NCBI GenBank assembly: GCA_021814165.1 | Contig: JAKAIX010000002.1 | Location: 5,371-69,370, forward strand | Reading direction: 5' to 3' | DNA from: a bacterium | Lineage (GTDB): Bacteria > Patescibacteriota > Minisyncoccia > UBA6257 > GWB1-50-10 | Length of the DNA: 64,000 nt | Shown: piece by piece, positions 1 to 64,000 of the stretch | Layout of the letters: each line of letters opens with the position of its first letter | How positions within the stretch are numbered: position 1 is the first letter of the stretch | Program-made: the position numbers and the translations under genes | The notes under the pieces: model-generated | The model's database searches: none | Told to the model about the DNA's origin: nothing | Seen by the model: the letters and a program-made list of their open reading frames with translations, nothing else

Positions 1-79
1 CCATACAAGACCGACGATTGAAAAAAGGAAAAGAATCGGGATAAACTTCGCGTACAATTTCCGGAATCGTTCCATTGTT

Positions 80-1117
80 TTACAAAAAAACCGGCTGGTA
101 TAACTCTTTGGCGCGCTCAATAAATTCCACCGCGCGATGGTAGTTCGTTCCCTTTTTCCTTATGAAGTCGAACCCTCGCTGCCGGAGTTCTTCTCTTTCT
201 TTCTTATGACTTACGTAATAAGTAAGGCGTTCGAGCAGGTCTTTTTTGTCTTTCACGAAAATGGCGCATCCGTCGGTCGCCTCGGGCGCCGCGGGATTAT
301 CGGAAAAACACAGCGCTCCATATGCGAGAGATTCAACGACCCGCTCGGTTACCATCCTATTTTCAATGTTGCTCGCATCGCTCAACCCGAGGGAAACCAT
401 GGAATTCTTGTAAACGTCGACCCTGGTTTCTTCCTTCACGTACGGCGGAGTGGGAAATATCTTCGCGCGCGGGTTATTAAGGAAGGGGCCATAATACTCC
501 GGATGGTAGTTCTTGTTTCCTATATAACAAATTTCATATTTCTCGTTAACGCATCCTTCTCCTACCTCGTCAGGATGCACGTTCGCGGAAAGCGGATAGG
601 GAATCGCTTTCCTGTCTTTAAGGTAGAGACGATACCATTCCCACACAGGGGACGTTCGAGGAATTTCCGTGCGGTAATACTCGCCGCTCACGAGATACGG
701 CATGCCGAGCCGTTCCATAACATAGACGAGCGAAGACGCCCACGCGATAACCACGATGTCCTTTTTCTTCGCAAGCTGTTTCAGAACGCGGATTTGAAGC
801 CGCTCGGCGACAATACCAAGCACGCCATCCGCGTATGCCGCGGAATAGAATACGTCGTGTCCCGGAATCCATTTGATCGGGTGCAGAAAACGCGTCACGT
901 CGGCGCGTAACATGCGAATCCCCCAAATCGAGTTATAAAAAAAATTATGGCACGAGATCATTACGAACCCGGGCTCGGTGATTTCCTCCACGTGACGTAC
1001 TAATTTGACATCAAAACCGTGCGGCGCGAATCCTGCCGCGAACTTTTCGACAAAGAACCGGTGGTTATAGGGCGTTGGGAGAAAAAGGTGATCGAGAATA
1101 TAAAAAGTTTTTTTCAC
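80..1117 (-). CDS. glycosyltransferase (GT-B type C-terminal domain)
   Basis: 345-aa ORF; C-terminal ESLAYGALCFSDN-like motif typical of GT1/GT4 C-terminal domains; sits at the edge of the glycan locus. Confidence 0.5.
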   Translation of the reverse strand: MKKTFYILDHLFLPTPYNHRFFVEKFAAGFAPHGFDVKLVRHVEEITEPGFVMISCHNFFYNSIWGIRMLRADVTRFLHPIKWIPGHDVFYSAAYADGVLGIVAERLQIRVLKQLAKKKDIVVIAWASSLVYVMERLGMPYLVSGEYYRTEIPRTSPVWEWYRLYLKDRKAIPYPLSANVHPDEVGEGCVNEKYEICYIGNKNYHPEYYGPFLNNPRAKIFPTPPYVKEETRVDVYKNSMVSLGLSDASNIENRMVTERVVESLAYGALCFSDNPAAPEATDGCAIFVKDKKDLLERLTYYVSHKKEREELRQRGFDFIRKKGTNYHRAVEFIERAKELYQPVFL

Positions 1118-1224
1118 GTACCACGATTATATCCGAGAAACGGGAAACTGCAAGGGGACGAAACCACGGAGCGGACTTCGTTCATTCCTTGATTTCGCGC
1201 TCCCTTGTGATTTATCATTATCAC

Positions 1225-1740
1225 ATGATAGAAGTAACCCGCACCAAACTTGAAGGCGTGCTGCTCGTAAAGCCGTCAATAAACGAGGATTTCAGGGGAA
1301 AATACGTTGAGACATATAACGAAGAGGAATATCGCGCAAAAGGAATAGCCGCGCACTTTGTGCAGGACGACATTTCGGTTTCGTCCCGCGGCGTACTTCG
1401 CGGAATCCACGGCGATAAGACAACATGGAAATTAATATCATGCCTCAGGGGGAGGTTCTATTTTGTGGTGGTAAACTGCGACGAGACATCGCCCCAATTC
1501 CGCGAGTGGGAGTCGTTCGTGCTGACGGAAGAAAATCAGTGGCAGGTGCTCGTGCCCCCGAAATTCGGAAACGCGCACCTCGCATTGAGCGACGAAATTG
1601 TCTTTCATTACAAGCAATCAACGTACTACGATCCGGGGAGCCAGTTCAGCTATCGCTGGGATGATCCGCAATTCGGAATCTGGTGGCCGATCAAGAATCC
1701 CCTCCTTTCTCCCAGAGACGAAGGAAAAAAGCGGGATTAA
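1225..1740 (+). CDS. RmlC-like cupin sugar-nucleotide 3,5-epimerase (dTDP-4-dehydrorhamnose 3,5-epimerase family)
   Basis: Start moved to the internal ATG at 1225 (MIEVTRTKLEGVLLVKP...). Motifs FRGKYVETYN, RGIHGDK and WQVLVPPKFGNAHLAL are diagnostic of the RmlC fold. The ORF-track N-terminal extension is Arg-rich junk. Confidence 0.8.
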   Translation: MIEVTRTKLEGVLLVKPSINEDFRGKYVETYNEEEYRAKGIAAHFVQDDISVSSRGVLRGIHGDKTTWKLISCLRGRFYFVVVNCDETSPQFREWESFVLTEENQWQVLVPPKFGNAHLALSDEIVFHYKQSTYYDPGSQFSYRWDDPQFGIWWPIKNPLLSPRDEGKKRD

Positions 1741-1744
1741 CGGC

Positions 1745-2557
1745 ATGTCCAAAAGGAAAAATCTTGTTCTGGGAGGAAAAGGATTCGTAGGCGCCGAACT
1801 CGTGCGGCTCCTTGAAGAGAAGGGCGAGGAAATAAGAATCATAGACAGAAAACTCGGCGACGACCTGAAACACGCCGAGAAATACGCGGAAATGTTCGAG
1901 TGGGCGGATCGCACATGGTTTATCGCCTGGGAGATAGGAATTTGGAAGCACGCAACCGATCCCGCGTATCAGATAGGCACTTTGGCCGCGAGCATCGATC
2001 TCTGCAAGTCCGTCTTCGGTGCATTGGAAAAAGCGAAGAAACCCTTCCTTTTCGTAAGCACCCAGTTCGCCGGATATCCGAGCGTTCTCGGATCGGTAAA
2101 GAGGGTCGGAGAAGTATGGACAACGCTTCTCGGCGGGCTCACCGCGCGTTTCTGGAACGTATACGGATTCGAGGAGATAGGAGAAAAAAGCCACGTGGTC
2201 CCCGATATGATCTATAATGCCCTTACCAAAAAACGTATCACGCTTCTCACGAACGGCGAAGAGACGCGGCAGTTTCTCTTCGTGAGGGATGCGGCGGAAG
2301 GACTCCTGCACCAATTTGAGACCGGGCAACCGGTTGCGGATATCACGAACGGCGAGTGGGTTTCGATAAAAAGCGTGGCGGACATGATCGCCGCAAAAAC
2401 GGGCACCGTGGTAGAAACCGGAGACGGAACCGGGCACGCTTCTTTTGCGGAACCAAAAAATATCCTCTCCGGATGGAGCCCTCGCTTTACTCTCGACGAG
2501 GGGCTGGCACTCACCATCGATCGCATACGAGAGTCGATGCAACAAAAACAAACATGA
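1745..2557 (+). CDS. short-chain NAD(P)-dependent sugar-nucleotide reductase/epimerase (RmlD-like size)
   Basis: Start moved to the ATG at 1745 (MSKRKNLVLGGKGFVGAELVRLLEEKGEEIRIID), a Rossmann GxxGxxG N-terminus. The 270 aa length is in the range of 4-keto-sugar reductases. Confidence 0.6.
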   Translation: MSKRKNLVLGGKGFVGAELVRLLEEKGEEIRIIDRKLGDDLKHAEKYAEMFEWADRTWFIAWEIGIWKHATDPAYQIGTLAASIDLCKSVFGALEKAKKPFLFVSTQFAGYPSVLGSVKRVGEVWTTLLGGLTARFWNVYGFEEIGEKSHVVPDMIYNALTKKRITLLTNGEETRQFLFVRDAAEGLLHQFETGQPVADITNGEWVSIKSVADMIAAKTGTVVETGDGTGHASFAEPKNILSGWSPRFTLDEGLALTIDRIRESMQQKQT

Positions 2558-3495
2558 CGAAAATACTTGTTACGGGAGGCGCGGGATATATCGGATCCGT
2601 ACTCGTGCCGATGTTGTTAAAAGAGGGGTATGAAGTTACGGTAATCGACAACTTCATGTACTCGCAGACGTCGCTTCTCGACGTTTGCTATCATCCGAAC
2701 CTCCATATCGCAAGAGGAGACGTGCGCGATGAAGAGGCCATGAAACGGCTCATGGAGGATGCGGAATTCATCATACCGCTCGCCTGCATCGTCGGCGCAC
2801 CGGCGTGCGACCGAGATCCGAGAGCGGCGCGGACGATAAATCTCGAGGCGGTGGAATTTATCCTAAAGACGCGCCATGCCTCCCAAAAAATCATTTTCCC
2901 GAACACCAACAGCGGCTATGGCAGATCAAAAGACGGGAGCGTGGCATTCTGCGACGAAACGACGCCTCTTAATCCCCTTTCGCTGTACGGAACACTCAAA
3001 GTCCAGGCAGAACAGGAAATATTGGCCGCGGGAAACGCCGTTACTTTCAGGCTGGCCACCGTATTCGGCATAAGCCCGAGAATGAGGCTGGATCTTCTCG
3101 TGAACGACTTCGTGTACCGGGCAATCACCGACAGGGCAGTCATTCTCTTCGAGCCGCATTTCAAACGGAATTATATCCACGTCCGCGACGTGGCAAACGC
3201 GTTCCTGCACGCGATAAAGAATTTCGAAACAATGAAAAATGAGCCGTACAATATCGGGCTGAGCGACGCGAACTTGAGCAAACGCGAGCTCTGCGAGGAA
3301 ATAAAAAAGCAGCTCCCCGATTTTGTGTTTATCGAATCGGAGATAGGAAAAGACGTGGATCAGCGCAACTATATGGTAAGCAACGAAAAAATAGAACGCA
3401 CCGGATTCAAACCCGCCATTTCAATCCAGGAGGGCATCACGGAACTTATAAAAGGATTCAAGATTATTCGTCGTACGGATTTCAGCAATCTTTAA
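2554..3495 (+). CDS. NAD-dependent epimerase/dehydratase family protein (extended SDR)
   Basis: Start at the ATG at 2554 overlaps the previous stop (ATGA). MTKILVTGGAGYIGSVLVPMLL Rossmann motif, 313 aa, SDR-type sugar-nucleotide modifying enzyme. Confidence 0.75.
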   Translation: MTKILVTGGAGYIGSVLVPMLLKEGYEVTVIDNFMYSQTSLLDVCYHPNLHIARGDVRDEEAMKRLMEDAEFIIPLACIVGAPACDRDPRAARTINLEAVEFILKTRHASQKIIFPNTNSGYGRSKDGSVAFCDETTPLNPLSLYGTLKVQAEQEILAAGNAVTFRLATVFGISPRMRLDLLVNDFVYRAITDRAVILFEPHFKRNYIHVRDVANAFLHAIKNFETMKNEPYNIGLSDANLSKRELCEEIKKQLPDFVFIESEIGKDVDQRNYMVSNEKIERTGFKPAISIQEGITELIKGFKIIRRTDFSNL

Positions 3496-3499
3496 ACTG

Positions 3500-4489
3500 A
3501 TGGTTATTTCACGCACCCCATTCCGCATCTCTTTCTTCGGGGGAGGTACGGATTACCCGGTCTGGTACACGACTCACGGCGGCGCCGTACTTTCGACCTC
3601 GATTAATAAATATTGTTACGTTACCTGCCGGTATTCTCCCCTGATACTCGAAAAAAGATACAAAGTAGCGTGGTCCAAGGTAGAATCCGTAAACGATGTC
3701 GAAGAAATCGAGCACCCTGTCGTAAGGGAAACAATAAAGCTTTTCGAGTTGAAGGAAGGCGTGGAGGTGCACTATATAGCCGATCTTCCCGCGCGAACGG
3801 GAATGGGTTCGAGTTCTTCGTTCACGGTCGGCCTGATCCACGCGCTTCACGCGCTCCTCGGAAAAACCGTATCAAAAAACCAGCTTGCGAAAGAGGCGAT
3901 CCGCGTGGAACGCGAATTACTGAAAGAGAACGTCGGGTCGCAGGACCAGGTTGCCGCCGCTTTCGGAGGACTCAACAAAATCACCTTCAACGCGCGCGAC
4001 GGATTTTCCGTTCACCCTATCGTCTTATCACCGGAGAAACTTGCGACACTGGAGAGCAACTTGCTCCTTCTTTTCACCGGTTTCTCAAGAAATACTTCCG
4101 AGATAAGTCAGGAGCAAATTAAGAACACTCCCTTGCTCGAGAGGGAGCTCACGAGGATGACTTCCATCGTCGATGAGGCTATAGAGATATTGAACGACTC
4201 CACGGAACGGCTCGACGATTTCGGACGCCTTCTCGACGAAGCGTGGCGGCTGAAACGGTCTTTCTCCTCCGTTATTACGCGCCCGGAGATCGATGAAATA
4301 TACGAGGCGGGAAAAAAGGCGGGAGCGCTTGGAGGAAAACTTCTCGGCGCGGGAGGAGGCGGCTTCATGCTTTTTTATGCAAAACCCGAAGTGCATGATG
4401 CAATCCGAAAAGCGCTGAAAAAATTTTTCTTCGTCCCCTTCCAGTTCGAGCATGCGGGAAGCCAAATCATACATTACCACCCCGACTGA
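3500..4489 (+). CDS. GHMP-family sugar kinase, HddA-like (D-glycero-D-manno-heptose 7-phosphate kinase candidate)
   Basis: 329 aa; GHMP motif PARTGMGSSSSFTVGLIHAL; C-terminal GAGGGGFMLFY motif; immediately followed by a sugar-1-P nucleotidyltransferase. Confidence 0.7.
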   Translation: MVISRTPFRISFFGGGTDYPVWYTTHGGAVLSTSINKYCYVTCRYSPLILEKRYKVAWSKVESVNDVEEIEHPVVRETIKLFELKEGVEVHYIADLPARTGMGSSSSFTVGLIHALHALLGKTVSKNQLAKEAIRVERELLKENVGSQDQVAAAFGGLNKITFNARDGFSVHPIVLSPEKLATLESNLLLLFTGFSRNTSEISQEQIKNTPLLERELTRMTSIVDEAIEILNDSTERLDDFGRLLDEAWRLKRSFSSVITRPEIDEIYEAGKKAGALGGKLLGAGGGGFMLFYAKPEVHDAIRKALKKFFFVPFQFEHAGSQIIHYHPD

Positions 4490-4532
4490 ACGTATGAGGC
4501 GCGCATCATCTTCCCGATCGCGTTTTCCCGAA

Positions 4533-5237
4533 ATGGATTTTGTAATCCTCTGCGGAGGGCTTGGAACGCGGCTCCGTACGACACTCCCGAATATGCCGAA
4601 AGCGCTCGCGCCCATTGCGGGGACCCCGTTTCTCGACATTCTCCTCCATCACCTCTTTAAGGCGGGGTTTAAGCGCATTATTCTCGCCGTAGGTCATCTT
4701 CAAAATCCCATCATCTCCCGCTATGGAAACGACTCCCGGATTTTGTTTGCAAAAGAACGCGAGCCGCTCGGTACGGGAGGTGCGGTGCGAAATGCGCGGC
4801 GTTTGATCAAAAGTCCCCATTTTTTCGTGGCAAACGGAGACACGTTCTCCGACGCGGATTACCAAAATTTTTTTACCGTTCACAAAACAAAAGGCGGCAT
4901 CGTCACGATGGGCATTACGCGGGCGGGCAGACGCACCGACGCGGGAAACATACTCACCGATGCGTCGGGACGCATTCTTTCATTTAAAGAGAAACGAGGC
5001 GCACGCTCCCGATCGGGAATCAGTGCGGGGCTTTATTGCATGAGACGGGAGGTTTTTGACGTTATGCCAAAACGAAAACGGTTCTCGCTTGAAGAAGAGG
5101 TTTTTTCCTCGCTCGCGCGGCAGGGGGTTCTCTTCGGCGTACCGATTAAACGCGAAGCAATCGACATCGGCACTCCTGCGCGATACGCACGCGCGAAACG
5201 CATCCTCAAGAAACATCGGCCGTCTTCCTTGCGATGA
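4533..5237 (+). CDS. sugar-1-phosphate nucleotidyltransferase, HddC-like (guanylyltransferase candidate)
   Basis: Start at the ATG at 4533 (MDFVILCGGLGTRLR...), the canonical G-x-G-T-R nucleotidyltransferase N-terminus. 234 aa. Its 3' end overlaps the convergent methyltransferase gene by 32 bp. Confidence 0.65.
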   Translation: MDFVILCGGLGTRLRTTLPNMPKALAPIAGTPFLDILLHHLFKAGFKRIILAVGHLQNPIISRYGNDSRILFAKEREPLGTGGAVRNARRLIKSPHFFVANGDTFSDADYQNFFTVHKTKGGIVTMGITRAGRRTDAGNILTDASGRILSFKEKRGARSRSGISAGLYCMRREVFDVMPKRKRFSLEEEVFSSLARQGVLFGVPIKREAIDIGTPARYARAKRILKKHRPSSLR

Positions 5238-6237
5238 CGGTTATTTGCGCGCCAAGACCGAACATGTTGGCGATGCTGTTGCCGGGGAAGTAATCGCAAA
5301 GCCCGAGCACGCGCTTTATCATCCGAACCGGTTTTTTCCCGAACCACGAACGCGAGACGGGCCATTTCGTGCCGCACATCGTTTCAAAAGAAGAAAAAAG
5401 ATTGCTGAAGAAATCGGTCGAATACGTTTTTTCAAGAGAAAATCCCGCTTCCTTAAAGAGACGCTGGAACGTTGCCTTCCGATAATGAACGTAATGGAGC
5501 GGGATTACGAAGCCGTCCCACCACTTCCCGCACATTATCGAACTGATACCGCCGTACTGGGGCACACCGATTACCAGCACCCCTCCGGGCTTCAAAACGC
5601 GGTTGAGTTCCCTGAGCGCTGCCGCGGGATCGGGGAAATGCTCAAAAACATGGAGAAGATGCACGGCATCGAAAAAACCGTCAGAAAATTCGAGCGTGTC
5701 CACGCTCCCTACGGAAATATTCTTCAGCCCCTGGCTTACCGCCGACGCCACCGCAATCGGACTCGGATCAACGCCGAACGTTTCCCATCCCAAGCCCTTG
5801 AGGTCGGCGAGAAAATTCCCCGCACCACAGCCAAGATCAAGCAGCCGCCCTCCTTTCACGAAACGAGGGTAATGGGCGAACGCGAGACGAAACGGGAAAA
5901 GGGAAAACTGCCACCATCGTTTTTCGCCGTACCCGAAGTATTGCCCCAACGTCCTCCGTTTCAGTAATGCGAGGATGCGCGCGACTACGCCCGCATTGCG
6001 CGCTCCCGCCACCCTGAACGGCCCGTACGACTCGTCAAAGAAAGAAGAGAGGGCTCCGTAGGCAAGCTGGGGATCGGTGAAAACCGTGCCGCACGAGCTG
6101 CACCGCATAACGGCAAAGGCCACGCCGGGATAGACGCGTTGTACCTTTCCTGTTTCTTCCATGCGGGCATGTATAATTGCGTGTCGTTCCGCGTGGCACA
6201 CGGGACATTTTCCTCTGCTTTGGACAATCGTACTCAT
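5206..6237 (-). CDS. class I SAM-dependent methyltransferase with N-terminal Zn-ribbon
   Basis: Start at M23 (MSTIVQSRGKCPVCHAER...CSSCG), 1 nt after the stop of the upstream gene. Motif LLDLGCGAGNF (SAM motif I) and VLKPGGVLVI (post-II). Confidence 0.75.
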   Translation of the reverse strand: MSTIVQSRGKCPVCHAERHAIIHARMEETGKVQRVYPGVAFAVMRCSSCGTVFTDPQLAYGALSSFFDESYGPFRVAGARNAGVVARILALLKRRTLGQYFGYGEKRWWQFSLFPFRLAFAHYPRFVKGGRLLDLGCGAGNFLADLKGLGWETFGVDPSPIAVASAVSQGLKNISVGSVDTLEFSDGFFDAVHLLHVFEHFPDPAAALRELNRVLKPGGVLVIGVPQYGGISSIMCGKWWDGFVIPLHYVHYRKATFQRLFKEAGFSLEKTYSTDFFSNLFSSFETMCGTKWPVSRSWFGKKPVRMIKRVLGLCDYFPGNSIANMFGLGAQITVIARKTADVS

Positions 6238-7358
6238 GAAGAACTTTTTGCTTTTGCGATTTCTCCGAACAGAGCCTCGTACCGCATGGCAATTGTCTCC
6301 CACGTATGATCGCGTTTCCAGAGCTCGAACGCACGGTCCGTAATTTCGCGGCGCTCGTCTTTATGTTCGAGAAAATGTTCCGCGGCACTTGCCATTGCTT
6401 TGGGCGTTTTCACGATCGTGACGCACGTCTCATGGTCCCTCACATTTCCGATATCGGTAGTAATGAAGAGGGTCTTGCTTGCAAACGATTCGTACATCAC
6501 GAGCGGAGCGCATTCGAGTTTCGATCCGAAAAGGAACGCGTCGGATTCCTGATAAGCCGAGACCACGTACGAACGCGGGACGTTTCCGAGAATTCTGATG
6601 CGGCGATTCAAGATGCCCTGTGCGGCACAGAAAGGATAACAACTGTACCATGAATGCCGCGTCGGAAGACCTCCTATAATAACGAGCGTCGCGTCATCGC
6701 GATTTAATCTACGAAACGCTTCGATCACAAATTGATGCCCCTTCGCAAAAAAATGATTCGAAACGTCCAGGAACAGATGTGGCGTTGTAATATTGTAGTG
6801 GCTCTTGAATCCGATGGACGGCGCGAGAAATTCGGCGCCTGCGCCGTTCGGGATGACAGCGGCCTTATCTCCCAATCCATGCTTATCTCCGAACAGTTTA
6901 TCCCGATAGCGGGGGGAGGTATATACAATCCGATCATACTTGCGAAGCGCGTTTACATATGCACTTTCATAATACGAATTGAAACGCGGATCGCCCACCT
7001 TCGAAAGTCCCGGCGTACTTAACACTTTACGCGCATGAATCGAATCAGCGATCTCGAACGCGAGATCGGTCGTCCACGTGTCCGCGGCGAAATTAAGGAT
7101 AACGTCGTAGTTTCCTCCGAGAATGAACCGCCGATACGCCTCCTTTTCGCCGCGTATCCCTTTCACAAGACTTCCTACGACCCGAAAACCGCTGATGCGT
7201 ACTCCGTTTATAAGCGCGGGGCGCCCCTCGCAAAACGAGGTCGCGACCGTTACTTCATGGCCGCGCAGAACGAGCCCCTCGGCAATCTGACGTGCCTGTT
7301 CCGCAATGCCTCCCCCGCCGGGGGCATGGTAGAACTCGACTGTGATGAGTATTTTCAT
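6234..7358 (-). CDS. glycosyltransferase family 4-like
   Basis: Start at MKILITVEFYHAPGGGGIAEQ (GT4 N-terminal glycine-rich motif); about 374 aa; translationally coupled to its neighbours. Confidence 0.75.
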   Translation of the reverse strand: MKILITVEFYHAPGGGGIAEQARQIAEGLVLRGHEVTVATSFCEGRPALINGVRISGFRVVGSLVKGIRGEKEAYRRFILGGNYDVILNFAADTWTTDLAFEIADSIHARKVLSTPGLSKVGDPRFNSYYESAYVNALRKYDRIVYTSPRYRDKLFGDKHGLGDKAAVIPNGAGAEFLAPSIGFKSHYNITTPHLFLDVSNHFFAKGHQFVIEAFRRLNRDDATLVIIGGLPTRHSWYSCYPFCAAQGILNRRIRILGNVPRSYVVSAYQESDAFLFGSKLECAPLVMYESFASKTLFITTDIGNVRDHETCVTIVKTPKAMASAAEHFLEHKDERREITDRAFELWKRDHTWETIAMRYEALFGEIAKAKSSS

Positions 7359-8119
7359 GAAGAAAATACATCCTTCATCCAAACGTCTAGCATCGCTTCC
7401 CCCTCCCGACCGACAAGATATCTCGAAAGAATTTCCCGCACCGCTTTCTTTTCATCGATTTCACCCGGCAACCGTTCGGCGAAGACGGTTATATTCGGTA
7501 ATTTTTTACCTCCGAATTTCCGATATACCGGAAGCGGTATAAACATGCCCGGTATGTTCAGGGCCGGCACCTGGAATCGCTTCGCGAGATCATTCGAGAT
7601 CTTGCGGAAACGCAAATTTCCAAAACCGAGTTTTTTCAAAACAAACTTATACTTCTCCTTATTCCATCCTTCTCCGTGGAACGCCCACGCCGCTTCCTGG
7701 GATCCGAACACGTGGCGTGAAATCTCGTAACGCTCCTTGGTGCCACCGAAAAGATAGTAGAAGATCGAGGTCGCGAAATCGGGAGTTTCCAAATGGAGAA
7801 CCCCGTGCGGTTTCAACCACCTGCGCCATTCGAGAAGCAGACGGAGCGCATCGGCTCTTCTAAAATGCTCGAATACGTGGTGGCCGCGAATTTCCGCGAT
7901 AGAACCGGACGGATAATGGAGCGTGGCGATATCCGCGTAGCGATCGGCTTTCACTTTCATCACGGAATGCTCCGACTGGGGAAAATCGATATTAAGATAC
8001 CCCTCGAGGTACTTGTCGCCGCAACCCAAGTGGAGTTTCAAATCAGTTTCTTTCATAAGATAGTACCCATTGTATCGTAAACGCACCAAGCTGTTCAAGG
8101 AACTCTCGAAACGCGTCAC
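7355..8119 (-). CDS. putative SAM-dependent methyltransferase-like protein
   Basis: LHLGCGDKYLEGYLNID motif I-like; HHVFEHF motif; 4-nt overlaps with both neighbours. Confidence 0.5.
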   Translation of the reverse strand: MTRFESSLNSLVRLRYNGYYLMKETDLKLHLGCGDKYLEGYLNIDFPQSEHSVMKVKADRYADIATLHYPSGSIAEIRGHHVFEHFRRADALRLLLEWRRWLKPHGVLHLETPDFATSIFYYLFGGTKERYEISRHVFGSQEAAWAFHGEGWNKEKYKFVLKKLGFGNLRFRKISNDLAKRFQVPALNIPGMFIPLPVYRKFGGKKLPNITVFAERLPGEIDEKKAVREILSRYLVGREGEAMLDVWMKDVFSS

Positions 8120-9054
8120 ACGGAGTAAAACCTTCTTTTTATAAGCCTTCGGAGCGCCACGTAAAAGGAGAATGGCATGAGCCGGGAAAGCGCGTACACT
8201 ATCTTCAACTTTTTATTCCAAGCAGGAGATTGTCGTGCGAGGCGTCGCGCCCTCTTCGCATCCCCTTCGCGCCACGATTTTAGAAACTCCTCATATGCGA
8301 TCTGCGACTCCAATGTAAGAAGCTCGTTGGTATACTCCTCGGAAAAATGAGGATATAACGAAATAAGCTTCTGCACGAGAAGTTCTTTTTCCTCCGGATA
8401 AAAAAGTCCGTGACTGAAGGTAAAGCTTTTCTCGTGCATCCGATATTTGGTAAGCGGCTCCTCAAGATATGCGGCGCGCCAATCATGGAGGATGCGAAGG
8501 AACAAATCCATCTCTTCGATGAAATGAAAACGATCGTCGAAAACCTCTTGTAATCCCCTGACCGCCTCCTTCCGTATCATGACGGACGAAAGCACGAAGG
8601 GATAATCATTAATGAGATCGCGAAATACAAGCCCCTCCGGCGGTTTCTCTCGATAGGCAAGGTGGTGATCGCCGGAATTATTGAAGAAAACCGTCTGCGT
8701 ATAAACAAGACCGACCTCCGGACTTTTCTCAAAAAGAGCCACCTGCCGTTCGAGTTTCCGGGGAAGCCACAAATCATCATGATCAAGGAACGCAACGTAT
8801 TTTCCGCGCGCCTCCTTGAATGCGTAGTTACGCGCCTGTCCCAATGACGCGGCTTTTTCTCCCCTGAAATATCTTACTTTCTCCCCGTAACTTTTCGCGA
8901 TTTGAGGCGTCTCATCTTCCGAGGCGTCATCCCATGCGACGATCTCCCAGTCGGTGAAGGTTTGCGCAAAAACGCTTCCTATCGTCTCCCGAAGGAAAGG
9001 AGCGGAATTATGACAGTTGATAATAACGCTTACCGCGGGCGTTTTTTGTTCCAT
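8116..9054 (-). CDS. glycosyltransferase family 2
   Basis: VSVIINCHNSAPFLRETIGSV...WDDASED...LDHDD are classic GT2 (DXD) signatures; 312 aa. Confidence 0.8.
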   Translation of the reverse strand: MEQKTPAVSVIINCHNSAPFLRETIGSVFAQTFTDWEIVAWDDASEDETPQIAKSYGEKVRYFRGEKAASLGQARNYAFKEARGKYVAFLDHDDLWLPRKLERQVALFEKSPEVGLVYTQTVFFNNSGDHHLAYREKPPEGLVFRDLINDYPFVLSSVMIRKEAVRGLQEVFDDRFHFIEEMDLFLRILHDWRAAYLEEPLTKYRMHEKSFTFSHGLFYPEEKELLVQKLISLYPHFSEEYTNELLTLESQIAYEEFLKSWREGDAKRARRLARQSPAWNKKLKIVYALSRLMPFSFYVALRRLIKRRFYSV

Positions 9055-10196
9055 TGAAAAAATGTTGTTATGGCGCGGATAACCCTGTCCTGCTCGTCTT
9101 TCGTCACGTCGGGATGGAGCGGGAGCGAGAGAAGTTCGCTATATATTTGTTCCGTCACGGGGAATGCAACGCCCCGTTTCCTGAAATAACTCAGGAGGTG
9201 GCTGGGATAGTAATGGATACCGGTCTCGATGCCCTGCTTTGCCAGATGTTCCCTAAGTGCGTCACGCAACCCGCCTAATACCCGTATCGGATATATGTGC
9301 GGCACCACAGAACGGTAATCCGTCTTAAAAAGAACGATTCCGTTTGCATTTGCGAGAAGCCGATAATACCTCTTGGAAAGCGATTGTCTTTTCTTCTTAA
9401 ACTTTCCGAATTTCTTGAGTTGCGTTCGCCCGATCGCCGCCGAGATATTCGTCATGTGATACCGGTATCCCTGACGTACCACGTCAAACTCCCAGCTTCT
9501 CTCGCCCTTGTATCGTTTCTCCGAGTCGCCCATAACGCCGAGAAGGCGGGCGTCTCTCACATACCGTAGAACGCGCTTATCGGCGGTCACAACCGCCCCT
9601 CCGTCCCCCGAAGTGATGTTTTTAATCGGGTCAAAGCTGAAACATACGATGTCTCCGAACGAACCGACGAGTTTCCCCTTATGAACCGTTCCGAACGCAT
9701 GGGCTGCGTCTTCGATGACGCGCAAACGGTGTTTTCTCGCAAACGTGTAGATCTTCGTTAAATCCCCCGGGTCCCCGGCATAATGCACCGGTATGATCGC
9801 TTTCGTCTTCCTGGTTAATTTTCTTTCAGCGTCTTTTAAATCGATTGTCACGTTTTTCGGATCTATCTCACAGGCGACGGGAACGGCGCCTGCGGCGCGT
9901 ATTGCCTGGAAATCGGAGAGATATGTCAGGGACTGCACCAGAACCTCATCGCCCGGTTTCGTAACCGCCGCTACCGCAAGGTGGAGTGCCGAGGTGCCGG
10001 TATTCACGCATGCCACTTCTCCCTTTGTCCGGAGAAATTTTTTTAGCTCCGATTCAAATGCCTTAACCTCACCCCCCATGCCAAAATATCCCACCTCGAG
10101 CATTACATGACGCACGGCATTCACTTCCTTCATATCTACCACCGATTTCGAAAGCTTGATTGCTTTTTTATTGGTAGTGTTCCGCATCTGCTTCAT
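9030..10196 (-). CDS. DegT/DnrJ/EryC1/StrS-family sugar aminotransferase (PLP-dependent)
   Basis: Motif SFDPIKNITSGDGGAVVT (lysine-containing PLP site) and overall family conservation. Start set to the MKQ codon just after the upstream stop; the longer track start overlaps the upstream gene. Confidence 0.85.
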   Translation of the reverse strand: MKQMRNTTNKKAIKLSKSVVDMKEVNAVRHVMLEVGYFGMGGEVKAFESELKKFLRTKGEVACVNTGTSALHLAVAAVTKPGDEVLVQSLTYLSDFQAIRAAGAVPVACEIDPKNVTIDLKDAERKLTRKTKAIIPVHYAGDPGDLTKIYTFARKHRLRVIEDAAHAFGTVHKGKLVGSFGDIVCFSFDPIKNITSGDGGAVVTADKRVLRYVRDARLLGVMGDSEKRYKGERSWEFDVVRQGYRYHMTNISAAIGRTQLKKFGKFKKKRQSLSKRYYRLLANANGIVLFKTDYRSVVPHIYPIRVLGGLRDALREHLAKQGIETGIHYYPSHLLSYFRKRGVAFPVTEQIYSELLSLPLHPDVTKDEQDRVIRAITTFFQWNKKRPR

Positions 10197-10197
10197 T

Positions 10198-11103
10198 TTA
10201 TTTCTTTTTCGCGACGTAGAACATATAGCGCCCCGCATCGGGAACCGATTCGGCTACGGCAAGCTCCGACTTCATGAGCAACTTGGTTTCTTCTTCATCC
10301 AATCCGGAGGGACGGGCGACCGGCGCAAGCGGATCCCCCTCGATACCGGAACAGTTTCCTATCCCCATCACACCGAGAACATCAAAACCCGTTTCTTCGA
10401 GGAATTGCTTTGTTTCGTCGTTCGATCCCCACACGAAGTGTATGTCGGTATTCCACAATACCCCTTCTTTCTTCTCCAATATAACCGGAACGTCGGACCA
10501 TTTCCCGCAAGCGATGGAGTACAAAAGACTGAAATAACGCGACCTGAAGGAGGCGCACAGGAGTCCTCCCGGCTTTAACACCCTCAGAATTTCCTTCGTT
10601 ACCGATTCCCACCCGGGGAGAAAAAATGCAACCTCGATAAACAACACCGCATCGAAAGAGTTATCCTTGCTCTGTTTTAAAAACGGCACGAGATCGTCTA
10701 CGCGATATTCCGTGGAAGAAAGATTTTTTTCTTCCTTATACGCCTCGGCAACCCGGATCGCTTCGGGAGAAATATCAACACCTACCACCTTCCCGCCGGA
10801 ACGCACATAGTGCTCGGCGATAAGCGACGAGAAACGCCCCTGTCCGCATCCGAGGTCGAGGAACGAGCCGACAGGCGACACGTGATTTTCCCGGAAATAT
10901 TTTTCCATCCAGAACCAATACTGATCTCTGTAATACGCTTCGTCGGCGTCACCGGTCATACTATGACACTCCGCCGATCGGATAACCAACTTCCGGTGCC
11001 GCTCGGCGCGGAACGTGCGCCCCCCGAATCGCTCGTCCCACTTATGAAGGATGTGCAGCGCTTTTTCAAAAGCTCGAATGAAGAGGTGGGTAATTCTATA
11101 CAT
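10198..11103 (-). CDS. class I SAM-dependent methyltransferase
   Basis: FLDLGCGQGRFS (motif I) and VLKPGGLL (post-II); 301 aa. Confidence 0.75.
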   Translation of the reverse strand: MYRITHLFIRAFEKALHILHKWDERFGGRTFRAERHRKLVIRSAECHSMTGDADEAYYRDQYWFWMEKYFRENHVSPVGSFLDLGCGQGRFSSLIAEHYVRSGGKVVGVDISPEAIRVAEAYKEEKNLSSTEYRVDDLVPFLKQSKDNSFDAVLFIEVAFFLPGWESVTKEILRVLKPGGLLCASFRSRYFSLLYSIACGKWSDVPVILEKKEGVLWNTDIHFVWGSNDETKQFLEETGFDVLGVMGIGNCSGIEGDPLAPVARPSGLDEEETKLLMKSELAVAESVPDAGRYMFYVAKKK

Positions 11104-11107
11104 GGAT

Positions 11108-13303
11108 TTAGAGACAAAAACGCATCAGCGCCCGGAAACTCTCATCTCCGTACATCAGATAAGAGTTCGGATCGCGCGAAGGAGGATAATGTTTCGCGTG
11201 TTGCGCGATAACGCCGAGCTGAGGAAGGAGCGTCACAAGCTCGCGAGGAAGTCCCGATATTGCAACGTAATAGTCAGCCCACTCCCTGATTTTTTCCCTC
11301 CATCCGAATCTGTCCGAAAACGCCTCAAGTTCCTCTCCCTCCCCCGTCCTCTTCCATTGTACGAGGAGGGGGGAAAATAGGAAATTGGCGAGATCAAAGA
11401 ACGGGGCGGCCTCCTTTTCAGCGTGTTCAAAATCAAGCATATGCATTACTCCCTTGCGATCAAGAACAAGGTTGCAGAGGTCATAATCCCCGTGCTCGAG
11501 GGAAAGAGGAATTTTGAAGTCCTTACACGATTCGAGAGCGCGGAGAAACGAATCATACGCTTCCTTCGTGTCGTCGTCATTTACCCGCGCAAGTACCTGA
11601 GCCGCCTGTTCTTTAGCGTGCGAGATGAACGCTTTTTTATCCAAAACCCCACCGCTCTCGGTCGAATGATGCAATTCCGCAAGCAATCGAATTCCCTGCC
11701 GTACGAAGGGATCGATCCTTCGAAGCCATCTCCTTGTCGCATAACCGCGCAACGAGCGGGCGATTTTCTCCGCAAATAAAGATCTGATTTTTATCTGTTT
11801 GGGAGAAAATGTCCTCAAGGTTTCCCACAACCGTATTCTCACCGGTTTCCCTTCAAGGTGCTTTATAATCTCGACCGGCGGTTCATGCTTTTCTTCGTGG
11901 ATCCCGAGAACGTCGGGGATGCGCGAAAGGAGCGACTCGCTCTTGATAAGAGACCGCGCATAGCGCACCATCTCCACTTCGTGACGAAGAAAAATTCCCG
12001 AATCGTCCTTTCTTCCGACTTTACAAAATAAGATAGGCGTTCCCTTGCTCGTATCGTACACCGTGAAGTGCGCCGGGTTTCTGTCATTCATTCTCGAGGG
12101 GGTCATCCTTGCCTTATAAGAACATGCGTCTCCCTTTAGGAATCCCGCGTTCCGGAGAAGCGAGATGATGCGCGATGGAGCGGGGTTGCGGGACGATTCC
12201 TTACGGAGAATTATTCCCAAGCTTGGAGAAAAGTATTTTTCGAGACGCCGGGGAAATAACCCCAAAACAAACGCGATTACTCTCCACCTCAAGCTGGTAT
12301 TCGATCCGCGAGATATCGGCGAGAGAACGCGATGGAAAATATCAAAAGGAGTAACACTGTCCATCGTATTGTAATGAGGGAAGACGGAGTACAAGGAAGA
12401 AACCTTGAAGCGTTCCTCCCGCGCGATTTTTTTCAACCCGCGCGGCGAATAAATGAACGTTCGATACGCGATTCCCTTTCTTTTTTTCGTAATCCAATTC
12501 GCAAGAACGCGGGGAAGCAGGGTAACGCAGTGCACGTTTACGTGATCGTCCGGCGTTCCCAAAAAATACTGGATTCCCAAACGGTTCTCAATCGTTATGC
12601 ATATCGCTCCCTCCGGCTTCAATACCCGGTATAATTCGCGGAGTGCCGCACGCTGCATGGATCTCGGATCGGGCTCCTTTCCCCTTTTCTCTTCGAATTT
12701 TCCCTCCCAATGTTTCTCAAGAACAACGTCTTGTATCACCCCAAGCCACTCGAATACGCCGTTTAAAACCACCAGATCGAACATGTTATCGGGAAAAGGG
12801 AGTTTCGCGTTCAAATCCGCGGCAACGGGATGAATATTCGAAAGACCTTCCTGCTCCGATCGGATTTTCAAAAACTCAAGCGTTTCAATCGTCTTATCAA
12901 GCGCATACACCTGCGCGTGGTACTGTGCCGCCGGAACCGCAATTCCTCCCCACATAGCTCCTCCGTCCAGGATTACCGCTTCTTTCCTTGCGGGCCAGAG
13001 AAACTGCATATCCCCTCTTGCAAGAGGAGTAAAATGCGCGCTATATTCGGGAATTATTTTTTTTGCGCTCGCCATCCAGTCGCCGCTCTCCTTTGCTTCC
13101 TTATTCAATCGTCTCATCGTGTCTCTGTTTACGTTGCACCAGTATCCGTCCTCGGGCATGAAATCCGGAATGCCACGTACCACTTTGTATGCCGCACCGC
13201 ATGCATTACAAAAAAGGCGCTCTGCCTCGATTTGCAGAGCCGCACCGCAGTTAGTGCACGAAAATGTCGGCTGTGATACCGAATTACCCTGTTGTGTTTT
13301 CAT
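11108..13303 (-). CDS. three-domain fusion: Trm112-like Zn-ribbon + class I SAM methyltransferase + C-terminal aminoglycoside/choline-kinase-like (APH-fold) kinase domain
   Basis: 731 aa. N-terminus CTNCGA...CNACGAAYKVVRGIPDFM (Trm112-like ribbon). Middle region LKPEGAICITIENRL (MTase motif post-II). C-terminus LSLEHGDYDLCNLVLDRKGVMHMLDFEHA resembles the HGDxxxxN catalytic loop plus the downstream D of APH/ChoK kinases. Confidence 0.6.
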   Translation of the reverse strand: MKTQQGNSVSQPTFSCTNCGAALQIEAERLFCNACGAAYKVVRGIPDFMPEDGYWCNVNRDTMRRLNKEAKESGDWMASAKKIIPEYSAHFTPLARGDMQFLWPARKEAVILDGGAMWGGIAVPAAQYHAQVYALDKTIETLEFLKIRSEQEGLSNIHPVAADLNAKLPFPDNMFDLVVLNGVFEWLGVIQDVVLEKHWEGKFEEKRGKEPDPRSMQRAALRELYRVLKPEGAICITIENRLGIQYFLGTPDDHVNVHCVTLLPRVLANWITKKRKGIAYRTFIYSPRGLKKIAREERFKVSSLYSVFPHYNTMDSVTPFDIFHRVLSPISRGSNTSLRWRVIAFVLGLFPRRLEKYFSPSLGIILRKESSRNPAPSRIISLLRNAGFLKGDACSYKARMTPSRMNDRNPAHFTVYDTSKGTPILFCKVGRKDDSGIFLRHEVEMVRYARSLIKSESLLSRIPDVLGIHEEKHEPPVEIIKHLEGKPVRIRLWETLRTFSPKQIKIRSLFAEKIARSLRGYATRRWLRRIDPFVRQGIRLLAELHHSTESGGVLDKKAFISHAKEQAAQVLARVNDDDTKEAYDSFLRALESCKDFKIPLSLEHGDYDLCNLVLDRKGVMHMLDFEHAEKEAAPFFDLANFLFSPLLVQWKRTGEGEELEAFSDRFGWREKIREWADYYVAISGLPRELVTLLPQLGVIAQHAKHYPPSRDPNSYLMYGDESFRALMRFCL

Positions 13304-13309
13304 AATGTG

Positions 13310-14044
13310 TCACGCGTTTCCGGAATCAAAATTATGGTATTTCTTCGCAACGAAGAGATTTGCCTTGAGAAGCCAGTAGAAGTTCCCGCAATCGAACCAT
13401 TCCCCTTTCAGTTTAAAGTAACTCAATTCGCCTCGCTCGAGATATACGCGATTAACATCCGTAATCTCGTACTCGCCCCGCTTTGAGGGCTTGAGCGTAT
13501 CGATGACATCGAATACATCGGGGTTGTACATATAAATCCCCACCGCGCACCAATTCGATTTCGGCGCAACGGGTTTTTCTTCTATGTCGATTACTTTTCC
13601 GTCTTTCATCTCGACGACGCCGTAATCCCGCGCCTCCGGATGCTCCTTGAGAAAAATGGCTGCCCCCTTCATTTTTTGGAACGCTTGAACCGGCTCTTTT
13701 AAGGAATCTTCGAATACGTTGTCGCCAAGTACCATGATGATTTTTTCTCCCTGGGCGAAATCTTTTGCGAGGCGGAGCGCATCGGCAAGACCGTTCGGAG
13801 CAAGCTGCACCGCATACCGAAGCCGCGCGCCGAGCCCCGATCCGTTATCGAGCAGGCTCGTAAAATGACTCATGTATTCGCCGCTTGTGACGATTAAGAT
13901 GTCGGTAACGCCCGCTTCGACGAGTTTCTCGATTGGAAAATAAATGAGCGGCTTGTTGTATACCGGCAAAAGGTGTTTGTTCGTGACCGCGGTCAAAGGA
14001 TGAAGACGCGATCCCGATCCCCCTGCTAAAATGACTCCTTTCAT
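13310..14044 (-). CDS. rmlA: glucose-1-phosphate thymidylyltransferase-like (short-form RmlA family)
   Basis: MKGVILAGGSGSRLHPLT N-terminus, 244 aa, directly downstream of rmlB. Confidence 0.75.
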   Translation of the reverse strand: MKGVILAGGSGSRLHPLTAVTNKHLLPVYNKPLIYFPIEKLVEAGVTDILIVTSGEYMSHFTSLLDNGSGLGARLRYAVQLAPNGLADALRLAKDFAQGEKIIMVLGDNVFEDSLKEPVQAFQKMKGAAIFLKEHPEARDYGVVEMKDGKVIDIEEKPVAPKSNWCAVGIYMYNPDVFDVIDTLKPSKRGEYEITDVNRVYLERGELSYFKLKGEWFDCGNFYWLLKANLFVAKKYHNFDSGNA

Positions 14045-14056
14045 ATCACTATTTTA

Positions 14057-15112
14057 TTATTTTGACATTGTACGATGACCTTTCCATAAATCAATATGCG
14101 GGTTAAAAACCCCGGTTCTTTTTCTCACCCTGTCGATCCATTCCCTATTATCGAGATACCACCGGATGGTAGCGGAAAACGCCTCGCGAAAATGCGTTGT
14201 AGGCCTCCAACCGAGTTCTTTTTTTATCTTCGACGCATCAATCGCGTATCGCCTGTCGTGCCCCGGGCGGTCTTTCACAAACTCGATCCATGACCGGTCG
14301 CGCTTGAACATGCGAAGGATGAGATCCGCGATTTCAAGGTTGCTCATCTCGTTATCGGCACCGATGTTATATACCTCCCCCGCCTTTCCTCTGAAAAGGC
14401 AGAGCCGCAGCGCTTCGCAATGGTCCAGCACGTAGATCCAGTCCCGCACGTTTTTCCCGTCGCCGTACATCGGGAGTTTCTTTCCTTCAATCATCCGCAA
14501 CACGAAAAAAGGAATGAGTTTTTCCGGGTACTGATACGGCCCGTAATTATTCGAGCAGTGCGTAACGACGACCGGCACTCCGAACGTGTTGTGATACGAC
14601 CGGCAAAGCATGTCACCGCCCGCTTTTGTCGCGGCGTACGGAACGTTCGGCGCAAACGCGGTCGTTTCCTTGAATTCCGATCGGGAACCGAGCGACAAGC
14701 TCCCGTACACTTCGTCCGTCGAAACCTGCACGTACTTTTCCACCCCCGGCATCGACTTTACCGCCTCGAGAATATTAAATACCCCCGCGACATTCGTGCT
14801 AATAAACTCTTTCGCGCCGACATGGATACTTCTGTCGACATGCGTCTCCGCCGCAAAATTAATGACGTGCGTCGGACGAAATTTCTTAAACGTTGCATCA
14901 ACCGCCGTTTTGTCTGCCACGTCGCCGCGAACGAATTGATAGCGGCGGTCGCGCGCGACGTCTTTCAGGTTATCGAGATTCCCCGAGTAGGTCAGTTTGT
15001 CGAAGTTTGCCACGCGACACCCGGGATGTCGCTTCAGAACGTATCGCACGAAATTCGAGCCAATAAAGCCGGCTCCCCCGAACACGAGTATTTTCACCGT
15101 CGATTTCATCGA
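14057..15112 (-). CDS. rmlB: dTDP-glucose 4,6-dehydratase
   Basis: Start at MKSTVKILVFGGAGFIGSNFV; YxxxK and the rest conserved (VSTDEVYG, CSNNYGPYQYPEKLIP, NVRDWIYVLDHC). Confidence 0.9.
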   Translation of the reverse strand, partial: SMKSTVKILVFGGAGFIGSNFVRYVLKRHPGCRVANFDKLTYSGNLDNLKDVARDRRYQFVRGDVADKTAVDATFKKFRPTHVINFAAETHVDRSIHVGAKEFISTNVAGVFNILEAVKSMPGVEKYVQVSTDEVYGSLSLGSRSEFKETTAFAPNVPYAATKAGGDMLCRSYHNTFGVPVVVTHCSNNYGPYQYPEKLIPFFVLRMIEGKKLPMYGDGKNVRDWIYVLDHCEALRLCLFRGKAGEVYNIGADNEMSNLEIADLILRMFKRDRSWIEFVKDRPGHDRRYAIDASKIKKELGWRPTTHFREAFSATIRWYLDNREWIDRVRKRTGVFNPHIDLWKGHRTMSK

Positions 15113-15153
15113 GTTTTTCTTCCTTAAAAGTATACGTCCGAGGGGGAGGAAGG

Positions 15154-17130
15154 TCAAAAAACGCTTTTCTTTTCTACAAAATCGGCAACCGCGGCTGCCG
15201 CACGCTCCGCGGCGTTCCCGTCGAGTGCGGTCCCGTAACGGACGAGAAACTCATTATTCGAACAGTCCGCGGAATATGTCTTCTTCTCAAGCCATTGCAA
15301 CACAGAATTCATAAGAACATCGGGATCGTCGGCGCATACCGCTCGTTTGTAAAGCAGCCGCTTCGCGTCCTCGGAGAGACCGAGATTTTTCGTAAGGCAG
15401 AACACCGGCACCGGGTACGTAACCGCCTGTATCACGGTCGTGCTCGGCATGTCGACGATAATCGCATCCGCGCAGGAAAAAAGATCCATCGTACCGACGC
15501 TCGATCTGATCTCAACTATCCCCTTCGATGCGAACGAATGTACATAGCGGTCAAGTCCCGATACGGCGTATGACCGTGTCGGATGGAGTTTCACTATCTT
15601 CGTTCCCCGCATTTCCGCAAGCCGTCCGATGATCGTTCGCTGCGCGTCATAAATGGAATTGTCGGACCACGGCACCGAATTGAAGGGGTATGCGTGGCTC
15701 AGATAATACATCGTGGTCGCATACACGATGCAAGGGCGTGGCGCATTCGTAACTCCCGCGCGGACGAGGGTTGCGTTCATGTCGACGGCTTCGCGCATTG
15801 CGCCGCTCCGCAACACATCGATACTCGCCGAACCCACGACTTTTAGCTCTTTCTTCAAGCCGAGCCCCTGAAGAGCTCTCCTGCGGTTCTCTTCCGATCC
15901 CTCGGCCCAATCCAGAAAGAGATCGGCTGCAGCCGCGTCATCGAGGGTCAACGACCCGATCGGCTGGTAATTCAGGTCGCCGTGCTGCCAACCGATTACC
16001 GGAATTGAGAGATCCTGTGCGGCTTTCGCGATACTTTTTGCGATGGGCGTCGGCGCGATCGAGAAAAGGAGCGCGCGGATTTTTTTCTTCCGGAAGAATT
16101 TCCGCGTCCTATCGTATGCGTGAAGCGACGCGGGCACGATCATGTGCAAAAAGAAGGAGATTCTCCCCCGGAAAAACGGAAAAAGGCAAAGGTCGCCGTC
16201 ACTCATGCTTTTTCGGAACGACGGAGACGTTTCGAGTTCTTTTAATAACGTTTCAAAGATACCGGCGTAGGAGGAACCGCACGACCATCGTTCCAGAGTT
16301 CCTTCGATCTGCCCCGATACCGAGTATCCTTTCCGGAAGAGCGCCTGGCCGGCAAAATTCCAATCATAGCCGCCCGAGAGGAGAATGACCGGCCTCGAAC
16401 GCAGCTGCTTCCGGAAAAGACGCACGGCGCGGGAAAATGACGTCGATCGGGCGATATTCACGAAATAAAAGAGTTGGGGGGATTTCTGGACTAGTTTTCT
16501 TAGAAACGAAAGGGAATCCGATTTTGACAAACGTCGGGAAGAAACGGTTTCCGAACCGGGATTCGTAATCTTCACCGTTTCGGAAGGCGCGAGGAGCGGG
16601 AGTATTTTCGAAAAAAGATTTTCACGGGGATTCCACAGCGACCCTTCGTCGGCACGACGCGCCTGAACGAGCGCGCCGCATGAATCGGAGAAATAACCCA
16701 CCGCGTCCGGCAGTTCCCGTGCAATGATGTTCCTCGCCTGGAACAAAACGGTCCCCAGCGAGAGAAAATTCGCGGTAAACGCGTTCAATCCGTACCACGC
16801 GAGCCGAAGCCCGCGTTCGCGGATCGGGGGGAGTTTTTCCGAAAGCGAAGAATCTATTTCCCGTACCGCGGCGATACATTGCTTCTCCAATCCTTCGGAA
16901 TACGAGGAAAGCTCATTGGATTCGTAGTACTCTTCGGGAATACGATACGAAAATTTCGCGGCATCGAACACGAATCGCGGTTCGACCGACGTCGGTATCA
17001 CAATGCACTTGTTCGCCGATATCGAGTCGCGCCTTGCGAGGATTTCCTTCGCGTGCGCCTCGGTGTGGGCAAAAAGAAGAAGTTTTCCTTCTCTCGATAA
17101 AAACTCCTGGAGATCGACGTCGTTATTCAT
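15154..17130 (-). CDS. large hypothetical GT-B-like protein with a C-terminal HP motif (candidate CMP-nonulosonate / capsule-type glycosyl- or glycerophospho-transferase)
   Basis: 658 aa. The C-terminal region IVKLHPTRSY..DAIIVDMPSTT resembles the HP motif of TagF, KpsS and sialyltransferase-like GT-B enzymes. Assignment is by motif only. Confidence 0.35.
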   Translation of the reverse strand: MNNDVDLQEFLSREGKLLLFAHTEAHAKEILARRDSISANKCIVIPTSVEPRFVFDAAKFSYRIPEEYYESNELSSYSEGLEKQCIAAVREIDSSLSEKLPPIRERGLRLAWYGLNAFTANFLSLGTVLFQARNIIARELPDAVGYFSDSCGALVQARRADEGSLWNPRENLFSKILPLLAPSETVKITNPGSETVSSRRLSKSDSLSFLRKLVQKSPQLFYFVNIARSTSFSRAVRLFRKQLRSRPVILLSGGYDWNFAGQALFRKGYSVSGQIEGTLERWSCGSSYAGIFETLLKELETSPSFRKSMSDGDLCLFPFFRGRISFFLHMIVPASLHAYDRTRKFFRKKKIRALLFSIAPTPIAKSIAKAAQDLSIPVIGWQHGDLNYQPIGSLTLDDAAAADLFLDWAEGSEENRRRALQGLGLKKELKVVGSASIDVLRSGAMREAVDMNATLVRAGVTNAPRPCIVYATTMYYLSHAYPFNSVPWSDNSIYDAQRTIIGRLAEMRGTKIVKLHPTRSYAVSGLDRYVHSFASKGIVEIRSSVGTMDLFSCADAIIVDMPSTTVIQAVTYPVPVFCLTKNLGLSEDAKRLLYKRAVCADDPDVLMNSVLQWLEKKTYSADCSNNEFLVRYGTALDGNAAERAAAAVADFVEKKSVF

Positions 17131-17154
17131 TGATCGGGAAAATACAACGGGAAT

Positions 17155-17940
17155 CTATTTTTCCGCAACGCCAAGAACCATAAGTTCGACGGCCCATCTG
17201 AAAAATTTGATGCCCGTAAAACGGGAAAACGCGCGGGCGGCTGGAGTGGAGAAGAAAATTCTCAGGAACGCGGCAATGCCTTTTATCGGCGGAAATTTCC
17301 ACGCGACCGGCAGCTGATGAAATTTCTCCGCATGGACGTTCTTGAATCCGTGCATCGCGAAGGTGTCGGCAAGAGACGTTGTGTCGTACGGACGGCAGTG
17401 CGTAGGATCTTCATAAAATACCTTCATCTGGCTCACCCAATCGGGAGTGAGAACCACTACCTTCCCGCCCGGTTTCAGCACGCGATAGGTTTCCTTCATG
17501 AGATGCGCCGCCGAGTAAAAATGTTCAATCACCGATTTGTGATACACCACGTCGAACGTATTGTCTTCAAAGGGAAACCGTTCCGATTCAAGGTTTGTCT
17601 TCTTGAGTTCCACTTGAGACGAGAGCGCTGTGTCGAGTTCCTTATCGATACCGGAACACCGAAACCCGAGATTCTTGAATGCGAGAAGAAAATCGCCTCT
17701 CCCGCACCCAACCTCGAGGAGGGTTCCGTTCTTTTTGAGAGAAAAACGACCGGATAAGTATCCGGCGAGTTTCGCGGGATAGCTCGTTTTCGGAGTTCTT
17801 TCCTCGTTATATACCACCTTCAGATAGTCGGTGCTCATATAAGACCAGAGTAACTTTTTATGGGGAAAATAGGAAGTGGCTGAGGGAAACCATATAAAAA
17901 CTCCCCGCCATAAAACGCGGCGGGGAGATATACGCTTCAT
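17155..17940 (-). CDS. class I SAM-dependent methyltransferase
   Basis: LLEVGCGRGDFL (motif I) and VLKPGGKVVVL. The N-terminal 34 aa look non-native; an alternative start is M35 at 17838. Confidence 0.7.
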   Translation of the reverse strand: MKRISPRRVLWRGVFIWFPSATSYFPHKKLLWSYMSTDYLKVVYNEERTPKTSYPAKLAGYLSGRFSLKKNGTLLEVGCGRGDFLLAFKNLGFRCSGIDKELDTALSSQVELKKTNLESERFPFEDNTFDVVYHKSVIEHFYSAAHLMKETYRVLKPGGKVVVLTPDWVSQMKVFYEDPTHCRPYDTTSLADTFAMHGFKNVHAEKFHQLPVAWKFPPIKGIAAFLRIFFSTPAARAFSRFTGIKFFRWAVELMVLGVAEK

Positions 17941-17946
17941 TAAGAG

Positions 17947-18816
17947 TTACTTTCTCCTGAGTTTCTGTTTTATGGGGATCTCGCTCTCGTAAACCTTCTT
18001 TACTCCGTCTCCAAGGGAAGACTCGAGCGCGCGGATATCGTTCACTATTCTCTCAAATCCCTGTCGCTCGACGGAGGCGGCCTGATCGCTCCCCCACATC
18101 GCCCGATCAAGGGTGATGTGACGTTCAACGAGACACGCGCCGAACGCTACCGATCCGGTCGTCGGAATCAACCCGACTTCGTGGCCCGAATATCCGACAG
18201 GTACCTCGTACCGCGAGCGCAGGAAAGGAATAACCCGGATATTCAGCTCCTCGAGTTTCGAAGGATACGTACTTGTCGCATGAAGTACTATCAAGTCGTC
18301 TTTTCCGAGTACCTCAACCGCATGATCGATTTCTTCAACCGTACTCATGCCCGTCGAGAGAATTACCGGTTTCCCTTTCGATCTGATGTGGCGCAGAAGA
18401 CCGTCATCCGTGAGAGATGCCGAGGCAATTTTATAGCAAGGCACGTTGAATTTCTCCAAAAAATCGACGCTCGCTTCGTCCCACGGAGAAGCAAACCAGA
18501 TGATTCCTTTTTCCTTGCAATAGCGATCTATTTCTTTGTATGCGTCCTCGCCGAACTCCAACCCGCGTTTCAAATCGCCGTTTGTGGGACCAAACGGATT
18601 CTCTCGCGGTTTCGCGAGCTCTTCAGGCGTATAAACGACGTCAACCGTGCGTTTCTGGAACTTCACCGCGTCGCATCCGGTAGCCACCGCGGTATCGATG
18701 AGTTTTTTTGCGATGTCTATATCACCATTGTGATTAATACCGATCTCCGCCACGACGAAAGTCGGGCATCCGTCTCCTACCAGTTTATTGCCGATTTTTA
18801 CCGTTTTTTTATCCAT
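17947..18816 (-). CDS. NeuB-family nonulosonic acid (sialic/pseudaminic/legionaminic/KDN-type) synthase
   Basis: FVVAEIGINHNGDIDIAKKLIDTA..CDAVKFQKR are NeuB TIM-barrel hallmarks; 289 aa without the antifreeze-like C-terminal domain. Confidence 0.85.
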   Translation of the reverse strand: MDKKTVKIGNKLVGDGCPTFVVAEIGINHNGDIDIAKKLIDTAVATGCDAVKFQKRTVDVVYTPEELAKPRENPFGPTNGDLKRGLEFGEDAYKEIDRYCKEKGIIWFASPWDEASVDFLEKFNVPCYKIASASLTDDGLLRHIRSKGKPVILSTGMSTVEEIDHAVEVLGKDDLIVLHATSTYPSKLEELNIRVIPFLRSRYEVPVGYSGHEVGLIPTTGSVAFGACLVERHITLDRAMWGSDQAASVERQGFERIVNDIRALESSLGDGVKKVYESEIPIKQKLRRK

Positions 18817-18871
18817 AGTGTTATATCTTCGGGCGACAATTCATTTATTCACGAAACGATATCGAAGTCAA

Positions 18872-19444
18872 CTATGCGAAAAGTTCTTTCTCTACGAGTT
18901 CGCAGATTATATGCCCCGCGGTGATATGAGCTTCCTGGATCCGCGGCGTATTTGTCGAAGGAATCAAAAGAAGAATATCCGCTTCCCCCTTGAGTTTCCC
19001 TCCGGTCTCTCCCGTAAACGCGATCGTCACCGCACCGAGCGAGCGGGCTTTTTTGATTCCGCGGATCACGTTTTCGGCATTTCCGCTCGTGCTTATGCCG
19101 ATTACGACGTCTTCTTTTGTCACAATCCCTTCCACTTGACGCTCAAAAACCGCACCGTAATCGTAATCGTTTCCTATCGCGGTCAGAATCGAGGTGTTCG
19201 TGGTAAGTGCGAAAGCGGGCAAACTCTTTCGTTCGATTTTGAATCGCCCGGCGAGTTCCGCGGCAATATGCTGGGCATCGGCGGCGCTGCCTCCGTTTCC
19301 GAAAATAACGAGTTTGCCTCCCTTCCGATACGACCCGACGATTGAGCTCGTTATCTCCGCGATGACGGAAACGCAAAGGGATGAGACTTTCCTCATCGTC
19401 TCCTCGTGCTCTTGTAGTCGTTCATTGATGTTTTCTTCTTCCAT
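18872..19444 (-). CDS. SIS-domain sugar-phosphate isomerase, GmhA-like (sedoheptulose-7-P isomerase family)
   Basis: 190 aa; GNGGSAADAQH and ISTSGN are canonical GmhA/SIS motifs. Confidence 0.75.
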   Translation of the reverse strand: MEEENINERLQEHEETMRKVSSLCVSVIAEITSSIVGSYRKGGKLVIFGNGGSAADAQHIAAELAGRFKIERKSLPAFALTTNTSILTAIGNDYDYGAVFERQVEGIVTKEDVVIGISTSGNAENVIRGIKKARSLGAVTIAFTGETGGKLKGEADILLLIPSTNTPRIQEAHITAGHIICELVEKELFA

Positions 19445-19447
19445 ATA

Positions 19448-19930
19448 CTAGCCGAGAATAACGTCCGCGACTTCCCTGAATACTCCTTCTCCTCCTTTTG
19501 TCTTTGTTACATAATCCGCGATTTTCCGAACTGCGGGATGCGCATCTTTTGGCGCAATCGCAAAACCGACCCTCTTCATACATTCGATGTCAGTCACGTC
19601 ATTTCCTACAAAACAACTCTTTTTGAGGTCGACCTTACTTTTCTTCGCCACGCTCAAGAGACATTTTAATTTGTCGTCCACGCCGGTAAAACATTTAATC
19701 TTTAATTTCTTACATCGGATTTTTGCGACAGGGTTTCTTTCTTTTGAAATGACTACGCACGGAATTCCTTTTTTCTTGAGCATTCCGAGCCCCAAACCGT
19801 CCGCGCGGGAGCAAAACACGCTTTCCTTTCCGTTCTGATCAACGAGCACGCGATCGTCCGTCATCACGCCATCGAAGTCGGAGAAGATGAAAGCCACGGA
19901 TTTTATTTTTTTGAATGCGTTCCGGCTCAT
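19448..19930 (-). CDS. HAD-IIIA phosphatase, KdsC family (Kdo-8-P / KDN-9-P phosphatase-like)
   Basis: 160 aa; FIFSDFDGVMTDD (HAD motif I) and KdsC-like length and motifs. Confidence 0.8.
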   Translation of the reverse strand: MSRNAFKKIKSVAFIFSDFDGVMTDDRVLVDQNGKESVFCSRADGLGLGMLKKKGIPCVVISKERNPVAKIRCKKLKIKCFTGVDDKLKCLLSVAKKSKVDLKKSCFVGNDVTDIECMKRVGFAIAPKDAHPAVRKIADYVTKTKGGEGVFREVADVILG

Positions 19931-19950
19931 GCCTGTTCTTTGCTCTTTCT

Positions 19951-20934
19951 TTATTTTACACCAACTGACCTCAGAAAATCCTTTATGCCCTGTTTTCTGT
20001 CACAGAGCCTGATAATGCGCTTCATCCCGGCATATTCGCGAGACAGGGACTCGCCATCGGTCCCTTCGGATGCGGAAAAAATGCCTCCCATATGCGAACC
20101 GGTGATGTTTGTTTGAAACGCACGTGTTGTTCCGAGACCCGCTTTTCGCGCGTAATAAACGAGGGTGCGCGGAGAAAAATAGTAGGTATGCGCGTTCTGA
20201 AGCTGGGCCATTCCGAAATATTCGATGTTCGGCACTTCGATATAAAACATCGCCTTCCCGCCTACACGACTTACAAGCTCGCGGAGCGCTTTTACGGGAT
20301 CGAGAAAATGCTCGAGTACGTGAGAAAGAATCACGAGATCAAAACTGCCGCCCTCCACGTCGGCAATCGAACCCGATTTTATATTCATCCCCATCTTCTG
20401 TCCGAGCGCGACGAGAGAATGACTGAAGTCGAGGCCTTCGATGTTCTTTTTATCCCGGAAGAAAGGGTAGAGATTCCATCCTCCTCCGCATCCGATCTCG
20501 AGTACGTTTTTTACGTTCGGATAGTCGAGATTCTTCTTGATGAACTCAAACCGAGTTTTCGAATCTCCGTTACTCTGGGCAAAAAAATTATCGACATCCG
20601 CACCCGAAAAACCGGCTTCATACAGCTTCCGATAGTAATCCGTTTCGTAGAAATTCTTATAGGCGGCGGAGGTCATGCGCGGCATGCTTTGCACAAGACC
20701 GCACGACTTGCACATCACGGTATCCTGGAGGAGGCCGTAACGATCCACCGAGGCGATAAGAGAGAAATCACTGCCGCCGCAAAGACAATCGACGCTTTCA
20801 AAATCAATCTTTTTTTCCAGCACCAGCTTGTTGAACTCATCACGCAAGGAAACCTGTTCTTCCGACATCGGGCAGAAAGAAACTTTTCCTTCAGAAAAAA
20901 TCTTGTTTTTCGTCAGTTTTTCCAGAACTCCCAT
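19951..20934 (-). CDS. class I SAM-dependent methyltransferase with N-terminal Cys-rich (Zn-ribbon-like) region
   Basis: CLCGG..CKSCG then VLEIGCGGGWNL (motif I) and LILSHVLEHF. Confidence 0.7.
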   Translation of the reverse strand: MGVLEKLTKNKIFSEGKVSFCPMSEEQVSLRDEFNKLVLEKKIDFESVDCLCGGSDFSLIASVDRYGLLQDTVMCKSCGLVQSMPRMTSAAYKNFYETDYYRKLYEAGFSGADVDNFFAQSNGDSKTRFEFIKKNLDYPNVKNVLEIGCGGGWNLYPFFRDKKNIEGLDFSHSLVALGQKMGMNIKSGSIADVEGGSFDLVILSHVLEHFLDPVKALRELVSRVGGKAMFYIEVPNIEYFGMAQLQNAHTYYFSPRTLVYYARKAGLGTTRAFQTNITGSHMGGIFSASEGTDGESLSREYAGMKRIIRLCDRKQGIKDFLRSVGVK

Positions 20935-21036
20935 TTTGTTTTTTTTTATTAAGCGGTATCGTTCATTCTAGCGGATTGGTAAAAATATGAAAACGCGACA
21001 ATGATGGAAACTCAGAAAAAATTTTCTTGTTTGTCC

Positions 21037-21987
21037 TTACACTTTCGGCCAAAGAGCCGGATCTACCTGATAAGAATCGTCTATCGCGAGTTCGCGCAGC
21101 GCACGAAGCGCCGCTTCATCCAGGGGACCCGCTTCCACTGCCTCGGCAATCGATTCCAGATGCTCCGGTTGGTTTGTGCCGACGAGCACGGTCGCGATCG
21201 CATCATTCGATATTGCAAAACGAATCGCGAGCGAAGGAAGGTCAGTCCCCAGTTCGCGGGCGATACGTTCCGCCTCGTCCGCGTTCTCTTTGAGTAACGC
21301 AAGCTCGTCGGGCAATTTCTCCCGAAGAGGAGTGAGCGATCCCTTTAAAAACACGGAACGGTTCACGACGCCGATATTTTTTTCCTTCGCGAGCGGTAAG
21401 ACCCGATGAGTCATGCGTTGGTCAAGTATGCTGTGTGCAACTTGAATTACGTCGAAAAAGCCGCTTTCTACGGCGGCGAGAGCATTATCTTCTCCGCGAA
21501 GCGATATGCCGAAATATTCCACTTTTCTCTCGTTGCGAAATTTCTCGAGAATAGCGAGTATTTCTCCCCTCTCGATATCCTCTCTCGTGCCGCCGTGGAG
21601 ATAGAGGAGCGGCAGCGTTGAGAGGCCGAGCTTTGCCAAACTCTCTTCGATCTCGCTCCTCATACGCGCTTCCATCTCGCCAGGTGACAACTTCTCCCCT
21701 TTTTCCAGAAATTGGGCGCATTTCGTACCGACAAGAACTTTCCTATCGTTGAGGATTCCCGATTTCCCGATACGTTCCTCCGAGAGAGAGTAGGCGTGTG
21801 CGGTATCGAAATACGAAATGCCCATCCCTGCGGCGTATTGTAGGAGATTTCTTGCTTCTTCATCGGAAGGGAGATGCCGTTCTCCGATGCCGTAGGTGAA
21901 GCCGATTTCCGCTGTTCCAAGACCCAAAAGGGAGATGTTTCTTCCCGTATGACCGAGTGTCCGCTCCGGTATTTTGTTTTTACTCAT
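21037..21987 (-). CDS. aldo/keto reductase
   Basis: LGHTGRNISLLGLGT..FDTAHAY are AKR family signatures. Confidence 0.75.
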   Translation of the reverse strand: MSKNKIPERTLGHTGRNISLLGLGTAEIGFTYGIGERHLPSDEEARNLLQYAAGMGISYFDTAHAYSLSEERIGKSGILNDRKVLVGTKCAQFLEKGEKLSPGEMEARMRSEIEESLAKLGLSTLPLLYLHGGTREDIERGEILAILEKFRNERKVEYFGISLRGEDNALAAVESGFFDVIQVAHSILDQRMTHRVLPLAKEKNIGVVNRSVFLKGSLTPLREKLPDELALLKENADEAERIARELGTDLPSLAIRFAISNDAIATVLVGTNQPEHLESIAEAVEAGPLDEAALRALRELAIDDSYQVDPALWPKV

Positions 21988-22828
21988 GGAAATATTTTTT
22001 TATATACCGTTCCGTAAACTCCTTGTGCCTCATCACCGTCTCTCTCTCCTTCCCCTCTTCTCCTCGCGCGGACTGCAGGATAAATCCTCCCGCATATTTT
22101 TTTTCCTTGAGTCCGCGGAAGAGACCGTCGAAATCGGCATCTCCGGCCCCGAGCTCGACCGTAGATCCGCCCCGAATCCTGTCTTTTATATGCACGTTCG
22201 AGACAATATCTCCGTAAGCCATAATTTCATCGTAATTATTATAACCGAGTGACGCGCTGTTCCCTGAATCATAGACCACCTTTACACGCGGGCTCCGGGT
22301 GCGTTTCACGAGAGCAAGGAGTCGTTCCGCCGGCAAATCGGTTTCGAGCGCGAGAGTAATGTCTCTTTGTTCCGCCATTTCCAAACATTCTCCGAGAGAT
22401 TCCACGAATAATAATTCTTCTTCGGGGGTTCGTATGGAAGAGTTGTCGAGAAGAGGAATTTCAACGGTCTTCGCGCCTATCCGGCCAGCAACTTCAATCA
22501 ATCGATTCAATACGGCAACATTGGCGTTTCTCACCGGCTCGCTTACCCGGAAAAACGGACTGCGCATAAAATAGTCCGCGCAGATATGGCGGACCCACAC
22601 CCCGTGATGCTCCTGTAATCTTCTGATTTGTGAAACGCCTTCCGGGCTCCAGAGCGGGTTTCTCTCGTGCTGGTCTTCATCAAAAATGAATTCTATTTCA
22701 TCGAGCCCGAGTTCTTCCGCCGAAGCAAATTCACGCTCCCATTCCTCGAAGGGGAAAAATTGAATGCCGCGTCCCGCGGGGGGCACTAACCTCCCTTGCA
22801 TGATACCGATGGGAAATCTCTTTTCCAT
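21980..22828 (-). CDS. sugar phosphate isomerase/epimerase (xylose-isomerase-like TIM barrel)
   Basis: Start at MEKRFPIGIMQGRL; AP-endonuclease-2 / TIM-barrel-like pattern; 8-nt overlap with the AKR gene. Confidence 0.6.
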   Translation of the reverse strand: MEKRFPIGIMQGRLVPPAGRGIQFFPFEEWEREFASAEELGLDEIEFIFDEDQHERNPLWSPEGVSQIRRLQEHHGVWVRHICADYFMRSPFFRVSEPVRNANVAVLNRLIEVAGRIGAKTVEIPLLDNSSIRTPEEELLFVESLGECLEMAEQRDITLALETDLPAERLLALVKRTRSPRVKVVYDSGNSASLGYNNYDEIMAYGDIVSNVHIKDRIRGGSTVELGAGDADFDGLFRGLKEKKYAGGFILQSARGEEGKERETVMRHKEFTERYIKKYFHE

Positions 22829-22833
22829 GCGAT

Positions 22834-23670
22834 CTACCAACACGTCCTTCCTCCGTCTATCACGAGCGTCGCTCCCGTCATGTATGAAGAGGCGTCAGAG
22901 ACAAGAAACAGGACTGCGGCTTTATACTCGTCCTCTTCAGCCATTCGTCCAAGAGGAATGAGGTTTGAAAGTTTCTGCACGAATATCTCGTCGTGATCGC
23001 GATAAACGCCTCCGGGTGCGATGGCATTCACCCGAACTCCGTGTTTTGCCCAGTAGGTCGCACAATACTTCGTAAGACCGATAATTCCGTGTTTCTCGAC
23101 GGAGTAGGTCACGGGTTTCACCGGCTGCTCGTTCTCGGGTATGTTTTCCCGTGCGTAGATTCGTTGGTCCGGCGCAATGACTCCCAAATCCGAAGCAACA
23201 TTCAGAACAACGCCCTTCCCGGCAGAAGCCATATAACCGCCGAACACCTGGCTTGAGAGGAACGCACCCTTGAGTCCGATACGAAGGGACTCTTCCCATT
23301 CGGTTTCATCGAAATATTCGAAACGAGACGCGACCTTCCCTCCTTCTTGGGAAGACGGGTTCGGATTGCGCGCGGCGGCATTAATGAGAATATCGATGCG
23401 GCCGTATCGCTTTATAATTTCTTCCTTCACACTTTCCAACTCCTTCTTAACGGAGACATCAACTTTTGACCAAAACACTTCCCTTCCGTATGTCTTTTTG
23501 AGCGCTTCGGCAACTTCACATAAACTCTTTTCATTCACGTCGAGAAGTACGGGGATTCCTCCCGCATCGAGCGCCGCTTCAGCAAAACCTCTCCCGAGAA
23601 ATCCTGCGCCGCCGGTAATGACGCATACCCTTCCTTCAATCGAGAATTTTTTAAGCGTGTCCTCTTGCAT
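22834..23670 (-). CDS. SDR-family oxidoreductase
   Basis: VCVITGGAGFLGRGFA (TGxxxGxG) and YSVEKHGIIGLTK (YxxxK). Confidence 0.8.
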   Translation of the reverse strand: MQEDTLKKFSIEGRVCVITGGAGFLGRGFAEAALDAGGIPVLLDVNEKSLCEVAEALKKTYGREVFWSKVDVSVKKELESVKEEIIKRYGRIDILINAAARNPNPSSQEGGKVASRFEYFDETEWEESLRIGLKGAFLSSQVFGGYMASAGKGVVLNVASDLGVIAPDQRIYARENIPENEQPVKPVTYSVEKHGIIGLTKYCATYWAKHGVRVNAIAPGGVYRDHDEIFVQKLSNLIPLGRMAEEDEYKAAVLFLVSDASSYMTGATLVIDGGRTCW

Positions 23671-23748
23671 ACCAAGAGTATATTACAACAAATACCCCGG
23701 TACAACCGGTTTGAAGTCGATCGGAAAAAACAGTATTATAACGACATA

Positions 23749-25020
23749 ATGAGAGTACACACGCCTTATCGGGAAATTCGCGAGGATTTTTCTCTCGAGC
23801 GCAACGAACTCTATCAAAAGATCAGCGAGATGGAACCCAATGCGGTCGCGAATACTATTCCCCTCACGTGGGCGAAGGCAAAAGATTTCTCCGTCTTTGA
23901 CGAGAAAGGAAACAAATGGATTGATCTCACGTCCGGAATTTTTGTGACGAACGCAGGACACGCGAATCCGCTCATAAAAGACGCAATAAAACGCCAAGTG
24001 GATTCAGATCTTATCTTCTCCTACAACTATCCGACCGAGATAAAATATCAGTTCATTTCAAAACTTCTCTCAATTTCTCCGCCGTACTTCGACAAGACGA
24101 TCCTTCTTATGTCCGGGTCCGAGGCAGTTGATGCCGGCTACAAACTCATAAAATTCTGGGGCGCAAAACACGGAAAAAAATATATCGTCGCGTTCGGAGG
24201 GGCATATCACGGGAGAGGATTAAGCAACGATCTTGTCTCCGGAAGCAAGAACAAAGCGGAATGGTCGAGGGTAAAGGACGAAGAAGTTATATTTCTTGAC
24301 TTCCCGTATGAGGAAACCGATTCATTCGATCCCTCAAAACTTCCTCCCGCCGATCAAATTGCCGGGTTCGTCTTTGAGACGTTCCAAGGATGGGGTGCGT
24401 GGTTTTATCCGGATCGTTTCATTAAGGACGCGCATGCGTTTGCAAAAAAGCACGGGGCGCTTGTCATGTTTGACGACATGCAGGGAGGATTTTATCGCCT
24501 GGGACCGTTATACGGCTACATGACGTACGGGGAGGAAATCAAGCCCGATATCCTTTGTCTCGGCAAAGGAATTACCTCCTCGCTTCCCCTCTCGGCGGTC
24601 TTAAGCAGGAAAGAGATTGTGGATTTCGATGAAAAGGCAGACCTTCACGGCACGCAATCGGCGAATCCGGTATGTTGCGCCGCGGCGTTAGCTGATATTG
24701 AATTTTTGAGTGATGAGAAACGCAAAAAGGAACGGGAGAAACCAATGGAACTTTTCGAGCGCGAATCAAAAAAATTGACCGAATTCCCCATCGTCAAAAA
24801 GGTAAACGCGCGCGGCATGATTGCGGGAATAATTTTTGAAAACACGGAACCGGCTACCGAGATTGTGAAACGGTGCATCATGAACGGAGTGCTTCCCGTC
24901 TGCACAAACCGAAATTCGATCAAGCTCGCTCCTCCGCTTACCATACCCGAGGACGCGATTCTTGAGGCCTTCGGTGTGATTCGTGACGCGATTATCGAGG
25001 TACAAAAAACCGCTCGTTAA
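23749..25020 (+). CDS. class III (omega) aminotransferase, PLP-dependent
   Basis: Start moved to MRVHTPYREIR (23749) to avoid overlap with the divergent SDR gene. LMSGSEAVDAGYKL and DDMQGGFYRLG motifs. Confidence 0.8.
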   Translation: MRVHTPYREIREDFSLERNELYQKISEMEPNAVANTIPLTWAKAKDFSVFDEKGNKWIDLTSGIFVTNAGHANPLIKDAIKRQVDSDLIFSYNYPTEIKYQFISKLLSISPPYFDKTILLMSGSEAVDAGYKLIKFWGAKHGKKYIVAFGGAYHGRGLSNDLVSGSKNKAEWSRVKDEEVIFLDFPYEETDSFDPSKLPPADQIAGFVFETFQGWGAWFYPDRFIKDAHAFAKKHGALVMFDDMQGGFYRLGPLYGYMTYGEEIKPDILCLGKGITSSLPLSAVLSRKEIVDFDEKADLHGTQSANPVCCAAALADIEFLSDEKRKKEREKPMELFERESKKLTEFPIVKKVNARGMIAGIIFENTEPATEIVKRCIMNGVLPVCTNRNSIKLAPPLTIPEDAILEAFGVIRDAIIEVQKTAR

Positions 25021-25032
25021 CGGGCGGTTTTT
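25003..25032. terminator. bidirectional rho-independent terminator between convergent genes
   Basis: The sequence aaaaaaccgc-tcgttaacgg-gcggtttttt is a GC stem flanked by A and T runs; it overlaps both stop codons. Confidence 0.5.
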
Positions 25033-25781
25033 TATTGGGAAAAGTTTTTCCGGAGAAACTCGTAGATCTCGAAGTTTCCGCTTTTGAGTTTATGAGCGAT
25101 GAAATCGAGATCCTCAATCTTGTCGAGTTCTCCGGTATCGGGCGATACGAACGCGAGAATCTTGTCGCCGTGCAGACGATCTGTTTTCAAGATAAACTCC
25201 GTTTTCAATATATCGACGTACCCGTCCGGCTGGTACACCGGAGGAAACGATTGACGCGGGAGATTGTAGTATTCGGGCCGCGGATCGTTCGGAAACAACC
25301 CCACAAAGAAACCGTTCTCGATTCCGAAAAGTTTATAAGGCGATTCCCGTATCTCGTGCCCCGATCTTAAAGAGGTGGCTTCCTCATTCTTAATCATCTC
25401 TTCTATCGCCCTGTCGACGAGTTTCGGATCGCGAAGCGGAGTTGTGGGACGAAGATGCACGAGATAATCGGGTGTCTTTCCTTCGCGCTCTTCAAACCAC
25501 TTGAGCGCATGCCGGATAAAATCAATGTCGCCCGAAGCATCGGCCGCGAATTCGGCAGGGCGCAAAAAAGGAACTTCCGCCCCGTACTTTTTTGCCGTTT
25601 CCGCTATCTCCTCGCTGTCGGTGCTCACGACAACTCTGTCGATGTTATGTGAGAGCTTCGCTGCCGCGATCGAGAATGCAATCAAAGGAAATCCTCCGAG
25701 ATCGACGATGTTTTTTTTAGGGATTCCCTTCGATCCCCCCCTCGCCGGAATAACCGCGAAAACCGTTTTGTCGTTCAACAT
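25032..25781 (-). CDS. acylneuraminate (CMP-nonulosonate/CMP-Kdo family) cytidylyltransferase
   Basis: AVIPARGGSKGIPKKN is the canonical cytidylyltransferase N-terminus; 249 aa. Confidence 0.8.
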   Translation of the reverse strand: MLNDKTVFAVIPARGGSKGIPKKNIVDLGGFPLIAFSIAAAKLSHNIDRVVVSTDSEEIAETAKKYGAEVPFLRPAEFAADASGDIDFIRHALKWFEEREGKTPDYLVHLRPTTPLRDPKLVDRAIEEMIKNEEATSLRSGHEIRESPYKLFGIENGFFVGLFPNDPRPEYYNLPRQSFPPVYQPDGYVDILKTEFILKTDRLHGDKILAFVSPDTGELDKIEDLDFIAHKLKSGNFEIYEFLRKNFSQ

Positions 25782-25788
25782 ATTTCTT

Positions 25789-26295
25789 TTACGCGGTTTT
25801 ACGCCGTTTCCGTCCGCTTTTTTCCATTGAAAATCCCGCCTTTCGCAGCGACTCCGTCACATAAGGGTGGAGTCCCGGAGGAATTTTGGTAAACCACCTG
25901 AATGCATCGTGAAAATCTTCGTTCGCGCGCGGAACGGTCCTGCTCGGTACGCTCACCAGATAGACGGTGCCTATCGTATGGGACGGCGGCCCCTGAAAAC
26001 TATTTTTGAACATCGTCTCCGAGCTCCACAGTTCTTTTTCCACTTTTACCCGGGAGAACCCGGTTTCTTCCCTGACCTTTCGTACAACCGCTTTTTCCCG
26101 AGTCTCGCCTTTTACTATTCGTCCCCCCACAAGCCACCATTTTCCCTTGTCCGGCTCGCGGGTACGCTTTCCGAGAAGGAATGCTTTTCTGTTCACGATC
26201 ACCGCGTCGGCGCACGGGACGGGCATTACCGCAAGAATCTTTCTGTAGAGGGACTCGGGAATAAATTCGTTCTTCATATATATTAAAGGCCTCAC
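25789..26295 (-). CDS. NUDIX hydrolase
   Basis: GGRIVKGETREKAVVRKVREETGF is a Nudix box. Confidence 0.75.
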   Translation of the reverse strand: MRPLIYMKNEFIPESLYRKILAVMPVPCADAVIVNRKAFLLGKRTREPDKGKWWLVGGRIVKGETREKAVVRKVREETGFSRVKVEKELWSSETMFKNSFQGPPSHTIGTVYLVSVPSRTVPRANEDFHDAFRWFTKIPPGLHPYVTESLRKAGFSMEKSGRKRRKTA

Positions 26296-27338
26296 GCCGA
26301 AAAACCGAGCTCTTTCAGGATTTCTTTCAAGCGCGCCTGGTATGTGTGTTCGCGAAGCGACCGTTCATAGCCCGCCTTCGCTATCCGATTCCGTTCGTCC
26401 TCGTGTTCCAGATAGTAGTGAATCTTTTCGATGAGGTCGCGCGTATTTTCGTAAAGTACGATTTCTTTGCCCGAGGCGAAGTAATTCTCCATGTCGTCCG
26501 CTCTCCCGGTGATACAAAAGCCGCCGCACCCGGTTATTTCGAACGGCCGGGCTTTGATCTGCGGAATGCGTTTGTAGAAAAACGAGCGAAGGTTACGGAA
26601 AGAGTGAAAAAAATCCGGAACAATCCAATTTCGACGACGACGGAAAAATATCTGAGCGAGCGGTTTCAAGGCGAATGCGGACATCGGCGGATTCAGATTC
26701 AGATTGACCTTACTGCGAGAGATGATCTCCAGCATCTCCTGAAAGCTTGCCCTGCCCTCCGGCCATCCGAGACCCCGCACAAACACCGGAATACCGGCCG
26801 CGCGGAGTTCGCCGATAATCTTCTCGCGATGGGGCGTTTTCATGCCGATGAAGGATACCGCGATATCTTGTTTCGGGACGACAACGGGGCGATACACGCC
26901 CGGATTGAATCCCCATTGAGATCGAATGACATTTGTAATGCCGAATCTCGCGTAACACCCCGGCGCTTTCGACCATGTCGTAATGATTTTCGTAAAATGC
27001 GGCGCGTAAAAACGCGAATAGTTGTCCAACCGCCAGTGGTCATCGGAAAACCACGCGGTACTTACCGTGAGTTTTTTTACTTCATCGAGCGTCTCACGGG
27101 TAAGTTCATCGGTGTACATGAATGCAAAGAACAAGTCCGGTTTTTCACGGCGCACGGTCTCCACAATTTCCTGATTGTATCCCCTCCTTCCGACAGTAAG
27201 CACCCGATCGAACGGAACGAAGGATACCTCGTTCTTCGGATCGGCCTTGAGAAGGAGATAAAAATTGTTATACTCGTTCGTCTTGCCAAGTTCCTTGCGA
27301 TAACGCTCGTTTTCCAAACCGGTAAAAACTATCTTCAT
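26292..27338 (-). CDS. CgeB-like / DUF3880-type glycosyltransferase (GT1-like)
   Basis: Start at MKIVFTG, 3 nt after the stop of the upstream gene. The C-terminal ITGCGGFCITG..EIVLY pattern is typical of the CgeB family. Confidence 0.5.
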   Translation of the reverse strand: MKIVFTGLENERYRKELGKTNEYNNFYLLLKADPKNEVSFVPFDRVLTVGRRGYNQEIVETVRREKPDLFFAFMYTDELTRETLDEVKKLTVSTAWFSDDHWRLDNYSRFYAPHFTKIITTWSKAPGCYARFGITNVIRSQWGFNPGVYRPVVVPKQDIAVSFIGMKTPHREKIIGELRAAGIPVFVRGLGWPEGRASFQEMLEIISRSKVNLNLNPPMSAFALKPLAQIFFRRRRNWIVPDFFHSFRNLRSFFYKRIPQIKARPFEITGCGGFCITGRADDMENYFASGKEIVLYENTRDLIEKIHYYLEHEDERNRIAKAGYERSLREHTYQARLKEILKELGFSA

Positions 27339-28333
27339 TTCGTTTGCTTCGTTCGAAGGCCTTTCACCTGCTGTTCCACCCATCGATACGTTTTCTCCAA
27401 ACCGTATCGAAGCGGTTTAGACGGGGCCCAATTCAAATAGCGCCTCAAAAGCTCGTTGTCCGAATTCCGACCGCGAACTCCGAGCGGGCCTTCTATATGC
27501 CGTACGTGTATCCGTTTTCCGGCAATGTCGGCAACGAGATCGACTAACTGGTTGATGCTCACCATCTCCTCGGAACCGATATTCACCGGCCCGCGGAAAT
27601 TCGGATGTCTCACGAGACGGGAAACGCCTTCAAGGCACTCGTCGATATAGAGGAACGATCTTGTCTGGGTTCCGTCACCCCAAATTTCAATGGTCCCGCC
27701 GTCCTTTGCCTCCGCAACCTTCCGGCATATTGCCGCCGGAGCTTTTTCTCTTCCTCCGGTCCATGATCCTTCGGGACCGAAAATATTATGGAAGCGGGCG
27801 ATCCTCACGTCCAAACCGTAGTTCCGATTGAAAGCAAGATACGCCCGTTCGCTGAAAAGCTTTTCCCAACCATACTCGCTGTCCGGATTTGCGGGATATG
27901 CCGTGTACTCGGCGCAATTCGGGTTCTCCGGATTTTCTTGATTGTGCTTCGGGTAGATGCACGCGGACGAGGAATAAAATATCTTACCGACTTTCCTCTC
28001 GCGGGCGAGGGTTAACAAATTCAGGTTGATGAGGGCGGAATTATGCATGATGTGCGCATCATTATCGCCGGTGAATACATATCCCGCGCCTCCCATGTCG
28101 GCGGCGAGCTGGTACACCTCATCGAACGGGCGATCGAGAATTTCCTCCCACACGCGCGGATTCCGCAAGTCGCCGACCACGAAGTCATCCGCGGCGGTAG
28201 GACCGAATTCCGGATATTTCAGGTCGACTCCGCGAACCCAAAATCCTTCCTGCTTCAACCGCTTCACCAGATGGCTTCCGATAAAGCCCCCGGCGCCGCA
28301 TACCAGAGATGTTTTTTGTTTTTTATTGCTCAT
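27335..28333 (-). CDS. NAD-dependent epimerase/dehydratase (GDP-mannose 3,5-epimerase / UDP-GlcA decarboxylase-like)
   Basis: LVCGAGGFIGSHLVKRL Rossmann; YSSSACIYP and YGWEK (YxxxK). Confidence 0.8.
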   Translation of the reverse strand: MSNKKQKTSLVCGAGGFIGSHLVKRLKQEGFWVRGVDLKYPEFGPTAADDFVVGDLRNPRVWEEILDRPFDEVYQLAADMGGAGYVFTGDNDAHIMHNSALINLNLLTLARERKVGKIFYSSSACIYPKHNQENPENPNCAEYTAYPANPDSEYGWEKLFSERAYLAFNRNYGLDVRIARFHNIFGPEGSWTGGREKAPAAICRKVAEAKDGGTIEIWGDGTQTRSFLYIDECLEGVSRLVRHPNFRGPVNIGSEEMVSINQLVDLVADIAGKRIHVRHIEGPLGVRGRNSDNELLRRYLNWAPSKPLRYGLEKTYRWVEQQVKGLRTKQTK

Positions 28334-28357
28334 TGCCCCACCGTTTGCATCGTTTGT

Positions 28358-28966
28358 TTACGCCGACGATAATGCACTCATTGCTTCTTGCATCTTCTTA
28401 TCACCGGGCCAGATGGAGAGTATTTTTTCCGCTGTTGCGCGCGCATTGTCCTTTTCCCCCGCATTCACATAGAGTTGGAAGAGACCGTAGAGGAACTGGG
28501 GACGATTCGGGCTTAAGACGAGCCCTTTTTGGAACAATGCGAGCGCCATGTCGTAGTCCCGCTTCTCCTTGTAGTTCGCAAAATTCGTCGCGTGGATGCT
28601 TCCGAGTATCACGATTTCCTGCACAAAATTCGAACTCTCGTTCTCTGACTTTGCTACGCGGGAAATCGAATCGGCATATGCGACAAGCGCATCGGCAACT
28701 TGTTGCGGAGGCTTCTGCGCAACGATGCCCCCGATCTGGTTTTCCAGAAACCGTATGTCTTCAGCTTGCCCCACGGGAGAAGCAAAATCAAGCGCTCTGT
28801 TGAATATGTCCATATAACTCGCGACGCTCGTTGCGCTGCTCGATTGACGCATCGCCTGGATAAAGAGCTGGGATTTCCGGAAAGGGAGAATAGCGCCGTA
28901 GATAAACGAGAGGAAAGCGAGGATGATTCCTACGGGAGCTACAATATTTTTTATAATCTTATCCAT
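28358..28966 (-). CDS. membrane-anchored TPR-like protein
   Basis: N-terminal TM helix then TPR-like helical repeats. The first ATG is at 28966; the track ORF start at 28993 is a TTG inside repeat element A. Confidence 0.45.
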   Translation of the reverse strand: MDKIIKNIVAPVGIILAFLSFIYGAILPFRKSQLFIQAMRQSSSATSVASYMDIFNRALDFASPVGQAEDIRFLENQIGGIVAQKPPQQVADALVAYADSISRVAKSENESSNFVQEIVILGSIHATNFANYKEKRDYDMALALFQKGLVLSPNRPQFLYGLFQLYVNAGEKDNARATAEKILSIWPGDKKMQEAMSALSSA

Positions 28967-28969
28967 TGT

Positions 28970-29064
28970 AATTACCAATTTTTCAATTTCCAATGATCAA
29001 TTAATTTTAAAATCGTTCAATTGAATTATTCATTGAAAATTGGAAATTGGTCATTGAAAATTTA
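28970..29064. repeat. intergenic inverted heptad-array element, copy A
   Basis: Left arm ttttcaatttccaatgatcaatt; AT-rich spacer; right arm cattgaaaattggaaattggtcattgaaaat; fills the whole stop-to-start gap. Confidence 0.8.
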
Positions 29065-30420
29065 TATCTCTTTCTTTTGCTTTTGTTCTCTGACTTCGAT
29101 AAACAGATAGGTGGCAAACCCAAGGAACAAAAATACGTTCAGATAGATCGGCAGCACGTCAAAAAGCGCGACTCCCTGCCCCAGATATCCCATGGGAATT
29201 GCGAGGAGGAGCGCAACGAAGAGATAACCATACGGATGAAGATGCGCGACGATGCTCCGCCGATGCTTCACCAGCTGCGAGAAAAACACCACAAAGATTC
29301 CCAGAAAGCTCAGGAGCCCCAAAATGCCCGTCTCCGCGAGATAATCAAAATACACGCTGTGCGCTCTATCAAACCACGTCTCGGAATGCTGGTCCGGAAC
29401 GAAGTGCCGCGTGTCGAGATATTTGTCAAAAACGACGCCGAAGTTTTCCGGCCCCCATCCCAAAAGCGGGCGTTCTTCCCAGCCCTTTATCGCCGACCCC
29501 CACGTCCAAAGACGGGTCTGCGCGGTTTTATCCGAGGTCGATACGTCAAGGAGACGGCTTGAGGATTCGCAGAAAGGGACGAGCGGAATACTCTCGTGAC
29601 GGAACGTGAAAGCGAGCGCCGCGAATACGATGCAGATCCCGGCGAGCGCAACCGAAATTTTCTTCCCTTTCCCTTGGGGAAGCGCAAACGCGAGATAAAG
29701 GAGCGCCGCGATAATACCGAGGCCGAACCCCAAGAGCGCGCCGCGCGTTTGAGAAAGAAGGAAAAATAACAAAAGGACGACAAGAAGCGCGGCGAAGAAC
29801 ACGTTTCTTTTCCCGTTCGATTTTTTTGAAAACCACAGCCACGACGCGTAAAACATCATGAACATAAGGTAGGGCGCAAGGTACGCCGGATTGCCGAACG
29901 ATCCGGCAATCCGGTCGCAAAATCCCGCGGGACCGATGAACGAGTTGATTCCGAGCGACGCGGCAATCCCGTAAAGAATCACCAACCCCGATGCGGCGAG
30001 CGAGAGCGTAAAAACCCATTTCCATTCCGCTCTGCTGCGAAACAGAAGCAACAAGAGCAGGAAGAAAACGTAGAAATGGAGCATCTGAAGCCCCCCGTCA
30101 CCGCGCTCGAAGTTCGACCAGAATGCCGCACCCGAGTCATAGGCGAAAAGCGACGCAAGAAGGAATACCAGCACGAAAGCGGAGACCGCAATAAACAGCG
30201 GGTGGCGGAATATCTGTTTTGCGCGCACCTTGAGCGTCTCCCACTCTCCCTTTGAAAAAATAACTCCCAGAAGGAATGAAATAAGCGCGAGATCGACGAT
30301 ACCGCGGAAGAACACGTACTTCCCCACCACAAAGGGGAAGAGCGTCGAGTTGGTAACGAGCGCAACACAGAATACGGAGATATAGAGAAGAATGCGAGAG
30401 AGTTTGAAGTAGTTAAACAT
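29062..30420 (-). CDS. Wzy_C / O-antigen-ligase-family polytopic membrane protein (PglL-like O-oligosaccharyltransferase candidate)
   Basis: 452 aa, about 10 to 12 TM helices, typical O-antigen ligase domain architecture. Confidence 0.55.
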   Translation of the reverse strand: MFNYFKLSRILLYISVFCVALVTNSTLFPFVVGKYVFFRGIVDLALISFLLGVIFSKGEWETLKVRAKQIFRHPLFIAVSAFVLVFLLASLFAYDSGAAFWSNFERGDGGLQMLHFYVFFLLLLLLFRSRAEWKWVFTLSLAASGLVILYGIAASLGINSFIGPAGFCDRIAGSFGNPAYLAPYLMFMMFYASWLWFSKKSNGKRNVFFAALLVVLLLFFLLSQTRGALLGFGLGIIAALLYLAFALPQGKGKKISVALAGICIVFAALAFTFRHESIPLVPFCESSSRLLDVSTSDKTAQTRLWTWGSAIKGWEERPLLGWGPENFGVVFDKYLDTRHFVPDQHSETWFDRAHSVYFDYLAETGILGLLSFLGIFVVFFSQLVKHRRSIVAHLHPYGYLFVALLLAIPMGYLGQGVALFDVLPIYLNVFLFLGFATYLFIEVREQKQKKEI

Positions 30421-30423
30421 AAC

Positions 30424-30532
30424 AGTGAATTATCAATTTTCAATTTCCAATGATCAATTGATTTTAAAATTATTTAATTGAATCATTTATCGAAAATTGG
30501 AAATTGGCCATTGAAAATTTATACTCCTTTCC
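30424..30532. repeat. intergenic inverted heptad-array element, copy B
   Basis: caattttcaatttccaatgatcaattg ... cgaaaattggaaattggccattgaaaat; between a stop (30541) and a start (30420). Confidence 0.8.
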
Positions 30533-30540
30533 ATTATACC

Positions 30541-33051
30541 CTACTTCACGGGCGTTATCTCTATCTTCGGCGTTCCCAAACCCGAAGAAGACGGAGCGGG
30601 GAGTTTGATTCCAAGTCCGTTGAATACCGGTTCGAGTTGCGACCAGATCGGGACTGTCCTGAAATCGATTTTTGTCGAGAGTCTTTCGAACTCGACCTTC
30701 GCCTCGGGATACTTCCCCCAGAGATAGTACGCAACCGCGATTTTCAAATTGATTTCGTTCTCCTGTAAAACGCTGGGCCTCATCTTCAACGCCCACGCAT
30801 AGTAACGGATTGCCGACTCATAGTCCTGTTTCTCATCCCCCATGATATCCCCGAGAGTCGTCGCTTCCGCTATGGTGCGCGGCTTACGATTGAGTTCCAA
30901 CGCTTTCCCTATTTCCCTGTCTCCCGTCGGAACGTCATGGAGCTGGTACGCAATGATTCCCAGATAGAAGTGTGGGTCTCCCGCCGACGGGTTCAAGTCA
31001 ACGGCAACCTTAAGCGCGTCGTAGGCGCTTTTCAAATCGCCTTCGAGAACCTTGGTCTTTCCGATTATATAGTACACCTGCTGGCGGTTCGGACTCAGCT
31101 CGAGAGCCTTTTTCTCCAACGCCTCCGCGTCTTTCAGGTAGCCCGCATCGAATTCATAAAACGTGTTTTTAAAGTCCGCGAGCGTGGCATAAAAAAGATA
31201 ATTCCGAGGATGATGATCAATCACTTTTTGCAGCTCCCCCTCAACGCGTTTCTGCAGGTTTGCGACATCGGGGTATTCGACCTGGCTCTCATACGCTCCT
31301 TTCACCACGTTTGCGAACGTAAGCCGGATATCGTCACGGTACGGGGTTCCCGCTGCAAGCGCCTCGTTCAGCGCCGAAACCGATTCCGCAGGAAGTTTGT
31401 TGAGATAATAATTGGGGCCCCAGTACTCACGGCCGGCGGCATACACCATGGGCCAGTTGAGAAAGAAAATCGGGATAAGCGAAACGACGAGAGCGGGGTA
31501 GGCGAACGGAACACGGGATGACGACGAACGCTCGCCGCCATGGGGAGGTCCGGCCTCCTCACGATCGGAGGCCGGGCCTCCTAATATTGCGTTCGGCGAT
31601 CCCTTATAGCGAACATCTATATAGGCTAAGACGAGAAAAAACATAAGATAGGTGCCGATCGTATCGAAGATGACGAGGTTTTGGATAAAATACGCGGCGA
31701 GCATGCCGAAGAATATGATTTTCGGGATACTCCCCTCCCTCGATCTTTTCAGTTCGTAGAGAAGAAGAGCCCATATTCCGAGATACGCAAGAAGTCCCAC
31801 TATGCCGCTTGTTATTGCGTACTCGATAAGCACGTTGTGCGGCTTGTCCCAATACGTCTCGCCGAAATTATTGGAAAGCAGTGCCGGATCATAATGTCTC
31901 TGGAATGCGAGGTTGAAATTTTCCCACCCGAATCCGAATACCGGATGTACAGAGAACGATTGCGCAGCGCTTCGCCACGCGATTATTCTGTTTTCAAATT
32001 CGCTCCGCACCGTCGTGAAGCTTTGGATACGATCAAATCCTGGTACCTGCATCCAAAATGAAGCGCTCCGCGTAAAATAAAAGACGCCGCCGAATGCAAT
32101 CACTATTATAAGAATCCAAAGCCAGACATTTTTAAAAATGAGAAAACTCTGCCTCCCGCCGGAAAAACGTGAAGGATCGGCCTCCAAGCGCGAGGAGGCC
32201 GAGCCTCCTGATTTTGCGTTTGTGCGCTGATAGCGGATAGCGAGAAGAAAAATAATAATGAAGAGACCGACTATAAGACCTCCTATATCTCCTCTTGTCT
32301 CGGTTTTAAAAATAGCAAACGCATCAACGAGAGCGATTATGAGGGCAAGCCACGGCATGACGCGGGCGACACCACGGAGGCCCGGCCTCCGCGAGTAGGA
32401 GGCCGGGCCTCCCAATTCCGCGGAACTCCTAGTTTCATACCAAACATATATCCCCAGGAAGACGTGAAAAAGGAGATAACCGGCGAGGAACGTGGGGTTA
32501 CCGAACGAAGATCCCGGGCGCGGATCATCCTGTCGCAGGAAAAATTGTCCGATATCGGGAAGGAAGGTAAGAAGCGCGCCAAGCGCGGAGAACAAACTCG
32601 CCACCAAGCTCGCAAACCAGACATTCTTCCATTTGAGCTCATCTCCGAGGGAAGAGAGAGCGACGAAGAAGAGTGTAAAAATCCAGAGTGCAACAATGCC
32701 GATGGTACGCACCTCTTGCGACCATAAACTCATCATGAGATCCTCCCCAAAAAACGCGGAGATAGTGAGTACGAGCATAAAGACGACAACACCGATAGTG
32801 AGGGGGGTGAAACGAGGACTAAAACGGCGACGGTCAAAGCGAGGAGACTCGGCTTCCTTACTGAGGCCGAGTCTCCTGCCGAGGACGAGCGCGACCCAGA
32901 GGAAGATAATGATTCCCGCGAGCGACTGGAAAATAGCGCTCTTTACGACGATGAAAGGATTCATCGTCCACTTCCAGAAAAAGAGGGGGACAAGTATCAC
33001 CATCGCGTAGAGGCAGCCGCGGATAATCTTCAAAACGGAGTTTTCGGACAT
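30541..33051 (-). CDS. Wzy_C/O-antigen-ligase-like polytopic membrane domain fused to C-terminal TPR repeats
   Basis: 836 aa. The N-terminal ~480 aa are multi-TM; the C-terminal ~300 aa are TPR (ALELSPNRQQVYYIIGKT..., LKMRPSVLQENE...). Carries four in-frame GC-rich palindromic inserts. Confidence 0.6.
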   Translation of the reverse strand: MSENSVLKIIRGCLYAMVILVPLFFWKWTMNPFIVVKSAIFQSLAGIIIFLWVALVLGRRLGLSKEAESPRFDRRRFSPRFTPLTIGVVVFMLVLTISAFFGEDLMMSLWSQEVRTIGIVALWIFTLFFVALSSLGDELKWKNVWFASLVASLFSALGALLTFLPDIGQFFLRQDDPRPGSSFGNPTFLAGYLLFHVFLGIYVWYETRSSAELGGPASYSRRPGLRGVARVMPWLALIIALVDAFAIFKTETRGDIGGLIVGLFIIIFLLAIRYQRTNAKSGGSASSRLEADPSRFSGGRQSFLIFKNVWLWILIIVIAFGGVFYFTRSASFWMQVPGFDRIQSFTTVRSEFENRIIAWRSAAQSFSVHPVFGFGWENFNLAFQRHYDPALLSNNFGETYWDKPHNVLIEYAITSGIVGLLAYLGIWALLLYELKRSREGSIPKIIFFGMLAAYFIQNLVIFDTIGTYLMFFLVLAYIDVRYKGSPNAILGGPASDREEAGPPHGGERSSSSRVPFAYPALVVSLIPIFFLNWPMVYAAGREYWGPNYYLNKLPAESVSALNEALAAGTPYRDDIRLTFANVVKGAYESQVEYPDVANLQKRVEGELQKVIDHHPRNYLFYATLADFKNTFYEFDAGYLKDAEALEKKALELSPNRQQVYYIIGKTKVLEGDLKSAYDALKVAVDLNPSAGDPHFYLGIIAYQLHDVPTGDREIGKALELNRKPRTIAEATTLGDIMGDEKQDYESAIRYYAWALKMRPSVLQENEINLKIAVAYYLWGKYPEAKVEFERLSTKIDFRTVPIWSQLEPVFNGLGIKLPAPSSSGLGTPKIEITPVK
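31544..31581. repeat. in-frame GC-rich palindrome doublet, insert 1
   Basis: ggaggtccggcctcc-N8-ggaggccgggcctcc inside the CDS; encodes GGPASDREEAGPP. Confidence 0.8.
32172..32208. repeat. in-frame GC-rich palindrome doublet, insert 2 (first half degenerate)
   Basis: ggatcggcctcc-N8-ggaggccgagcctcc, followed by a tgattttgcg flank similar to insert 1. Confidence 0.7.
32376..32412. repeat. in-frame GC-rich palindrome doublet, insert 3
   Basis: ggaggcccggcctcc-N7-ggaggccgggcctcc; encodes GGPASYSRRPGLR. Confidence 0.8.
32843..32877. repeat. in-frame palindrome, insert 4 (variant)
   Basis: ggagactcggc-N13-gccgagtctcc. Confidence 0.6.
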
Positions 33052-33120
33052 AGGAGTAGTTTACAACAAAAAATCTTGATTTCAAATTTCAATATTAGGA
33101 GGAGGAGTGTAATAGGAGGA

Positions 33121-33150
33121 CAAAAAAACAACCCGCCGGAAAGGCGGGTT
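33121..33150 (-). terminator. rho-independent terminator of the surface-protein gene
   Basis: cccgcc-ggaaa-ggcggg stem-loop followed on the minus strand by TTGTTTTTTTG. Confidence 0.8.
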
Positions 33151-33174
33151 GTTTCGTACCAACGAATTGCTCCC

Positions 33175-36100
33175 CTAGTTGGTGTAGGTGACGTGTGCGA
33201 GGTTGAGCGGGACGCTGACGTCGCTTGAAAGATTCAAGCCGTTCGCCGTCGAGCCGCTAACTGCGCCATCGCCCCAGTTGACATCCGATGCAGCATTCAT
33301 GGTCACGTCGAGTGACTGACCAAGGTTCGCCGAGACATAGAAGTTCGACGAATCAACCTTGAGCGCGATACCCTTCGTGGAACCCGACGAAATCGGGGTT
33401 CCCGTAAAGGCAAAGCTTACGCTACAAGAGTTGCCGGTCGGGCTGCAGGACTGCGGGTTCGTCGCTCCATCATAAGCCGATCCGGTTGAAGGATCGATAA
33501 GGCTCACGTTGAAGGAACTTGCCGTCGAGAGCGCGCCGCCGACGAATCGGAGTGACAAGGTGTTTACCTTGATTTCCTGACCCGAAGCATCCGCGCTAAG
33601 TTTCACGCACGCGACATAGTCGGTCGTGGTTCTCGAGCGAGCAGTCGTGGAACCGCCAGTGTAGCTGCCGCACGTGCTGTCGGAGCCCAAAGAGGTTCCG
33701 GCAAGCGAGAGCTTGCTTCTCAACGTTGTAAGCGTCGCGAAGGACGGCGTGCCCGTTACCGTCACCGAAGTGTTGGAGGACTTGCCGTACGCAACTACGC
33801 TCGAGGTCGCCGAAATCGCGATCGAGGTGGTCGCATTTTCAATGCTGCCACCGCCGACCACGAAGGGCGCCGCGTTACCGCGGAGTTCCACCGAGAGCGT
33901 TCCGGCCTGCGGCACCAACATAGAGGCGCTGTTGCCGAAGTTGAAGTCAGCTACGAAGGACGGAGCCGCGCTCGTCATCGAGATCGGACCCGCGCCCGCA
34001 ATAGCCGCTCCGCTCGCGTCATAGAGCTGCAGGTTCGTGAATGCAGCGCCAACCGAGGATCCGGTGTTCAAGTTAAACTTGAGCTCCTGGATTCTGATCG
34101 GTTCGATACCCGCCGTGTCAGTCAAGAGGATCTTCGCCAAGCTTACGCCCGTCGAACCCAAGACAACCTGGCGCGAAGCGCCGGAGTTGTTGTTTGAGAT
34201 CGTGAGCGAAGGACCTGTCGATACCGTGATGTTCTGACCGGTCGGAGTACCGCTGCAGGAGACGGACGTATTCGTCGTCTGACCCGTTCCCGTGCAGGAT
34301 ACGAACGAAGTGAGCGTTCCCATGTCGCCGGTGTTCGTGGTCAAGATATCCGCATAGATATCAACAACCGCCGTACCTCCCACGGGGACCGTGAAGGTGC
34401 CCGCGAAAGTATGATTGCCGGACGAGATGGTCGAGATCGCCGAACCGATGACCGTCGAACCAACCATCGCCTTGAGGTTCTGGAAGTTCGAGGACGAAGC
34501 GTTCGTCGAAACCGTGAAGTTCGAGATGTTCACGCCTTCAGCCGAGGATGCGGTAAAGACGTACGAACCGACTTTCGTCGCCGGTGCGCCTTTCGCATAC
34601 GTCTGGCTCGCAAACGCGCCGTTCTTCGTCACCGTAAGAGGTGTCGTCGAAAGCGTGAGTGCGGAACCGGTCGCCGAACCGCTCGAGCTCGTCTGGCTTG
34701 AAGTCAAGCCCTGCAAGTTCGAGGAGTTGCCCGGCAGGCTGGCAGTCACCGTCGTGAAGTCAGCACCCGTCTGAACATCGCCTCTCACGGAAATCGTGCG
34801 AGTCGTGTTTGCGGGGATGACATATACGATCGGCGAGCCGCTCGTACCGAAGTGACACGTTACCGTGCCTCCCGCTACGAAGGAACAACCGCCGCTGTTC
34901 GCCGAACTGGTATTGCCAGTCGTCGAAATCGTGGTGCCGATCTGGTTGCCCTGATCGTCAACCAAGCGGAGGTTTTGCAGGTCGGAATCGAACGCAGTGG
35001 ACGAATTCGTCCAGTTGTGTGTTCCACCCGTCTTCACTAAGTTCACATCCAAGAACTTCACTTTTACGGCCTCACCCGCCGCGTATACGTCAAATTTCGC
35101 GAGGGTTGTTCCCGCACCACCCAAGGCAATATTGCCGGTCGGGGTGTTCGTGTTGACGGAGGTCGTGATCTGTCCCTGGTTGATCGTTACCTGTACGCCG
35201 GAACCGCCGTTTACGGTCACCGAGACAGGAACGTTGTACTGCGTGTCTACCGCGTAGATGTCATACGAGTTCAGAACTTCGAACTGGAAGTTGAAGCTCG
35301 GGGAACCCGTTACGTCCGCGTAGACCTGGATGTTGTTCGATCCGGTCTGAAGTTTTACCGGAGCCGACGAGAAGTCGAAGTATCCCGAGCCGTCCGCAGT
35401 AACAGAAGCCAAGGTGGCTCCCGCCTGCTTTCCGTTCACGAGCATCTTCACGTTCTTCAGGTCGGTCTTCAGCGCGGAACCAACCACCTTGAAGTTGATC
35501 GAGGTGAGGTTTACCGGGCTGTTGCTCACCGTCGCGGTCCACTGCGATACGAGGACACCGTTCGTGCCCGCATACACCGTGGTACCCACGGACGATGACG
35601 CAAGCGTCACGGACGCGATCGAAGGATTCGAGACGCTCGTCACCGTGAAAACGTTGCCGTTCATCGGGAAGGTCGCCGAAGCCGTGACCGCCGCGCCGGT
35701 CGCATCAGTCGCACTTACATCGCTTGCTCCGGTCATTGCAAACGCAATCGTGTTACCGGCGGAGAGATTCACCGCAGGATCGATCGAAAGCGTAAGGTTT
35801 ACGGTCTGACCGGCCGCAATGTTCAAAGCGATTCCGGAGAATTCAATCACGCCGCTGTTCACGGACGTGTATTGATACAATACCTTGCCGTTTTGGACGA
35901 GGTATGCACCGGAGATCGCCGAATCAGCTACTACGCCTGTCTTGTGGAATTTGAGATTCGTGACAGTAACGCCGCTCGCGGTGCCAGCCGTCAAATTGAA
36001 GGCCATTACCGGAACGCGAGCCGCCGCTGAATTGGTGCTCGAAATTAACGCACCCGCCGCAGGATTATTGGAAGCAAGGCTTACCGCCAATCCGGATGCA

Positions 36101-36627
36101 GGAGCGGGAACCGACGGGGTGGAAGGAGTGCCCGGCGTCGACGGAGTCGACGGGGTTCCTACACTCACCGCGTTTACGCTTTCTCTGGTCTTAGGACCAA
36201 AGTACCCGACCGCGGGGGAGATTCCCTTCGCTGCCTGGTATTTTGCGAGAGCCGCCTTGGTCGCGGGGCCGAAGTATTCGGTTTCATTCCCCTTTGATCC
36301 GGCGCCGCTCGTCGCAACGGCGTAGCCGCTGCTATTCAAGAACTGCTGCAACGCCTTCACGTCCGTCCCCTTGCTTCCAAGGGTGAGGTCCTTAGAAAAA
36401 GTGTAAGACGAGCCGGAAGAGCCCGCAGTTCCCAATTGAGCCTGCAAAGCACTGATCTGCGCCAAAAGCTGGGCGATCTGCGCCTGCAGTTCCGCTGTAG
36501 TCGCCGCGGAGGCCGTGATCACTGAACCGGCAAACCATGCAACGGTCGCGACCGAAAGGCCTACTGCAACGACTTTTCGACTTAAATTACTCATTGTGTT
36601 GATAATTTCTGAAGAACACCGATCCAT
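33175..36627 (-). CDS. giant secreted/cell-surface protein: N-terminal signal/TM anchor, coiled-coil (AQLLAQISALQAQL), peptidoglycan-binding (PG_binding_1-like) domain, then about 950 aa of Ser/Thr/Gly/Ala/Val-rich beta-repeat (Ig-like) region
   Basis: 1150 aa. LGSKGTDVKALQQFLNSSGYAVA...GPATKAALAKYQAAKGI matches PG-binding domain signatures. The rest is low-complexity T/S/G-rich, consistent with an S-layer or pilus-like and O-glycosylation substrate. Confidence 0.6.
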   Translation of the reverse strand: MDRCSSEIINTMSNLSRKVVAVGLSVATVAWFAGSVITASAATTAELQAQIAQLLAQISALQAQLGTAGSSGSSYTFSKDLTLGSKGTDVKALQQFLNSSGYAVATSGAGSKGNETEYFGPATKAALAKYQAAKGISPAVGYFGPKTRESVNAVSVGTPSTPSTPGTPSTPSVPAPASGLAVSLASNNPAAGALISSTNSAAARVPVMAFNLTAGTASGVTVTNLKFHKTGVVADSAISGAYLVQNGKVLYQYTSVNSGVIEFSGIALNIAAGQTVNLTLSIDPAVNLSAGNTIAFAMTGASDVSATDATGAAVTASATFPMNGNVFTVTSVSNPSIASVTLASSSVGTTVYAGTNGVLVSQWTATVSNSPVNLTSINFKVVGSALKTDLKNVKMLVNGKQAGATLASVTADGSGYFDFSSAPVKLQTGSNNIQVYADVTGSPSFNFQFEVLNSYDIYAVDTQYNVPVSVTVNGGSGVQVTINQGQITTSVNTNTPTGNIALGGAGTTLAKFDVYAAGEAVKVKFLDVNLVKTGGTHNWTNSSTAFDSDLQNLRLVDDQGNQIGTTISTTGNTSSANSGGCSFVAGGTVTCHFGTSGSPIVYVIPANTTRTISVRGDVQTGADFTTVTASLPGNSSNLQGLTSSQTSSSGSATGSALTLSTTPLTVTKNGAFASQTYAKGAPATKVGSYVFTASSAEGVNISNFTVSTNASSSNFQNLKAMVGSTVIGSAISTISSGNHTFAGTFTVPVGGTAVVDIYADILTTNTGDMGTLTSFVSCTGTGQTTNTSVSCSGTPTGQNITVSTGPSLTISNNNSGASRQVVLGSTGVSLAKILLTDTAGIEPIRIQELKFNLNTGSSVGAAFTNLQLYDASGAAIAGAGPISMTSAAPSFVADFNFGNSASMLVPQAGTLSVELRGNAAPFVVGGGSIENATTSIAISATSSVVAYGKSSNTSVTVTGTPSFATLTTLRSKLSLAGTSLGSDSTCGSYTGGSTTARSRTTTDYVACVKLSADASGQEIKVNTLSLRFVGGALSTASSFNVSLIDPSTGSAYDGATNPQSCSPTGNSCSVSFAFTGTPISSGSTKGIALKVDSSNFYVSANLGQSLDVTMNAASDVNWGDGAVSGSTANGLNLSSDVSVPLNLAHVTYTN

Positions 36628-37136
36628 ACGAAAATAAGCTTGCTCGTCGTTATTTGCCGTATGAATGATTGTTCTTGTATATATTCGATATTTGTTGTTC
36701 GTTCACAGCAAAGTGTTTCTTTGCCGTGCCGTCGACCTTTAAGGGTTTTCAGGAACGCCGTAGTCATTCCCGGCTTGTCGACCCCCGTCTTTGTGAGGAG
36801 AAGGCGGCGGAAGCCAAGGAAGCGGCGTATTAGTATCAAAAAAACAGAAAATCTCGCTTTGGAGCGAGACCTATTATAACCCGAGTACGCAGTATACTCC
36901 TTCGGCCGAGACACCCATCACCGAATCGAGCATATTCGGAAACGGATGACTCAACCAAAGGATTGCGCCTTTCATGGGTTAGTCGGGCCTCACTCCCTTC
37001 TAACTCTTCTTATAGTATACCAAATTACAGGAATTTTCCGAGCGCTGCAAGCGCCTCTTTCTCCACAGCTATTTCAGTACATTATCTATAACGAAAAAGG
37101 GGTGTTTTTTGTTACGAGAAGGCCTGCAGGAAGGTT

Positions 37137-37223
37137 GTATTTCCACACTACATTCCCCTTACTCGGGCGCTCCGGGCCGCTTGGCCAAGTCTTACCCTCG
37201 TTCGGAGAATGTAGTGTGGAAAT
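37137..37223. other. long perfect hairpin (17-bp stem) enclosing a 42-nt core identical to a second copy at 46066-46112 (inverted orientation)
   Basis: Stem atttccacactacattc / gaatgtagtgtggaaat; core actcgggcgctccgggccgcttggccaagtcttaccctcgttcg. Confidence 0.8.
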
Positions 37224-37269
37224 CTAAAAGTGTGCATTCTCTCCAAAAAAACGAGGAGAGAAATAAAAA

Positions 37270-38058
37270 TCAAGGTAAAAGCCACGGAGCGGTGGCGAAA
37301 AGGATACTCGCAAAGACCGCGAAAAAGGTAAGCTCCTTGAGAATAAAAGAGAACGAAAGGGTGCCCTCAAAATGCATAAGAAGGGCGTCCCGAAGGAGGA
37401 TAAGCACCACTGCGAGAAACGCGCCGGCGTTCAGGAACCCGAGGGGGAGAAAGAGCGCGAGTGCCGCTATTTCGGAGGCGAGGAGGCCCAGGGAGACGGC
37501 CGTGAGGCGGAGTGAACGCGAGATCGCGACGCCCAGGAACGAGAACGCTTCCTTTATAAGGAGGGTGGTTACCAAAAACACCGCAAGGAGCCAGAAAAAA
37601 AGCGGGAAAAACGCCTCGCGCCCCAGTGAAGGGGCAAAGTAGAAAAACTCGACGAAGGTAAAGAAAAGAATCACCGAATGGACAAGCCGATACCAAAGCG
37701 GCCGTTCCGCAATCACATAATTCAGGTTGCCGAGCACGAGATACAAAAGCGCGCCGAATCCGAGAAATGCCAGCACCTCCATTATCGTCGCGATGAAGAA
37801 AGAAGGGAGGGAGAACGTGATGGCGTAGAGGCCGAGGAGTGCCGCTATCCCGAGAACCCAAAAGGAGACGCGGATTACCTCGCGGCCGGAGCGCTCGGAA
37901 CGGTATATCCACGCGAGAACCGCGAAATACACGAGGGAGCCGAAAAAGGAAAACCCGAGGAGATAAGCAAATCCGAGCGCTGCCACTGCTCCGAGAGACT
38001 TATACAGTAACCTCCACTTGGTCTCCTTTGGTAAGGATGACAGTAGCTTTTGTACCAT
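37270..38058 (-). CDS. hypothetical polytopic membrane protein
   Basis: 262 aa, about 8 TM helices, no recognisable motifs. The N-terminal 59 nt overlap the clpB 3' end, so the true start may be downstream or non-ATG. Confidence 0.45.
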
Positions 38059-40660
38059 CTCGGAGCGTGCCGCGGACTATTTTGTCCGCGAGTGCGTCGA
38101 CAATCACTTTTTGGATAAGCCGCTTCACGGGGCGGGCGCCGTAATCGGGATCAAAGCCGTGTTCTATAATGTAGCGTTTTACCTCCGGTTTGATCTGGAG
38201 CGTAATCCCCTTCTCGAGAAGGCGGGCTTTTACTTCGCCAAGCTGAATATCCACGATTTTCTCGATGTCTTCGGGAGAAAGCGCATTGAAGATGATTATT
38301 TCGTCCAGACGATTCAAGAATTCCGGCTTGAAGGTTTCGCGGAGCGAATCCATGACCCGTTCCCCGAACTGTTCTTCCTTCTCCCGCAACGCCTCCCCGC
38401 CGCGGCCAACCTTGAAACCCAAGGAGGACATCTCGCGGAAATATTCGCTTCCCACGTTCGAGGTAAGAATGATGACGGCGTTCTTGAAGTTTGCAATCTT
38501 TCCTTTCGAGTCGGTAAGCCGTCCGTTGTCCAATACCTGAAGCAGAATGTTAAATACCTCGGGATGCGCTTTCTCGATTTCATCGAAGAGGATTAAGCTG
38601 TACGGTCGATGGCGGATCATGTCGGTAAGCCGCCCCCCTTCGTCATACCCTACGTAACCGGGCGGCGAGCCGATGAGACGGGACACCGAGTGCCGTTCCA
38701 TATATTCCGACATATCGATTCTGATTAAGGATTTCTCATCATTGAACATGAATTCCGCGAGCGCGCGGGCGAGTTCCGTTTTTCCGACGCCGGTCGGCCC
38801 CAGAAACATAAACGACCCCGCCGGCTTGTCTTCGTCGGCAAGTCCGGCGCGCGAGCGACGGAGCGCGCGGGCGACGGAATCGATCGCCTCTTCCTGTCCC
38901 ACGACGCGACGGCGGAGTTCCTCCTCGATTCTCGCGAGTTTTTTCATCTCGGATTCGAGCATCCGGGAAACGGGTATCCCCGTCCAGCGGGAAACGACGG
39001 CGGCGATGTCTTCTTCATCCACCACTTCTTTTATGAAGAATTCGCGTTTGTGCGTTTTTGTACGCGCACCCGCGCTCGTTTTCACGCGCAGCTGTTTTTC
39101 GAGATCGCCGTACCGCTTTTCGATTTTCGGATACTCCCCGTAACGGATCTCCGCGACCCGATCGAAGTTCCCTTCCCGTTCCGCAATCTCCGCTTCGCGC
39201 TTCAAATCCTCCATCGCCTTCCTGATGGTATGAAGCGAACCCACCCCCGTTTTTTCTCCCTCCCAGAGGGCGGTGAGTCTCGCGTTCTCGGCTTTCAACT
39301 TTTTCAAATCCCTGACCACCTCCTTGAGGCGCGCGGTTTTCTTGGAACTCTGCTCCTTGTGGAGCGCGGACTTTTCTATTTCGAGACGGGTGATTTCCCT
39401 CCTGATTTTCTCGATCCCCTCGGGAACGCTGTCGGATTCGAGACGCCGCGCCGCGGCCGCCTCGTCAATCAAATCCACCGCCTTATCGGGAAGAAATCTG
39501 TCGGTGATATAACGCGCACCCAAATTCACCGCCGCGACGATCGCCTCGTCGGTGATCTTCAAGCCGTGGTGGGTTTCATACTTCTCCTTGAGCCCGCGGA
39601 GAATCGCGATCGAATCGTCGACCGAGGGTTCTTCGACAAGGATCGGCTGGAATCTGCGTTCGAGTGCGGCGTCTTTCTCGATATACTTCTGGTATTCCTT
39701 CAAAGTGGTCGCTCCGATTGCGTGAAGCTCTCCCCGCGCGAGCGCTGGTTTCAAGAGGTTTGACGCATCGATTGCCCCTTCCGCGGCACCCGCACCCACA
39801 ATCATGTGGATCTCATCGATAAAAAGGATGATGCGCCCTTCCGACTCGCGGACTTCCTTCATAAACGCCTTGAATCTGTCTTCAAACTCTCCTCGGAACT
39901 TCGTGCCCGCAATCAAGGACCCCAGATCGAGCATGATAATTTCTTTCCGTTTTAAGGACTCGGGCACGTCGCCGGAGACGATGCGCTGCGCCAATCCCTC
40001 CACAATCGAGGTTTTTCCGACCCCCGGCTCACCAATCAGCACGGGGTTGTTTTTCGTGCGCCGCGAGAGAATTTGCATGAGACGACGGAGCTCGTCCTCG
40101 CGTCCGATCACCGGGTCGAGTTTTCCGCCGCGCGCTTTTTCCGTAATGTTCACCGCGTATTTTTCGAGTACCTGGAATTTCGCTTCCGGCGTTTCGTCCG
40201 TCACCCGCGTCGAACCGCGAAGCCCTGCAAGCGTTCGCATTAATATGTCCTTGCGCGCGCCGAAATGAGAAAGCACGTCCTGCGCCACGGACGGAATATC
40301 GGAGAGTGAGACCAAGAGATGTTCGCACGAGATAAACTCGTCTTTCTGCTTCATCGCAATTTCTCCCGCCTTATCCAGGATGCGCATCAATTCTTGGGAA
40401 AGATAAAGCTGCCCCACCGCGCCTTGGGAAGAAAAAATTTTCGGGAGCTTGTCGAGCGTCGTTTTCACTTCGCGTTCGAGTTCCGCGAGATTCACGTTTG
40501 CGCGAAGAAGAAGCGGCCTTACGAGCGTCTGCTCGTCGTCGAGGAGCGCGGCTAAAAGATGCAGCGCCTTGAGCTCGCCGTGATTGTAGCGCGCAACCGC
40601 CTCCTGCGCTCCCTGGAGCGCTTCCTGCGCCTTGATGGTAAAACGTTGAAAGTTGGGCAT
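38000..40660 (-). CDS. clpB: ATP-dependent chaperone ClpB
   Basis: 886 aa; Clp N-domain, two AAA+ modules ([16 protein letters not shown] Walker A), and a long middle coiled-coil domain characteristic of ClpB. Confidence 0.95.
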
Positions 40661-40663
40661 AGA

Positions 40664-40760
40664 ACGAGAATTTTCAATTTCCGATTATCAATTTTCAGGA
40701 CTTGTTTTGAAAATTGGTTTATTGGAAATTCACTGAAAATTGGAAATTGATAATTGAAAA
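40664..40760. repeat. intergenic inverted heptad-array element, copy C
   Basis: ttttcaatttccgattatcaatttt ... cactgaaaattggaaattgataattgaaaat; abuts the clpB start codon (12 nt upstream). Confidence 0.8.
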
Positions 40761-40848
40761 TCAATTACTCATTACACTACGTTACATTATACGTCATCCT
40801 ACTCTTTTTTTGTAAGATTAGCAAGCAAGCAACCCGAGTGCTAATTTT

Positions 40849-42105
40849 CTACTCCCCCTTCGGCCGGGCTTCAAGCGTAACGGATAGGTCGAGCGTTTTG
40901 TCTCCTCTCTGCACCTTAAGCGTAATCGTGTCGCCAACGTTGTAACGCCCTACGAGATCGATAAGCGAGTGGTCCTGATCCACTCCCACCCCGTTCACCT
41001 CGAGCACGATGTCTTCCGCCTTGAGTCCCGCCTTCGCCGCCGGAGAATCGGGAATAACGGCCGGTCCGTTCCCCGATCCGCGGAGCAATGCGCCATGATC
41101 GGCGGCAAGCTTCTGCGAACTTGCCATATCGGAGGTGATTGCCATATAACGGACGCCCAGATACGGAGTTTTGATATCTCCCGTCGCTTTCACCGATCGT
41201 ATATCGCGTTTCGCCTGATTCACGGGTATCGCGAAACCGATGTTCTGGGCGCCGGAAGCGATCGCGGTATTAATACCGATAACTTCTCCCTGAAGATTCA
41301 GGAGCGGGCCGCCGGAATTTCCCGGATTGATTGCCGCATCGGTTTGAATAACTCCCTGGATTGTTTCGGAACCGATCGTATTCCCGGATGCGGTAATCGT
41401 TCTTTGAAGTCCCGAAATAACGCCCACCGAAACCGTGTTTCGGAATTCTCCCAGCGAATTTCCGATCGCGATTGCGGTCTGCCCGAGTTCCAGCGCATCG
41501 GAATCCCCGAGCTGTACTACGGGCAGATGTTCGGCGTCGATCTTCAAAACCGCGAGATCCTGCACCGGATCGCGGGCGAGTACTTTTGCGGGATATTTCT
41601 TCCCGCTATTCGTGAGCACCGTATAATCGGCGCTTGTGTCGCTCACGACGTGTTTGTTCGTGAGTATGAGCCCGTTCTCCGAGATGATGAACCCCGATCC
41701 GCCCCCGACCTCCTGATATTTCGTACCCTTTTCGCATGGTTGCGAAAATTGAGGTCCTTGTATGAAGAATCCTCTAAACTCCGGGGGAAGGTTTTCAAAG
41801 GGATCATAGGGGCAGTTTTCAATAACCGGCAGGTCCTTACTGATAACAATGGATACGACGGAAGGCGAAGCTTTTTTCACCGCGCTCACTACCGCCCGTT
41901 CGTAATCGACGGTAGGAGCATAGAGCGGCGGCGTGGTAGTTGAGACGCTGGCGGAAGGCTGCACGGTTTCCGTCGAACTTCCCTTGAGAAAGTTCCAGAT
42001 GTCGCCAAGGATGCTCGCGCGCGCGGAGCCCGCCGAGGCGAGCGATCCCGCGACTCCTCCCAAAAAACCGGCAATAAGAACTGCTACGAGAATCTTCTTC
42101 TGCAT
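40849..42105 (-). CDS. HtrA/DegP-family serine protease with PDZ domain
   Basis: TNKHVV (His), GNSGGPLLN (Ser) and a C-terminal PDZ domain; N-terminal TM anchor. Confidence 0.85.
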   Translation of the reverse strand: MQKKILVAVLIAGFLGGVAGSLASAGSARASILGDIWNFLKGSSTETVQPSASVSTTTPPLYAPTVDYERAVVSAVKKASPSVVSIVISKDLPVIENCPYDPFENLPPEFRGFFIQGPQFSQPCEKGTKYQEVGGGSGFIISENGLILTNKHVVSDTSADYTVLTNSGKKYPAKVLARDPVQDLAVLKIDAEHLPVVQLGDSDALELGQTAIAIGNSLGEFRNTVSVGVISGLQRTITASGNTIGSETIQGVIQTDAAINPGNSGGPLLNLQGEVIGINTAIASGAQNIGFAIPVNQAKRDIRSVKATGDIKTPYLGVRYMAITSDMASSQKLAADHGALLRGSGNGPAVIPDSPAAKAGLKAEDIVLEVNGVGVDQDHSLIDLVGRYNVGDTITLKVQRGDKTLDLSVTLEARPKGE

Positions 42106-42208
42106 ACTACGCTGGAATTATGCGAAACACTTGATGATAGCAGGCGCGCGAACGGGCGATAATGAAACCGCCCTTCGCTCACCTTCATGATGTACTACTC
42201 TTTTCTCC

Positions 42209-43003
42209 CTATTTTATTTCGTATCGCAACGTCACAGTCACATTCACTTCCTGGGAACCCGGCTCGATCGCGGGAGCGGGCGCTGCTGCTTCGATTCCTC
42301 CCAAACCGCTCACCGTCGCTTTCATACTCCTCATATTATCGTAGTAGAGCGGACCGTACCCCGACTCATCAACCGAAAGAAGGCGTCCTATCGAAAAGCC
42401 CGCCGCGTCGGCGATCCCTTCCGCTTGCACCTTTGCTTTTTCTATCGCGTCGGCGCGCGCATCATTTTTCGCTTTTTCGGGATCATCGATCGTAAACTGG
42501 AGCTGGGAAACGGTGTTTGCGCCGTTCTTCACTACGCCCGAGAGAATGTCACCGATTTTCGAGAAATCCCGGATCTTCACGTCGACATTCTGGGTTACGG
42601 TATACCCTACGATCTCCGCCGGCGGACAGGGCTGGGCGCTCCCGCTTACATACTGCCCGCAATTGTAATACTGGTAGCGCGGGGTGATGGAATAGCCGCT
42701 CGTCTTCACGTCTTTTGCATTAACGCCGCTTGATTTCACGAAATCGATCGCGTTATTCATCTTCTCCGTGTTGGTCTTCTGAAGCGATCCGACGTCCTTT
42801 CCTCCCTCCGTCGTCACGCTGAAATTAAACTCGGCAACGTCGGGAACCGTGACCACTTTTCCCTGCGCAGTCACCGTGAAACTCCGGAACGACGAGGGCT
42901 CGACCGAAGCCGAGTAGGTATTCACGTAACTTAATGCCGCATAGGCACCGACCAAAAGCGCAATCGTCAGCGCAACGTACATATACGATTTCGATTTATC
43001 CAT
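42209..43003 (-). CDS. SIMPL-domain (DUF541) protein, periplasmic/secreted
   Basis: N-terminal TM/signal; two-lobed SIMPL-like pattern; 264 aa. Confidence 0.6.
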   Translation of the reverse strand: MDKSKSYMYVALTIALLVGAYAALSYVNTYSASVEPSSFRSFTVTAQGKVVTVPDVAEFNFSVTTEGGKDVGSLQKTNTEKMNNAIDFVKSSGVNAKDVKTSGYSITPRYQYYNCGQYVSGSAQPCPPAEIVGYTVTQNVDVKIRDFSKIGDILSGVVKNGANTVSQLQFTIDDPEKAKNDARADAIEKAKVQAEGIADAAGFSIGRLLSVDESGYGPLYYDNMRSMKATVSGLGGIEAAAPAPAIEPGSQEVNVTVTLRYEIK

Positions 43004-43046
43004 ATTTTCTATTCCTATATGTTATTTTTCTTCGACCGAAGAATTA

Positions 43047-43146
43047 TAACATTTCGAATTTTCAATTTCCAATGGTCAATATTCAATCAATTTTTTAATT
43101 TGAGAATTTCAAAATTCACTGAAAATTGGAAATTGATAATCGAAAA
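43047..43146. repeat. intergenic inverted heptad-array element, copy D
   Basis: aattttcaatttccaatggtcaatatt ... cactgaaaattggaaattgataatcgaaaat; ends at the stop of the cysteine desulfurase gene. Confidence 0.8.
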
Positions 43147-44670
43147 TTACTCTCCGAGCAATTTTTTTATTCTCCTCACCGCCTCCCTTATTTCCTGTCT
43201 CGTTGTCGGCACACCGAAGCTAAACCGTATGCTCCCGCGGATGCGTTCCGACGGAAGTCCCAACGCCTCAAGCACGTGGGAGGGAACGAACGAGCGAGCG
43301 CTGCACGCCGAACCCGAGGATGCGGCGATGCCCGCCATGTCCATCTTCACCAAGAGATCTCCGGCAAACTCCGTCGGGAAATAGGCGTTTATGATGTGCG
43401 GTGCCATAATTCCTGATTCCTTATTCCCGATTCTTAATTCATTATCACCGTTCATCGATGCCTGCGGATATATTTTTTTCAACTCTCTCCAGAAGTAGTT
43501 CCTGACCTCCGTCACTTGCTTTGCGTGTTTCGCGCGTCCCTTCTCCGCGAGCATGGCCGCATTCCCGAATCCTACAATCGCGGGAACATTTTCCGTTCCC
43601 GAACGGAACCCAAATTCCTGGCCGCCCCCCGTCACGAATGGAATTAGGAATTTTGAATTATGAATTATGGCTCCGTCACGTTTCACCCCTAATTCCTTAT
43701 TCCTAATTCCTGATTCCTGTCCCTTTATTCCTGATTCTTGATTCTTAACGAAGAGCGCGCCCGCTCCCTTCGGGCCGTAGATCTTCTGGGAGGATAACGT
43801 CATGAGGTCAACGCCGAGCCGTCCCACGTCGCACTTGAAATATTCGAACGCCTGGGCGGCATCCACATGCAGGAGCGGATATGCCTCTCCTGCAAATCCA
43901 AAATCCAAATGACCAATGTAAAATGGACGAATCGTCGGCTGATGTGCTTTTAACATTGTGCTTTCAGCTATTGATTTGGCATTCAGCGTTTGAAATTTGG
44001 CATTTCTAAAATTTCTGATGACTTCAGAAATTTTAGAAATTGGCTGTACGCTCCCTATCTCGTTATTCACGTACATAACGGACACGAGCACTGTCCGTTC
44101 ATCAAGCATCGTTTCGAGTTTTTTCAAATCAACAATTCCCCTCTTATCGACGGGAAGTACCGCAACTTCCACGCCGTCCTTCTCGAGGGCGTACGCGGTA
44201 TCCAGCACCGACTCGTGTTCAATCGCCGAGACGATAACCTTTGGACGAAAGCCACGAGTTATACTTCCCTTCCGTCGCCCCCCTAATTCCTTATTCCCTG
44301 CCTGCCTGCGCAGGCAGGCCTGCGCAGGCAGGTTTATTCCTGACTCCCGTCCTCTTATTCCTGATTCCCATTCCCTGGTTCCGAAAACAACACCGCGGAG
44401 TGCGAGGTTGTTTGCCTCGGTTGCGCCCGAGGTGAATATTACTTCACGAAATTCCGCATGGATCGCTTTCGCGATCGTCTCCCGTGCGGCATCGATCGCC
44501 GCAATCGCCTCCTGTCCGAATGAATGCAATGATCCGGGGTTCCCGAATGTATCCGAGAAGTACGGTTCCATCACGCGCTTTACTTCCCGCAGAACGGGCG
44601 TGGAGGCGGCGTAATCTAAATAAATCTTCAGAGATTGTTTCTTCATTTTTTCGTTACCCTTAGACACCAA
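43147..44670 (-). CDS. cysteine desulfurase (class V aminotransferase, NifS/IscS-like) carrying four in-frame insertions
   Basis: DYAASTP, SGATEANN, SSQKIYGPKG (PLP Lys) and SSGSACS (catalytic Cys loop) are all conserved. At 507 aa it is about 110 aa longer than typical, because of palindromic DNA inserts. Confidence 0.8.
   Translation of the reverse strand: MVSKGNEKMKKQSLKIYLDYAASTPVLREVKRVMEPYFSDTFGNPGSLHSFGQEAIAAIDAARETIAKAIHAEFREVIFTSGATEANNLALRGVVFGTREWESGIRGRESGINLPAQACLRRQAGNKELGGRRKGSITRGFRPKVIVSAIEHESVLDTAYALEKDGVEVAVLPVDKRGIVDLKKLETMLDERTVLVSVMYVNNEIGSVQPISKISEVIRNFRNAKFQTLNAKSIAESTMLKAHQPTIRPFYIGHLDFGFAGEAYPLLHVDAAQAFEYFKCDVGRLGVDLMTLSSQKIYGPKGAGALFVKNQESGIKGQESGIRNKELGVKRDGAIIHNSKFLIPFVTGGGQEFGFRSGTENVPAIVGFGNAAMLAEKGRAKHAKQVTEVRNYFWRELKKIYPQASMNGDNELRIGNKESGIMAPHIINAYFPTEFAGDLLVKMDMAGIAASSGSACSARSFVPSHVLEALGLPSERIRGSIRFSFGVPTTRQEIREAVRRIKKLLGE
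44297..44332. repeat. perfect GC palindrome inside the cysteine desulfurase CDS
   Basis: cctgcctgcctgcgcaggcaggcctgcgcaggcagg; translated in frame as LPAQACLRRQAG. Confidence 0.8.
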
Positions 44671-44679
44671 ACAAAGAAG

Positions 44680-44835
44680 ATGATTGCCCTCTATAAAATC
44701 CTAAACTCAAAATCCTAAATCCTAAACAATTACCAAAAAATAAAAACCCGGATATCCGAAACACGGGTTTTCGAAATTCGAATTTCTGTCATTGAAATTT
44801 GTTTAGAGTTTAGCGCTTAGGGTTTAGGATTTTCC
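44680..44835. terminator. large palindromic intergenic structure: CCTAAA/TTTAGGG-type heptad arms flanking a rho-independent terminator hairpin (44742-44770)
   Basis: aaaacccg-gatatccgaaaca-cgggtttt flanked by aaatcctaaactcaaaatcctaaatcctaaac and gtttagagtttagcgcttagggtttaggatttt. Confidence 0.55.
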
Positions 44836-44844
44836 CATCCCCTT

Positions 44845-45324
44845 TTACTCTTCTTTCTTCGTCTCCTTGTCAATAAATCTGTTAATGCTCGGCAAGCGGG
44901 AGATCCAAAGCGTTACGCTCATGCCGAGCGCGGCAATTACCGCAAACTCCAGGAGCCCTATCCCGCACAACACCCCGATCGCGGCGACGAACCAAATCGT
45001 GGCCGCGGTGGTGAGTCCGCGCACGTGTACCCCCTGTTTCACGATAATCCCGGCTCCCAAGAATCCCACTCCCACGATCACATTCGCGATAACCGCAAAG
45101 AAACCGCTGTTCCTCGCGATGATATCGGTGAGGTGCGTCGGAGAAAACGCGACGAGATACGGGAGGGACATTCCCACGATCGAAAAGATTGCAGCACCCG
45201 CGGCGACCATCATGTCGGTTCGGAGTCCCGCTTCCTTCCCCGCGAACTGCCGCTCGACACCCATAATGAGCCCGAGGAGTGCGGCGAGCGCGAGACGGAT
45301 AAGCATTTGTTCGAGAGTTAACAT
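44845..45324 (-). CDS. MgtC/SapB-family membrane protein
   Basis: Motif GLIMGVERQFAGKEAGLRT is the MgtC signature. The first ATG is at 45324 (MLTLEQ...); the track ORF start at 45351 is a TTG within element E. Confidence 0.7.
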   Translation of the reverse strand: MLTLEQMLIRLALAALLGLIMGVERQFAGKEAGLRTDMMVAAGAAIFSIVGMSLPYLVAFSPTHLTDIIARNSGFFAVIANVIVGVGFLGAGIIVKQGVHVRGLTTAATIWFVAAIGVLCGIGLLEFAVIAALGMSVTLWISRLPSINRFIDKETKKEE

Positions 45325-45334
45325 GATTTCATTA

Positions 45335-45431
45335 TAATGCTCAATTTCCAATGATCAATTTTCAATCAATTTTTTAATTCGAAAATTTTAAAATCGACTG
45401 AAAATCGGAAATTGATAATTGAAAATTCTCG
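45335..45431. repeat. intergenic inverted heptad-array element, copy E
   Basis: ctcaatttccaatgatcaattttcaat ... gactgaaaatcggaaattgataattgaaaat; contains a palindromic ATTATAAT box 9 nt upstream of the mgtC-like ATG. Confidence 0.8.
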
Positions 45432-46007
45432 CTATTTGTATTTCGGGTTTTTCTCTTTCACGCGAAGCACGTAGTTCGCAAAACGGGCAAGCGCGAAGAG
45501 TGCGCTTGAAAGACGGTTCATAAACTGAAGGAATTCCTTCGAGAACGCCGCACGTTTTCCGAACGCGACCGCGGAACGTTCCGCACGACGGGAAATCGCC
45601 CGCGCAATATCGAGCATGGCGGAAAGCTCGCTTCCTCCCGGCAGCACAAAATTGCGGAGCGTGGGGAGTATGGCGTCGATTTTTTGTATCGCGTGCTCGA
45701 GCCGCGCCGTCTTCGCTTCCGTGATGCGCGGAATAGCTTTCATCGAGTAAGAAAACCCGACTGCGGCGGCTTCCGCCTGCGCGATAAAAAGATCTTCCTG
45801 CAGATGTTCGAGCGACTCGAATATCAGCGATCCCGCTTTTTTCTTCGAGAGCGTTTTCTTCGCCTCAACCGCACAAAGCCCGATCCATGAATTCAATTCA
45901 TCCAGATTTCCGAGAAGCTCAAAAAGCGCATCGTCCTTCCCGATACGTTTGTTGCCGAAGGCGCTTTGTCCTTTGTCCCCATGCCCTGTGAAAAATCGCG
46001 TTTTCAT
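45432..46007 (-). CDS. PduO-type ATP:cob(I)alamin adenosyltransferase (Cob_adeno_trans family)
   Basis: TGHGDKGQSAFG..RI.K N-terminus and LDELNSWIG motifs; 191 aa. Confidence 0.75.
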   Translation of the reverse strand: MKTRFFTGHGDKGQSAFGNKRIGKDDALFELLGNLDELNSWIGLCAVEAKKTLSKKKAGSLIFESLEHLQEDLFIAQAEAAAVGFSYSMKAIPRITEAKTARLEHAIQKIDAILPTLRNFVLPGGSELSAMLDIARAISRRAERSAVAFGKRAAFSKEFLQFMNRLSSALFALARFANYVLRVKEKNPKYK

Positions 46008-46047
46008 GATCCTTTTAATTATAACATTCCGCCCTCACTATAACTCT

Positions 46048-46130
46048 CTCTGTGCCGCACCTTCCCGAACGAGGGTAAGACTTGGCCAAGCGGCCCGGAG
46101 CGCCCGAGTGAAGGAAGGTGCGGCACAGAG
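46048..46130. other. long perfect hairpin (18-bp stem) enclosing the same 42-nt core as 37137-37223, in opposite orientation
   Basis: Stem ctctgtgccgcaccttcc / ggaaggtgcggcacagag; the core is the reverse complement of the copy-1 core, identical over 42 nt. Confidence 0.8.
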
Positions 46131-46171
46131 ACCTACCATCTCCCACTCCTTTCTGTTATTTTGAAAGAGAC

Positions 46172-46852
46172 ATGGATAAGAACGGCAAGTTCTTCGTGAT
46201 CGAGGGACCCGACGGAAGCGGAAAGACGGAGCAATTCAAGCTCCTCGCCGCGCGGCTTCCGCGCGAGGGATACCCCGTCGTAACGTTCGATTTTCCCCGA
46301 TACGATCGGGAATCCTCTTTCTTCGTGCGCGAATATCTGAACGGGGTATACGGCGGATGGCGGGACGTGGGACCGCGAAAGGCGTCGATCTTCTATGCGC
46401 TGGACCGGTTCGATGCGGCGCCGGAAATACGCGAAGCAAAGGCGCGCGGGGCTATAGTGCTCTCGAACAGATATGTCGCTTCGAATCTCGGTCATCAGGG
46501 AGCGAAACTCCCGACCTCGGAACAAAAAGATTTTTTTGAATGGGATTACCGCTTCGAGTTTTCCGAGCTCGGCATTCCCCATCCCGATCTGAATATCATT
46601 CTTCACGTGCCCGCGGAAGTCTCGTTCAAACTCATCGAGAAAAAAGGAAGGCGCGAGTATCTAAAGGGTGCGCGAAAAGACGTTCACGAAGAGGATATCG
46701 AACATTTGAAGGCCGCCGAAGAGGCATATCTCTTCATGGCAAAACTCTGGCCCGAGGAATACACGGTGATCGAGTGCGCGGAGAACGGGAAGCTCTTTTC
46801 CATCCAGGATATCCACGAACTGATCTGGGAAGCGGTGCGCAAAAAGTTCTGA
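46172..46852 (+). CDS. tmk: thymidylate kinase
   Basis: Start at MDKNGKFFVIEGPDGSGKT (P-loop); DRY-like motif; 226 aa. Confidence 0.9.
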   Translation: MDKNGKFFVIEGPDGSGKTEQFKLLAARLPREGYPVVTFDFPRYDRESSFFVREYLNGVYGGWRDVGPRKASIFYALDRFDAAPEIREAKARGAIVLSNRYVASNLGHQGAKLPTSEQKDFFEWDYRFEFSELGIPHPDLNIILHVPAEVSFKLIEKKGRREYLKGARKDVHEEDIEHLKAAEEAYLFMAKLWPEEYTVIECAENGKLFSIQDIHELIWEAVRKKF

Positions 46853-46868
46853 GGGAGCGTCGGCTTCG

Positions 46869-47870
46869 TCAGTGGATTATACGATCCGCTCTATCCAAAA
46901 GACCTTCGGGTACCGTGATGCCTGCCTTCTGCGCTGCGCGGTAATTCACTTCCAGGAGACTTTCCGCAGACACGACGGGAATGGTGCCTGCGGGAATTCC
47001 CCGCAAGATCTTATCCGCCAGAGCGGCCGCCTGTTTGCCTACGTAATTGGTATTGATGGAGATGCCAAACACCGATTCATAACCGCCGACTGCCATAAGA
47101 GTTCCCCCGATGGGGATGTTTCGCTCGCTCGCGAATTCGCCCATCACTTCGAATGAATCCGGAGTCACCGCAAGCGGCTCGGAAATGAGCAATATCGCGT
47201 CCGGACTCTCTTTTTTTGACTGTACAAGCGACTGGAATTCGGTTCGAAGTTCCGCGGCGCTGGAAGCGGGGATATCGGTAAGTGCGACGCCCGCGGCGGC
47301 GATTGCGGGCCGCAATGCCTTGAGCTGGCTTTCCATAATCGAATAACCCCTCTGATACGGTATCCATATGCGTTTCATTTTCGGAACCAATTCATGCATA
47401 ACCTCGAAACGCCTGAGCGACAGATCGGGTCCCGGATACCGCACGCCCGTGATATTGCCGCCTGGTTCCGTAACGCTTTGTACGAGATTTACTCCCTCGA
47501 TATTCGCGTTCCCGAACACGACGGGGATTCCCGTTCCCTCGGTAACCTTTTTTGCGAGGATGGATGCTTCGGTAGGAAACACGAAAATAAGATCAACCTT
47601 GTCGGCGACGAACTTATAAAGAATGCGGCTGTAAGCGGTTTCGTCGAAATTGGTTTTCCATTCGTCGTACCGGACGTTTTTCCCCTCCGCATACCCGAGT
47701 TCCCGCATTCCCTCCTTGAATCCTTCCGCGGTGTCGGAAAAAAAATCGAGACCCGAAAGAATCCCGATACGGTAAACTTTCTCCGTCTCTTGGGAGGTAG
47801 CAAGAAAGTAAATGCCGGCGGCCACCAGAAGTACCGTTATTATCGCTCCAACCGCGAGCTTTCTACTCAT
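46869..47870 (-). CDS. ABC-transporter substrate-binding protein (COG2984 / ABC_sub_bind family)
   Basis: N-terminal TM/signal; YRIGILSGLDFF..; no cognate permease or ATPase adjacent. Confidence 0.65.
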   Translation of the reverse strand: MSRKLAVGAIITVLLVAAGIYFLATSQETEKVYRIGILSGLDFFSDTAEGFKEGMRELGYAEGKNVRYDEWKTNFDETAYSRILYKFVADKVDLIFVFPTEASILAKKVTEGTGIPVVFGNANIEGVNLVQSVTEPGGNITGVRYPGPDLSLRRFEVMHELVPKMKRIWIPYQRGYSIMESQLKALRPAIAAAGVALTDIPASSAAELRTEFQSLVQSKKESPDAILLISEPLAVTPDSFEVMGEFASERNIPIGGTLMAVGGYESVFGISINTNYVGKQAAALADKILRGIPAGTIPVVSAESLLEVNYRAAQKAGITVPEGLLDRADRIIH

Positions 47871-48000
47871 ATAACTTCATTATAACAGACACCTTTATGA
47901 GAGAGTTAAAATACCAAGACACACGCAAAAAAGGGATGCCCCGCTTTCGGGCGGGACACTGAATTTTGCAGTCGCTCGCGCGCTCGCGAGCGAAATTCGT

Positions 48001-48073
48001 GGGTGCCTAACGGGAATTGAACCCGTATACTCCGCTCCACAGGCGGATGCTCTACCATTGAGCTATAGGCACC
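48001..48073 (-). tRNA. tRNA-His (anticodon GTG)
   Basis: Cloverleaf folded by hand. Acceptor GGTGCCT/AGGCACC with an extra 5' G(-1) opposite C73; anticodon loop CTGTGGA; T-loop TTCAATT. CCA is not encoded. Ends are approximate to about 2 nt. Confidence 0.8.
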
Positions 48074-48143
48074 ATACGTCCTCCGGAAATCCTACCTCAT
48101 CCGCCGATTATTTGAAAGTAAAGCGGATATTTGGGAAGATAAA

Positions 48144-48875
48144 ATGGCTATGAATCGCTACATCACCACATTAAAGGGCGCGAGCGTCGTCGCTCGGGAC
48201 ACCATGGCGTTCGTGCTCAAACGTCCCGAGGGGTTCTTATTTATACCGGGACAGCATATCGATGTCGAACTTATCAATCCCGAAAAAACCGACGCCGAGG
48301 GGGCGATACGCACATTCTCGATTGCGAGCGCGGCGATAGAACCGGATCTCATGGTCGCGACTCGCATGCGCGATACGGCGTTCAAAAACGTCATCAGGAC
48401 TCTCCCGCCCGGCGCCGAGATTATGATCGACGGACCATACGGAGACATGATTCTTCAATCAAATACCGAACGCCCCGCGGTATTTCTTGCGGGCGGCATC
48501 GGCATCGCGCCGTTCCGGAGCATCGCGGTCGAAGCGGCGCGGAAAAAACTGCCTCATACTATTTTCCTTTTTTATTCGAACCGCGCGCCGGAGGATGCGC
48601 CGTTTCTCAATGAGATGCGGGAGCTCGAGAGAGAAAATCCGCGGTATCGCATCATCTGCACCATGACCGGATCGAACAATGGAAAAACTTCATGGCAAGG
48701 AGAAACGGGTTATATTACGAAGGAAATGATTCTAAGATATTGTTCGGATATCCCTTCTCCCGTCTATTATCTTGCGGGACCGCCGGAAATGGTAAGCGCA
48801 ATGCACACCATGCTCCTTTACACGATGGGCGTAAGCGAGGATGATATCCGTATAGAGGAGTTTTCCGGCTATTAA
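48144..48875 (+). CDS. ferredoxin-NADP reductase-type FAD/NAD(P)-binding oxidoreductase
   Basis: RTFSIAS (RxYS FAD motif) and GGIGIAPF (NAD(P) motif); 243 aa. Confidence 0.7.
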   Translation: MAMNRYITTLKGASVVARDTMAFVLKRPEGFLFIPGQHIDVELINPEKTDAEGAIRTFSIASAAIEPDLMVATRMRDTAFKNVIRTLPPGAEIMIDGPYGDMILQSNTERPAVFLAGGIGIAPFRSIAVEAARKKLPHTIFLFYSNRAPEDAPFLNEMRELERENPRYRIICTMTGSNNGKTSWQGETGYITKEMILRYCSDIPSPVYYLAGPPEMVSAMHTMLLYTMGVSEDDIRIEEFSGY

Positions 48876-48879
48876 CACT

Positions 48880-49542
48880 ATGAGTGGCGTTTTAGATTCG
48901 TTAGGACAACTTGTGGTCCAATATCCCGCGTGGAGCCATTGGATTATCGCCGCGGGAATGTTGCTTCAAGGCGAAGTCACCATTTTCGTTTCGATGTACC
49001 TTATCAGCAACCATTCCTTGAGATGGATTGATTTCATCATACCGGCGCTCGGCTCCATCTTTGCGGCGGACTATTTCCTTTTCTTCCTCGGGAGGGTACT
49101 GCGCACCACCAGATTCGGATGGAAATTTTACCGGAGGATAAAACCGAAGAAACGAACCCAGTTCTACCTCTACTACATCCGCGAAAACCTGAATAAACTC
49201 ATTCTCCTCTCCAAATTCCTCCTCGGAGCGAATATTATCCTCATTCTCGCGATAGGGTGGGCTCGCACGAAATTCACTCGTTTCATGCGGTCTCATTTTT
49301 TGAGCGTCACGCTGTGGTTCACCGCGATGATTCTCGTCGCATATTCCCTCTCGTCGGGACTCTATTATCTGAGATCGACAAAAACCTTCAAGCAGGTTGA
49401 GATCATACTGGCCATCCTCGTGCTTTTCGTGTTCTTCGGTGAATATCTCCTGAAGAAAATACTCGGAAAACGCATCGGTTTTGACGAAACGTCAAAACAA
49501 CTGAATGAGTTTTCTTCGGAAGAAGAGGAAAAGAAATCGTGA
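48880..49542 (+). CDS. hypothetical membrane protein (DedA/SNARE-associated-like, tentative)
   Basis: 220 aa, about 5 TM helices; acidic C-terminal tail EEEEKKS; family assignment is weak. Confidence 0.35.
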   Translation: MSGVLDSLGQLVVQYPAWSHWIIAAGMLLQGEVTIFVSMYLISNHSLRWIDFIIPALGSIFAADYFLFFLGRVLRTTRFGWKFYRRIKPKKRTQFYLYYIRENLNKLILLSKFLLGANIILILAIGWARTKFTRFMRSHFLSVTLWFTAMILVAYSLSSGLYYLRSTKTFKQVEIILAILVLFVFFGEYLLKKILGKRIGFDETSKQLNEFSSEEEEKKS

Positions 49543-49670
49543 TTATCCGGCGCTAAAGCCGATCGATTTTCGCGGCGAGAACCCCGCACTAAAACAAACG
49601 CTGCACTTTGCGGCTACCGCCGAAGTGAACGAGTAGCGTTTGTTTAGTGATGGGGCAGGTAAAATCGTTT

Positions 49671-49994
49671 CTAAAGCTTGTCGATCTTGGCGGCTAATAT
49701 AAAGTCGTTTTCCGATAATCCTCCGAGCGCGTGTGTCGAGAGTTCGAGCTTCACGCGATTGTAAAATATGTGGATGTCGGGATGATGTCCTTCCTCTTCC
49801 GCGAGAGCGGCAACCTTATTGATAAAGATCATCGCCTGTTTGAAGTCGTCGAACGAGAACTCCCGCGATATCGCGGTATAGTCGGCGCTCGGTTTCCACG
49901 CCGGAACCTGGGGAAGATATTCCTCGGCCCCCTCCTTCCCAAGCGGCGGAATCCCCCCTTCGCACGCAACGCACTTTTTTTGAGTAAGGTCCAT
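49671..49994 (-). CDS. pterin-4a-carbinolamine dehydratase (PCD/DCoH)
   Basis: EEGHHPDI and the overall 107-aa PCD pattern. Confidence 0.85.
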   Translation of the reverse strand: MDLTQKKCVACEGGIPPLGKEGAEEYLPQVPAWKPSADYTAISREFSFDDFKQAMIFINKVAALAEEEGHHPDIHIFYNRVKLELSTHALGGLSENDFILAAKIDKL

Positions 49995-50082
49995 ATTCTA
50001 TATGATAACGGAAATAATCATTATGTGAATGGGCTTTGGACAAGGAAAAAAGAATGAAATATAATCCAAGAAGTTCGAAAGA

Positions 50083-50155
50083 GCCGTGGTAGCTCAGTGG
50101 CAGAGCAGTCGCCTGAAGAGCGACGTGTCGGGTGTTCGATTCACCCCCGCGGCAC
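50083..50155 (+). tRNA. tRNA-Phe (anticodon GAA)
   Basis: Acceptor GCCGTGG/CCGCGGC; D-arm GCTC-AGTGGCA-GAGC; anticodon arm GTCGC-CTGAAGA-GCGAC; T-arm GGGTG-TTCGATT-CACCC. Confidence 0.85.
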
Positions 50156-50175
50156 AATAGAATTATTCTCTCACT

Positions 50176-50880
50176 ATGGAAAATACAAATCTTCTCGAGG
50201 TAAAAGACCTCTCCGTCGCGCTCGACGACAAAACCATCTTCGAGAATGTGTCTTTTTCGCTCAAGCCGGAAGAAGTGCTTGCCGTGATCGGGCCGAATGG
50301 AGCGGGTAAATCCGTACTCTTAAAAACGCTCCTCGGTTTTTATCAACCGAAGCGCGGCACGATTACCTGGTCATCCGACGCAAGCTACGGATACCTCCCT
50401 CAGCGTTTTCATGTGGATCATTATCTCCCGATGACGGTTGAAGAGTTCCTAAGGTTGAAACCGAATCCGAAGTACTCACTCCGGGAAGTGCTCCGACTGG
50501 TGGAAATTGACGAACACTGGCTCGGGAGAAACCTCGCAACATTCTCAAGCGGACAACTTCAGAAAATTCTTCTCGCGTGGTCCATCATCGACCAACCGAA
50601 GGTGCTGCTCTTCGACGAACCGACCGAAAATGTGGATGTCGTTGCTCAAGAATCGATCTATGACCTCCTCCATCATCTCCAGGACACACTGAAGATCTCG
50701 ATTGTCATTGTTTCACACGATCTTAACGTTATTTATCGCTACGCAAATCAGGTGCTGTGTTTGAATCACGCGATGACATGCTACGGCGTGCCGAAGGAAA
50801 TTCTCACGAACGAAACGCTCTCTCAGCTTTACGGCGACCACACGTATTTTCATCACCATCACATCGGCGAAGAGCATTAA
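50176..50880 (+). CDS. ABC transporter ATP-binding protein, ZnuC-like (metal uptake)
   Basis: GPNGAGKS Walker A, LSGGQLQ signature, C-terminal His-rich tail HTYFHHHHIGEEH. Confidence 0.8.
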   Translation: MENTNLLEVKDLSVALDDKTIFENVSFSLKPEEVLAVIGPNGAGKSVLLKTLLGFYQPKRGTITWSSDASYGYLPQRFHVDHYLPMTVEEFLRLKPNPKYSLREVLRLVEIDEHWLGRNLATFSSGQLQKILLAWSIIDQPKVLLFDEPTENVDVVAQESIYDLLHHLQDTLKISIVIVSHDLNVIYRYANQVLCLNHAMTCYGVPKEILTNETLSQLYGDHTYFHHHHIGEEH

Positions 50881-50891
50881 TATAGCAACGT

Positions 50892-51656
50892 ATGTCCGAC
50901 ATTTTTATTTACACACTTCTCTCGGGAATCTTCGTTGCCGCCGCCTCGGGGCTCATCGGGTCGTTTCTGGTTCTCCGCCGAATGACGCTCATGAGCGACG
51001 CGTTGTCCCACGTTGCGCTTCCCGGAATCGCTCTTGGCGTGGTGCTCCATTTCGAACCGATTCTGGGCGGCGTTTTGGCGCTCTTTCTGGGAATTATTAT
51101 CATCTGGCTTATTGAGACGAAAACAAAACTCGCGACCGAGTCCGTGACCGGCGTGCTTTTTGTGACGGCCCTTGCAATAGGATCGCTCCTTATTCCCGAA
51201 GCGGATCTTCTTGAGGCGTTTTTCGGAAGCGTGCAGCGCATCACGCTCCCCGAGATTATTATCCAAACCATAATTGCGATCGCGGTTGTAGCCGTCGTCT
51301 TTACATTCAAAAAACGCATCACGCTTTTCTCGATTGCGCCCGATTTGAGCGTATCGCTCAAATCCTCACCGGCGGTCACGCAATTATTACTCCTCGCGCT
51401 TATCGCGCTCACCATCGCGATAGGCATCAGTTTCGTGGGCGTACTTTTAATAAGCGCGCTTTCCATTATCCCCGCCGCGGCCGCGCGCAATCTCGCGAAA
51501 AGTTTCAACGGATTTGTGGCGGCGAGCATCGCGATCGCAATCGTTTCTCTCCTGGGAGGACTCCTCGTCGGGAATATGTATTCCCTGAATCCCGGCATTA
51601 TGACGGTCTTGATAAGCGCCGCCTGTTTCGCACTGAGCTTATTCAAGAGGAGATAA
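50892..51656 (+). CDS. ABC-3 family metal transporter permease, ZnuB-like
   Basis: 254 aa, about 8 TM helices, immediately downstream of the ZnuC-like gene; no SBP gene in the operon. Confidence 0.8.
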   Translation: MSDIFIYTLLSGIFVAAASGLIGSFLVLRRMTLMSDALSHVALPGIALGVVLHFEPILGGVLALFLGIIIIWLIETKTKLATESVTGVLFVTALAIGSLLIPEADLLEAFFGSVQRITLPEIIIQTIIAIAVVAVVFTFKKRITLFSIAPDLSVSLKSSPAVTQLLLLALIALTIAIGISFVGVLLISALSIIPAAAARNLAKSFNGFVAASIAIAIVSLLGGLLVGNMYSLNPGIMTVLISAACFALSLFKRR

Positions 51657-51719
51657 GAAAGGAAGATGAAAGCAGTGGAGAAAATAAAAGCAAAGTAGTG
51701 GGGAAAATAAAATCGACAA

Positions 51720-51755
51720 GCCTCAAAATGCGCGCATATGCGCGCATTTTGAGGC
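51720..51755. terminator. perfect 18-bp-arm palindrome between convergent znuB-like and gdh genes (bidirectional terminator candidate)
   Basis: gcctcaaaatgcgcgcat|atgcgcgcattttgaggc. Confidence 0.6.
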
Positions 51756-51788
51756 CGCGAGATCTTTGCCCGATGAATCCCCTACTGG

Positions 51789-53021
51789 TTATGAATTATT
51801 CTTCAGCGCCTCGACTACTTTCGAAACGCCGACAGCGTACGCGGCCATTCTGAAACTCACGGAATTTTCCTTTTTATAGGAATAGATCGCATCGAACGCG
51901 GAATCTATCTTTTTTTTGAGTTCGGAGAACGTCTTCTCTTTCGTCCATTGTTCTCTATGCATGTTTTGATACCACTCGAAATACGAAACGGTAACGCCAC
52001 CGGAGTTTGCAAGCACATCCGGGATCACCACAACTCCCTCCCTCTCAAGTACGGCATCCGCTTCGTCCGTTACGGGGCCGTTCGCCATTTCGAGTATATA
52101 CTTCGCCCTGATAGTTTCCGCATTCTCCGACGTAATTACGTTCTCGGTTGCCGCGGGAATAAGTACGTCGACGGGAAGCGCAAGAAGCTCATTGTTTGAA
52201 ATCACCGTTGCGCCCGGCATTCCCTCAAACGATCCGTGCGACTTCTTGAACTCCACTGCGGTATCAATATCGATTCCTTGATCATTTTTGATTGCGTGTC
52301 TCGAATCGGCGATCGCGATCACGCGGTAGCCGGCGTCATGCGCGTAGCGCGCGATATAATATCCCACATTCCCTATCCCCTGCACCGCAACCTTCGTCTG
52401 TTTCGGATCGAGGCGTTCCCGCTCCGCGAGGTTCTGAAGCACGTAAAATCCGCCGAGGCCCGTCGCTTCCGTTCTTCCTTCTATTCCCCCTTTTTCGATC
52501 GGCTTCGCGGTAATCATCGCGGGAGTGTATTCTCCGACAATCTTCGCATACTCGTCCGCCATCCATCCCATCATCTCCGGAGTTGTATACATATCCGGCG
52601 CCGGAACGTCCTTGTCGGGCCCCACGATTGCGTGAATCGCGCGGATATAGGCGCGGGAAATTCCTTCGAGTTCCGCGGAAGAACACTGCTTCGTATCGAC
52701 AATTACGCCTCCTTTTCCTCCGCCGAACGGAATGTCCGCGATCGAACATTTCCACGTCATCCACATCGAGAGCGCGCGAATCTCCGACTGATTCACGAAC
52801 GGACTGAAACGAATACCTCCCTTATAGGGGCCCCGCGCATTCGAGTGCTGTGCACGATATCCGGTAAACATCCGCACCGCGCCGTTATCCATCGTGACGG
52901 GAAAATGTACCTCGAGAAATTTGTCATGCACCGAAAGCCGCTCGACGACATCGGCGGGGAGTTTCAGGATTTCCGCAATCTTCTTCAATTGTGCGACGCT
53001 CGTTACGTACGGATCATTCAT
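51789..53021 (-). CDS. gdhA: Glu/Leu/Phe/Val-family (glutamate) dehydrogenase
   Basis: IPFGGGKGGV catalytic Lys motif and GIGNVG NAD motif; 410 aa. Confidence 0.9.
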   Translation of the reverse strand: MNDPYVTSVAQLKKIAEILKLPADVVERLSVHDKFLEVHFPVTMDNGAVRMFTGYRAQHSNARGPYKGGIRFSPFVNQSEIRALSMWMTWKCSIADIPFGGGKGGVIVDTKQCSSAELEGISRAYIRAIHAIVGPDKDVPAPDMYTTPEMMGWMADEYAKIVGEYTPAMITAKPIEKGGIEGRTEATGLGGFYVLQNLAERERLDPKQTKVAVQGIGNVGYYIARYAHDAGYRVIAIADSRHAIKNDQGIDIDTAVEFKKSHGSFEGMPGATVISNNELLALPVDVLIPAATENVITSENAETIRAKYILEMANGPVTDEADAVLEREGVVVIPDVLANSGGVTVSYFEWYQNMHREQWTKEKTFSELKKKIDSAFDAIYSYKKENSVSFRMAAYAVGVSKVVEALKNNS

Positions 53022-53066
53022 GGTGTTATATCTTTACTACAAACAAACAACGGATAAATTTCATTG

Positions 53067-53140
53067 CGCCCCCGCCAGGACTTGAACCCAGAACCCTCTC
53101 CTTAGAACGGAGCTGCTCTATCCAGTTGAGCTACGGGGGC
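53067..53140 (-). tRNA. tRNA-Arg (anticodon TCT), tentative isotype
   Basis: Acceptor GCCCCCG/CGGGGGC; D-arm GCTC-AACTGGATA-GAGC; anticodon loop GTTCTAA with one mismatch at the top of the stem; T-arm CTGGG-TTCAAGT-CCTGG. Confidence 0.65.
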
Positions 53141-53146
53141 TCACCT

Positions 53147-53803
53147 CTAATTTATACTTATTTTTTCAAGGAATCCAGCTTTCCACCCATGCATTCTTCT
53201 AAATAAGCTTTTATCAAAAACACAAATAATGCACGTGCCGTTGTAGAGAATGTTTTTTCTCTGCCCCAATGAAGTTGGTTTTACGAATGTTTTTTGGAAT
53301 TGGTTCAAAGGAACGCCTGTTATTTTTGACCAGTACTCTTCAGCGTTTTTCCTTGAGAGAAGTTCGTGAATGTGGAGCGCGATTCGGAACTTTTCCTCGG
53401 GAACATCACAAATATCTCTAAACCATCTCATCATCAACTTTATCATCAGAGGGTCGGAGTTGCTGAACTTTATGGTTTCATTACTTTTCGCTCCTTCGGC
53501 CCAATATAACATCAACCCGGGTAAAAATATTTCGTTCTTAGAAAGACTCGGTAATTCTTTCCTCGCATTACTCATAATCTCTTCAGTCCTTTCTATTCTT
53601 TTTCTCTGTTGTGCTTTCGCTCCTGCATATCTCGAGATTTCCCTTCCCTGAAGTAGTTTCTCCTTCTGTCGTGACGTTAATTCTATATCCCGTAGCCAGC
53701 CACTTATTGTAGACTTTGAAACACCCACTTCGTTCAATATCTGGCGATAAGTACAACCGCGCTTACGCATTCGTATTGCTTTTATTTTCTCTTCAAATTT
53801 CAT
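53147..53803 (-). CDS. HTH-domain protein of unknown function in a low-GC tRNA-flanked islet
   Basis: The N-terminus RKRGCTYRQILNEVGVSKSTISGWLR is a clear HTH of the transposase/resolvase type. The remaining ~170 aa are uncharacterised. Local GC is about 38% against about 54% in the flanks. Confidence 0.5.
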   Translation of the reverse strand: MKFEEKIKAIRMRKRGCTYRQILNEVGVSKSTISGWLRDIELTSRQKEKLLQGREISRYAGAKAQQRKRIERTEEIMSNARKELPSLSKNEIFLPGLMLYWAEGAKSNETIKFSNSDPLMIKLMMRWFRDICDVPEEKFRIALHIHELLSRKNAEEYWSKITGVPLNQFQKTFVKPTSLGQRKNILYNGTCIICVFDKSLFRRMHGWKAGFLEKISIN

Positions 53804-53948
53804 ACATTTCTTATTTTAATTATAGCACAGCAGAAATATAGAAACATAGTCATGGTTCGTTTTAATAATTGCAAACGTCCCATAAGGTCGAGTAGAATCA
53901 ATATAAGAAATAGGATGAGCACATTTTCCACCACTAGTAACGGAGAGT

Positions 53949-54019
53949 AGTGTAATGGTAGCACGAGTCCTTTGGGAGGATTTAGTTCGGGTTCGAATCC
54001 CGGCTCTCCGACAAAACCT
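53949..54019 (+). tRNA. tRNA-Pro (anticodon TGG)
   Basis: Acceptor CGGAGAG/CTCTCCG; D-arm GTGT-AATGGTA-GCAC; anticodon arm AGTCC-TTTGGGA-GGATT with G37; T-loop TTCGAAT. Confidence 0.8.
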
Positions 54020-54031
54020 TAATTTCAATTC

Positions 54032-54298
54032 ATGGAGGAATTATTCAAATGGCTGACGGCGATAATGGGCGTTCTAATGTCCTTAGGTTATTACCCGCAG
54101 GCTTATAAAATTTTCAAAAACAAGTCTTCAAAAAACATCTCGATCTTCACCTACCTCGTCTTCGGGGTGGGAACGATCGTTTGGCTCATTTATGGAATCT
54201 ACACGCGCGATCTGGTAGTCGCGATGGGATTCGTCTTCGGCGTCATCGGCTCGTGGTCGGTGATTTTCCTGTCGTTGAAATACAAGAACGGATCGTAA
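54032..54298 (+). CDS. SemiSWEET / PQ-loop family small sugar transporter
   Basis: 88 aa, three TM helices, PQ motif GYYPQAYKIF in TM1. Confidence 0.7.
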   Translation: MEELFKWLTAIMGVLMSLGYYPQAYKIFKNKSSKNISIFTYLVFGVGTIVWLIYGIYTRDLVVAMGFVFGVIGSWSVIFLSLKYKNGS

Positions 54299-54299
54299 T

Positions 54300-55853
54300 C
54301 TACTCCTCCCCTAAAAGTTGCGGCGTCAGACTCTCCCCCGTCATCTCTTTCGGTTTTTTGATTCCCATAAGTTCAAGAAGCGTCGGCGCCACATCCGAGA
54401 GCATCCCGACTATAGGAAGCGTCATAAGAGTGTCCTTCGGCGTCTTCCTTCTGAACTGTTTTCCTACGAGATAGATCGGCACGGGGCTTGCATCATGCCT
54501 CGTTTCCGGTTCTCCCGTTTTCAGGTCTAAGAGCACCTCCGCGTTGCCGTGATCGGAAGTAATTACCATCACGTCATCCTGATCGAGTACCGTTTTCGTT
54601 AATCTCCCGATTTGTTCATCGAGAATTTTCACCGCGCGGAGCGTCGCTTCATAATTCCCCGTGTGCGCTACCATGTCCGCGTTTGCGTAATTCACGAGAA
54701 TAAAGTCGTACGTGCGCTCGTTCAGGGCCGTGAGCACGCGATCGGTAATCGGCCCGGCCATCATCTCGGGGTGTTCGTCGTGGCGCACAACGCGCTGCGA
54801 AGGAATGAGTATCCTGAATTCGTTCTTATAAGGTTCTTCTCTCAAGCCGTTGAAAAAGTAGGTCACATGCGCGTACTTCTCCGTTTCCGCGATGCGAAGC
54901 TGTGTTTTGCCGTCTTCCGAAAGCACCTTTCCAAGGGGATATTCCACAGTTTCTTCCGGAAATGCGACTTTCGTTTCAAACTCCGGTTCGTATTCCGTCA
55001 TCGTCACGGTATAGAGGTTATTGAAACGCACCGTGGGAAATTGGGAAAAGTTCGGATCAAGAAACGCGCCGGCAAGCTGCCGCATCCTGTCTTCTCTGAA
55101 ATTGAAAAAGACGATCGCGTCGTTGTCTTTGACGGGATGCGAAGCGCCGATGACCGACGGCGCGATGTATTCGTCATTCAGTTTTTTCTCATACGTCTCG
55201 CGAGCCGCTTTCTCAAGCGCGGTTCCTTCCCCGGTCGCGCGCGTAAGAACCGCGTACACCTCTTCCGTTCTGTCCCAATGCTTGTCCCGATCCATCGCGT
55301 AATATCTCCCGCTCACGCTTGCGAGAAACGGCATCATATCCGTCTTTGTTTTTTCAGAGAGTCTTTCCATGAGCCGCCCCACGGACTCCGGGGCGCTATC
55401 TCGTCCGTCGGAGATAAGCTGAAGGAAAAATGGAATACTTTTCTCGCGCGCCATCTTCACCAGCGCGGCAAGGTGATCAAGGGACGCGTGGACGTTTCCT
55501 TCGGAAAGAAGTCCCACAAAATGCACGGCACTTTTGTTCGCCTCGGCATGCGCGAAGGCGCCGAGAAGCGCGGGGTTCTTAAAAAAGCTGCCATCCTCGA
55601 TCGCGAGCGAAACGCGGGGGAAATGTTGATACAGCACCTTTCCCGCCCCCATCGTGAGGTGTCCCACCTCGCTGTTCCCCTCCTCTTCCCACGGAAGCCC
55701 CACTGCAATTCCGGATGCCTGAAGCGCGCCGGAAGGAAAGTTACTTTGAATAGCCCGCATGGCTTGCGGTTCGGCACGGTAAATCGGGTTCGACTCGTCG
55801 AGCGCCCCGATTCCCCAACCGTCCAGTACTACGAGCAGGAAAGTCCGTTTCAT
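54300..55853 (-). CDS. gpmI: 2,3-bisphosphoglycerate-independent phosphoglycerate mutase
   Basis: Start at MKRTFLLVVLDGWGIG (canonical iPGM N-terminus); SDHGN motif; 517 aa. The track's 46-aa N-terminal extension is rejected. Confidence 0.9.
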   Translation of the reverse strand: MKRTFLLVVLDGWGIGALDESNPIYRAEPQAMRAIQSNFPSGALQASGIAVGLPWEEEGNSEVGHLTMGAGKVLYQHFPRVSLAIEDGSFFKNPALLGAFAHAEANKSAVHFVGLLSEGNVHASLDHLAALVKMAREKSIPFFLQLISDGRDSAPESVGRLMERLSEKTKTDMMPFLASVSGRYYAMDRDKHWDRTEEVYAVLTRATGEGTALEKAARETYEKKLNDEYIAPSVIGASHPVKDNDAIVFFNFREDRMRQLAGAFLDPNFSQFPTVRFNNLYTVTMTEYEPEFETKVAFPEETVEYPLGKVLSEDGKTQLRIAETEKYAHVTYFFNGLREEPYKNEFRILIPSQRVVRHDEHPEMMAGPITDRVLTALNERTYDFILVNYANADMVAHTGNYEATLRAVKILDEQIGRLTKTVLDQDDVMVITSDHGNAEVLLDLKTGEPETRHDASPVPIYLVGKQFRRKTPKDTLMTLPIVGMLSDVAPTLLELMGIKKPKEMTGESLTPQLLGEE

Positions 55854-55996
55854 ATATATCTCCATGATACCAGAGGCAATCCGCTTATAAAACGAGGGGG
55901 AATGGGGTTTGCAAAACTTTCTCCCGCTTCCTATACTTATTCCATAAGAGCCGAAAACGTCGATGAAACAAAACAATTTTAGTATTTTCAATTTAT

Positions 55997-57520
55997 ATGA
56001 ATATAACCCCCGTGGAGGCGGGCATAGTTGCGATCGCGGGTATCGCTATCGGGTATGCCGTCCGTCTCAATATCGCGAAGAAATCAAAGAACTCGATCGA
56101 GCGGAAAGCGGAAGAGGAGCTTGAAACCGCGAAAGCAAAGGCGAAAGAGATAGAACTCGAGGCGAAGAACCGCGCGGCGGCGGTTGTAGCCGAGGCGCAA
56201 AAAGACGAACGCGAACGGAAGCAGGAAATCCGGCGCCTTGAAGAACGTCTCACGAAGAAGGAGGACACGCTCGAAGAGCGGGCGCGTGAGTTCGATACCC
56301 AGCTCATGAGCATCTCCACAAAGGAGACGAAGCTCAAGGAGGCGGAAGAGGAAGTAAAGGTACTTCACGAAAAGGCGGTTACCGAACTCGAACGGGTCGC
56401 GGGACTTTCGCGCGAAGAAGCGAAACGGGCGATATTCGAAGAGCTTGAAACTTCATACCGCAAGGATCTTACGAATGACATCGCGCGACTTGAACGCGAG
56501 CGGAAAGACGCAATCGAGGCGAAAGGAATGGAAATCCTGGAGACAGCGATCCAGCGCTACGCGCGGAACTCGATTGCCGACATCACGACGAGCGTCGTAA
56601 ATCTCCCCGACGAAGAACTCAAGGCAAAAATCATCGGACGCGAAGGAAGAAACATACGCGCCTTCGAGCGGCTTACGGGCGTCGAGGTAATCGTCGATGA
56701 AACGCCGGAAAGCGTAGTGCTTTCTTCGTTCGACCCGATGCGACGCGAACTCGCGAAGATGGCTCTGGAAAAACTTCTGAAGGACGGAAGAATTCAGCCC
56801 GCGAAGATCGAGGAGAAGGTGGAGGAAGCCCGACGGGAACTTGAAACCAGAATCCAGAAAATCGGGGAAGACGCGGCGTACGAAGTAGGTATTCTCGATC
56901 TCCCGAAAGAACTCATTTATCTTCTGGGACGACTGAATTTCCGCACAAGCTACGGACAAAACGTCTTACAGCACTCGATCGAGATGGCGCACATTTCCGC
57001 AATGATCGCCGCGGAACTCGGCGTCAACACCGAAGTCGCGAAAAAAGGGGCGTTGCTCCACGACATCGGGAAAGCCGTCGATCACGAAGTTGAAGGAACG
57101 CATGTCGAAATCGGAAGAAAGCTTCTCAAGAAATACGGGATCGCCGACGAGATCGTCCAGGCGATGGAATCGCATCACGACGAGTATCCGTTCGCTTCGT
57201 CCGAATCCTATATTGTCGCCGCCGCGGACGCGATTTCCGCCGCACGACCCGGCGCGCGTCGCGATACGCTCGAAAAGTACATCAAGCGGCTTGAGGATAT
57301 TGAGAGAACGGTAAACGGCTTCGAGGGAGTGAAACAATCGTATGCGGTCTCCGCGGGAAGAGAGGTACGGGTATTCGTACTTCCCGAGAAAGTGGACGAC
57401 TTCGGCGCCCTTGAACTTGCGAAGCAGATAGCGCAAAAAATTCAAACAAACGTGCAATACCCCGGAGAAATCAAAGTAACGGTGATACGCGAGGTGAAGG
57501 CGGTGGAGTATGCCCGGTAG
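55997..57520 (+). CDS. rny: ribonuclease Y
   Basis: N-terminal TM helix, long charged coiled-coil, KH domain (IIGREGRNIRAFERLTGV), HD domain (LLHDIGKA). Confidence 0.9.
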   Translation: MNITPVEAGIVAIAGIAIGYAVRLNIAKKSKNSIERKAEEELETAKAKAKEIELEAKNRAAAVVAEAQKDERERKQEIRRLEERLTKKEDTLEERAREFDTQLMSISTKETKLKEAEEEVKVLHEKAVTELERVAGLSREEAKRAIFEELETSYRKDLTNDIARLERERKDAIEAKGMEILETAIQRYARNSIADITTSVVNLPDEELKAKIIGREGRNIRAFERLTGVEVIVDETPESVVLSSFDPMRRELAKMALEKLLKDGRIQPAKIEEKVEEARRELETRIQKIGEDAAYEVGILDLPKELIYLLGRLNFRTSYGQNVLQHSIEMAHISAMIAAELGVNTEVAKKGALLHDIGKAVDHEVEGTHVEIGRKLLKKYGIADEIVQAMESHHDEYPFASSESYIVAAADAISAARPGARRDTLEKYIKRLEDIERTVNGFEGVKQSYAVSAGREVRVFVLPEKVDDFGALELAKQIAQKIQTNVQYPGEIKVTVIREVKAVEYAR

Positions 57521-57561
57521 GGAGGTTGTTTATAAGGAAGGTAGGAAAATAAAGGGGAATT

Positions 57562-57570
57562 TGGTATAAT
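57562..57570 (+). promoter_or_regulatory. extended -10 element (TGgTATAAT) upstream of hup
   Basis: tggtataat lies 50 nt upstream of the hup ATG. Confidence 0.35.
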
Positions 57571-57620
57571 ACCCACGTCAGAAAAAAGGTCGGTAACGAA
57601 CTATTTAAACGGACGAATTT

Positions 57621-57896
57621 ATGAAAAAAGACGGATTGGTAGAGGCGGTGATGAAAGCGGCAGGCACCGAAACGAAAAAGCAGGCGGTACAGGCAGTCGA
57701 GGCGGTATTCGACACCATCGTGAAAACGATGTCGCGCGGCGAGGAGGTTGCAATCACCGGATTCGGAACTTTCAGGGTTGCAAAACGTGCTGCACGCATG
57801 GGTGTTAACCCGAAAACCGGAGAAAAGATTCAGATCAAGGCCTCGACGAAACCGAAATTCCGCGCCGGAAAACTTCTGAAGGAGGCGGTATTATAA
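57621..57896 (+). CDS. hup: DNA-binding protein HU
   Basis: 91 aa; GFGTF..R..R.GRNP..G beta-arm signature. Confidence 0.9.
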   Translation: MKKDGLVEAVMKAAGTETKKQAVQAVEAVFDTIVKTMSRGEEVAITGFGTFRVAKRAARMGVNPKTGEKIQIKASTKPKFRAGKLLKEAVL

Positions 57897-57916
57897 CGGA
57901 TTCTTTTGAGCTCAAT

Positions 57917-57946
57917 CAAAAAACTCCCTTGGAAGGGAGTTTTTTG
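57917..57946. terminator. bidirectional rho-independent terminator
   Basis: aaaaaactccctt-ggaa-gggagtttttt between convergent hup and the secreted-protein gene. Confidence 0.85.
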
Positions 57947-57957
57947 ATTGACACTTA

Positions 57958-58818
57958 CTATCGTATCAGCAGCTTCCTCACCAAACCGCTGACATCAATA
58001 AAGCTTTGATAAGCGCCCTTCACCGCGTCAAGGGACGAGCGCACCAAATCCTTTACTGATGTCAAAGGAATGGACGATGAAGTTTCCGTGCCGTCGTTCG
58101 AGGAGGTGGCGGTCGAGGTGGCGGTCGAGGTGGCTACCTCTTCGGTGCTCGTTGCGATATAACGCGAGACAAAAAGATCCGCCGCGGCATTGTTCAACTT
58201 TGAAGCGGAGTCGATGAGCGATCTTGCCTTCGAAAGATACTTTGAAACGTCTTTGTTGCCGGAGCTGATTCCGAGCGACTTGAGATTTTCGTTTATTTTC
58301 TCCAGCCGCTTCTCTGCGGTTTGCACCGCCTTCGCTTCCTGTTTGACGAGAATAAAGTCCTGAACCTGAGTCACTAAAGGGAGATACTCCGACTCGCGCC
58401 ATCCTTTAAAACTCTTCGCGATGCCGGCTATGTCACCCGCCGTAACCGACGTCGGCCCGTTCAAAAGTTCACGCTCCGAATCATAATACGCAAGCGCGCG
58501 AGCAAGCTCATCGAGCGTAGTTTGCTTCCACTCCTCAAATCGATCGTCTTTTTCCGTCGTAAGCAGTTTAAATTCGATGTCTTTCGTTTCTGCAGCGGAA
58601 AGATCAAGAACCTGTTTGAATGTCTCTATCTTGAGCGAAAGATCATTCGAGGTATTATCATCTTTCGCGGTTACGAGATCGTCCAGGTATGCCTTGGTGT
58701 TTTCCAACACCTTTTGGACCGCGGGGGTGCTTTCCGCCGCCGCCGCGCCGGGATGCATCACGACGAGAAACGCTGCGGCAAATGCGACAATAAATCCCCT
58801 TTTCATTATGCTTCTCAT
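57958..58818 (-). CDS. secreted hypothetical protein, last gene of the ECF-sigma operon
   Basis: Signal peptide MKRGFIVAFAAAFLVVMHPGAAAA; helical; C-terminal TSTATSTATS low-complexity. Confidence 0.4.
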   Translation of the reverse strand: MRSIMKRGFIVAFAAAFLVVMHPGAAAAESTPAVQKVLENTKAYLDDLVTAKDDNTSNDLSLKIETFKQVLDLSAAETKDIEFKLLTTEKDDRFEEWKQTTLDELARALAYYDSERELLNGPTSVTAGDIAGIAKSFKGWRESEYLPLVTQVQDFILVKQEAKAVQTAEKRLEKINENLKSLGISSGNKDVSKYLSKARSLIDSASKLNNAAADLFVSRYIATSTEEVATSTATSTATSSNDGTETSSSIPLTSVKDLVRSSLDAVKGAYQSFIDVSGLVRKLLIR

Positions 58819-58822
58819 GGTA

Positions 58823-59281
58823 TTAAAAGATGACTTTATTTAAAAGCGTGTCTATTTGAGAATTATTCGTATCATTGACGGGGACGTTAAAGCGATCTTC
58901 TTCCGAGCGAAGAAGCTCCTGGTTCAGATGGCGCATGCTGTTACTCGAGATCTCCGAGAGTGCGGAGGCGATCGTCTGATCCACCGTCTGGTGATACGTG
59001 ATGGCCTGAAGTTCCACATTGATGGTGAGGTCATTAAACTCCTGGCTTAGCGCTTCGGGATTTCCAACCGCCGAGAGCGCGGGGCTGGGACGAGTAAGCG
59101 AGGTGGCGGTAACAATCGATACGACAAGCATCGCGAATGCCGTTGCCCACAAAGGAAGAATCCCCCACGCTCGATTCCGGTTCCTTGGAAGGGCCAATAT
59201 GCCGCGACGAGTCGCCGCGACAAAATGTTCGTCGGGTTCGATTGTGCTAAGCGTTTTGAGTTGTTTCGCGAGATTGTTCAT
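58823..59281 (-). CDS. putative anti-sigma factor (single-pass membrane protein)
   Basis: 152 aa; cytoplasmic N-terminus, one TM (ILPLWATAFAMLVVSIV), extracytoplasmic C-terminus; overlaps the sigma gene by 35 nt. Confidence 0.45.
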   Translation of the reverse strand: MNNLAKQLKTLSTIEPDEHFVAATRRGILALPRNRNRAWGILPLWATAFAMLVVSIVTATSLTRPSPALSAVGNPEALSQEFNDLTINVELQAITYHQTVDQTIASALSEISSNSMRHLNQELLRSEEDRFNVPVNDTNNSQIDTLLNKVIF

Positions 59282-59819
59282 TTGTTTCTTCGAGATATTT
59301 CTTTAATTGTTTGAGCGCCCGATGTTGAATAACCCGTATCGCTCCCTCGCTTTTCTCGAGTGCCGCCGCAATTTCTTTATTCGGGCGGTCTTCCACAAAT
59401 TTCATGATAAGCACGTCCTGATACGCCGGCTCGAGAAGGGAGAGATATTTCTTTATTCGTTCCACCTCAAGTGCCGTGTCAAGCGTGCGTTCTTCCGTCG
59501 TTTCCGAAACAAGCAAGTATTCGGGTGCTTCATGGAGCGCGACGCTCGGTCTTGAAGTGCGGTAGTAATCAATGATCGCATTTCTTGCAATCCGATAAAG
59601 CCAGCTTGAAAAAGGAAATCCCTGAAATTCGTAGCGTCCGATATTCTTCCACGCGCTTAGGAACACCTCATGCGTAATATCCTCGGCATCCCCCTTTTTC
59701 CCACCTACTTTTAAAAAGACGAAGCGATAGATGGCGGATATATGGCTGTCATAAAGCGCTCCAAAGGCCTCTTCTTTGCCTTCTTTCGCTTTTTGTATTA
59801 ATTGTCGTTCGTCTTCCAT
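59247..59819 (-). CDS. ECF-family RNA polymerase sigma factor (sigma-70 regions 2 and 4)
   Basis: FGALYDSHISAIYRFVF.. (region 2) and the C-terminal HTH EIAAALEKSEGAIRVIQHRALKQL (region 4). Confidence 0.85.
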   Translation of the reverse strand: MEDERQLIQKAKEGKEEAFGALYDSHISAIYRFVFLKVGGKKGDAEDITHEVFLSAWKNIGRYEFQGFPFSSWLYRIARNAIIDYYRTSRPSVALHEAPEYLLVSETTEERTLDTALEVERIKKYLSLLEPAYQDVLIMKFVEDRPNKEIAAALEKSEGAIRVIQHRALKQLKKYLEETNEQSRETTQNA

Positions 59820-59960
59820 AGGTAGAACGATGTTCCCGGCCTTTTGTTTCTGGGGCAGAAAAACGCTTTGTAACGGAGTGTAACGTTACATAAGAAGCTT
59901 ACCAGACAGCCAACCGGGAGGCAAAACCCGACTTAGAACCGTACTAGTCCCGACGGGCGG

Positions 59961-60257
59961 TCAAAAAGAGGAACGGATGACAAAAAATAAACAGAGATAT
60001 ACCAGAACCATGAGAAGGTTAAACCATATGCAATCCTTACTCAGCGTCCGACTCGCCTGCTTCTTGATGCGAACAACATAGATGGCCTGGAAGAAAGCGA
60101 CAAGATGGATAGAGGCGGGCAGCAAAACAATAAAGAGGGATCCCGGATAAAAATAATAAGCCAACGTGAGTAACAACAACCACGCGCTCATAAGAAACCA
60201 GATTGCGTGGTTGAGATTCCGAAATAATTTTTTACGAACGGCCCACTCGAAAATCAT
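59961..60257 (-). CDS. hypothetical small membrane protein
   Basis: 98 aa, three predicted TM helices, AT-rich codon usage. Confidence 0.3.
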   Translation of the reverse strand: MIFEWAVRKKLFRNLNHAIWFLMSAWLLLLTLAYYFYPGSLFIVLLPASIHLVAFFQAIYVVRIKKQASRTLSKDCIWFNLLMVLVYLCLFFVIRSSF

Positions 60258-60282
60258 GAAATTACGGTGCGGGATGGGAGAA

Positions 60283-60528
60283 TTATTCTACTAACCTCTT
60301 CCTTCGAAAAGCTATACCAGAAGATGTCTTTAAATACTTTTCAAAGCTTACCGCCTTATTCTTGCTCAAAAAACCGCAAACCCAGATTATCTTCCAGGGC
60401 ATGAATTTTGAGGTGTGTTTGTTAGCGCCATTGTTATGAGAAATGATTCTTTTCTTTAGATCCGAAGTCGAACCTACATAGATTTCTCTTGGAGAACTGG
60501 TGCTTCGAAGAATGTAGACATAATACAT
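60283..60528 (-). CDS. GIY-YIG nuclease-family small protein (UPF0213/YhbQ-like)
   Basis: YYVYILRS..REIYVGSTSDLKKRIISHN is the GIY-YIG motif; 81 aa. Confidence 0.8.
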   Translation of the reverse strand: MYYVYILRSTSSPREIYVGSTSDLKKRIISHNNGANKHTSKFMPWKIIWVCGFLSKNKAVSFEKYLKTSSGIAFRRKRLVE

Positions 60529-60660
60529 AGTAGGTGCGGTCCTTCTTCGCCAAGGCTACGAAGGACACTTCTTCTTTTTTCCTTCTTGTTTTGTTTTTAG
60601 AGTTACCGAATGAAAGGTGAGGTGGCCTGCACTTCGAAGCTCCGGAGGAGCGAAGAAGTG

Positions 60661-60731
60661 TGCGGGATGGGAGAGTCGAACTCCCGACTTCAGTTTGGAA
60701 AACTGACATTTTACCGCTAAACTAATCCCGC
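60661..60731 (-). tRNA. tRNA-Gly (anticodon TCC)
   Basis: Acceptor GCGGGAT/ATCCCGC; D-arm TAGTTTAGCGGTAAAA; anticodon arm TCAGT-TTTCCAA-ACTGA; T-loop TTCGACT. Confidence 0.75.
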
Positions 60732-60897
60732 GAATAAATCCCGTTTCAGCATCTATCATTGCATAAAACGGAAATTCCGCGCAAGAAGGGTGTTTCTTAA
60801 CGAAAGCACGACAATTGGAAAATCCATATATTGGCTTCTTCCGCAAAGAGAATAGCCGAAAAAGAAGTCGTGTGCTACAGTATAGGAAAAGACAGGT

Positions 60898-61491
60898 ATG
60901 GGGTCTTTTTCCAAGAAAACGATTTTTAGCGCCGTTGTCCTTCTCGCGATTGCAGGAGGCATTATTTATTATTCGGGAAAGGGGTTGCAAAATGTGCCCC
61001 CCTCCTTCATGGAGGCGCGAAAAGCGGCCGCTACGGTGAGTCAGGATATCGTAACGCTGACTTCAAAGACTAACGCGACGATCCAGACCATCAACGCGAC
61101 GGAAAAAACCGGGTCCGCGGATCGGATACTCGGACTCATCGACGAAGCGCGCGCGACAAACGCCCAGGCATACCAGAAGGCCTTCGAACTTTCAAAAGAT
61201 CTTCAACAGATGACGGAAGCGTTAAGCCAGGTTGGGCCCCGCGAAAGCCAACGGCTCGCATACGAGGCGATTGCGATCGAGCTTTCCCTCACGAGTGAAT
61301 TCATTACTTACACGGGCGCACTGGGCGACTTTCTAAGCGCTCTCGCAAAAACGACAACCACCGGCGTCTACGGAAATCGTCAGACGATTGCCCAGGAGCT
61401 TGCTACCGTAAACGCAAAAGCGGCGATTATCAACAATCTGAACCGCGAGTTTAACGAGAAGATGACGGCATTCGACGCATCACTACAATGA
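60898..61491 (+). CDS. hypothetical membrane-anchored/secreted protein
   Basis: N-terminal TM/signal (IFSAVVLLAIAGGIIYY); helical, Ala/Thr-rich. Confidence 0.4.
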   Translation: MGSFSKKTIFSAVVLLAIAGGIIYYSGKGLQNVPPSFMEARKAAATVSQDIVTLTSKTNATIQTINATEKTGSADRILGLIDEARATNAQAYQKAFELSKDLQQMTEALSQVGPRESQRLAYEAIAIELSLTSEFITYTGALGDFLSALAKTTTTGVYGNRQTIAQELATVNAKAAIINNLNREFNEKMTAFDASLQ

Positions 61492-61850
61492 AATTCATAG
61501 GAAGGATTATATTCCACATAATTTCGAACGCCTTCGCGCTTTTTATCGCGGCTCAGGTGGTCAACGGATTTCTTTTCCAGGGAGATCTCCTGGCGCTCTT
61601 CATCGCCGCTCTTATTCTTACCGTTATTAATGCGCTCTTGAAGCCGATCCTGAAGCTTATCCTAGGACCGCTCATCCTTCTCACGTTCGGGATTATTACC
61701 ATAGTTATCAACGCGTTTTCTCTTTACGTTCTTGACATGTTGAGCCCCGCGATTACAATTCAAGGGTATATTCCCCTCCTTCTTGCGACGCTTATTATAG
61801 GAGCGGTGAACATCATATTCGGCTTCTCGGCAAAAGCGACACACGAATAA
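61488..61850 (+). CDS. small polytopic membrane protein (phage-holin-4/DUF360-like)
   Basis: 120 aa, four TM helices, GxxxG-rich; 4-nt overlap with the upstream gene. Confidence 0.45.
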   Translation: MKFIGRIIFHIISNAFALFIAAQVVNGFLFQGDLLALFIAALILTVINALLKPILKLILGPLILLTFGIITIVINAFSLYVLDMLSPAITIQGYIPLLLATLIIGAVNIIFGFSAKATHE

Positions 61851-61855
61851 TCTTT

Positions 61856-62065
61856 ATGCTTCTTATCGGACAAATCGTAGTTTCCATCATTCTTATTGCG
61901 CTCATCCTCGTTCAAGAACGTTCCAGCGGCCTCTCGGGCGTATTCGGCGGCCAAGGCGCAACCCCTTACCAAACGCGGCGAGGTCTCGAAAAAGCGATCT
62001 ACTGGGGCACTATCGTTGCCGCCGCGATCTTCGCGCTGCTCGCCATTCTGAATCTCGTTCTATAG
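61856..62065 (+). CDS. secG: preprotein translocase subunit SecG
   Basis: 69 aa, two TM helices, LVQERSSGLSGVFGG matches the SecG signature (LLQ..G.GL...FGG). Confidence 0.7.
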   Translation: MLLIGQIVVSIILIALILVQERSSGLSGVFGGQGATPYQTRRGLEKAIYWGTIVAAAIFALLAILNLVL

Positions 62066-62116
62066 ACCCTCTTATCCTTTCCCGCGAAAGGCGCATCCCC
62101 TCTTTAAGAACGGAGC

Positions 62117-63733
62117 ATGGCTATCTTGAAGCAAATATTCGCGCATTTTTCTTCGAAGGAACAAAAGTGGTTCGTTGCTTCCGCAATTGTATTTTTCCTC
62201 GCACTCATCGCGCATACCACCCTCGCGATACACGACCACAGCGTATTCGTTCCCGTTGAGGGGGGAAGTTATCACGAGGGGTTCGTGGGGCAGCCGATCG
62301 CGCTGAACCCCATACTATCGAATAATCCGATTGATCAGGAAATAAGTTCATTGCTCTTCACGCGGCTCGAAAATCTTATGAGCGGCTATGAAGTAAGCGA
62401 TGACGGCAGGGAATATACCCTGAAACTGAAAGAGAACCTGCGTTGGAGCGATAATGAGCCTCTCACCTCCGACGATGTACTATTCACCATAAAAACCATA
62501 CAGAATCCCGATGCGTATTCCCCTCTCGCAAAAAGCTGGCAGGGAATCGCCGTTGAACGGGTAAGCCAGCTCCAGGTGAAGCTGACGCTTCTTTCCCCGT
62601 ATGTGTTTTTTGCCGACAACATCGCGCATCTTCCCGTTGTCCCGAAACATATTTATGGAACAATTCCCGTTCAGAACTTCCGCCTCTCGGGCTATAATCT
62701 CGAACCGGTGGGAAGCGGCCCGTACCGATTCGAAAAATTCACGAAACGGAAGGATGGGTTTATCACTCAATATCAATTCGTGGCGAACGACAACTTCGTC
62801 GGGACAAGACCTTATATCCGCGATTTCTACTTCGATTTCTTTCAGAACACGGACGACCTCAAGCGTGCGCTTGCGAAACGCGACATCAACGCATTCGGTA
62901 CCGCGGCGCCGCTTTCCGCGGATACGTTGGATATGAAAGGCCTCGTCGTCCAGAAAATTCCCATGCCGAACTACTATGCGATTTTCTTCAATCAAAACAG
63001 CAACCCGCTTCTCCGTGACGATTCGATACGTGAAGCGCTTGTTGCCGCAATAGACCAGAACGCGATTACAAAGGATGTGCTGCAAGGGAATGCCATTCCG
63101 GTATTCGGCCCGCATCTCGTATTTGAACGCGACAGCATCACGAGCGGCGATGCCACATTCGATCCCGACCGCGCACGCGAACTGATAAGCGCTTTTAAAA
63201 CAAAAAACAAGAACGAACGGATTGAGATCGCGCTTTCCGTTCCCGACGCGTCCTTTCTCAAGGATGTCGCCGAATATGTGAAAACCGCGTGGATGAATGC
63301 CGGCATCGACGAGGTAACTATCCGCGTATTCAACCCGAGCGACCCGACCGATGCCACGATAAAATCGCGGGATTACGAGATGATACTTTTCGGGAATGTG
63401 CTCGAGAATCCGGAAGATCTGTTTCCTTTCTGGCACTCTTCCCAGCGCGCGTACCCCGGATTCAATCTTGCGCTGTATTCCAATCAGAAGGTGGACACCG
63501 CGATAGAAGCTGCTCGTCAATCGGGTGTCGCGTCGCGCAGGAGCGCGCAGGTCACCCAAGAAACCTCGCTTATCATGGCGGATGCGCCGGCGTTATTCCT
63601 TTTCTCTCTTCCCTACACGTATGTGCATACGCCGTCACTCAAAGGATTTTCCCCGAAGACGCTGGGAACCCCTGCGGATCGTTTCAATATGGTGGACGGC
63701 TGGTATGTCGCCGAGGTGCGGATAGTACAATAA
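62117..63733 (+). CDS. ABC transporter substrate-binding protein, family 5 (peptide/nickel type)
   Basis: N-terminal TM anchor; SBP_bac_5-like length (538 aa) and motifs (RWSDNEPLTSDDVLFT). Confidence 0.75.
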   Translation: MAILKQIFAHFSSKEQKWFVASAIVFFLALIAHTTLAIHDHSVFVPVEGGSYHEGFVGQPIALNPILSNNPIDQEISSLLFTRLENLMSGYEVSDDGREYTLKLKENLRWSDNEPLTSDDVLFTIKTIQNPDAYSPLAKSWQGIAVERVSQLQVKLTLLSPYVFFADNIAHLPVVPKHIYGTIPVQNFRLSGYNLEPVGSGPYRFEKFTKRKDGFITQYQFVANDNFVGTRPYIRDFYFDFFQNTDDLKRALAKRDINAFGTAAPLSADTLDMKGLVVQKIPMPNYYAIFFNQNSNPLLRDDSIREALVAAIDQNAITKDVLQGNAIPVFGPHLVFERDSITSGDATFDPDRARELISAFKTKNKNERIEIALSVPDASFLKDVAEYVKTAWMNAGIDEVTIRVFNPSDPTDATIKSRDYEMILFGNVLENPEDLFPFWHSSQRAYPGFNLALYSNQKVDTAIEAARQSGVASRRSAQVTQETSLIMADAPALFLFSLPYTYVHTPSLKGFSPKTLGTPADRFNMVDGWYVAEVRIVQ

Positions 63734-63737
63734 TCAC

Positions 63738-64000
63738 ATGGATTCTTATGAAAAAGACATTCTCGGGTTTCGGGACCAGCTCGATGGGAAGGGGCTCTTG
63801 CCATGGGAGCTCCAAAAACTCGGCTCGTTTTCTCCCGACGGGATAGTAATTCTCGGAATGGGAGGTTCTGGCATGTCGGGAATATGTTTCAAGGCAACGG
63901 CATCCTCACTCGGGATAAAAGTGCCGGTTGTAGTCGTAGAAAACGCCGCGCTCCCTTTTCTTTTCTTCAAGCGCCCGTTCTTTATTTCGGTATCATTTTC
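63738..64000 (+). CDS. partial CDS (5' end), SIS-domain sugar isomerase-like (bifunctional PGI/PMI family candidate)
   Basis: Open frame from the ATG at 63738 to the window end with no stop. GMGGSGMSG resembles the N-terminal SIS motif of archaeal-type PGI/PMI. The ORF track does not list it because it is truncated. Confidence 0.35.
   Translation, partial: MDSYEKDILGFRDQLDGKGLLPWELQKLGSFSPDGIVILGMGGSGMSGICFKATASSLGIKVPVVVVENAALPFLFFKRPFFISVSF

Follow-up and report, generated by a model that had tools for sequence, protein, structure and literature searches.

The window (the whole 64,000-nt stretch of DNA that was analysed) comes, by its ClpB relatives, from a genome of the ultra-small candidate phyla radiation (CPR) bacteria, like the other hosts of the family described here, and contains two hairpins with an identical core. 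Copy 1 lies about 47 nt past the stop codon of a 262-aa ORF (37270-38058, minus strand), and copy 2 in the spacer between a divergent PduO-type adenosyltransferase gene (45432-46007, minus strand) and tmk (46172-46852, plus strand). The initial annotation had given the same gene context, with copy 1 47 nt 3' of a gene end and copy 2 in the divergent promoter region before tmk. The features of the window are as follows.

33101..33119, minus strand: solo arm (reverse complement CCTCCTATTACACTCCTCC), 3' of the terminator of a 1150-aa gene, probable decayed relic of the element
37139..37223, sense strand minus: copy 1, type-B subfamily, covariance-model match of 97.3 bits at 37134-37226 (-)
37139..37155: copy 1 stem arm, pairs with 37207-37223, homologous to other type-B arms
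37161..37204, minus strand: copy 1, 44-nt segment identical in both copies (exact match)
37168..37194, minus strand: copy 1, family-wide apical module UAAGAC-UU-GGCC-AAGC-GGCC-C-GG-AGCG
37207..37223: copy 1 opposite stem arm, 17-bp stem
46048..46130, sense strand plus: copy 2, type-B subfamily, covariance-model match of 103.5 bits at 46044-46136 (+)
46048..46065: copy 2 stem arm, pairs with 46113-46130 in a perfect 18-bp stem
46066..46109, plus strand: copy 2, shared 44-nt segment (exact match)
46076..46102, plus strand: copy 2, family-wide 27-nt apical module
46113..46130: copy 2 opposite stem arm, 18-bp stem

The 44-mer ACTCGGGCGCTCCGGGCCGCTTGGCCAAGTCTTACCCTCGTTCG was found exactly twice in the window, at 37161-37204 (+) and 46066-46109 (-), and a second copy arose by chance in 0 of 100 shuffles. 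Both stems are perfect inverted repeats, of 17 bp in copy 1 (37139-37155 / 37207-37223) and 18 bp in copy 2 (46048-46065 / 46113-46130); the arm sequences of either copy had no further occurrence elsewhere in the window. Against shuffled sequence both hairpins folded with z-scores of -5 to -8; the values were -51.2 kcal/mol (z -7.4) for the minus strand of copy 1, against -42.1 for its plus strand, and -58.1 kcal/mol (z -7.9) for copy 2. Exact search, shuffles and folding thus bore out the two hairpins with identical core and perfectly paired stems that had been annotated initially, with two corrections: the core as quoted there measures 44 nt instead of 42 nt, and the hairpin of copy 1 starts at 37139, not at 37137. 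On the sense strand the 44-nt segment of copy 1 consists of CGAACGAGGG, the 27-nt tip and CCCGAGU; in copy 2 a GA-rich internal loop (CGAACGA / GAGUGA) is seen on the flanks of a GGG:CCC helix. An intrinsic (Rho-independent) terminator was rejected on the length of the loop module (27-44 nt) and the lack of a T run behind either window copy. The same copy-2 sequence is carried by two independent NCBI MAG assemblies, with orthologues in FK3.bin18 (L054) and GCA_900218215 (L232:2466-2558).

Both hairpins belong to a large and old family of interspersed hairpin repeats, which the sampling so far places in Patescibacteria/CPR only. The search for more copies of the core that had been proposed returned hundreds: about 40 Patescibacteria/CPR genomes had the core 21-mer, at more than 108 loci in all, and a compensated core variant was present at more than 120 further loci in metagenomes. 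The hosts range from Saccharibacteria to Gracilibacteria; a genome can carry up to 17 or more copies, with only about 20-40 in some lineages, while other lineages yielded one or none. Near-identical copies occur at separate loci of one genome (L030/L107; L008/L095/L103). Scanning the window with Rfam release 15 at gathering thresholds matched only 5 tRNAs, a permissive Rfam scan of copy 2 gave only miRNA-like noise (E >= 0.2), no copy of the core was found in phage and plasmid collections, and no match to this repeat was found in the literature. With hundreds of copies and a core that belongs to no known IS end or Rfam family, the grounds for refutation given at the outset did not apply; the repeat is previously undescribed and very widespread in CPR bacteria.

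The unit is the whole hairpin, which measures about 85 nt in the window and reaches about 200 nt at other loci. Its arms (median length about 38 bp) can have any sequence so long as they pair, and are followed by a GA-rich internal loop and a near-invariant tip of 24-27 nt, NNN-GACUU-[GGCC-NAGC-GGCC]-CGGAGCG, composed in this order of a 3-nt variable bulge, GACUU, the GGCC-NAGC-GGCC mini-hairpin and CGGAGCG. Conserved unpaired bases are purine-rich and include tandem G.A motifs. Within a subfamily the arms are homologous and the flanks turn random exactly at the arm ends; in type B this homology covers the two window copies and 15 others. The stems had been described as completely different, as if fully replaced, a description that did not hold: a MAFFT alignment of the 18 arm columns of the two copies gave 7 identities, 10 transitions, 0 transversions and 1 gap, whereas unrelated arms would give identities, transitions and transversions in a ratio of 1:1:2, and the divergence is mainly by compensated transitions. 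No conserved tetranucleotide was found at or beside the arm ends. Some type-A copies contain A/T runs within the stem.

Covariation was expected of a structured RNA or DNA element, and it was found. Among the 17 copies of the window's subfamily, double (compensatory) changes were present at 17 of 24 outer pairs, a number matched in 0 of 500 shuffles; 91.5% of pair positions were paired and 64 single pair instances were doubly changed. In the mini-hairpin of the tip, 124 of 125 GGGC variants have the matching GCCC and 1 is uncompensated. Orthologous copies differ by compensated changes, paired indels and G:U pairs only. The palindrome CTTGGCCAAG, noted initially, is indeed present in the core but is not the conserved feature: variants destroy it and yet keep the GGCC/GGCC mini-hairpin.

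The strands of the element are not equivalent. G:U outnumbered A:C by 92:28 overall, by 34:8 where the sole neighbouring gene is antisense, by 73:22 and 21:6 in the two GC-skew classes and by 108:48 in an independent metagenome set, and the sense strand had the more stable fold in 95 of 107 copies. Folding is strand-specific and independent of host transcription; a double-stranded cruciform, one of the forms initially proposed, is therefore not indicated. With GC skew computed on loci of <=8 kb and not on closed genomes, the element strand was the C-rich strand in 80 of 111 copies (p = 4e-6), whatever the local gene orientation, and the bias was repeated in the second (metagenome) set (67 of 96). 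The better-folding strand lies mostly on the expected leading-strand template, where single-stranded DNA is scarce, so that the link to replication could reflect survival and not mechanism.

Most copies are intergenic, though coding DNA dominates the CPR genomes of the family. They lie 0-30 nt from stop codons, and spacers between convergent genes are favoured. About one-sixth of the copies are within an ORF; each intragenic copy that was verified continues the reading frame without a stop codon, and three different frames or orientations are represented. Aminoacyl-tRNA synthetases and other core enzymes are lengthened by 25-60 residues in this way, with Pfam domains broken in ArgRS (twice), LysRS, CysRS, ValRS, QueA, PMT and methyltransferases; YchF also has an in-frame copy, seen as a 29-aa insert. 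No target-site duplication was detected (the longest direct repeats between flanks were distributed as in the control), nor was a target motif at insertion sites. No gene family was enriched beside copies and no transposase family recurred nearby. An IS200/RAYT-like ORF was sought in 1.7 Mb of fetched loci with no match, though this was a weak test.

Relatives differ in whether a copy is present. YchF alleles 97% identical occur with and without the 29-aa insert, the 329-aa alleles being without the whole hairpin, and decayed YchF inserts that have lost the core still keep the frame. Between L009 and L095 the entire hairpin is absent where a copy is absent, and orthologous spacers either have or lack a copy, or hold a different subfamily (palindrome). 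Relics of the family are core-less or single-arm. The solo arm at 33101..33119 is probably such a relic; at the matching site L232 has both arms and no core, which is better read as decay because relatives keep one arm only.

With a probability of about one-half, we interpret the repeat as a strand-specific, selfish and possibly domesticated palindromic element, whose recognised form is probably a hairpin of a single strand, most likely DNA. Such an element would be non-autonomous, would spread within genomes, and would be gained and lost at permissive sites. It would survive where it is least harmful, in spacers just past stop codons or translated in frame in tolerant protein loops, and would erode through deletion. 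The apical module would be the recognition site, perhaps the cleavage site, of a putative trans-acting factor conserved across CPR, which would read one particular strand as a single-stranded hairpin, most likely in DNA exposed in replication. Complementarity of the arms would be kept by compensatory substitution via G:T(U) intermediates, possibly with arm-to-arm templated correction. Mobility as the cause of the spread, the DNA rather than the RNA level and the existence of a partner protein are what we infer; no direct transposition event was observed, and no mobilising enzyme was found near copies. More tentatively, a putative CPR-wide enzyme might read the 24-nt tip to copy, move, invert or convert hairpins, by a new kind of structure-guided mobile-element or recombination mechanism in which the loop is conserved, the stems are free and no target duplications arise, or else the tip might be a universal CPR signal for replication or RNA handling on which the cells themselves rely.

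The alternative with the most in its favour, though we consider it only about half as probable as the selfish element, is a host-functional structured RNA, that is, a cis-acting or processed module with the tip as a protein-binding site and the intragenic copies as tolerated accidents; possible roles are a 3'-UTR stabiliser, a terminator, a site for an RNase or RNA-binding protein, or an intercistronic processing signal. At orthologous spacers the tip is almost unchanged, with 1/44 and 3-4/44 changes in the core of copy 2 at 43-46% difference in third codon (synonymous) positions, and such in-place conservation far beyond neutrality is explained by a host function or by gene conversion no less well than by selfishness. 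Tolerance of G:U and not of A:C and the purine-rich conserved loops with their tandem G.A motifs are equally typical of RNA, the RNA folding energies are very low, and the placement close to stop codons and the preference for spacers between convergent genes speak for such a module. Orientation, however, was unrelated to neighbouring genes (13 same and 22 opposite in tandem contexts; 50 and 61 overall) and followed GC skew instead; the flanks were random, with no upstream sequence conservation as a possible promoter; and the G:U bias remained at copies expected to be transcribed in antisense only. Essential genes contain in-frame copies of either orientation, which decay in place, relatives often have no copy or a different palindrome in the same spacer, and no Rfam family corresponds.

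That the hairpin is instead a host DNA signal in replication or recombination, kept by selection and spread by duplication without being selfish, appears improbable. Such a site, a single-strand hairpin that would serve in priming, fork handling, recombination or chromosome organisation, would agree with the GC-skew bias in two independent data sets, with strand-specific folding independent of transcription and with a tip conserved in place. Against this stand the low and uneven copy number (some lineages have only about 20-40 per genome and others yielded one or none), the interruption of essential genes, the turnover among close relatives and the roughly 28% of copies in the 'wrong' orientation relative to GC skew; the two window copies themselves, 9 kb apart, have opposite orientations with no skew switch in between.

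Somewhat less probable still is the other mechanism of the initial annotation, a mini-element in which only the core of about 44 nt (42 nt as first given) is mobile and lands in the loops of ready-made hairpins, such as terminators. Homologous flanks or outer stems do enclose hairpins of different subfamilies at one site (L065 vs L107; window copy 1 vs L232), L031 and L039 have another hairpin nested beside the core, and the core-less hairpin of L232 has type-B-like arms; these few cases leave room for a hotspot or nesting component. As a general rule it is not supported: the arms of the window copies and 15 others are mutually homologous and so are not local sequence, empty alleles are without the arms too, the flanks have no excess of outer stems, and the core-less hairpin is more readily taken as decay. 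Removal at the RNA level, by an intron-like or ribosome-bypass element cut from or skipped in the mRNA and so harmless in genes, is very improbable and already largely refuted: a long stem would draw the flanks together and copies do lie inside conserved domains of essential enzymes, but introns and bypass elements interrupt frames regardless of phase or stops, whereas every verified intragenic copy is in frame and stop-free in whichever of the three frames or orientations, core-less YchF inserts stay in frame, and most copies lie outside the coding DNA that dominates these genomes.

Such a repeat family is of interest in a group that makes up a large share of bacterial diversity, has tiny genomes and was previously thought repeat-poor. 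Few short non-rRNA sequences of CPR are as conserved as the tip, which implies a conserved partner, be it an enzyme or an RNA- or DNA-binding protein. In-frame copies account for some of the so far unexplained 'insertions' in CPR proteins, and they bear on annotation, structure prediction and the alignment of phylogenetic markers. The element is also a natural experiment in compensatory hairpin evolution, possibly by arm-to-arm templating, and GACTTGGCCAAGCGGCCCGGAGCG or its GGGC/GCCC variant is a simple sequence tag for spotting CPR DNA in metagenomes.

Several known systems resemble the element in part. Single-strand origins of the ssoA type in rolling-circle plasmids and the hairpin origins of HUH replicons are long strand-specific hairpins with a short conserved loop motif and differing stems; each plasmid or virus has a single one, whose part in priming or nicking is known, whereas the CPR element has dozens of chromosomal copies and none in phage or plasmid collections. 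MITEs (Correia, ERIC, BOX, RUP) are likewise non-autonomous, hairpin-forming interspersed repeats with subfamilies, copy bursts and sometimes intragenic copies, but they have target-site duplications, whereas direct repeats between the CPR-element flanks were distributed as in the control, and terminal inverted repeats shared with a parent IS. The CPR arms are inverted repeats that vary between copies, neither a parent IS nor a recurrent transposase was found near copies, and it is the loop and not the ends that is most conserved. Integron attC sites, which are recombination sites, share with it a folded single strand recognised by structure and not by sequence, variable paired stems, one active strand and an orientation bias relative to replication. 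The likeness, seen in the strand-specific folding and GC-skew orientation bias of the CPR element, is functional only: attC has conserved boxes (R''/R') at the stem base and a variable tip, the reverse of the arrangement here, and stands in tandem cassette arrays beside an integrase gene (intI), whereas CPR copies are single, dispersed and even intragenic.

REP/BIME sequences are short palindromic repeats near gene ends that lack target-site duplications; an HUH enzyme is presumed to act on them as single-stranded hairpins, and they have proposed roles in mRNA stability and termination (PMC3733652). REPs are 20-40 bp long and tagged at one end by GTAG or CGTC, whereas the CPR units are 85-200 nt long and without such a tetranucleotide; the REP stem is conserved within a genome, whereas here the stem varies and the loop is conserved; and REPs are strictly extragenic, unlike about one-sixth of the CPR copies. 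REPs also come with a cognate RAYT (Y1 HUH) gene; the weak search of 1.7 Mb of CPR loci matched none.

Rickettsia palindromic elements (RPE), of about 100-150 bp, are palindromic repeats of a bacterium with a reduced genome that lives on or in other cells; they are scattered in intergenic DNA and very frequently stand in frame in unrelated housekeeping genes, where they are translated, and the mechanism of their movement is unknown (PMC10969869). The CPR element is like them in its in-frame, stop-free copies in ArgRS, LysRS, CysRS, ValRS, YchF, QueA, PMT and methyltransferases. For RPE we know of no report of strand asymmetry or of a replication-linked orientation bias. RPE are conserved along the whole element, with a conserved peptide, and occur in Rickettsia only, whereas the CPR element conserves only its 24-27-nt tip and short internal loop, across a superphylum; its arms, and hence its peptides, vary, and this variability and the host range speak against its being one of the RPE families.

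The 44-mer ACTCGGGCGCTCCGGGCCGCTTGGCCAAGTCTTACCCTCGTTCG occurred exactly twice in the window, where no occurrence was expected by chance, and was enclosed each time by a perfect inverted repeat:

37161-37204, + strand, 44-mer of copy 1
37139-37155 / 37207-37223, inverted repeat of copy 1, perfect, 17 bp around the 44-mer
46066-46109, - strand, 44-mer of copy 2
46048-46065 / 46113-46130, inverted repeat of copy 2, perfect, 18 bp around the 44-mer

The identical core that the initial annotation had seen in two distant hairpins was thus confirmed, with a length of 44 nt instead of 42 nt and with copy 1 starting at 37139 instead of 37137; its gene context also held, copy 1 lying after a 262-aa ORF and copy 2 between a PduO-type adenosyltransferase gene and tmk. 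Both regions folded far more strongly than shuffled sequence, and the strand reading CGAACGAGGGUAAGAC... was the more stable one in both (-51.2 versus -42.1 kcal/mol for copy 1, -58.1 versus -54.5 kcal/mol for copy 2). The arm sequences had no further match anywhere in the window, so that stems acting as guides to other DNA were not supported, and a covariance-model search of the window for decayed copies recovered only the two known ones. Chance or an assembly artefact was ruled out, because the 44-mer was unexpected by chance, the window sequence was also found in two independent MAGs and diverged orthologues were present in related genomes. An Rfam scan, one of the checks suggested initially, returned no known RNA family at either site; full-text literature searches, the core sequence and its peptide translations included, gave no description of the element.

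For further copies, also suggested initially, bacterial assemblies (one genome per species) were searched with a 21-mer of the core, ACTTGGCCAAGCGGCCCGGAG. The matches listed comprised more than 108 loci and ~40 assemblies, with up to at least 17 loci within one genome, and all of them came from Patescibacteria/CPR (Saccharibacteria, Paceibacteria/Parcubacteria, Kaiserbacteria, Nomurabacteria, Minisyncoccia, Peregrinibacteria and Gracilibacteria) or from unclassified 'bacterium' MAGs syntenic with the window; judged by these matches, the family appears to span a superphylum. The window is itself CPR sequence: it matched NCBI MAG contigs, and the nearest proteins to its ClpB were from Minisyncoccia, Jorgensenbacteria and Paceibacterota. 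A phage or plasmid origin had no support, since a pattern search of IMG/VR viral contigs with the 21-mer gave no match and the element was absent from the INPHARED phage and PLSDB plasmid collections by blastn.

An apical module of ~27 nt, UAAGAC-UU-GGCC-AAGC-GGCC-C-GG-AGCG (the tip), was constant in all 110 copies displayed, its first three bases being variable. The surrounding sequence was an inverted repeat that differed in each copy (median 38 pairs, perfect paired runs up to 36-42 bp), and elements spanned up to ~200 nt. A second conserved module was an internal loop rich in G and A (5'-GAACGA / 5'-GAGUGA; possibly tandem G.A pairs), which was located ~20 bp from the tip in other subfamilies and was separated from it only by GGG:CCC in the subfamily of the window (type B), so that the 44-nt core corresponds to tip plus loop. 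The tip was compared by eye only with the tRNA D-arm, K-turn, sarcin-ricin, hammerhead and twister, none of which fits. At one Gracilibacteria locus (L081:820-910) a partial duplicate of the tip 3' half (ACGGCCCGGAGCGGTGCAC) lay ~60 nt upstream of the full element, and in two different genomes (L031, element at 350, -; L039, element at 1674, -) another hairpin of ~75 nt, with CGCTCG repeats on its flanks, was nested exactly between left arm and tip. Of 18 copies of a metagenome subfamily of ~170 nt with asymmetric outer arms, four (loci L203, L215, L144 and L213, versus L118 and others) had the tip apparently flipped relative to these arms; in L203, identity was 0.82 for left versus reverse-complemented right and 0.69 for left versus left, which suggests that the loop was inverted between the arms.

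Arms were aligned for 17 type-B copies from the window and the genomes clean1859 and FK3.bin18. Over ~19 nt they were alignable among all copies, with differences that were mainly transitions, and outside the arms identities, transitions and transversions occurred at a random ratio of ~1:1:2, so that the element unit has sharp ends. The stems of the two window copies, initially described as completely different, are homologous: 10 of 18 arm columns differ, and 10 of these 10 differences are transitions. Deaminase hypermutation was dropped as the cause of the transitions-only arms and is not invoked, because third codon positions give a genomic baseline transition:transversion ratio of ~2.6, close to the ~2.2 of the arms; arm evolution was slower than at synonymous sites. 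In the 17-copy alignment 91.5% of pair positions were paired, and double changes were found at 17 of 24 outer pairs (64 individual pair instances), which was equalled by none of 500 shuffles and bears out the covariation proposed for the stems. For the tip helix, metagenomes were scanned for the 5' half-stem variant GGGC with either 3' half allowed; compensating GCCC was present in 124 of 125 copies, and the sole copy with uncompensated GGCC was without a surrounding hairpin. Pairing in arms and tip is under constraint. Both core alleles, GGCC/GGCC and GGGC/GCCC, were found with the same arm types. The core palindrome CTTGGCCAAG pointed out in the initial annotation is present but incidental, since the GGGC/GCCC variant destroys it and keeps the pairing.

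Window positions 45454-47710 were aligned with the FK3.bin18 locus L054 at 75% identity, continuously through copy 2; third codon positions were ~45% different, the 44-nt core differed by one base and the arms by one double change, two paired indels and three G:U pairs, none of them disruptive. Copy 2 was also present in GCA_900218215 (locus L232, whose ClpB shares 91% identity and whose third codon positions are 43-46% diverged); its arms were homologous, every change in them was compensated, and its tip had 3-4 changes and kept its helix. So few core changes at ~45% third-position divergence indicate that the tip stays constant in place over long times, which could be due to selection or to conversion from other copies. 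Either selection or arm-to-arm templated correction of quasipalindromes, a mechanism known from E. coli, could account for the paired indels and the full compensation in the arms.

At the copy-1 position, the homologous flanks in L232 enclosed another element, which was type-A-like, and clean1859 and WY2.bin82 had no element. Clean1859 was without copy 2 and had a type-A element with GGGC/GCCC core in the MgtC/aminotransferase spacer (L233:1771-1863); in the same spacer of the window (44695-44833) another imperfect palindrome was seen, AAAATCCTAAA... / ...TTTAGGATTTT. The HtrA/ClpB spacer contained an element in clean1825 (L102 ~4380-4470) versus an AT-rich palindromic repeat (the 40668 copy) in the window, other syntenic pairs had the element present in one and absent in the other, and one spacer was occupied by a different subfamily in L065 than in L107. 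Recent spread is indicated by near-identical copies that lie at separate loci of a single genome (L030/L107; L008/L095/L103; also in the ~170-nt subfamily). Relics, all directly downstream of the terminator of the gene for the large PG-binding protein, were as follows:

L232:15526-15568, both type-B-like arms, 3-nt loop, no core
Window 33101-33119, single arm
Clean1859, L233 ~14015-14035, single arm

Other repeats and hairpins in the window were the following:

28980-29074, 30437-30531, 40668-40761, 43056-43160 and 45335-45439, second palindromic repeat family, AT-rich, ~95 nt, TTTTCAATTTCCAATGATCAATT..., in spacers
43407-43445, 43676-43749 and 44336-44393, short repeats, ~7-nt period, ATTCCTG / ATTCCTT, in or near ORF 43147-44670
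44300-44333, GC-rich 15-bp hairpin GCCTGCCTGCGCAGGCAGGCCTGCGCAGGCAGGT, flagged terminator-like though within ORF 43147-44670

Several copies of the AT-rich repeat had sigma-70-like hexamers, and the ~7-nt-period repeats at 43407-44393 were families D4 and D5.

Twenty-one of 113 copies were inside frames that stayed open for 60 codons or more to either side. Element-bearing genes confirmed by Pfam were ArgRS (two copies), LysRS (OB fold split), CysRS, ValRS, PMT, QueA and the TrmA/RumA-like and PrmC-like methyltransferases. The tip was read in three frames/orientations (KTWPSGPER, RLGQAARS, RSGPLGQVL); in the one forward frame left, the UAA of the tip was the stop codon of several upstream ORFs, and at L011, L040, L048, L095 and L098 it ended a long upstream ORF reading through the left arm. 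Saccharibacteria YchF homologues (at least 80% identity) were 329 aa or 343-388 aa long, with inserts at one loop, and one 329-aa YchF was 97% identical to an insert-bearing YchF outside the insert. Some inserts retained the element peptide, including the compensated GGGC/GCCC allele, and in others the peptide was lost and the frame still open; the inserts are therefore translated, variable in presence/absence and decaying. An intron or bypass element was rejected, because in-gene copies were in frame and core-less YchF inserts were still in frame. At the same loop, Saccharibacteria YchF proteins (P0012, P0019, P0023, P0025, P0026, P0119 and others) had numerous in-frame inserts of 14-59 aa that are unrelated, with tandem duplications in P0119 and P0025, and this surface loop appears to be an insertion hotspot beyond the hairpin element.

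Placement favoured gene 3' ends (23 convergent-gene versus 4 divergent-gene spacers), with stop codons often 0-30 nt from the arm end. Orientation was not tied to transcription, since it was the same as that of the genes in 13 tandem contexts versus opposite in 22, and coding within +/-2.5 kb was mostly on the element strand in 50 cases and mostly opposite in 61. Neither target-site duplications nor a target motif could be found at the copies; all-against-all clustering of 744 neighbouring ORFs gave only housekeeping families and no recurrent neighbour gene, and tblastn with approximate IS608 TnpA and E. coli RAYT queries, a weak test, found no IS200/RAYT-like ORF in 1.7 Mb of element loci. 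Small paralogous genes with a common conserved end, CTCCTGCAAACAGCGGAGAGAGAAACC, were seen in Saccharibacteria SRP287540_co2_289 (L001, L019, L035, L046, L092, L099), directly adjoined by several hairpin copies.

Arm mismatches, scored via an alignment blind to mismatch type, were G:U in 92 cases versus A:C in 28 on the UAAGAC... strand (p = 4e-9). The ratio was 34:8 where the sole adjacent gene was antisense, 73:22 and 21:6 in two GC-skew classes and 108:48 in an independent metagenome set. Mutation linked to replication or transcription was rejected as an artefactual source of the G:U excess, because the excess was found in both skew classes and beside antisense genes and was opposite to the expected deamination bias; as deamination would predict the reverse, the excess is read as selection for folding of the UAAGAC... 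strand. With RNA parameters this strand had the more stable fold in 95 of 107 copies; with DNA parameters the count was 74 of 105. GC skew of the locus on the element strand was negative in 80 of 111 copies (p = 4e-6), in 46 of 59 where skew was strong and in 67 of 96 in the metagenome set (p = 1e-4), and was independent of gene orientation, so that a by-product of gene orientation was rejected. The leading strand is G-rich in most bacteria, and if this applies here, the folding strand would mostly be the leading-strand template. The window copies are 9 kb apart in opposite orientations with no skew switch between them, and the orientation bias is therefore statistical, not absolute.

Together, the observations establish a strand-specific, structure-constrained hairpin repeat family with spread, turnover and decay like selfish DNA; the short tip is the only sequence requirement of the element. 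The favoured reading, given a probability of about 0.5, is a non-autonomous element that a conserved CPR factor recognising the tip would handle as a single-stranded hairpin, probably of DNA at the replication fork. The main rival, an RNA with a function for the host, is best supported by the in-place conservation of the tip and was considered unlikely, since the element has no tie to transcription direction, its orientation is linked to GC skew and copies are found inside genes. A DNA signal serving the host is improbable. Lower still stands a core-only element targeting hairpin loops, put forward initially as a 42-nt unit inserting into pre-existing loops: the arms are homologous among copies, the flanks had no general excess of outer stems, and no general nesting in older hairpins was found. 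Removal at the RNA level is very improbable. There is a real chance of a new mechanism behind the family.

The element belongs in kind with REP, RPE, MITE and attC-like hairpin elements and has the defining features of none; compared with usual hairpin elements the pattern is inverted, the loop being conserved and the stem free. If the leading strand is G-rich, the strand arrangement of the element relative to replication is that of attC sites in sedentary chromosomal integrons, whose recombinogenic strand is reported to be so placed in 25 of 30 cases, an arrangement proposed to restrict folding and excision (PMC5371416). In its translated in-gene inserts that vary and decay, the CPR element is like the Rickettsia palindromic elements, for which in-frame, translated, presence/absence-variable and decaying inserts have been described (PMC10969869).

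Follow-up and report, generated by a model that had tools for sequence, protein, structure and literature searches.

The DNA analysed here, a stretch of 64 kb hereafter called the window, comes from an ultra-small bacterium, placed in the Patescibacteria by the names of the homologues, and carries an intact cysteine desulfurase gene in which repeat DNA has been inserted at four places with preservation of the reading frame, as had been predicted. The explanation that we favour, with moderate confidence, is that a working-type IscS/NifS has gathered in-frame repeat DNA in four of its loops via replication-based copying, with selection acting as a filter, and that the enzyme tolerates the added segments. 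The outcome resembles that of the palindromic elements of Rickettsia (RPE) and probably came about through local copying together with slippage.

The cysteine desulfurase and its product

The open reading frame 43147..44670 on the minus strand was confirmed; the TTG at 44670 is an alternative start, and the ATG at 44646 opens an IscS/NifS-type coding sequence (43147..44646, minus strand, from the ORF list) of 499 aa plus the stop. The protein matches the Pfam family Aminotran_5 (PF00266, E = 5.7e-61) in a match split over three stretches, and the IscS, NifS and NFS1 chains of the PDB (382-406 aa; among them 4r5f at 1.5e-69 and 1p3w at 1.8e-67) align with it in four separate blocks. All the residues that are invariant over 119 homologues are kept, including K288 (SSQKIYGPKG), C448 (SSGSACS), H144, D262, Q265 and T76, in line with the original reading of the NifS/IscS motifs as intact. 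The catalytic roles of K288, C448 and the others, with a PLP-binding lysine and a catalytic cysteine loop, we take from general knowledge of the family. The AlphaFold2 (AF2) model has a pTM of 0.86 and a core pLDDT above 90, and Foldseek gives target-normalised TM scores of 0.85-0.95 to IscS, NifS and NFS1. By sequence and model, the gene is an intact group I cysteine desulfurase of the class-V aminotransferase fold, with a predicted desulfurase activity. Insert-free homologues from Parcubacteria have 376-385 aa, so that the protein, compared with these and with the PDB chains, is about 115 aa longer, close to the 110 aa first estimated.

Inserts of the GGAATNA family

The extra residues of IscS fall in four loops (S1 to S4), between the alignment blocks of the PDB chains, and are modelled by AF2 as low-confidence loops (pLDDT from below 50 to 68) on a confident core; the alignment gaps and the low pLDDT suggest that these are surface loops. 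Three of the inserts belong to one family (family A), an approximately 100-nt palindromic element made of GGAATNA heptamers and represented by copies at S1 and S3 and by half a copy at S4.

The S1 insert (44245-44388, minus strand; aa 87-134, unaligned with the PDB IscS at query residues 88-135) is a family-A element of GGAATNA units with 21-nt periodicity, whose right arm is truncated and which is interrupted by a GC palindrome. Tandem Repeats Finder (TRF) reports a period of 21 at 44336-44382, the RNA fold has a z of -3.5, none of 200 shuffles folding equally well, and the pLDDT is below 50. The S3 insert (43642-43743, minus strand; aa 302-335, with query residues 304-333 unaligned) is a complete family-A palindrome, composed of a 21-nt periodic (GGAATNA)n left arm, a loop of about 16 nt and the right arm ATAATTCATAATTCAAAATTCCTAATT; the arms, of 31 nt, are 81% complementary, include the predicted pair ggaattaggaatt / aattccttattcc, and show TRF periods of 7, 14 and 21 (fold z = -2.5, pLDDT 44-54). 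The S4 insert (43405-43446, minus strand; aa 401-414) is a half element of the left-arm type only, without a hairpin of its own (z = +1.2), and is 77% complementary across 35 nt to the right arm of S3, 207 nt away; the string first noted in it is present at 43408-43427. Also confirmed were the repetitive peptides ESGIRGRESGI and QESGIKGQESGIR. The description of the inserts as hairpin-forming holds statistically for S1 and S3, and fails for S4 and for the body of S2 (z = +0.2).

S1 and S3 can be aligned with each other across about 100 nt, the non-repeat loop included, as well as with the S1 and S3 copies of the orthologue L001, and share a 32-nt stretch that is 88% identical. The heptamer tracts are imperfect (71-86% matches by TRF). 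With up to two mismatches, AATTCCTGATTCC matches 13 times in the window, 11 of them within the IscS gene, against 2.6 matches expected by chance in the whole window. Within the genome, S1 and S3 have evolved in concert only locally (the 88% over 32 nt), and overall the orthologous copies of family A are slightly more similar than the paralogous ones. At the borders of S1 and S3, which the repeats make ambiguous, neither a target-site duplication nor terminal inverted repeats separate from the arms were evident; set against the definition of a MITE, the entire family-A element is palindrome. Within the IscS gene no Rfam family was matched, and a megablast search against plasmids gave nothing.

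The GC palindrome nested in S1 (family C; 44298..44333, no strand assigned) is a GC-rich block of about 36 nt with GCCTGCGCAGGCAG twice, encoding LPAQACLRRQAG. As predicted, it contains one perfect palindromic 18-mer (44301-44318) and an overlapping second copy; it can alternatively be read as a 14-nt unit repeated 2.1 times at 100% or as 15-bp perfect arms. The block is missing from three other aligned family-A copies. Together with the T-rich sequence that follows, it is scored as an antisense-strand terminator.

The second site and the inverted repeat at its edge

The second insert had been placed at 43996-44029 and equated with a perfect 14-bp inverted repeat. While the positions given for S1, S3 and S4 were close, this one was wrong: the variable segment S2 lies at about 43882-44013 (minus strand; aa 212-255, an extra segment of some 37-44 aa and a net insert of approximately 37-43 aa), with query residues 212-257 unaligned opposite three residues of the PDB IscS. 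It is a decayed copy of another family (family B, of the KFEARNSKQ...SDFGF type, with CGAAATT / TTTCGGA heptamers) and can be aligned both with L002 and with L091, where the hairpin is intact. The hairpin, retained in L091 (z = -5.8), has been lost here and in L002; the pLDDT of the segment is 42-58.

The inverted repeat is in reality perfect over 17 bp, with a 5-nt loop (44002-44018 / 44024-44040, no strand assigned), and lies at the proximal edge of S2, over the ISKISE / (V)IRNFRN codons. Since these residues are conserved in insert-free members of the clade, the repeat is made of clade-conserved codons and, as judged from the alignment, is no insertion. In L088 the hairpin at these codons has 13 bp and carries a paired synonymous change, TCT/AGA to TCG/CGA; L090 and L091 also have a hairpin there, of other sequence.

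Variation among orthologues

The 1500-nt gene and its flanks are identical in two NCBI metagenome-assembled genomes (MAGs) and three Logan assemblies, each from a different SRA run, without a single difference, which makes misassembly very unlikely; the exact 499-aa protein (P0001) is present in 14 contigs. Orthologue DNA was obtained via exact-protein look-ups. A contig search with an IscS alignment, whose listed matches were mostly generic IscS of all phyla with few close relatives, served for the length control and for L021.

Seven syntenic IscS genes, sharing the order Cob_adeno_trans, MgtC, IscS, SIMPL, HtrA, ClpB, encode proteins of 413-525 aa, the shortest of which (L089) lacks these inserts, while the genes beside IscS are length-stable, varying by at most 24 aa. 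Six other genomes carry related inserts, and all seven orthologues are in frame. The segments are thus far from universal among homologues, being missing or different in orthologues: at the same sites the loops hold different hairpin types or nothing. The element of S1 and S3 is found at site S2 in L088; S3 has orthologous copies in L001, L088 and L090 and none in L089; the S4 insert is present in five of the seven genes and missing from L089 and L090. The orthologous family-A copies have fold z values from -2.4 to -7.4. In the set of 119 homologues, the four sites hold segments of 5-70, 4-57, 5-48 and 3-56 aa.

The right arm of S3 (NSKFLIP) overlies an ancestral loop, NPKLLSP; other IscS homologues have 12-aa mini-hairpins (SKFEIQNSKFLS), and a 24-aa version of S3 is recurrent in many homologues of 50-70% identity. 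Among orthologues, S3 has a nucleotide identity of 70-77%, in an alignment whose identity is inflated by repeats; the core has 72-75%, and four-fold sites have about 50%. Such core-like conservation hints that S3 is under constraint and is not pure passenger DNA. S3 adjoins the conserved GGGQE motif, which AF2 models at low confidence. In the alignment of the elements the arms are sequence-conserved and only one pair is compensated, which is neutral as to structural selection.

Translation of the inserts

The length of every insert is a multiple of three. The 140 insert codons of the gene hold no in-frame stop, where about nine would be expected from the off-frame density of 6.4% (P ~9e-5), and across seven genes the count is 0 in 754. 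The variable base of the heptamer follows the codon phase, being only A or C at codon position 1 (14/14) and only C or T at position 2 (21/21), with all four bases seen at position 3. From the missing stops and this codon phasing, the inserts are almost certainly translated; the predicted insert-derived tryptic peptides include DGAIIHNSK and ESGINLPAQACLR.

Repeats outside the gene

The family-A census covered 113 kb: 64 kb of this genome (approximately 0.78 Mb, with a longest contig of 775 kb) and 49 kb of six relatives. The GGAATNA dimer GGAATNAGGAAT matched 29 times, always within IscS; the remaining 103 kb gave no match. With 64 kb of about 0.78 Mb covered, family A could be dispersed elsewhere in the genome; its restriction to IscS and the stable neighbouring genes point to a gene-local repeat family accompanied by a few other palindrome families, and not to one genome-wide mobile element. 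The original prediction of a genome-wide RPE-like phenomenon was accordingly apt as to the outcome and as to a second affected gene, and was not borne out for family A in the 113 kb covered. That second gene (30541-33051; 836 aa, with a Wzy_C domain in its relative P0164) has in-frame GC palindromes, as claimed, two of which coincide with gaps in the alignment with a 30%-identical relative.

The spacers of the window hold other families. Directly after the IscS stop lies an AT-rich palindrome (43051..43148, no strand assigned) of a five-copy heptamer family distinct from family A, with its other copies at 28977-29063, 30428-30523, 40669-40761 and 45336-45427. Upstream of the gene is a palindrome of TTTAGGA heptamers (44695..44833, no strand assigned), with a terminator-like hairpin inside at 44747-44760.

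A metagenome scan for three consecutive GGAATNA units showed that they are not specific to Patescibacteria: the contigs have 31-69% GC, many of the matches are intergenic, and a few fall in ORFs of unrelated contigs (IleS, CarA and MutS2-like), which the GGAATNA-type hairpin interrupts. An exhaustive phmmer search with the S3 peptide gave 43 matches; the 16 that were retrieved are mostly short ORFs of tandem (QESGIRN)n or (QESGVRS)n, and so give little information on the protein families that contain the element. A word-indexed protein search with the 40-aa S3 peptide yielded no candidate.

Origin of the inserts

The mechanism that we infer is one in which the repeat DNA would arise and spread by replication-based copying, with no enzyme encoded by the element. 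Heptamer tracts would lengthen through slippage, and inverted and direct template switching would operate between nearby sites of the same gene; family C would have entered the S1 copy by nested insertion, and the decayed copy at S2, from the other heptamer hairpin family (B), would be an old one. Selection would serve only as a filter, retaining versions that keep the frame, are free of stops and lie in a loop tolerant of a floppy segment. As the surviving versions keep the reading frame, length would change in steps of 21 nt (3 x 7). It is proposed, from the sequence, that native codons such as those of the 17-bp repeat and of the NPKLLSP loop acted as seeds for hairpins. Several observations sit less easily with this explanation, among them the core-like conservation of S3 and its position beside the GGGQE motif. 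More distant named IscS loci of Patescibacteria have inserts at the same loops, mostly without significant hairpin signal, and the weak or missing signal in several of them counts against it; the identity of family C across genomes and sites, with a 16-mer identical in a Yonathbacteria IscS at site S4 and the ACLRRQG peptide at a fifth site in P0011, P0015, P0016 and P0065, is more easily reconciled with an element that is mobile or spreads horizontally.

A broader version, which we put forward as a tentative possibility, extends local copying to the lineage: in Patescibacteria, heptamer slippage and inverted template switching would build, perfect and copy hairpins inside genes. If this were true, slippage and template switching might be tied to missing hairpin-processing or 3'-exonuclease functions; IscS would have four to five hot loops, with a different repeat flavour in nearly every genome; conserved codons such as ISKISE/IRNFRN would be driven to perfect palindromes; and the surface loops of conserved enzymes would be a nursery of new translated segments.

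The strongest competitor to local copying, unlikely as we judge it, is that the inserts are non-autonomous mobile elements of the RPE, MITE or REP kind, spread genome-wide by a transposase acting in trans, with IscS as a tolerant target. Beyond the RPE precedent (PMC1166351, PMC3184786), it is favoured by the occurrence in related genomes of the same element, its own loop homologous, at the different sites S1, S2 and S3, by the identical GC palindrome at other sites in other genomes, by the second gene with in-frame GC palindromes and the intergenic palindrome families, and by the metagenome ORFs (IleS, CarA and MutS2-like, in unrelated contigs) that GGAATNA-type hairpins break. Against it, family A is confined to IscS and absent from the 103 kb outside, even from AT-rich spacers, in which an insertion would do no harm, the insert borders have neither distinct terminal inverted repeats nor target-site duplications, GTAG and CGTC tags are lacking, and a non-exhaustive search identified no transposase.

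An adaptive role is less probable again. The inserts might provide new interaction surfaces, or their hairpins might signal mRNA stability, pausing or antisense termination, and in this sense may be read the retention of the family-A inserts S3 and S4 in many homologues, about as conserved as the core, the recurrence of the ISKISE/IRNFRN hairpin (in L088 with the paired synonymous change, in L090 and L091 with differing sequences) and the antisense-strand terminator score of the GC palindrome with its T-rich sequence. Yet syntenic orthologues do without the inserts (L089, 413 aa) or have unrelated sequences in the same loops, the S2 hairpin has been lost, the inserts are of low complexity and low model confidence, compensatory covariation is limited to one pair and there is no Rfam match.

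Two further readings are very improbable. IscS could be a phase-variable contingency gene, switched on and off by 7-nt slippage, given that tandem tracts exist and that their unit of 7 is not a multiple of three; the tracts, however, are imperfect, five assemblies from different read sets are base-identical, unlike what would be found at a contingency locus, and all seven orthologues are in frame. Alternatively, the inserts could be excised from the mRNA, or the ribosome could skip them. Elements that cause such bypassing elsewhere are rich in hairpins, and two of the inserts are flanked by or made of hairpins; lengths in multiples of three, the lack of in-frame stops despite an off-frame density of 5-6% and the tuning of the variable base to codon phase are, nevertheless, features unexpected if the ribosome never read the inserts. 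Inteins and introns were rejected because the segments are of 14-48 aa, low in complexity and without splicing motifs. Least probable of all, and rejected, are an assembly artefact, for which repeats and palindromes are typical sites, and a decaying pseudogene: the two MAGs and three independent Logan assemblies agree, and the gene has an intact ORF with all invariant residues and related inserts in six other genomes.

Significance for sequence analysis

So far, coding palindromes have been known as an oddity, chiefly from Rickettsia and from a small number of further bacteria. The same outcome is now seen in the Patescibacteria, a huge and little-studied radiation, with a different architecture: heptamer arms, growth by 21 nt, nested mini-palindromes, several elements in one gene and, at the same loops, a different flavour in each genome. 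The literature covered, which was incomplete and leaves absence unproven, held no paper tying Patescibacteria/CPR to in-frame palindromic inserts. For annotation and phylogenetics, it matters that conserved proteins here vary by 30% in length for reasons unrelated to function, and that repeat-derived segments will disturb alignments and structure predictions. The gene also constitutes a natural experiment on the tolerance and possible recruitment of random loops by a protein, and on the origin of palindromes by mobility or by template switching, for which the seven syntenic orthologues, some having and others lacking a given insert, are a ready set for biochemical comparison.

Comparison with known repeat systems

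RPE-1 to RPE-8 are palindromic elements of Rickettsia (Ogata et al. 2000, as presented in PMC3184786 and PMC1166351), and R. felis has 728 RPEs genome-wide, 85 of them in ORFs (PMC1166351). Like RPEs, the IscS inserts include palindromes of about 100-150 bp inside a protein gene, which keep the frame, are presumably translated, occupy positions that the fold tolerates and are present or absent among orthologues, in a reduced genome. S1 and S3 have the size and hairpin potential of RPEs (z = -3.5 and -2.5), and the S2 body and S4 do not; the inserts preserve the ORF, in loops that are probably exposed. The genome-wide dispersal of RPEs is not found for family A, seen in IscS only in the 113 kb from seven genomes. 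The phylum differs, and no sequence relationship is apparent. The family-A arms are also distinct in being degenerate heptamers that change in 21-nt steps, with three copies in one gene and a small second palindrome nested inside one of them.

In Nostoc, small dispersed repeats were reportedly found by Elhai and colleagues (2008) to be nested within heptamer tracts, much as a small GC-rich hairpin is embedded in a heptamer tract here. Heptamer tandem repeats of cyanobacteria and others, such as the STRR and the TAACTGA repeats (PMC4679880), share with family A the unit of 7 and tracts in spacers and sometimes in ORFs; those are mainly direct and non-coding, whereas here the heptamers form palindrome arms inside the gene of an essential-type enzyme. 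Small repeats fused in frame are also known as BRE in Bordetella, BOX, RUP and SPRITE in pneumococcus and RU in enterobacteria (PMC3184786, PMC2759123). All are intergenic-type hairpins with open frames that can occupy the interior or the ends of a coding sequence, but they are chiefly intergenic, while the genic family described here is missing from the spacers seen, which hold a different family. REP and REPIN sequences, extragenic palindromes tagged GTAG or CGTC and mobilised by RAYT transposases (PMC3733652, PMC3116915), are short, GC-rich, imperfect and of many copies, and the 18-nt CCTGCCTGCGCAGGCAGG is REP-sized and recurs across genomes; it lies, in contrast, within a coding sequence and has neither tag.

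The 17-bp ISKISE/IRNFRN repeat resembles the coding palindromes of Nematomorpha mitochondria, perfect inverted repeats of conserved codons with both arms translated (PMC6649704). There the repeats reach 284 bp over conserved regions, whereas in this gene most of the palindromic DNA is extra loop sequence and one short repeat falls on conserved codons.

Enzyme core and position of the inserts

The cysteine desulfurase gene, a minus-strand ORF at 43147..44670 whose ATG at 44646 gives a protein of 499 aa, has a Pfam Aminotran_5 match (5.7e-61) that is split over three stretches. Solved IscS, NifS and NFS1 structures (382-406 aa) match the protein (E ~1e-69) solely as four separate blocks, at query residues 9-87, 136-211, 258-303 and 334-487. 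The gaps between these blocks delimit three of the extra segments, S1 (residues 88-135, net gain ~+40 aa), S2 (212-257, ~+43 aa) and S3 (304-333, ~+28 aa), and the fourth, S4 (~405-414, ~+10 aa), falls within the last block. Every residue that is invariant in 119 homologues is kept, including K288, C448, H144, D262 and Q265. In an AlphaFold2 model computed from the 119 sequences (pTM 0.86) the core has pLDDT >90 and superposes on IscS, NifS and NFS1 with a target-normalised TM of 0.85-0.95; the pLDDT of S1-S4 ranges from <50 to 68. The invariant residues, the confident core and the fold match together indicate that the enzyme framework is intact and that the additional residues act as loops with little order, predicted to be surface-exposed. 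Names attached to homologues point to a host of Parcubacteria type within the Patescibacteria.

Misassembly, which could have produced such segments, had been raised as a concern in the original prediction. The 1500-nt gene and its flanks show 0 differences among two NCBI MAG assemblies and three Logan assemblies from different sequencing runs, that is, across five assemblies, and the exact 499-aa protein is recorded in 14 contigs. The inserts are very unlikely to be an assembly artefact, and the case is real, reproducible and well delimited.

Variability among orthologues

The gene order Cob_adeno_trans, MgtC, IscS, SIMPL, HtrA, ClpB is conserved in six further genomes (loci L001, L002 and L088 to L091), whose IscS proteins have 413, 448, 461, 466, 478 and 525 aa, versus length differences of <=24 aa for the genes beside IscS. 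The seven proteins share 73-81% amino-acid identity in the core, and four-fold sites, at 36-59% identity, are close to saturated. A homologous S3 hairpin (NQESGI...loop...IIPNSKFLI) is found in the window, L001, L088 and L090; only a remnant is left in L002, the site is empty in L089, and L091 holds an unrelated hairpin. At S4, five of the seven genomes have a 42-nt tract of GGAATCA and two lack it, and at S1 and S2 the kind of hairpin differs by genome, being GGAATNA, CGAAATT/TTTCGGA or GC-rich stems (z-scores, from folding against dinucleotide shuffles, down to -7.4). Among the 119 homologues the segments span 5-70 (S1), 4-57 (S2), 5-48 (S3) and 3-56 aa (S4), and many inserts read as 'palindromic peptides' of a flavour particular to each genome. 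The segments are therefore not universal among homologues, whereas universal presence would have counted against the original prediction; orthologues hold different inserts or none. Very stable GC-rich or CGAAATT/TTTCGGA hairpins were also seen at S1-S3 in L091 (5688-5804 and 5943-6086) and L090 (2244-2423), with z = -5.8, -3.5 and -7.4, and a long S1 peptide, RGTGRLSAPAAE..., is common to several homologues (P0004, P0006, P0019 and P0025).

Reading frame and translation

Every insert length is a multiple of three. The window gene has 0 stops in 140 insert codons versus 6.4% in the five other frames (~9 predicted; P ~9e-5), and the seven genes pooled have 0 in 754 versus 5.2% in other frames; because the other six genes entered the comparison as intact ORFs from databases, the unbiased test is the one on the window gene. 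In every frame, a perfect three-unit run of GGAATTA or TAATTCC contains a stop, and in the genes the base at N in GAAT-N-A depends on codon phase, being only A or C at codon position 1 (14/14), only C or T at position 2 (21/21) and any of the four bases at position 3. TRF detected in S1 and S3 a 21-nt periodicity, the requirement for frame-preserving growth by a 7-nt unit. Stop avoidance and the codon-phased variable base argue for the inserts being read by ribosomes, which would make them translated repeat or palindrome insertions in an essential-type enzyme.

Repeat families and hairpin potential

Three repeat families are present within IscS. Family A emerged from an alignment of the window's S1 and S3 with their L001 counterparts as one ~100-nt element, in which GGAATNA units make up the left arm and TAATTCC-like units the right, with a loop free of repeats between them. 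It is also present at S2 of L088 and S1 of L002, pairwise identities being mostly 60-78%, loop included; window S1 and S3 reach 88% across a 32-nt stretch, and S4 is a fragment with the left arm only. The AATTCCTGATTCC repeats originally noted in the gene account for 11 of 13 window matches (<=2 mismatches) against a chance expectation of 2.6 for the whole window. Family C is a ~36-nt block (GCCTGCGCAGGCAG x2) that interrupts the family A element in S1 and is missing from three other family A copies aligned with it; the GC palindrome described for this insert lies at 44301-44332. Its 16-mer also occurs at S4 of a Yonathbacteria IscS, read as LPAQAG, and in another frame, as ACLRRQG, at a fifth loop of four other homologues. 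Family B is represented by S2, which aligns with L091 DNA in which the KFEARNSKQ...SDFGF hairpin is intact (z = -5.8); the pairing is lost in the window and in L002, and S2 is therefore an old copy in decay.

All four insertions had been described as hairpin-forming. Fold z-scores were -3.5 for S1 and -2.5 for S3, +0.2 for the S2 body and +1.2 for S4, and -2.1 to +0.8 for five core control segments; the description therefore holds for two inserts out of four, and the inverted arms of S3 and the string in S4 are as reported. The second insert had been placed at 43996-44029, but the feature described there is not an insertion; the codons ISKISE and IRNFRN form the arms of a perfect 17-bp inverted repeat (44002-44018 / 44024-44040), and clade members without the S2 insert conserve the same residues. 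The true S2 extra DNA, at ~43882-44013, is three to four times as long as first stated. The conserved-codon hairpin (K-I-S-E / I-R-N-F; 44002-44040) recurs at the same codons in L088, where a paired synonymous change (TCT/AGA to TCG/CGA) keeps 13 bp of the stem, and in L090 and L091, as 8-bp stems of other sequence.

Origin of the inserts

Replication-based copying is favoured over transposition as the origin of the inserts, whose DNA would be built and copied by template switching inside quasi-palindromes together with slippage. It is favoured because spacers, in which an insertion would do no harm, lack family A, because three family A copies sit within 1 kb of one gene, and because S4 is complementary to the right arm of S3, 207 nt away. 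Further reasons are that this right arm (NSKFLIP) overlies an ancestral loop (NPKLLSP in insert-free homologues), that 12-aa mini-hairpins such as SKFEIQNSKFLS are found at the S3 site in other genomes, and that conserved codons form a perfect 17-bp repeat with a paired synonymous change in L088. Such features are the pattern expected of quasi-palindrome template switching and slippage, and we infer the link to that mechanism. Against a purely local origin, an identical GC palindrome recurs across genomes and sites, and the conservation of S3 between orthologues (70-77% nucleotide identity) is close to that of the core (72-75%); both leave room for a mobile element or a function. That the inserts are a true mobile element is nevertheless improbable, family A not lying in spacers of the DNA examined. 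That they have acquired some function, for which the same two observations leave room, seems less probable still.

Dispersal and relation to known palindromic elements

Within the 64-kb window, paired adjacent GGAATNA units occur in IscS only. When the loci of the six relatives are added to the window (113 kb in total, 9% of it IscS), 29/29 hits for adjacent units lie inside IscS and none outside, and family A looks gene-local in the DNA available. A second gene with in-frame palindromes, probably the first such gene of the original prediction, encodes an 836-aa membrane protein (30541-33051, minus strand), a relative of which, P0164, carries a Wzy_C domain. Its GC-rich palindromes (32164-32215, 32376-32412 and 32842-32877) read as GRRLGLSKEAESPR, ELGGPASYSRRPGLRG and SGGSASSRLEADPS, additionally LGGPASDREEAGPP, and at two of these palindromes the alignment with a 30%-identical relative has gaps; palindromes thus occur in coding DNA outside IscS as well, but IscS is affected much more heavily than the genes beside it. 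The suggestion of a genome-wide phenomenon resembling Rickettsia palindromic elements (RPEs) is partly supported by this second gene but over-extended, family A being confined to IscS in the DNA examined; this and the mis-delimited second segment are the errors of the original prediction.

RPEs, of ~105-146 bp and with 728 copies in R. felis, of which ORFs contain 85 (PMC3184786, PMC1166351), are the closest described phenomenon. In-frame genic copies are also known for BRE, BOX/RUP and enterobacterial RU repeats (PMC3184786, PMC2759123); Beggiatoaceae, cyanobacteria and Bacteroidetes have heptamer repeats in spacers and in some ORFs (PMC4679880), and Nematomorpha mitochondria have perfect inverted repeats formed by conserved codons (PMC6649704). 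The outcome is common to RPEs and the IscS inserts; however, the latter are not dispersed in the DNA examined and have no sequence relationship to RPEs, and are therefore classed apart, as a variant of the same kind. A literature search of incomplete coverage found no description of in-frame palindromic inserts for Patescibacteria, and interest would grow with proof that a process generating hairpins acts throughout the lineage.

Other palindromes and GGAATNA-type repeats

An AT-rich intergenic palindromic element of ~90 nt, with heptamers AATTTCC / AATGATC / AATTTTC, is present in five copies in spacers between same-strand genes (28977-29063, 30428-30523, 40669-40761, 43051-43148 and 45336-45427); the copy at 43051-43148 abuts the IscS stop codon, and the family is distinct from that within IscS. 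Upstream of IscS, between it and MgtC, a TTTAGGA-heptamer palindrome with 42-nt arms (44695-44833) contains a small GC hairpin and T-run (44747-44760) that scores as a minus-strand terminator. Two perfect inverted repeats had no Rfam match, one of 19 bp (TCTCTGTGCCGCACCTTCC) with a 47-nt spacer at 46047-46131, in the spacer that separates the divergently oriented Cob_adeno_trans and thymidylate kinase genes, and one of 17 bp (ATTTCCACACTACATTC) with a 51-nt spacer at 37139-37223, in a >600-nt spacer upstream of the gene for a 1150-aa PG_binding_1 protein. Perfect palindromes between convergent genes at 51720-51755 and 57912-57951 (18 and 19 bp per arm, loops of 0-2 nt) look like bidirectional terminators.

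In-frame GGAATNA repeats were also seen in other DNA. The metagenome contig Ga0268262_10012488 (L106) has a minus-strand ORF (100-3345, 1082 aa), isoleucyl-tRNA-synthetase-like, that carries MRNEELGIRNKG and, ~40 aa on, SIPNSSLLIPNYY, complementary heptamer arms flanking the conserved segment FLAWTTTPWTLP. Others occur in L129 (CarA-like) and L111/L114 (MutS2-like), and the coding repeat is therefore not confined to Patescibacteria. Many short predicted public proteins (P0122-P0136) consist entirely of (QESGIRN)n or (QESGVRS)n in tandem, which corresponds to open frames running through pure GGAATCA-type heptamer arrays, and P0147 contains one such peptide between flanks that, by eye, resemble a reverse transcriptase.
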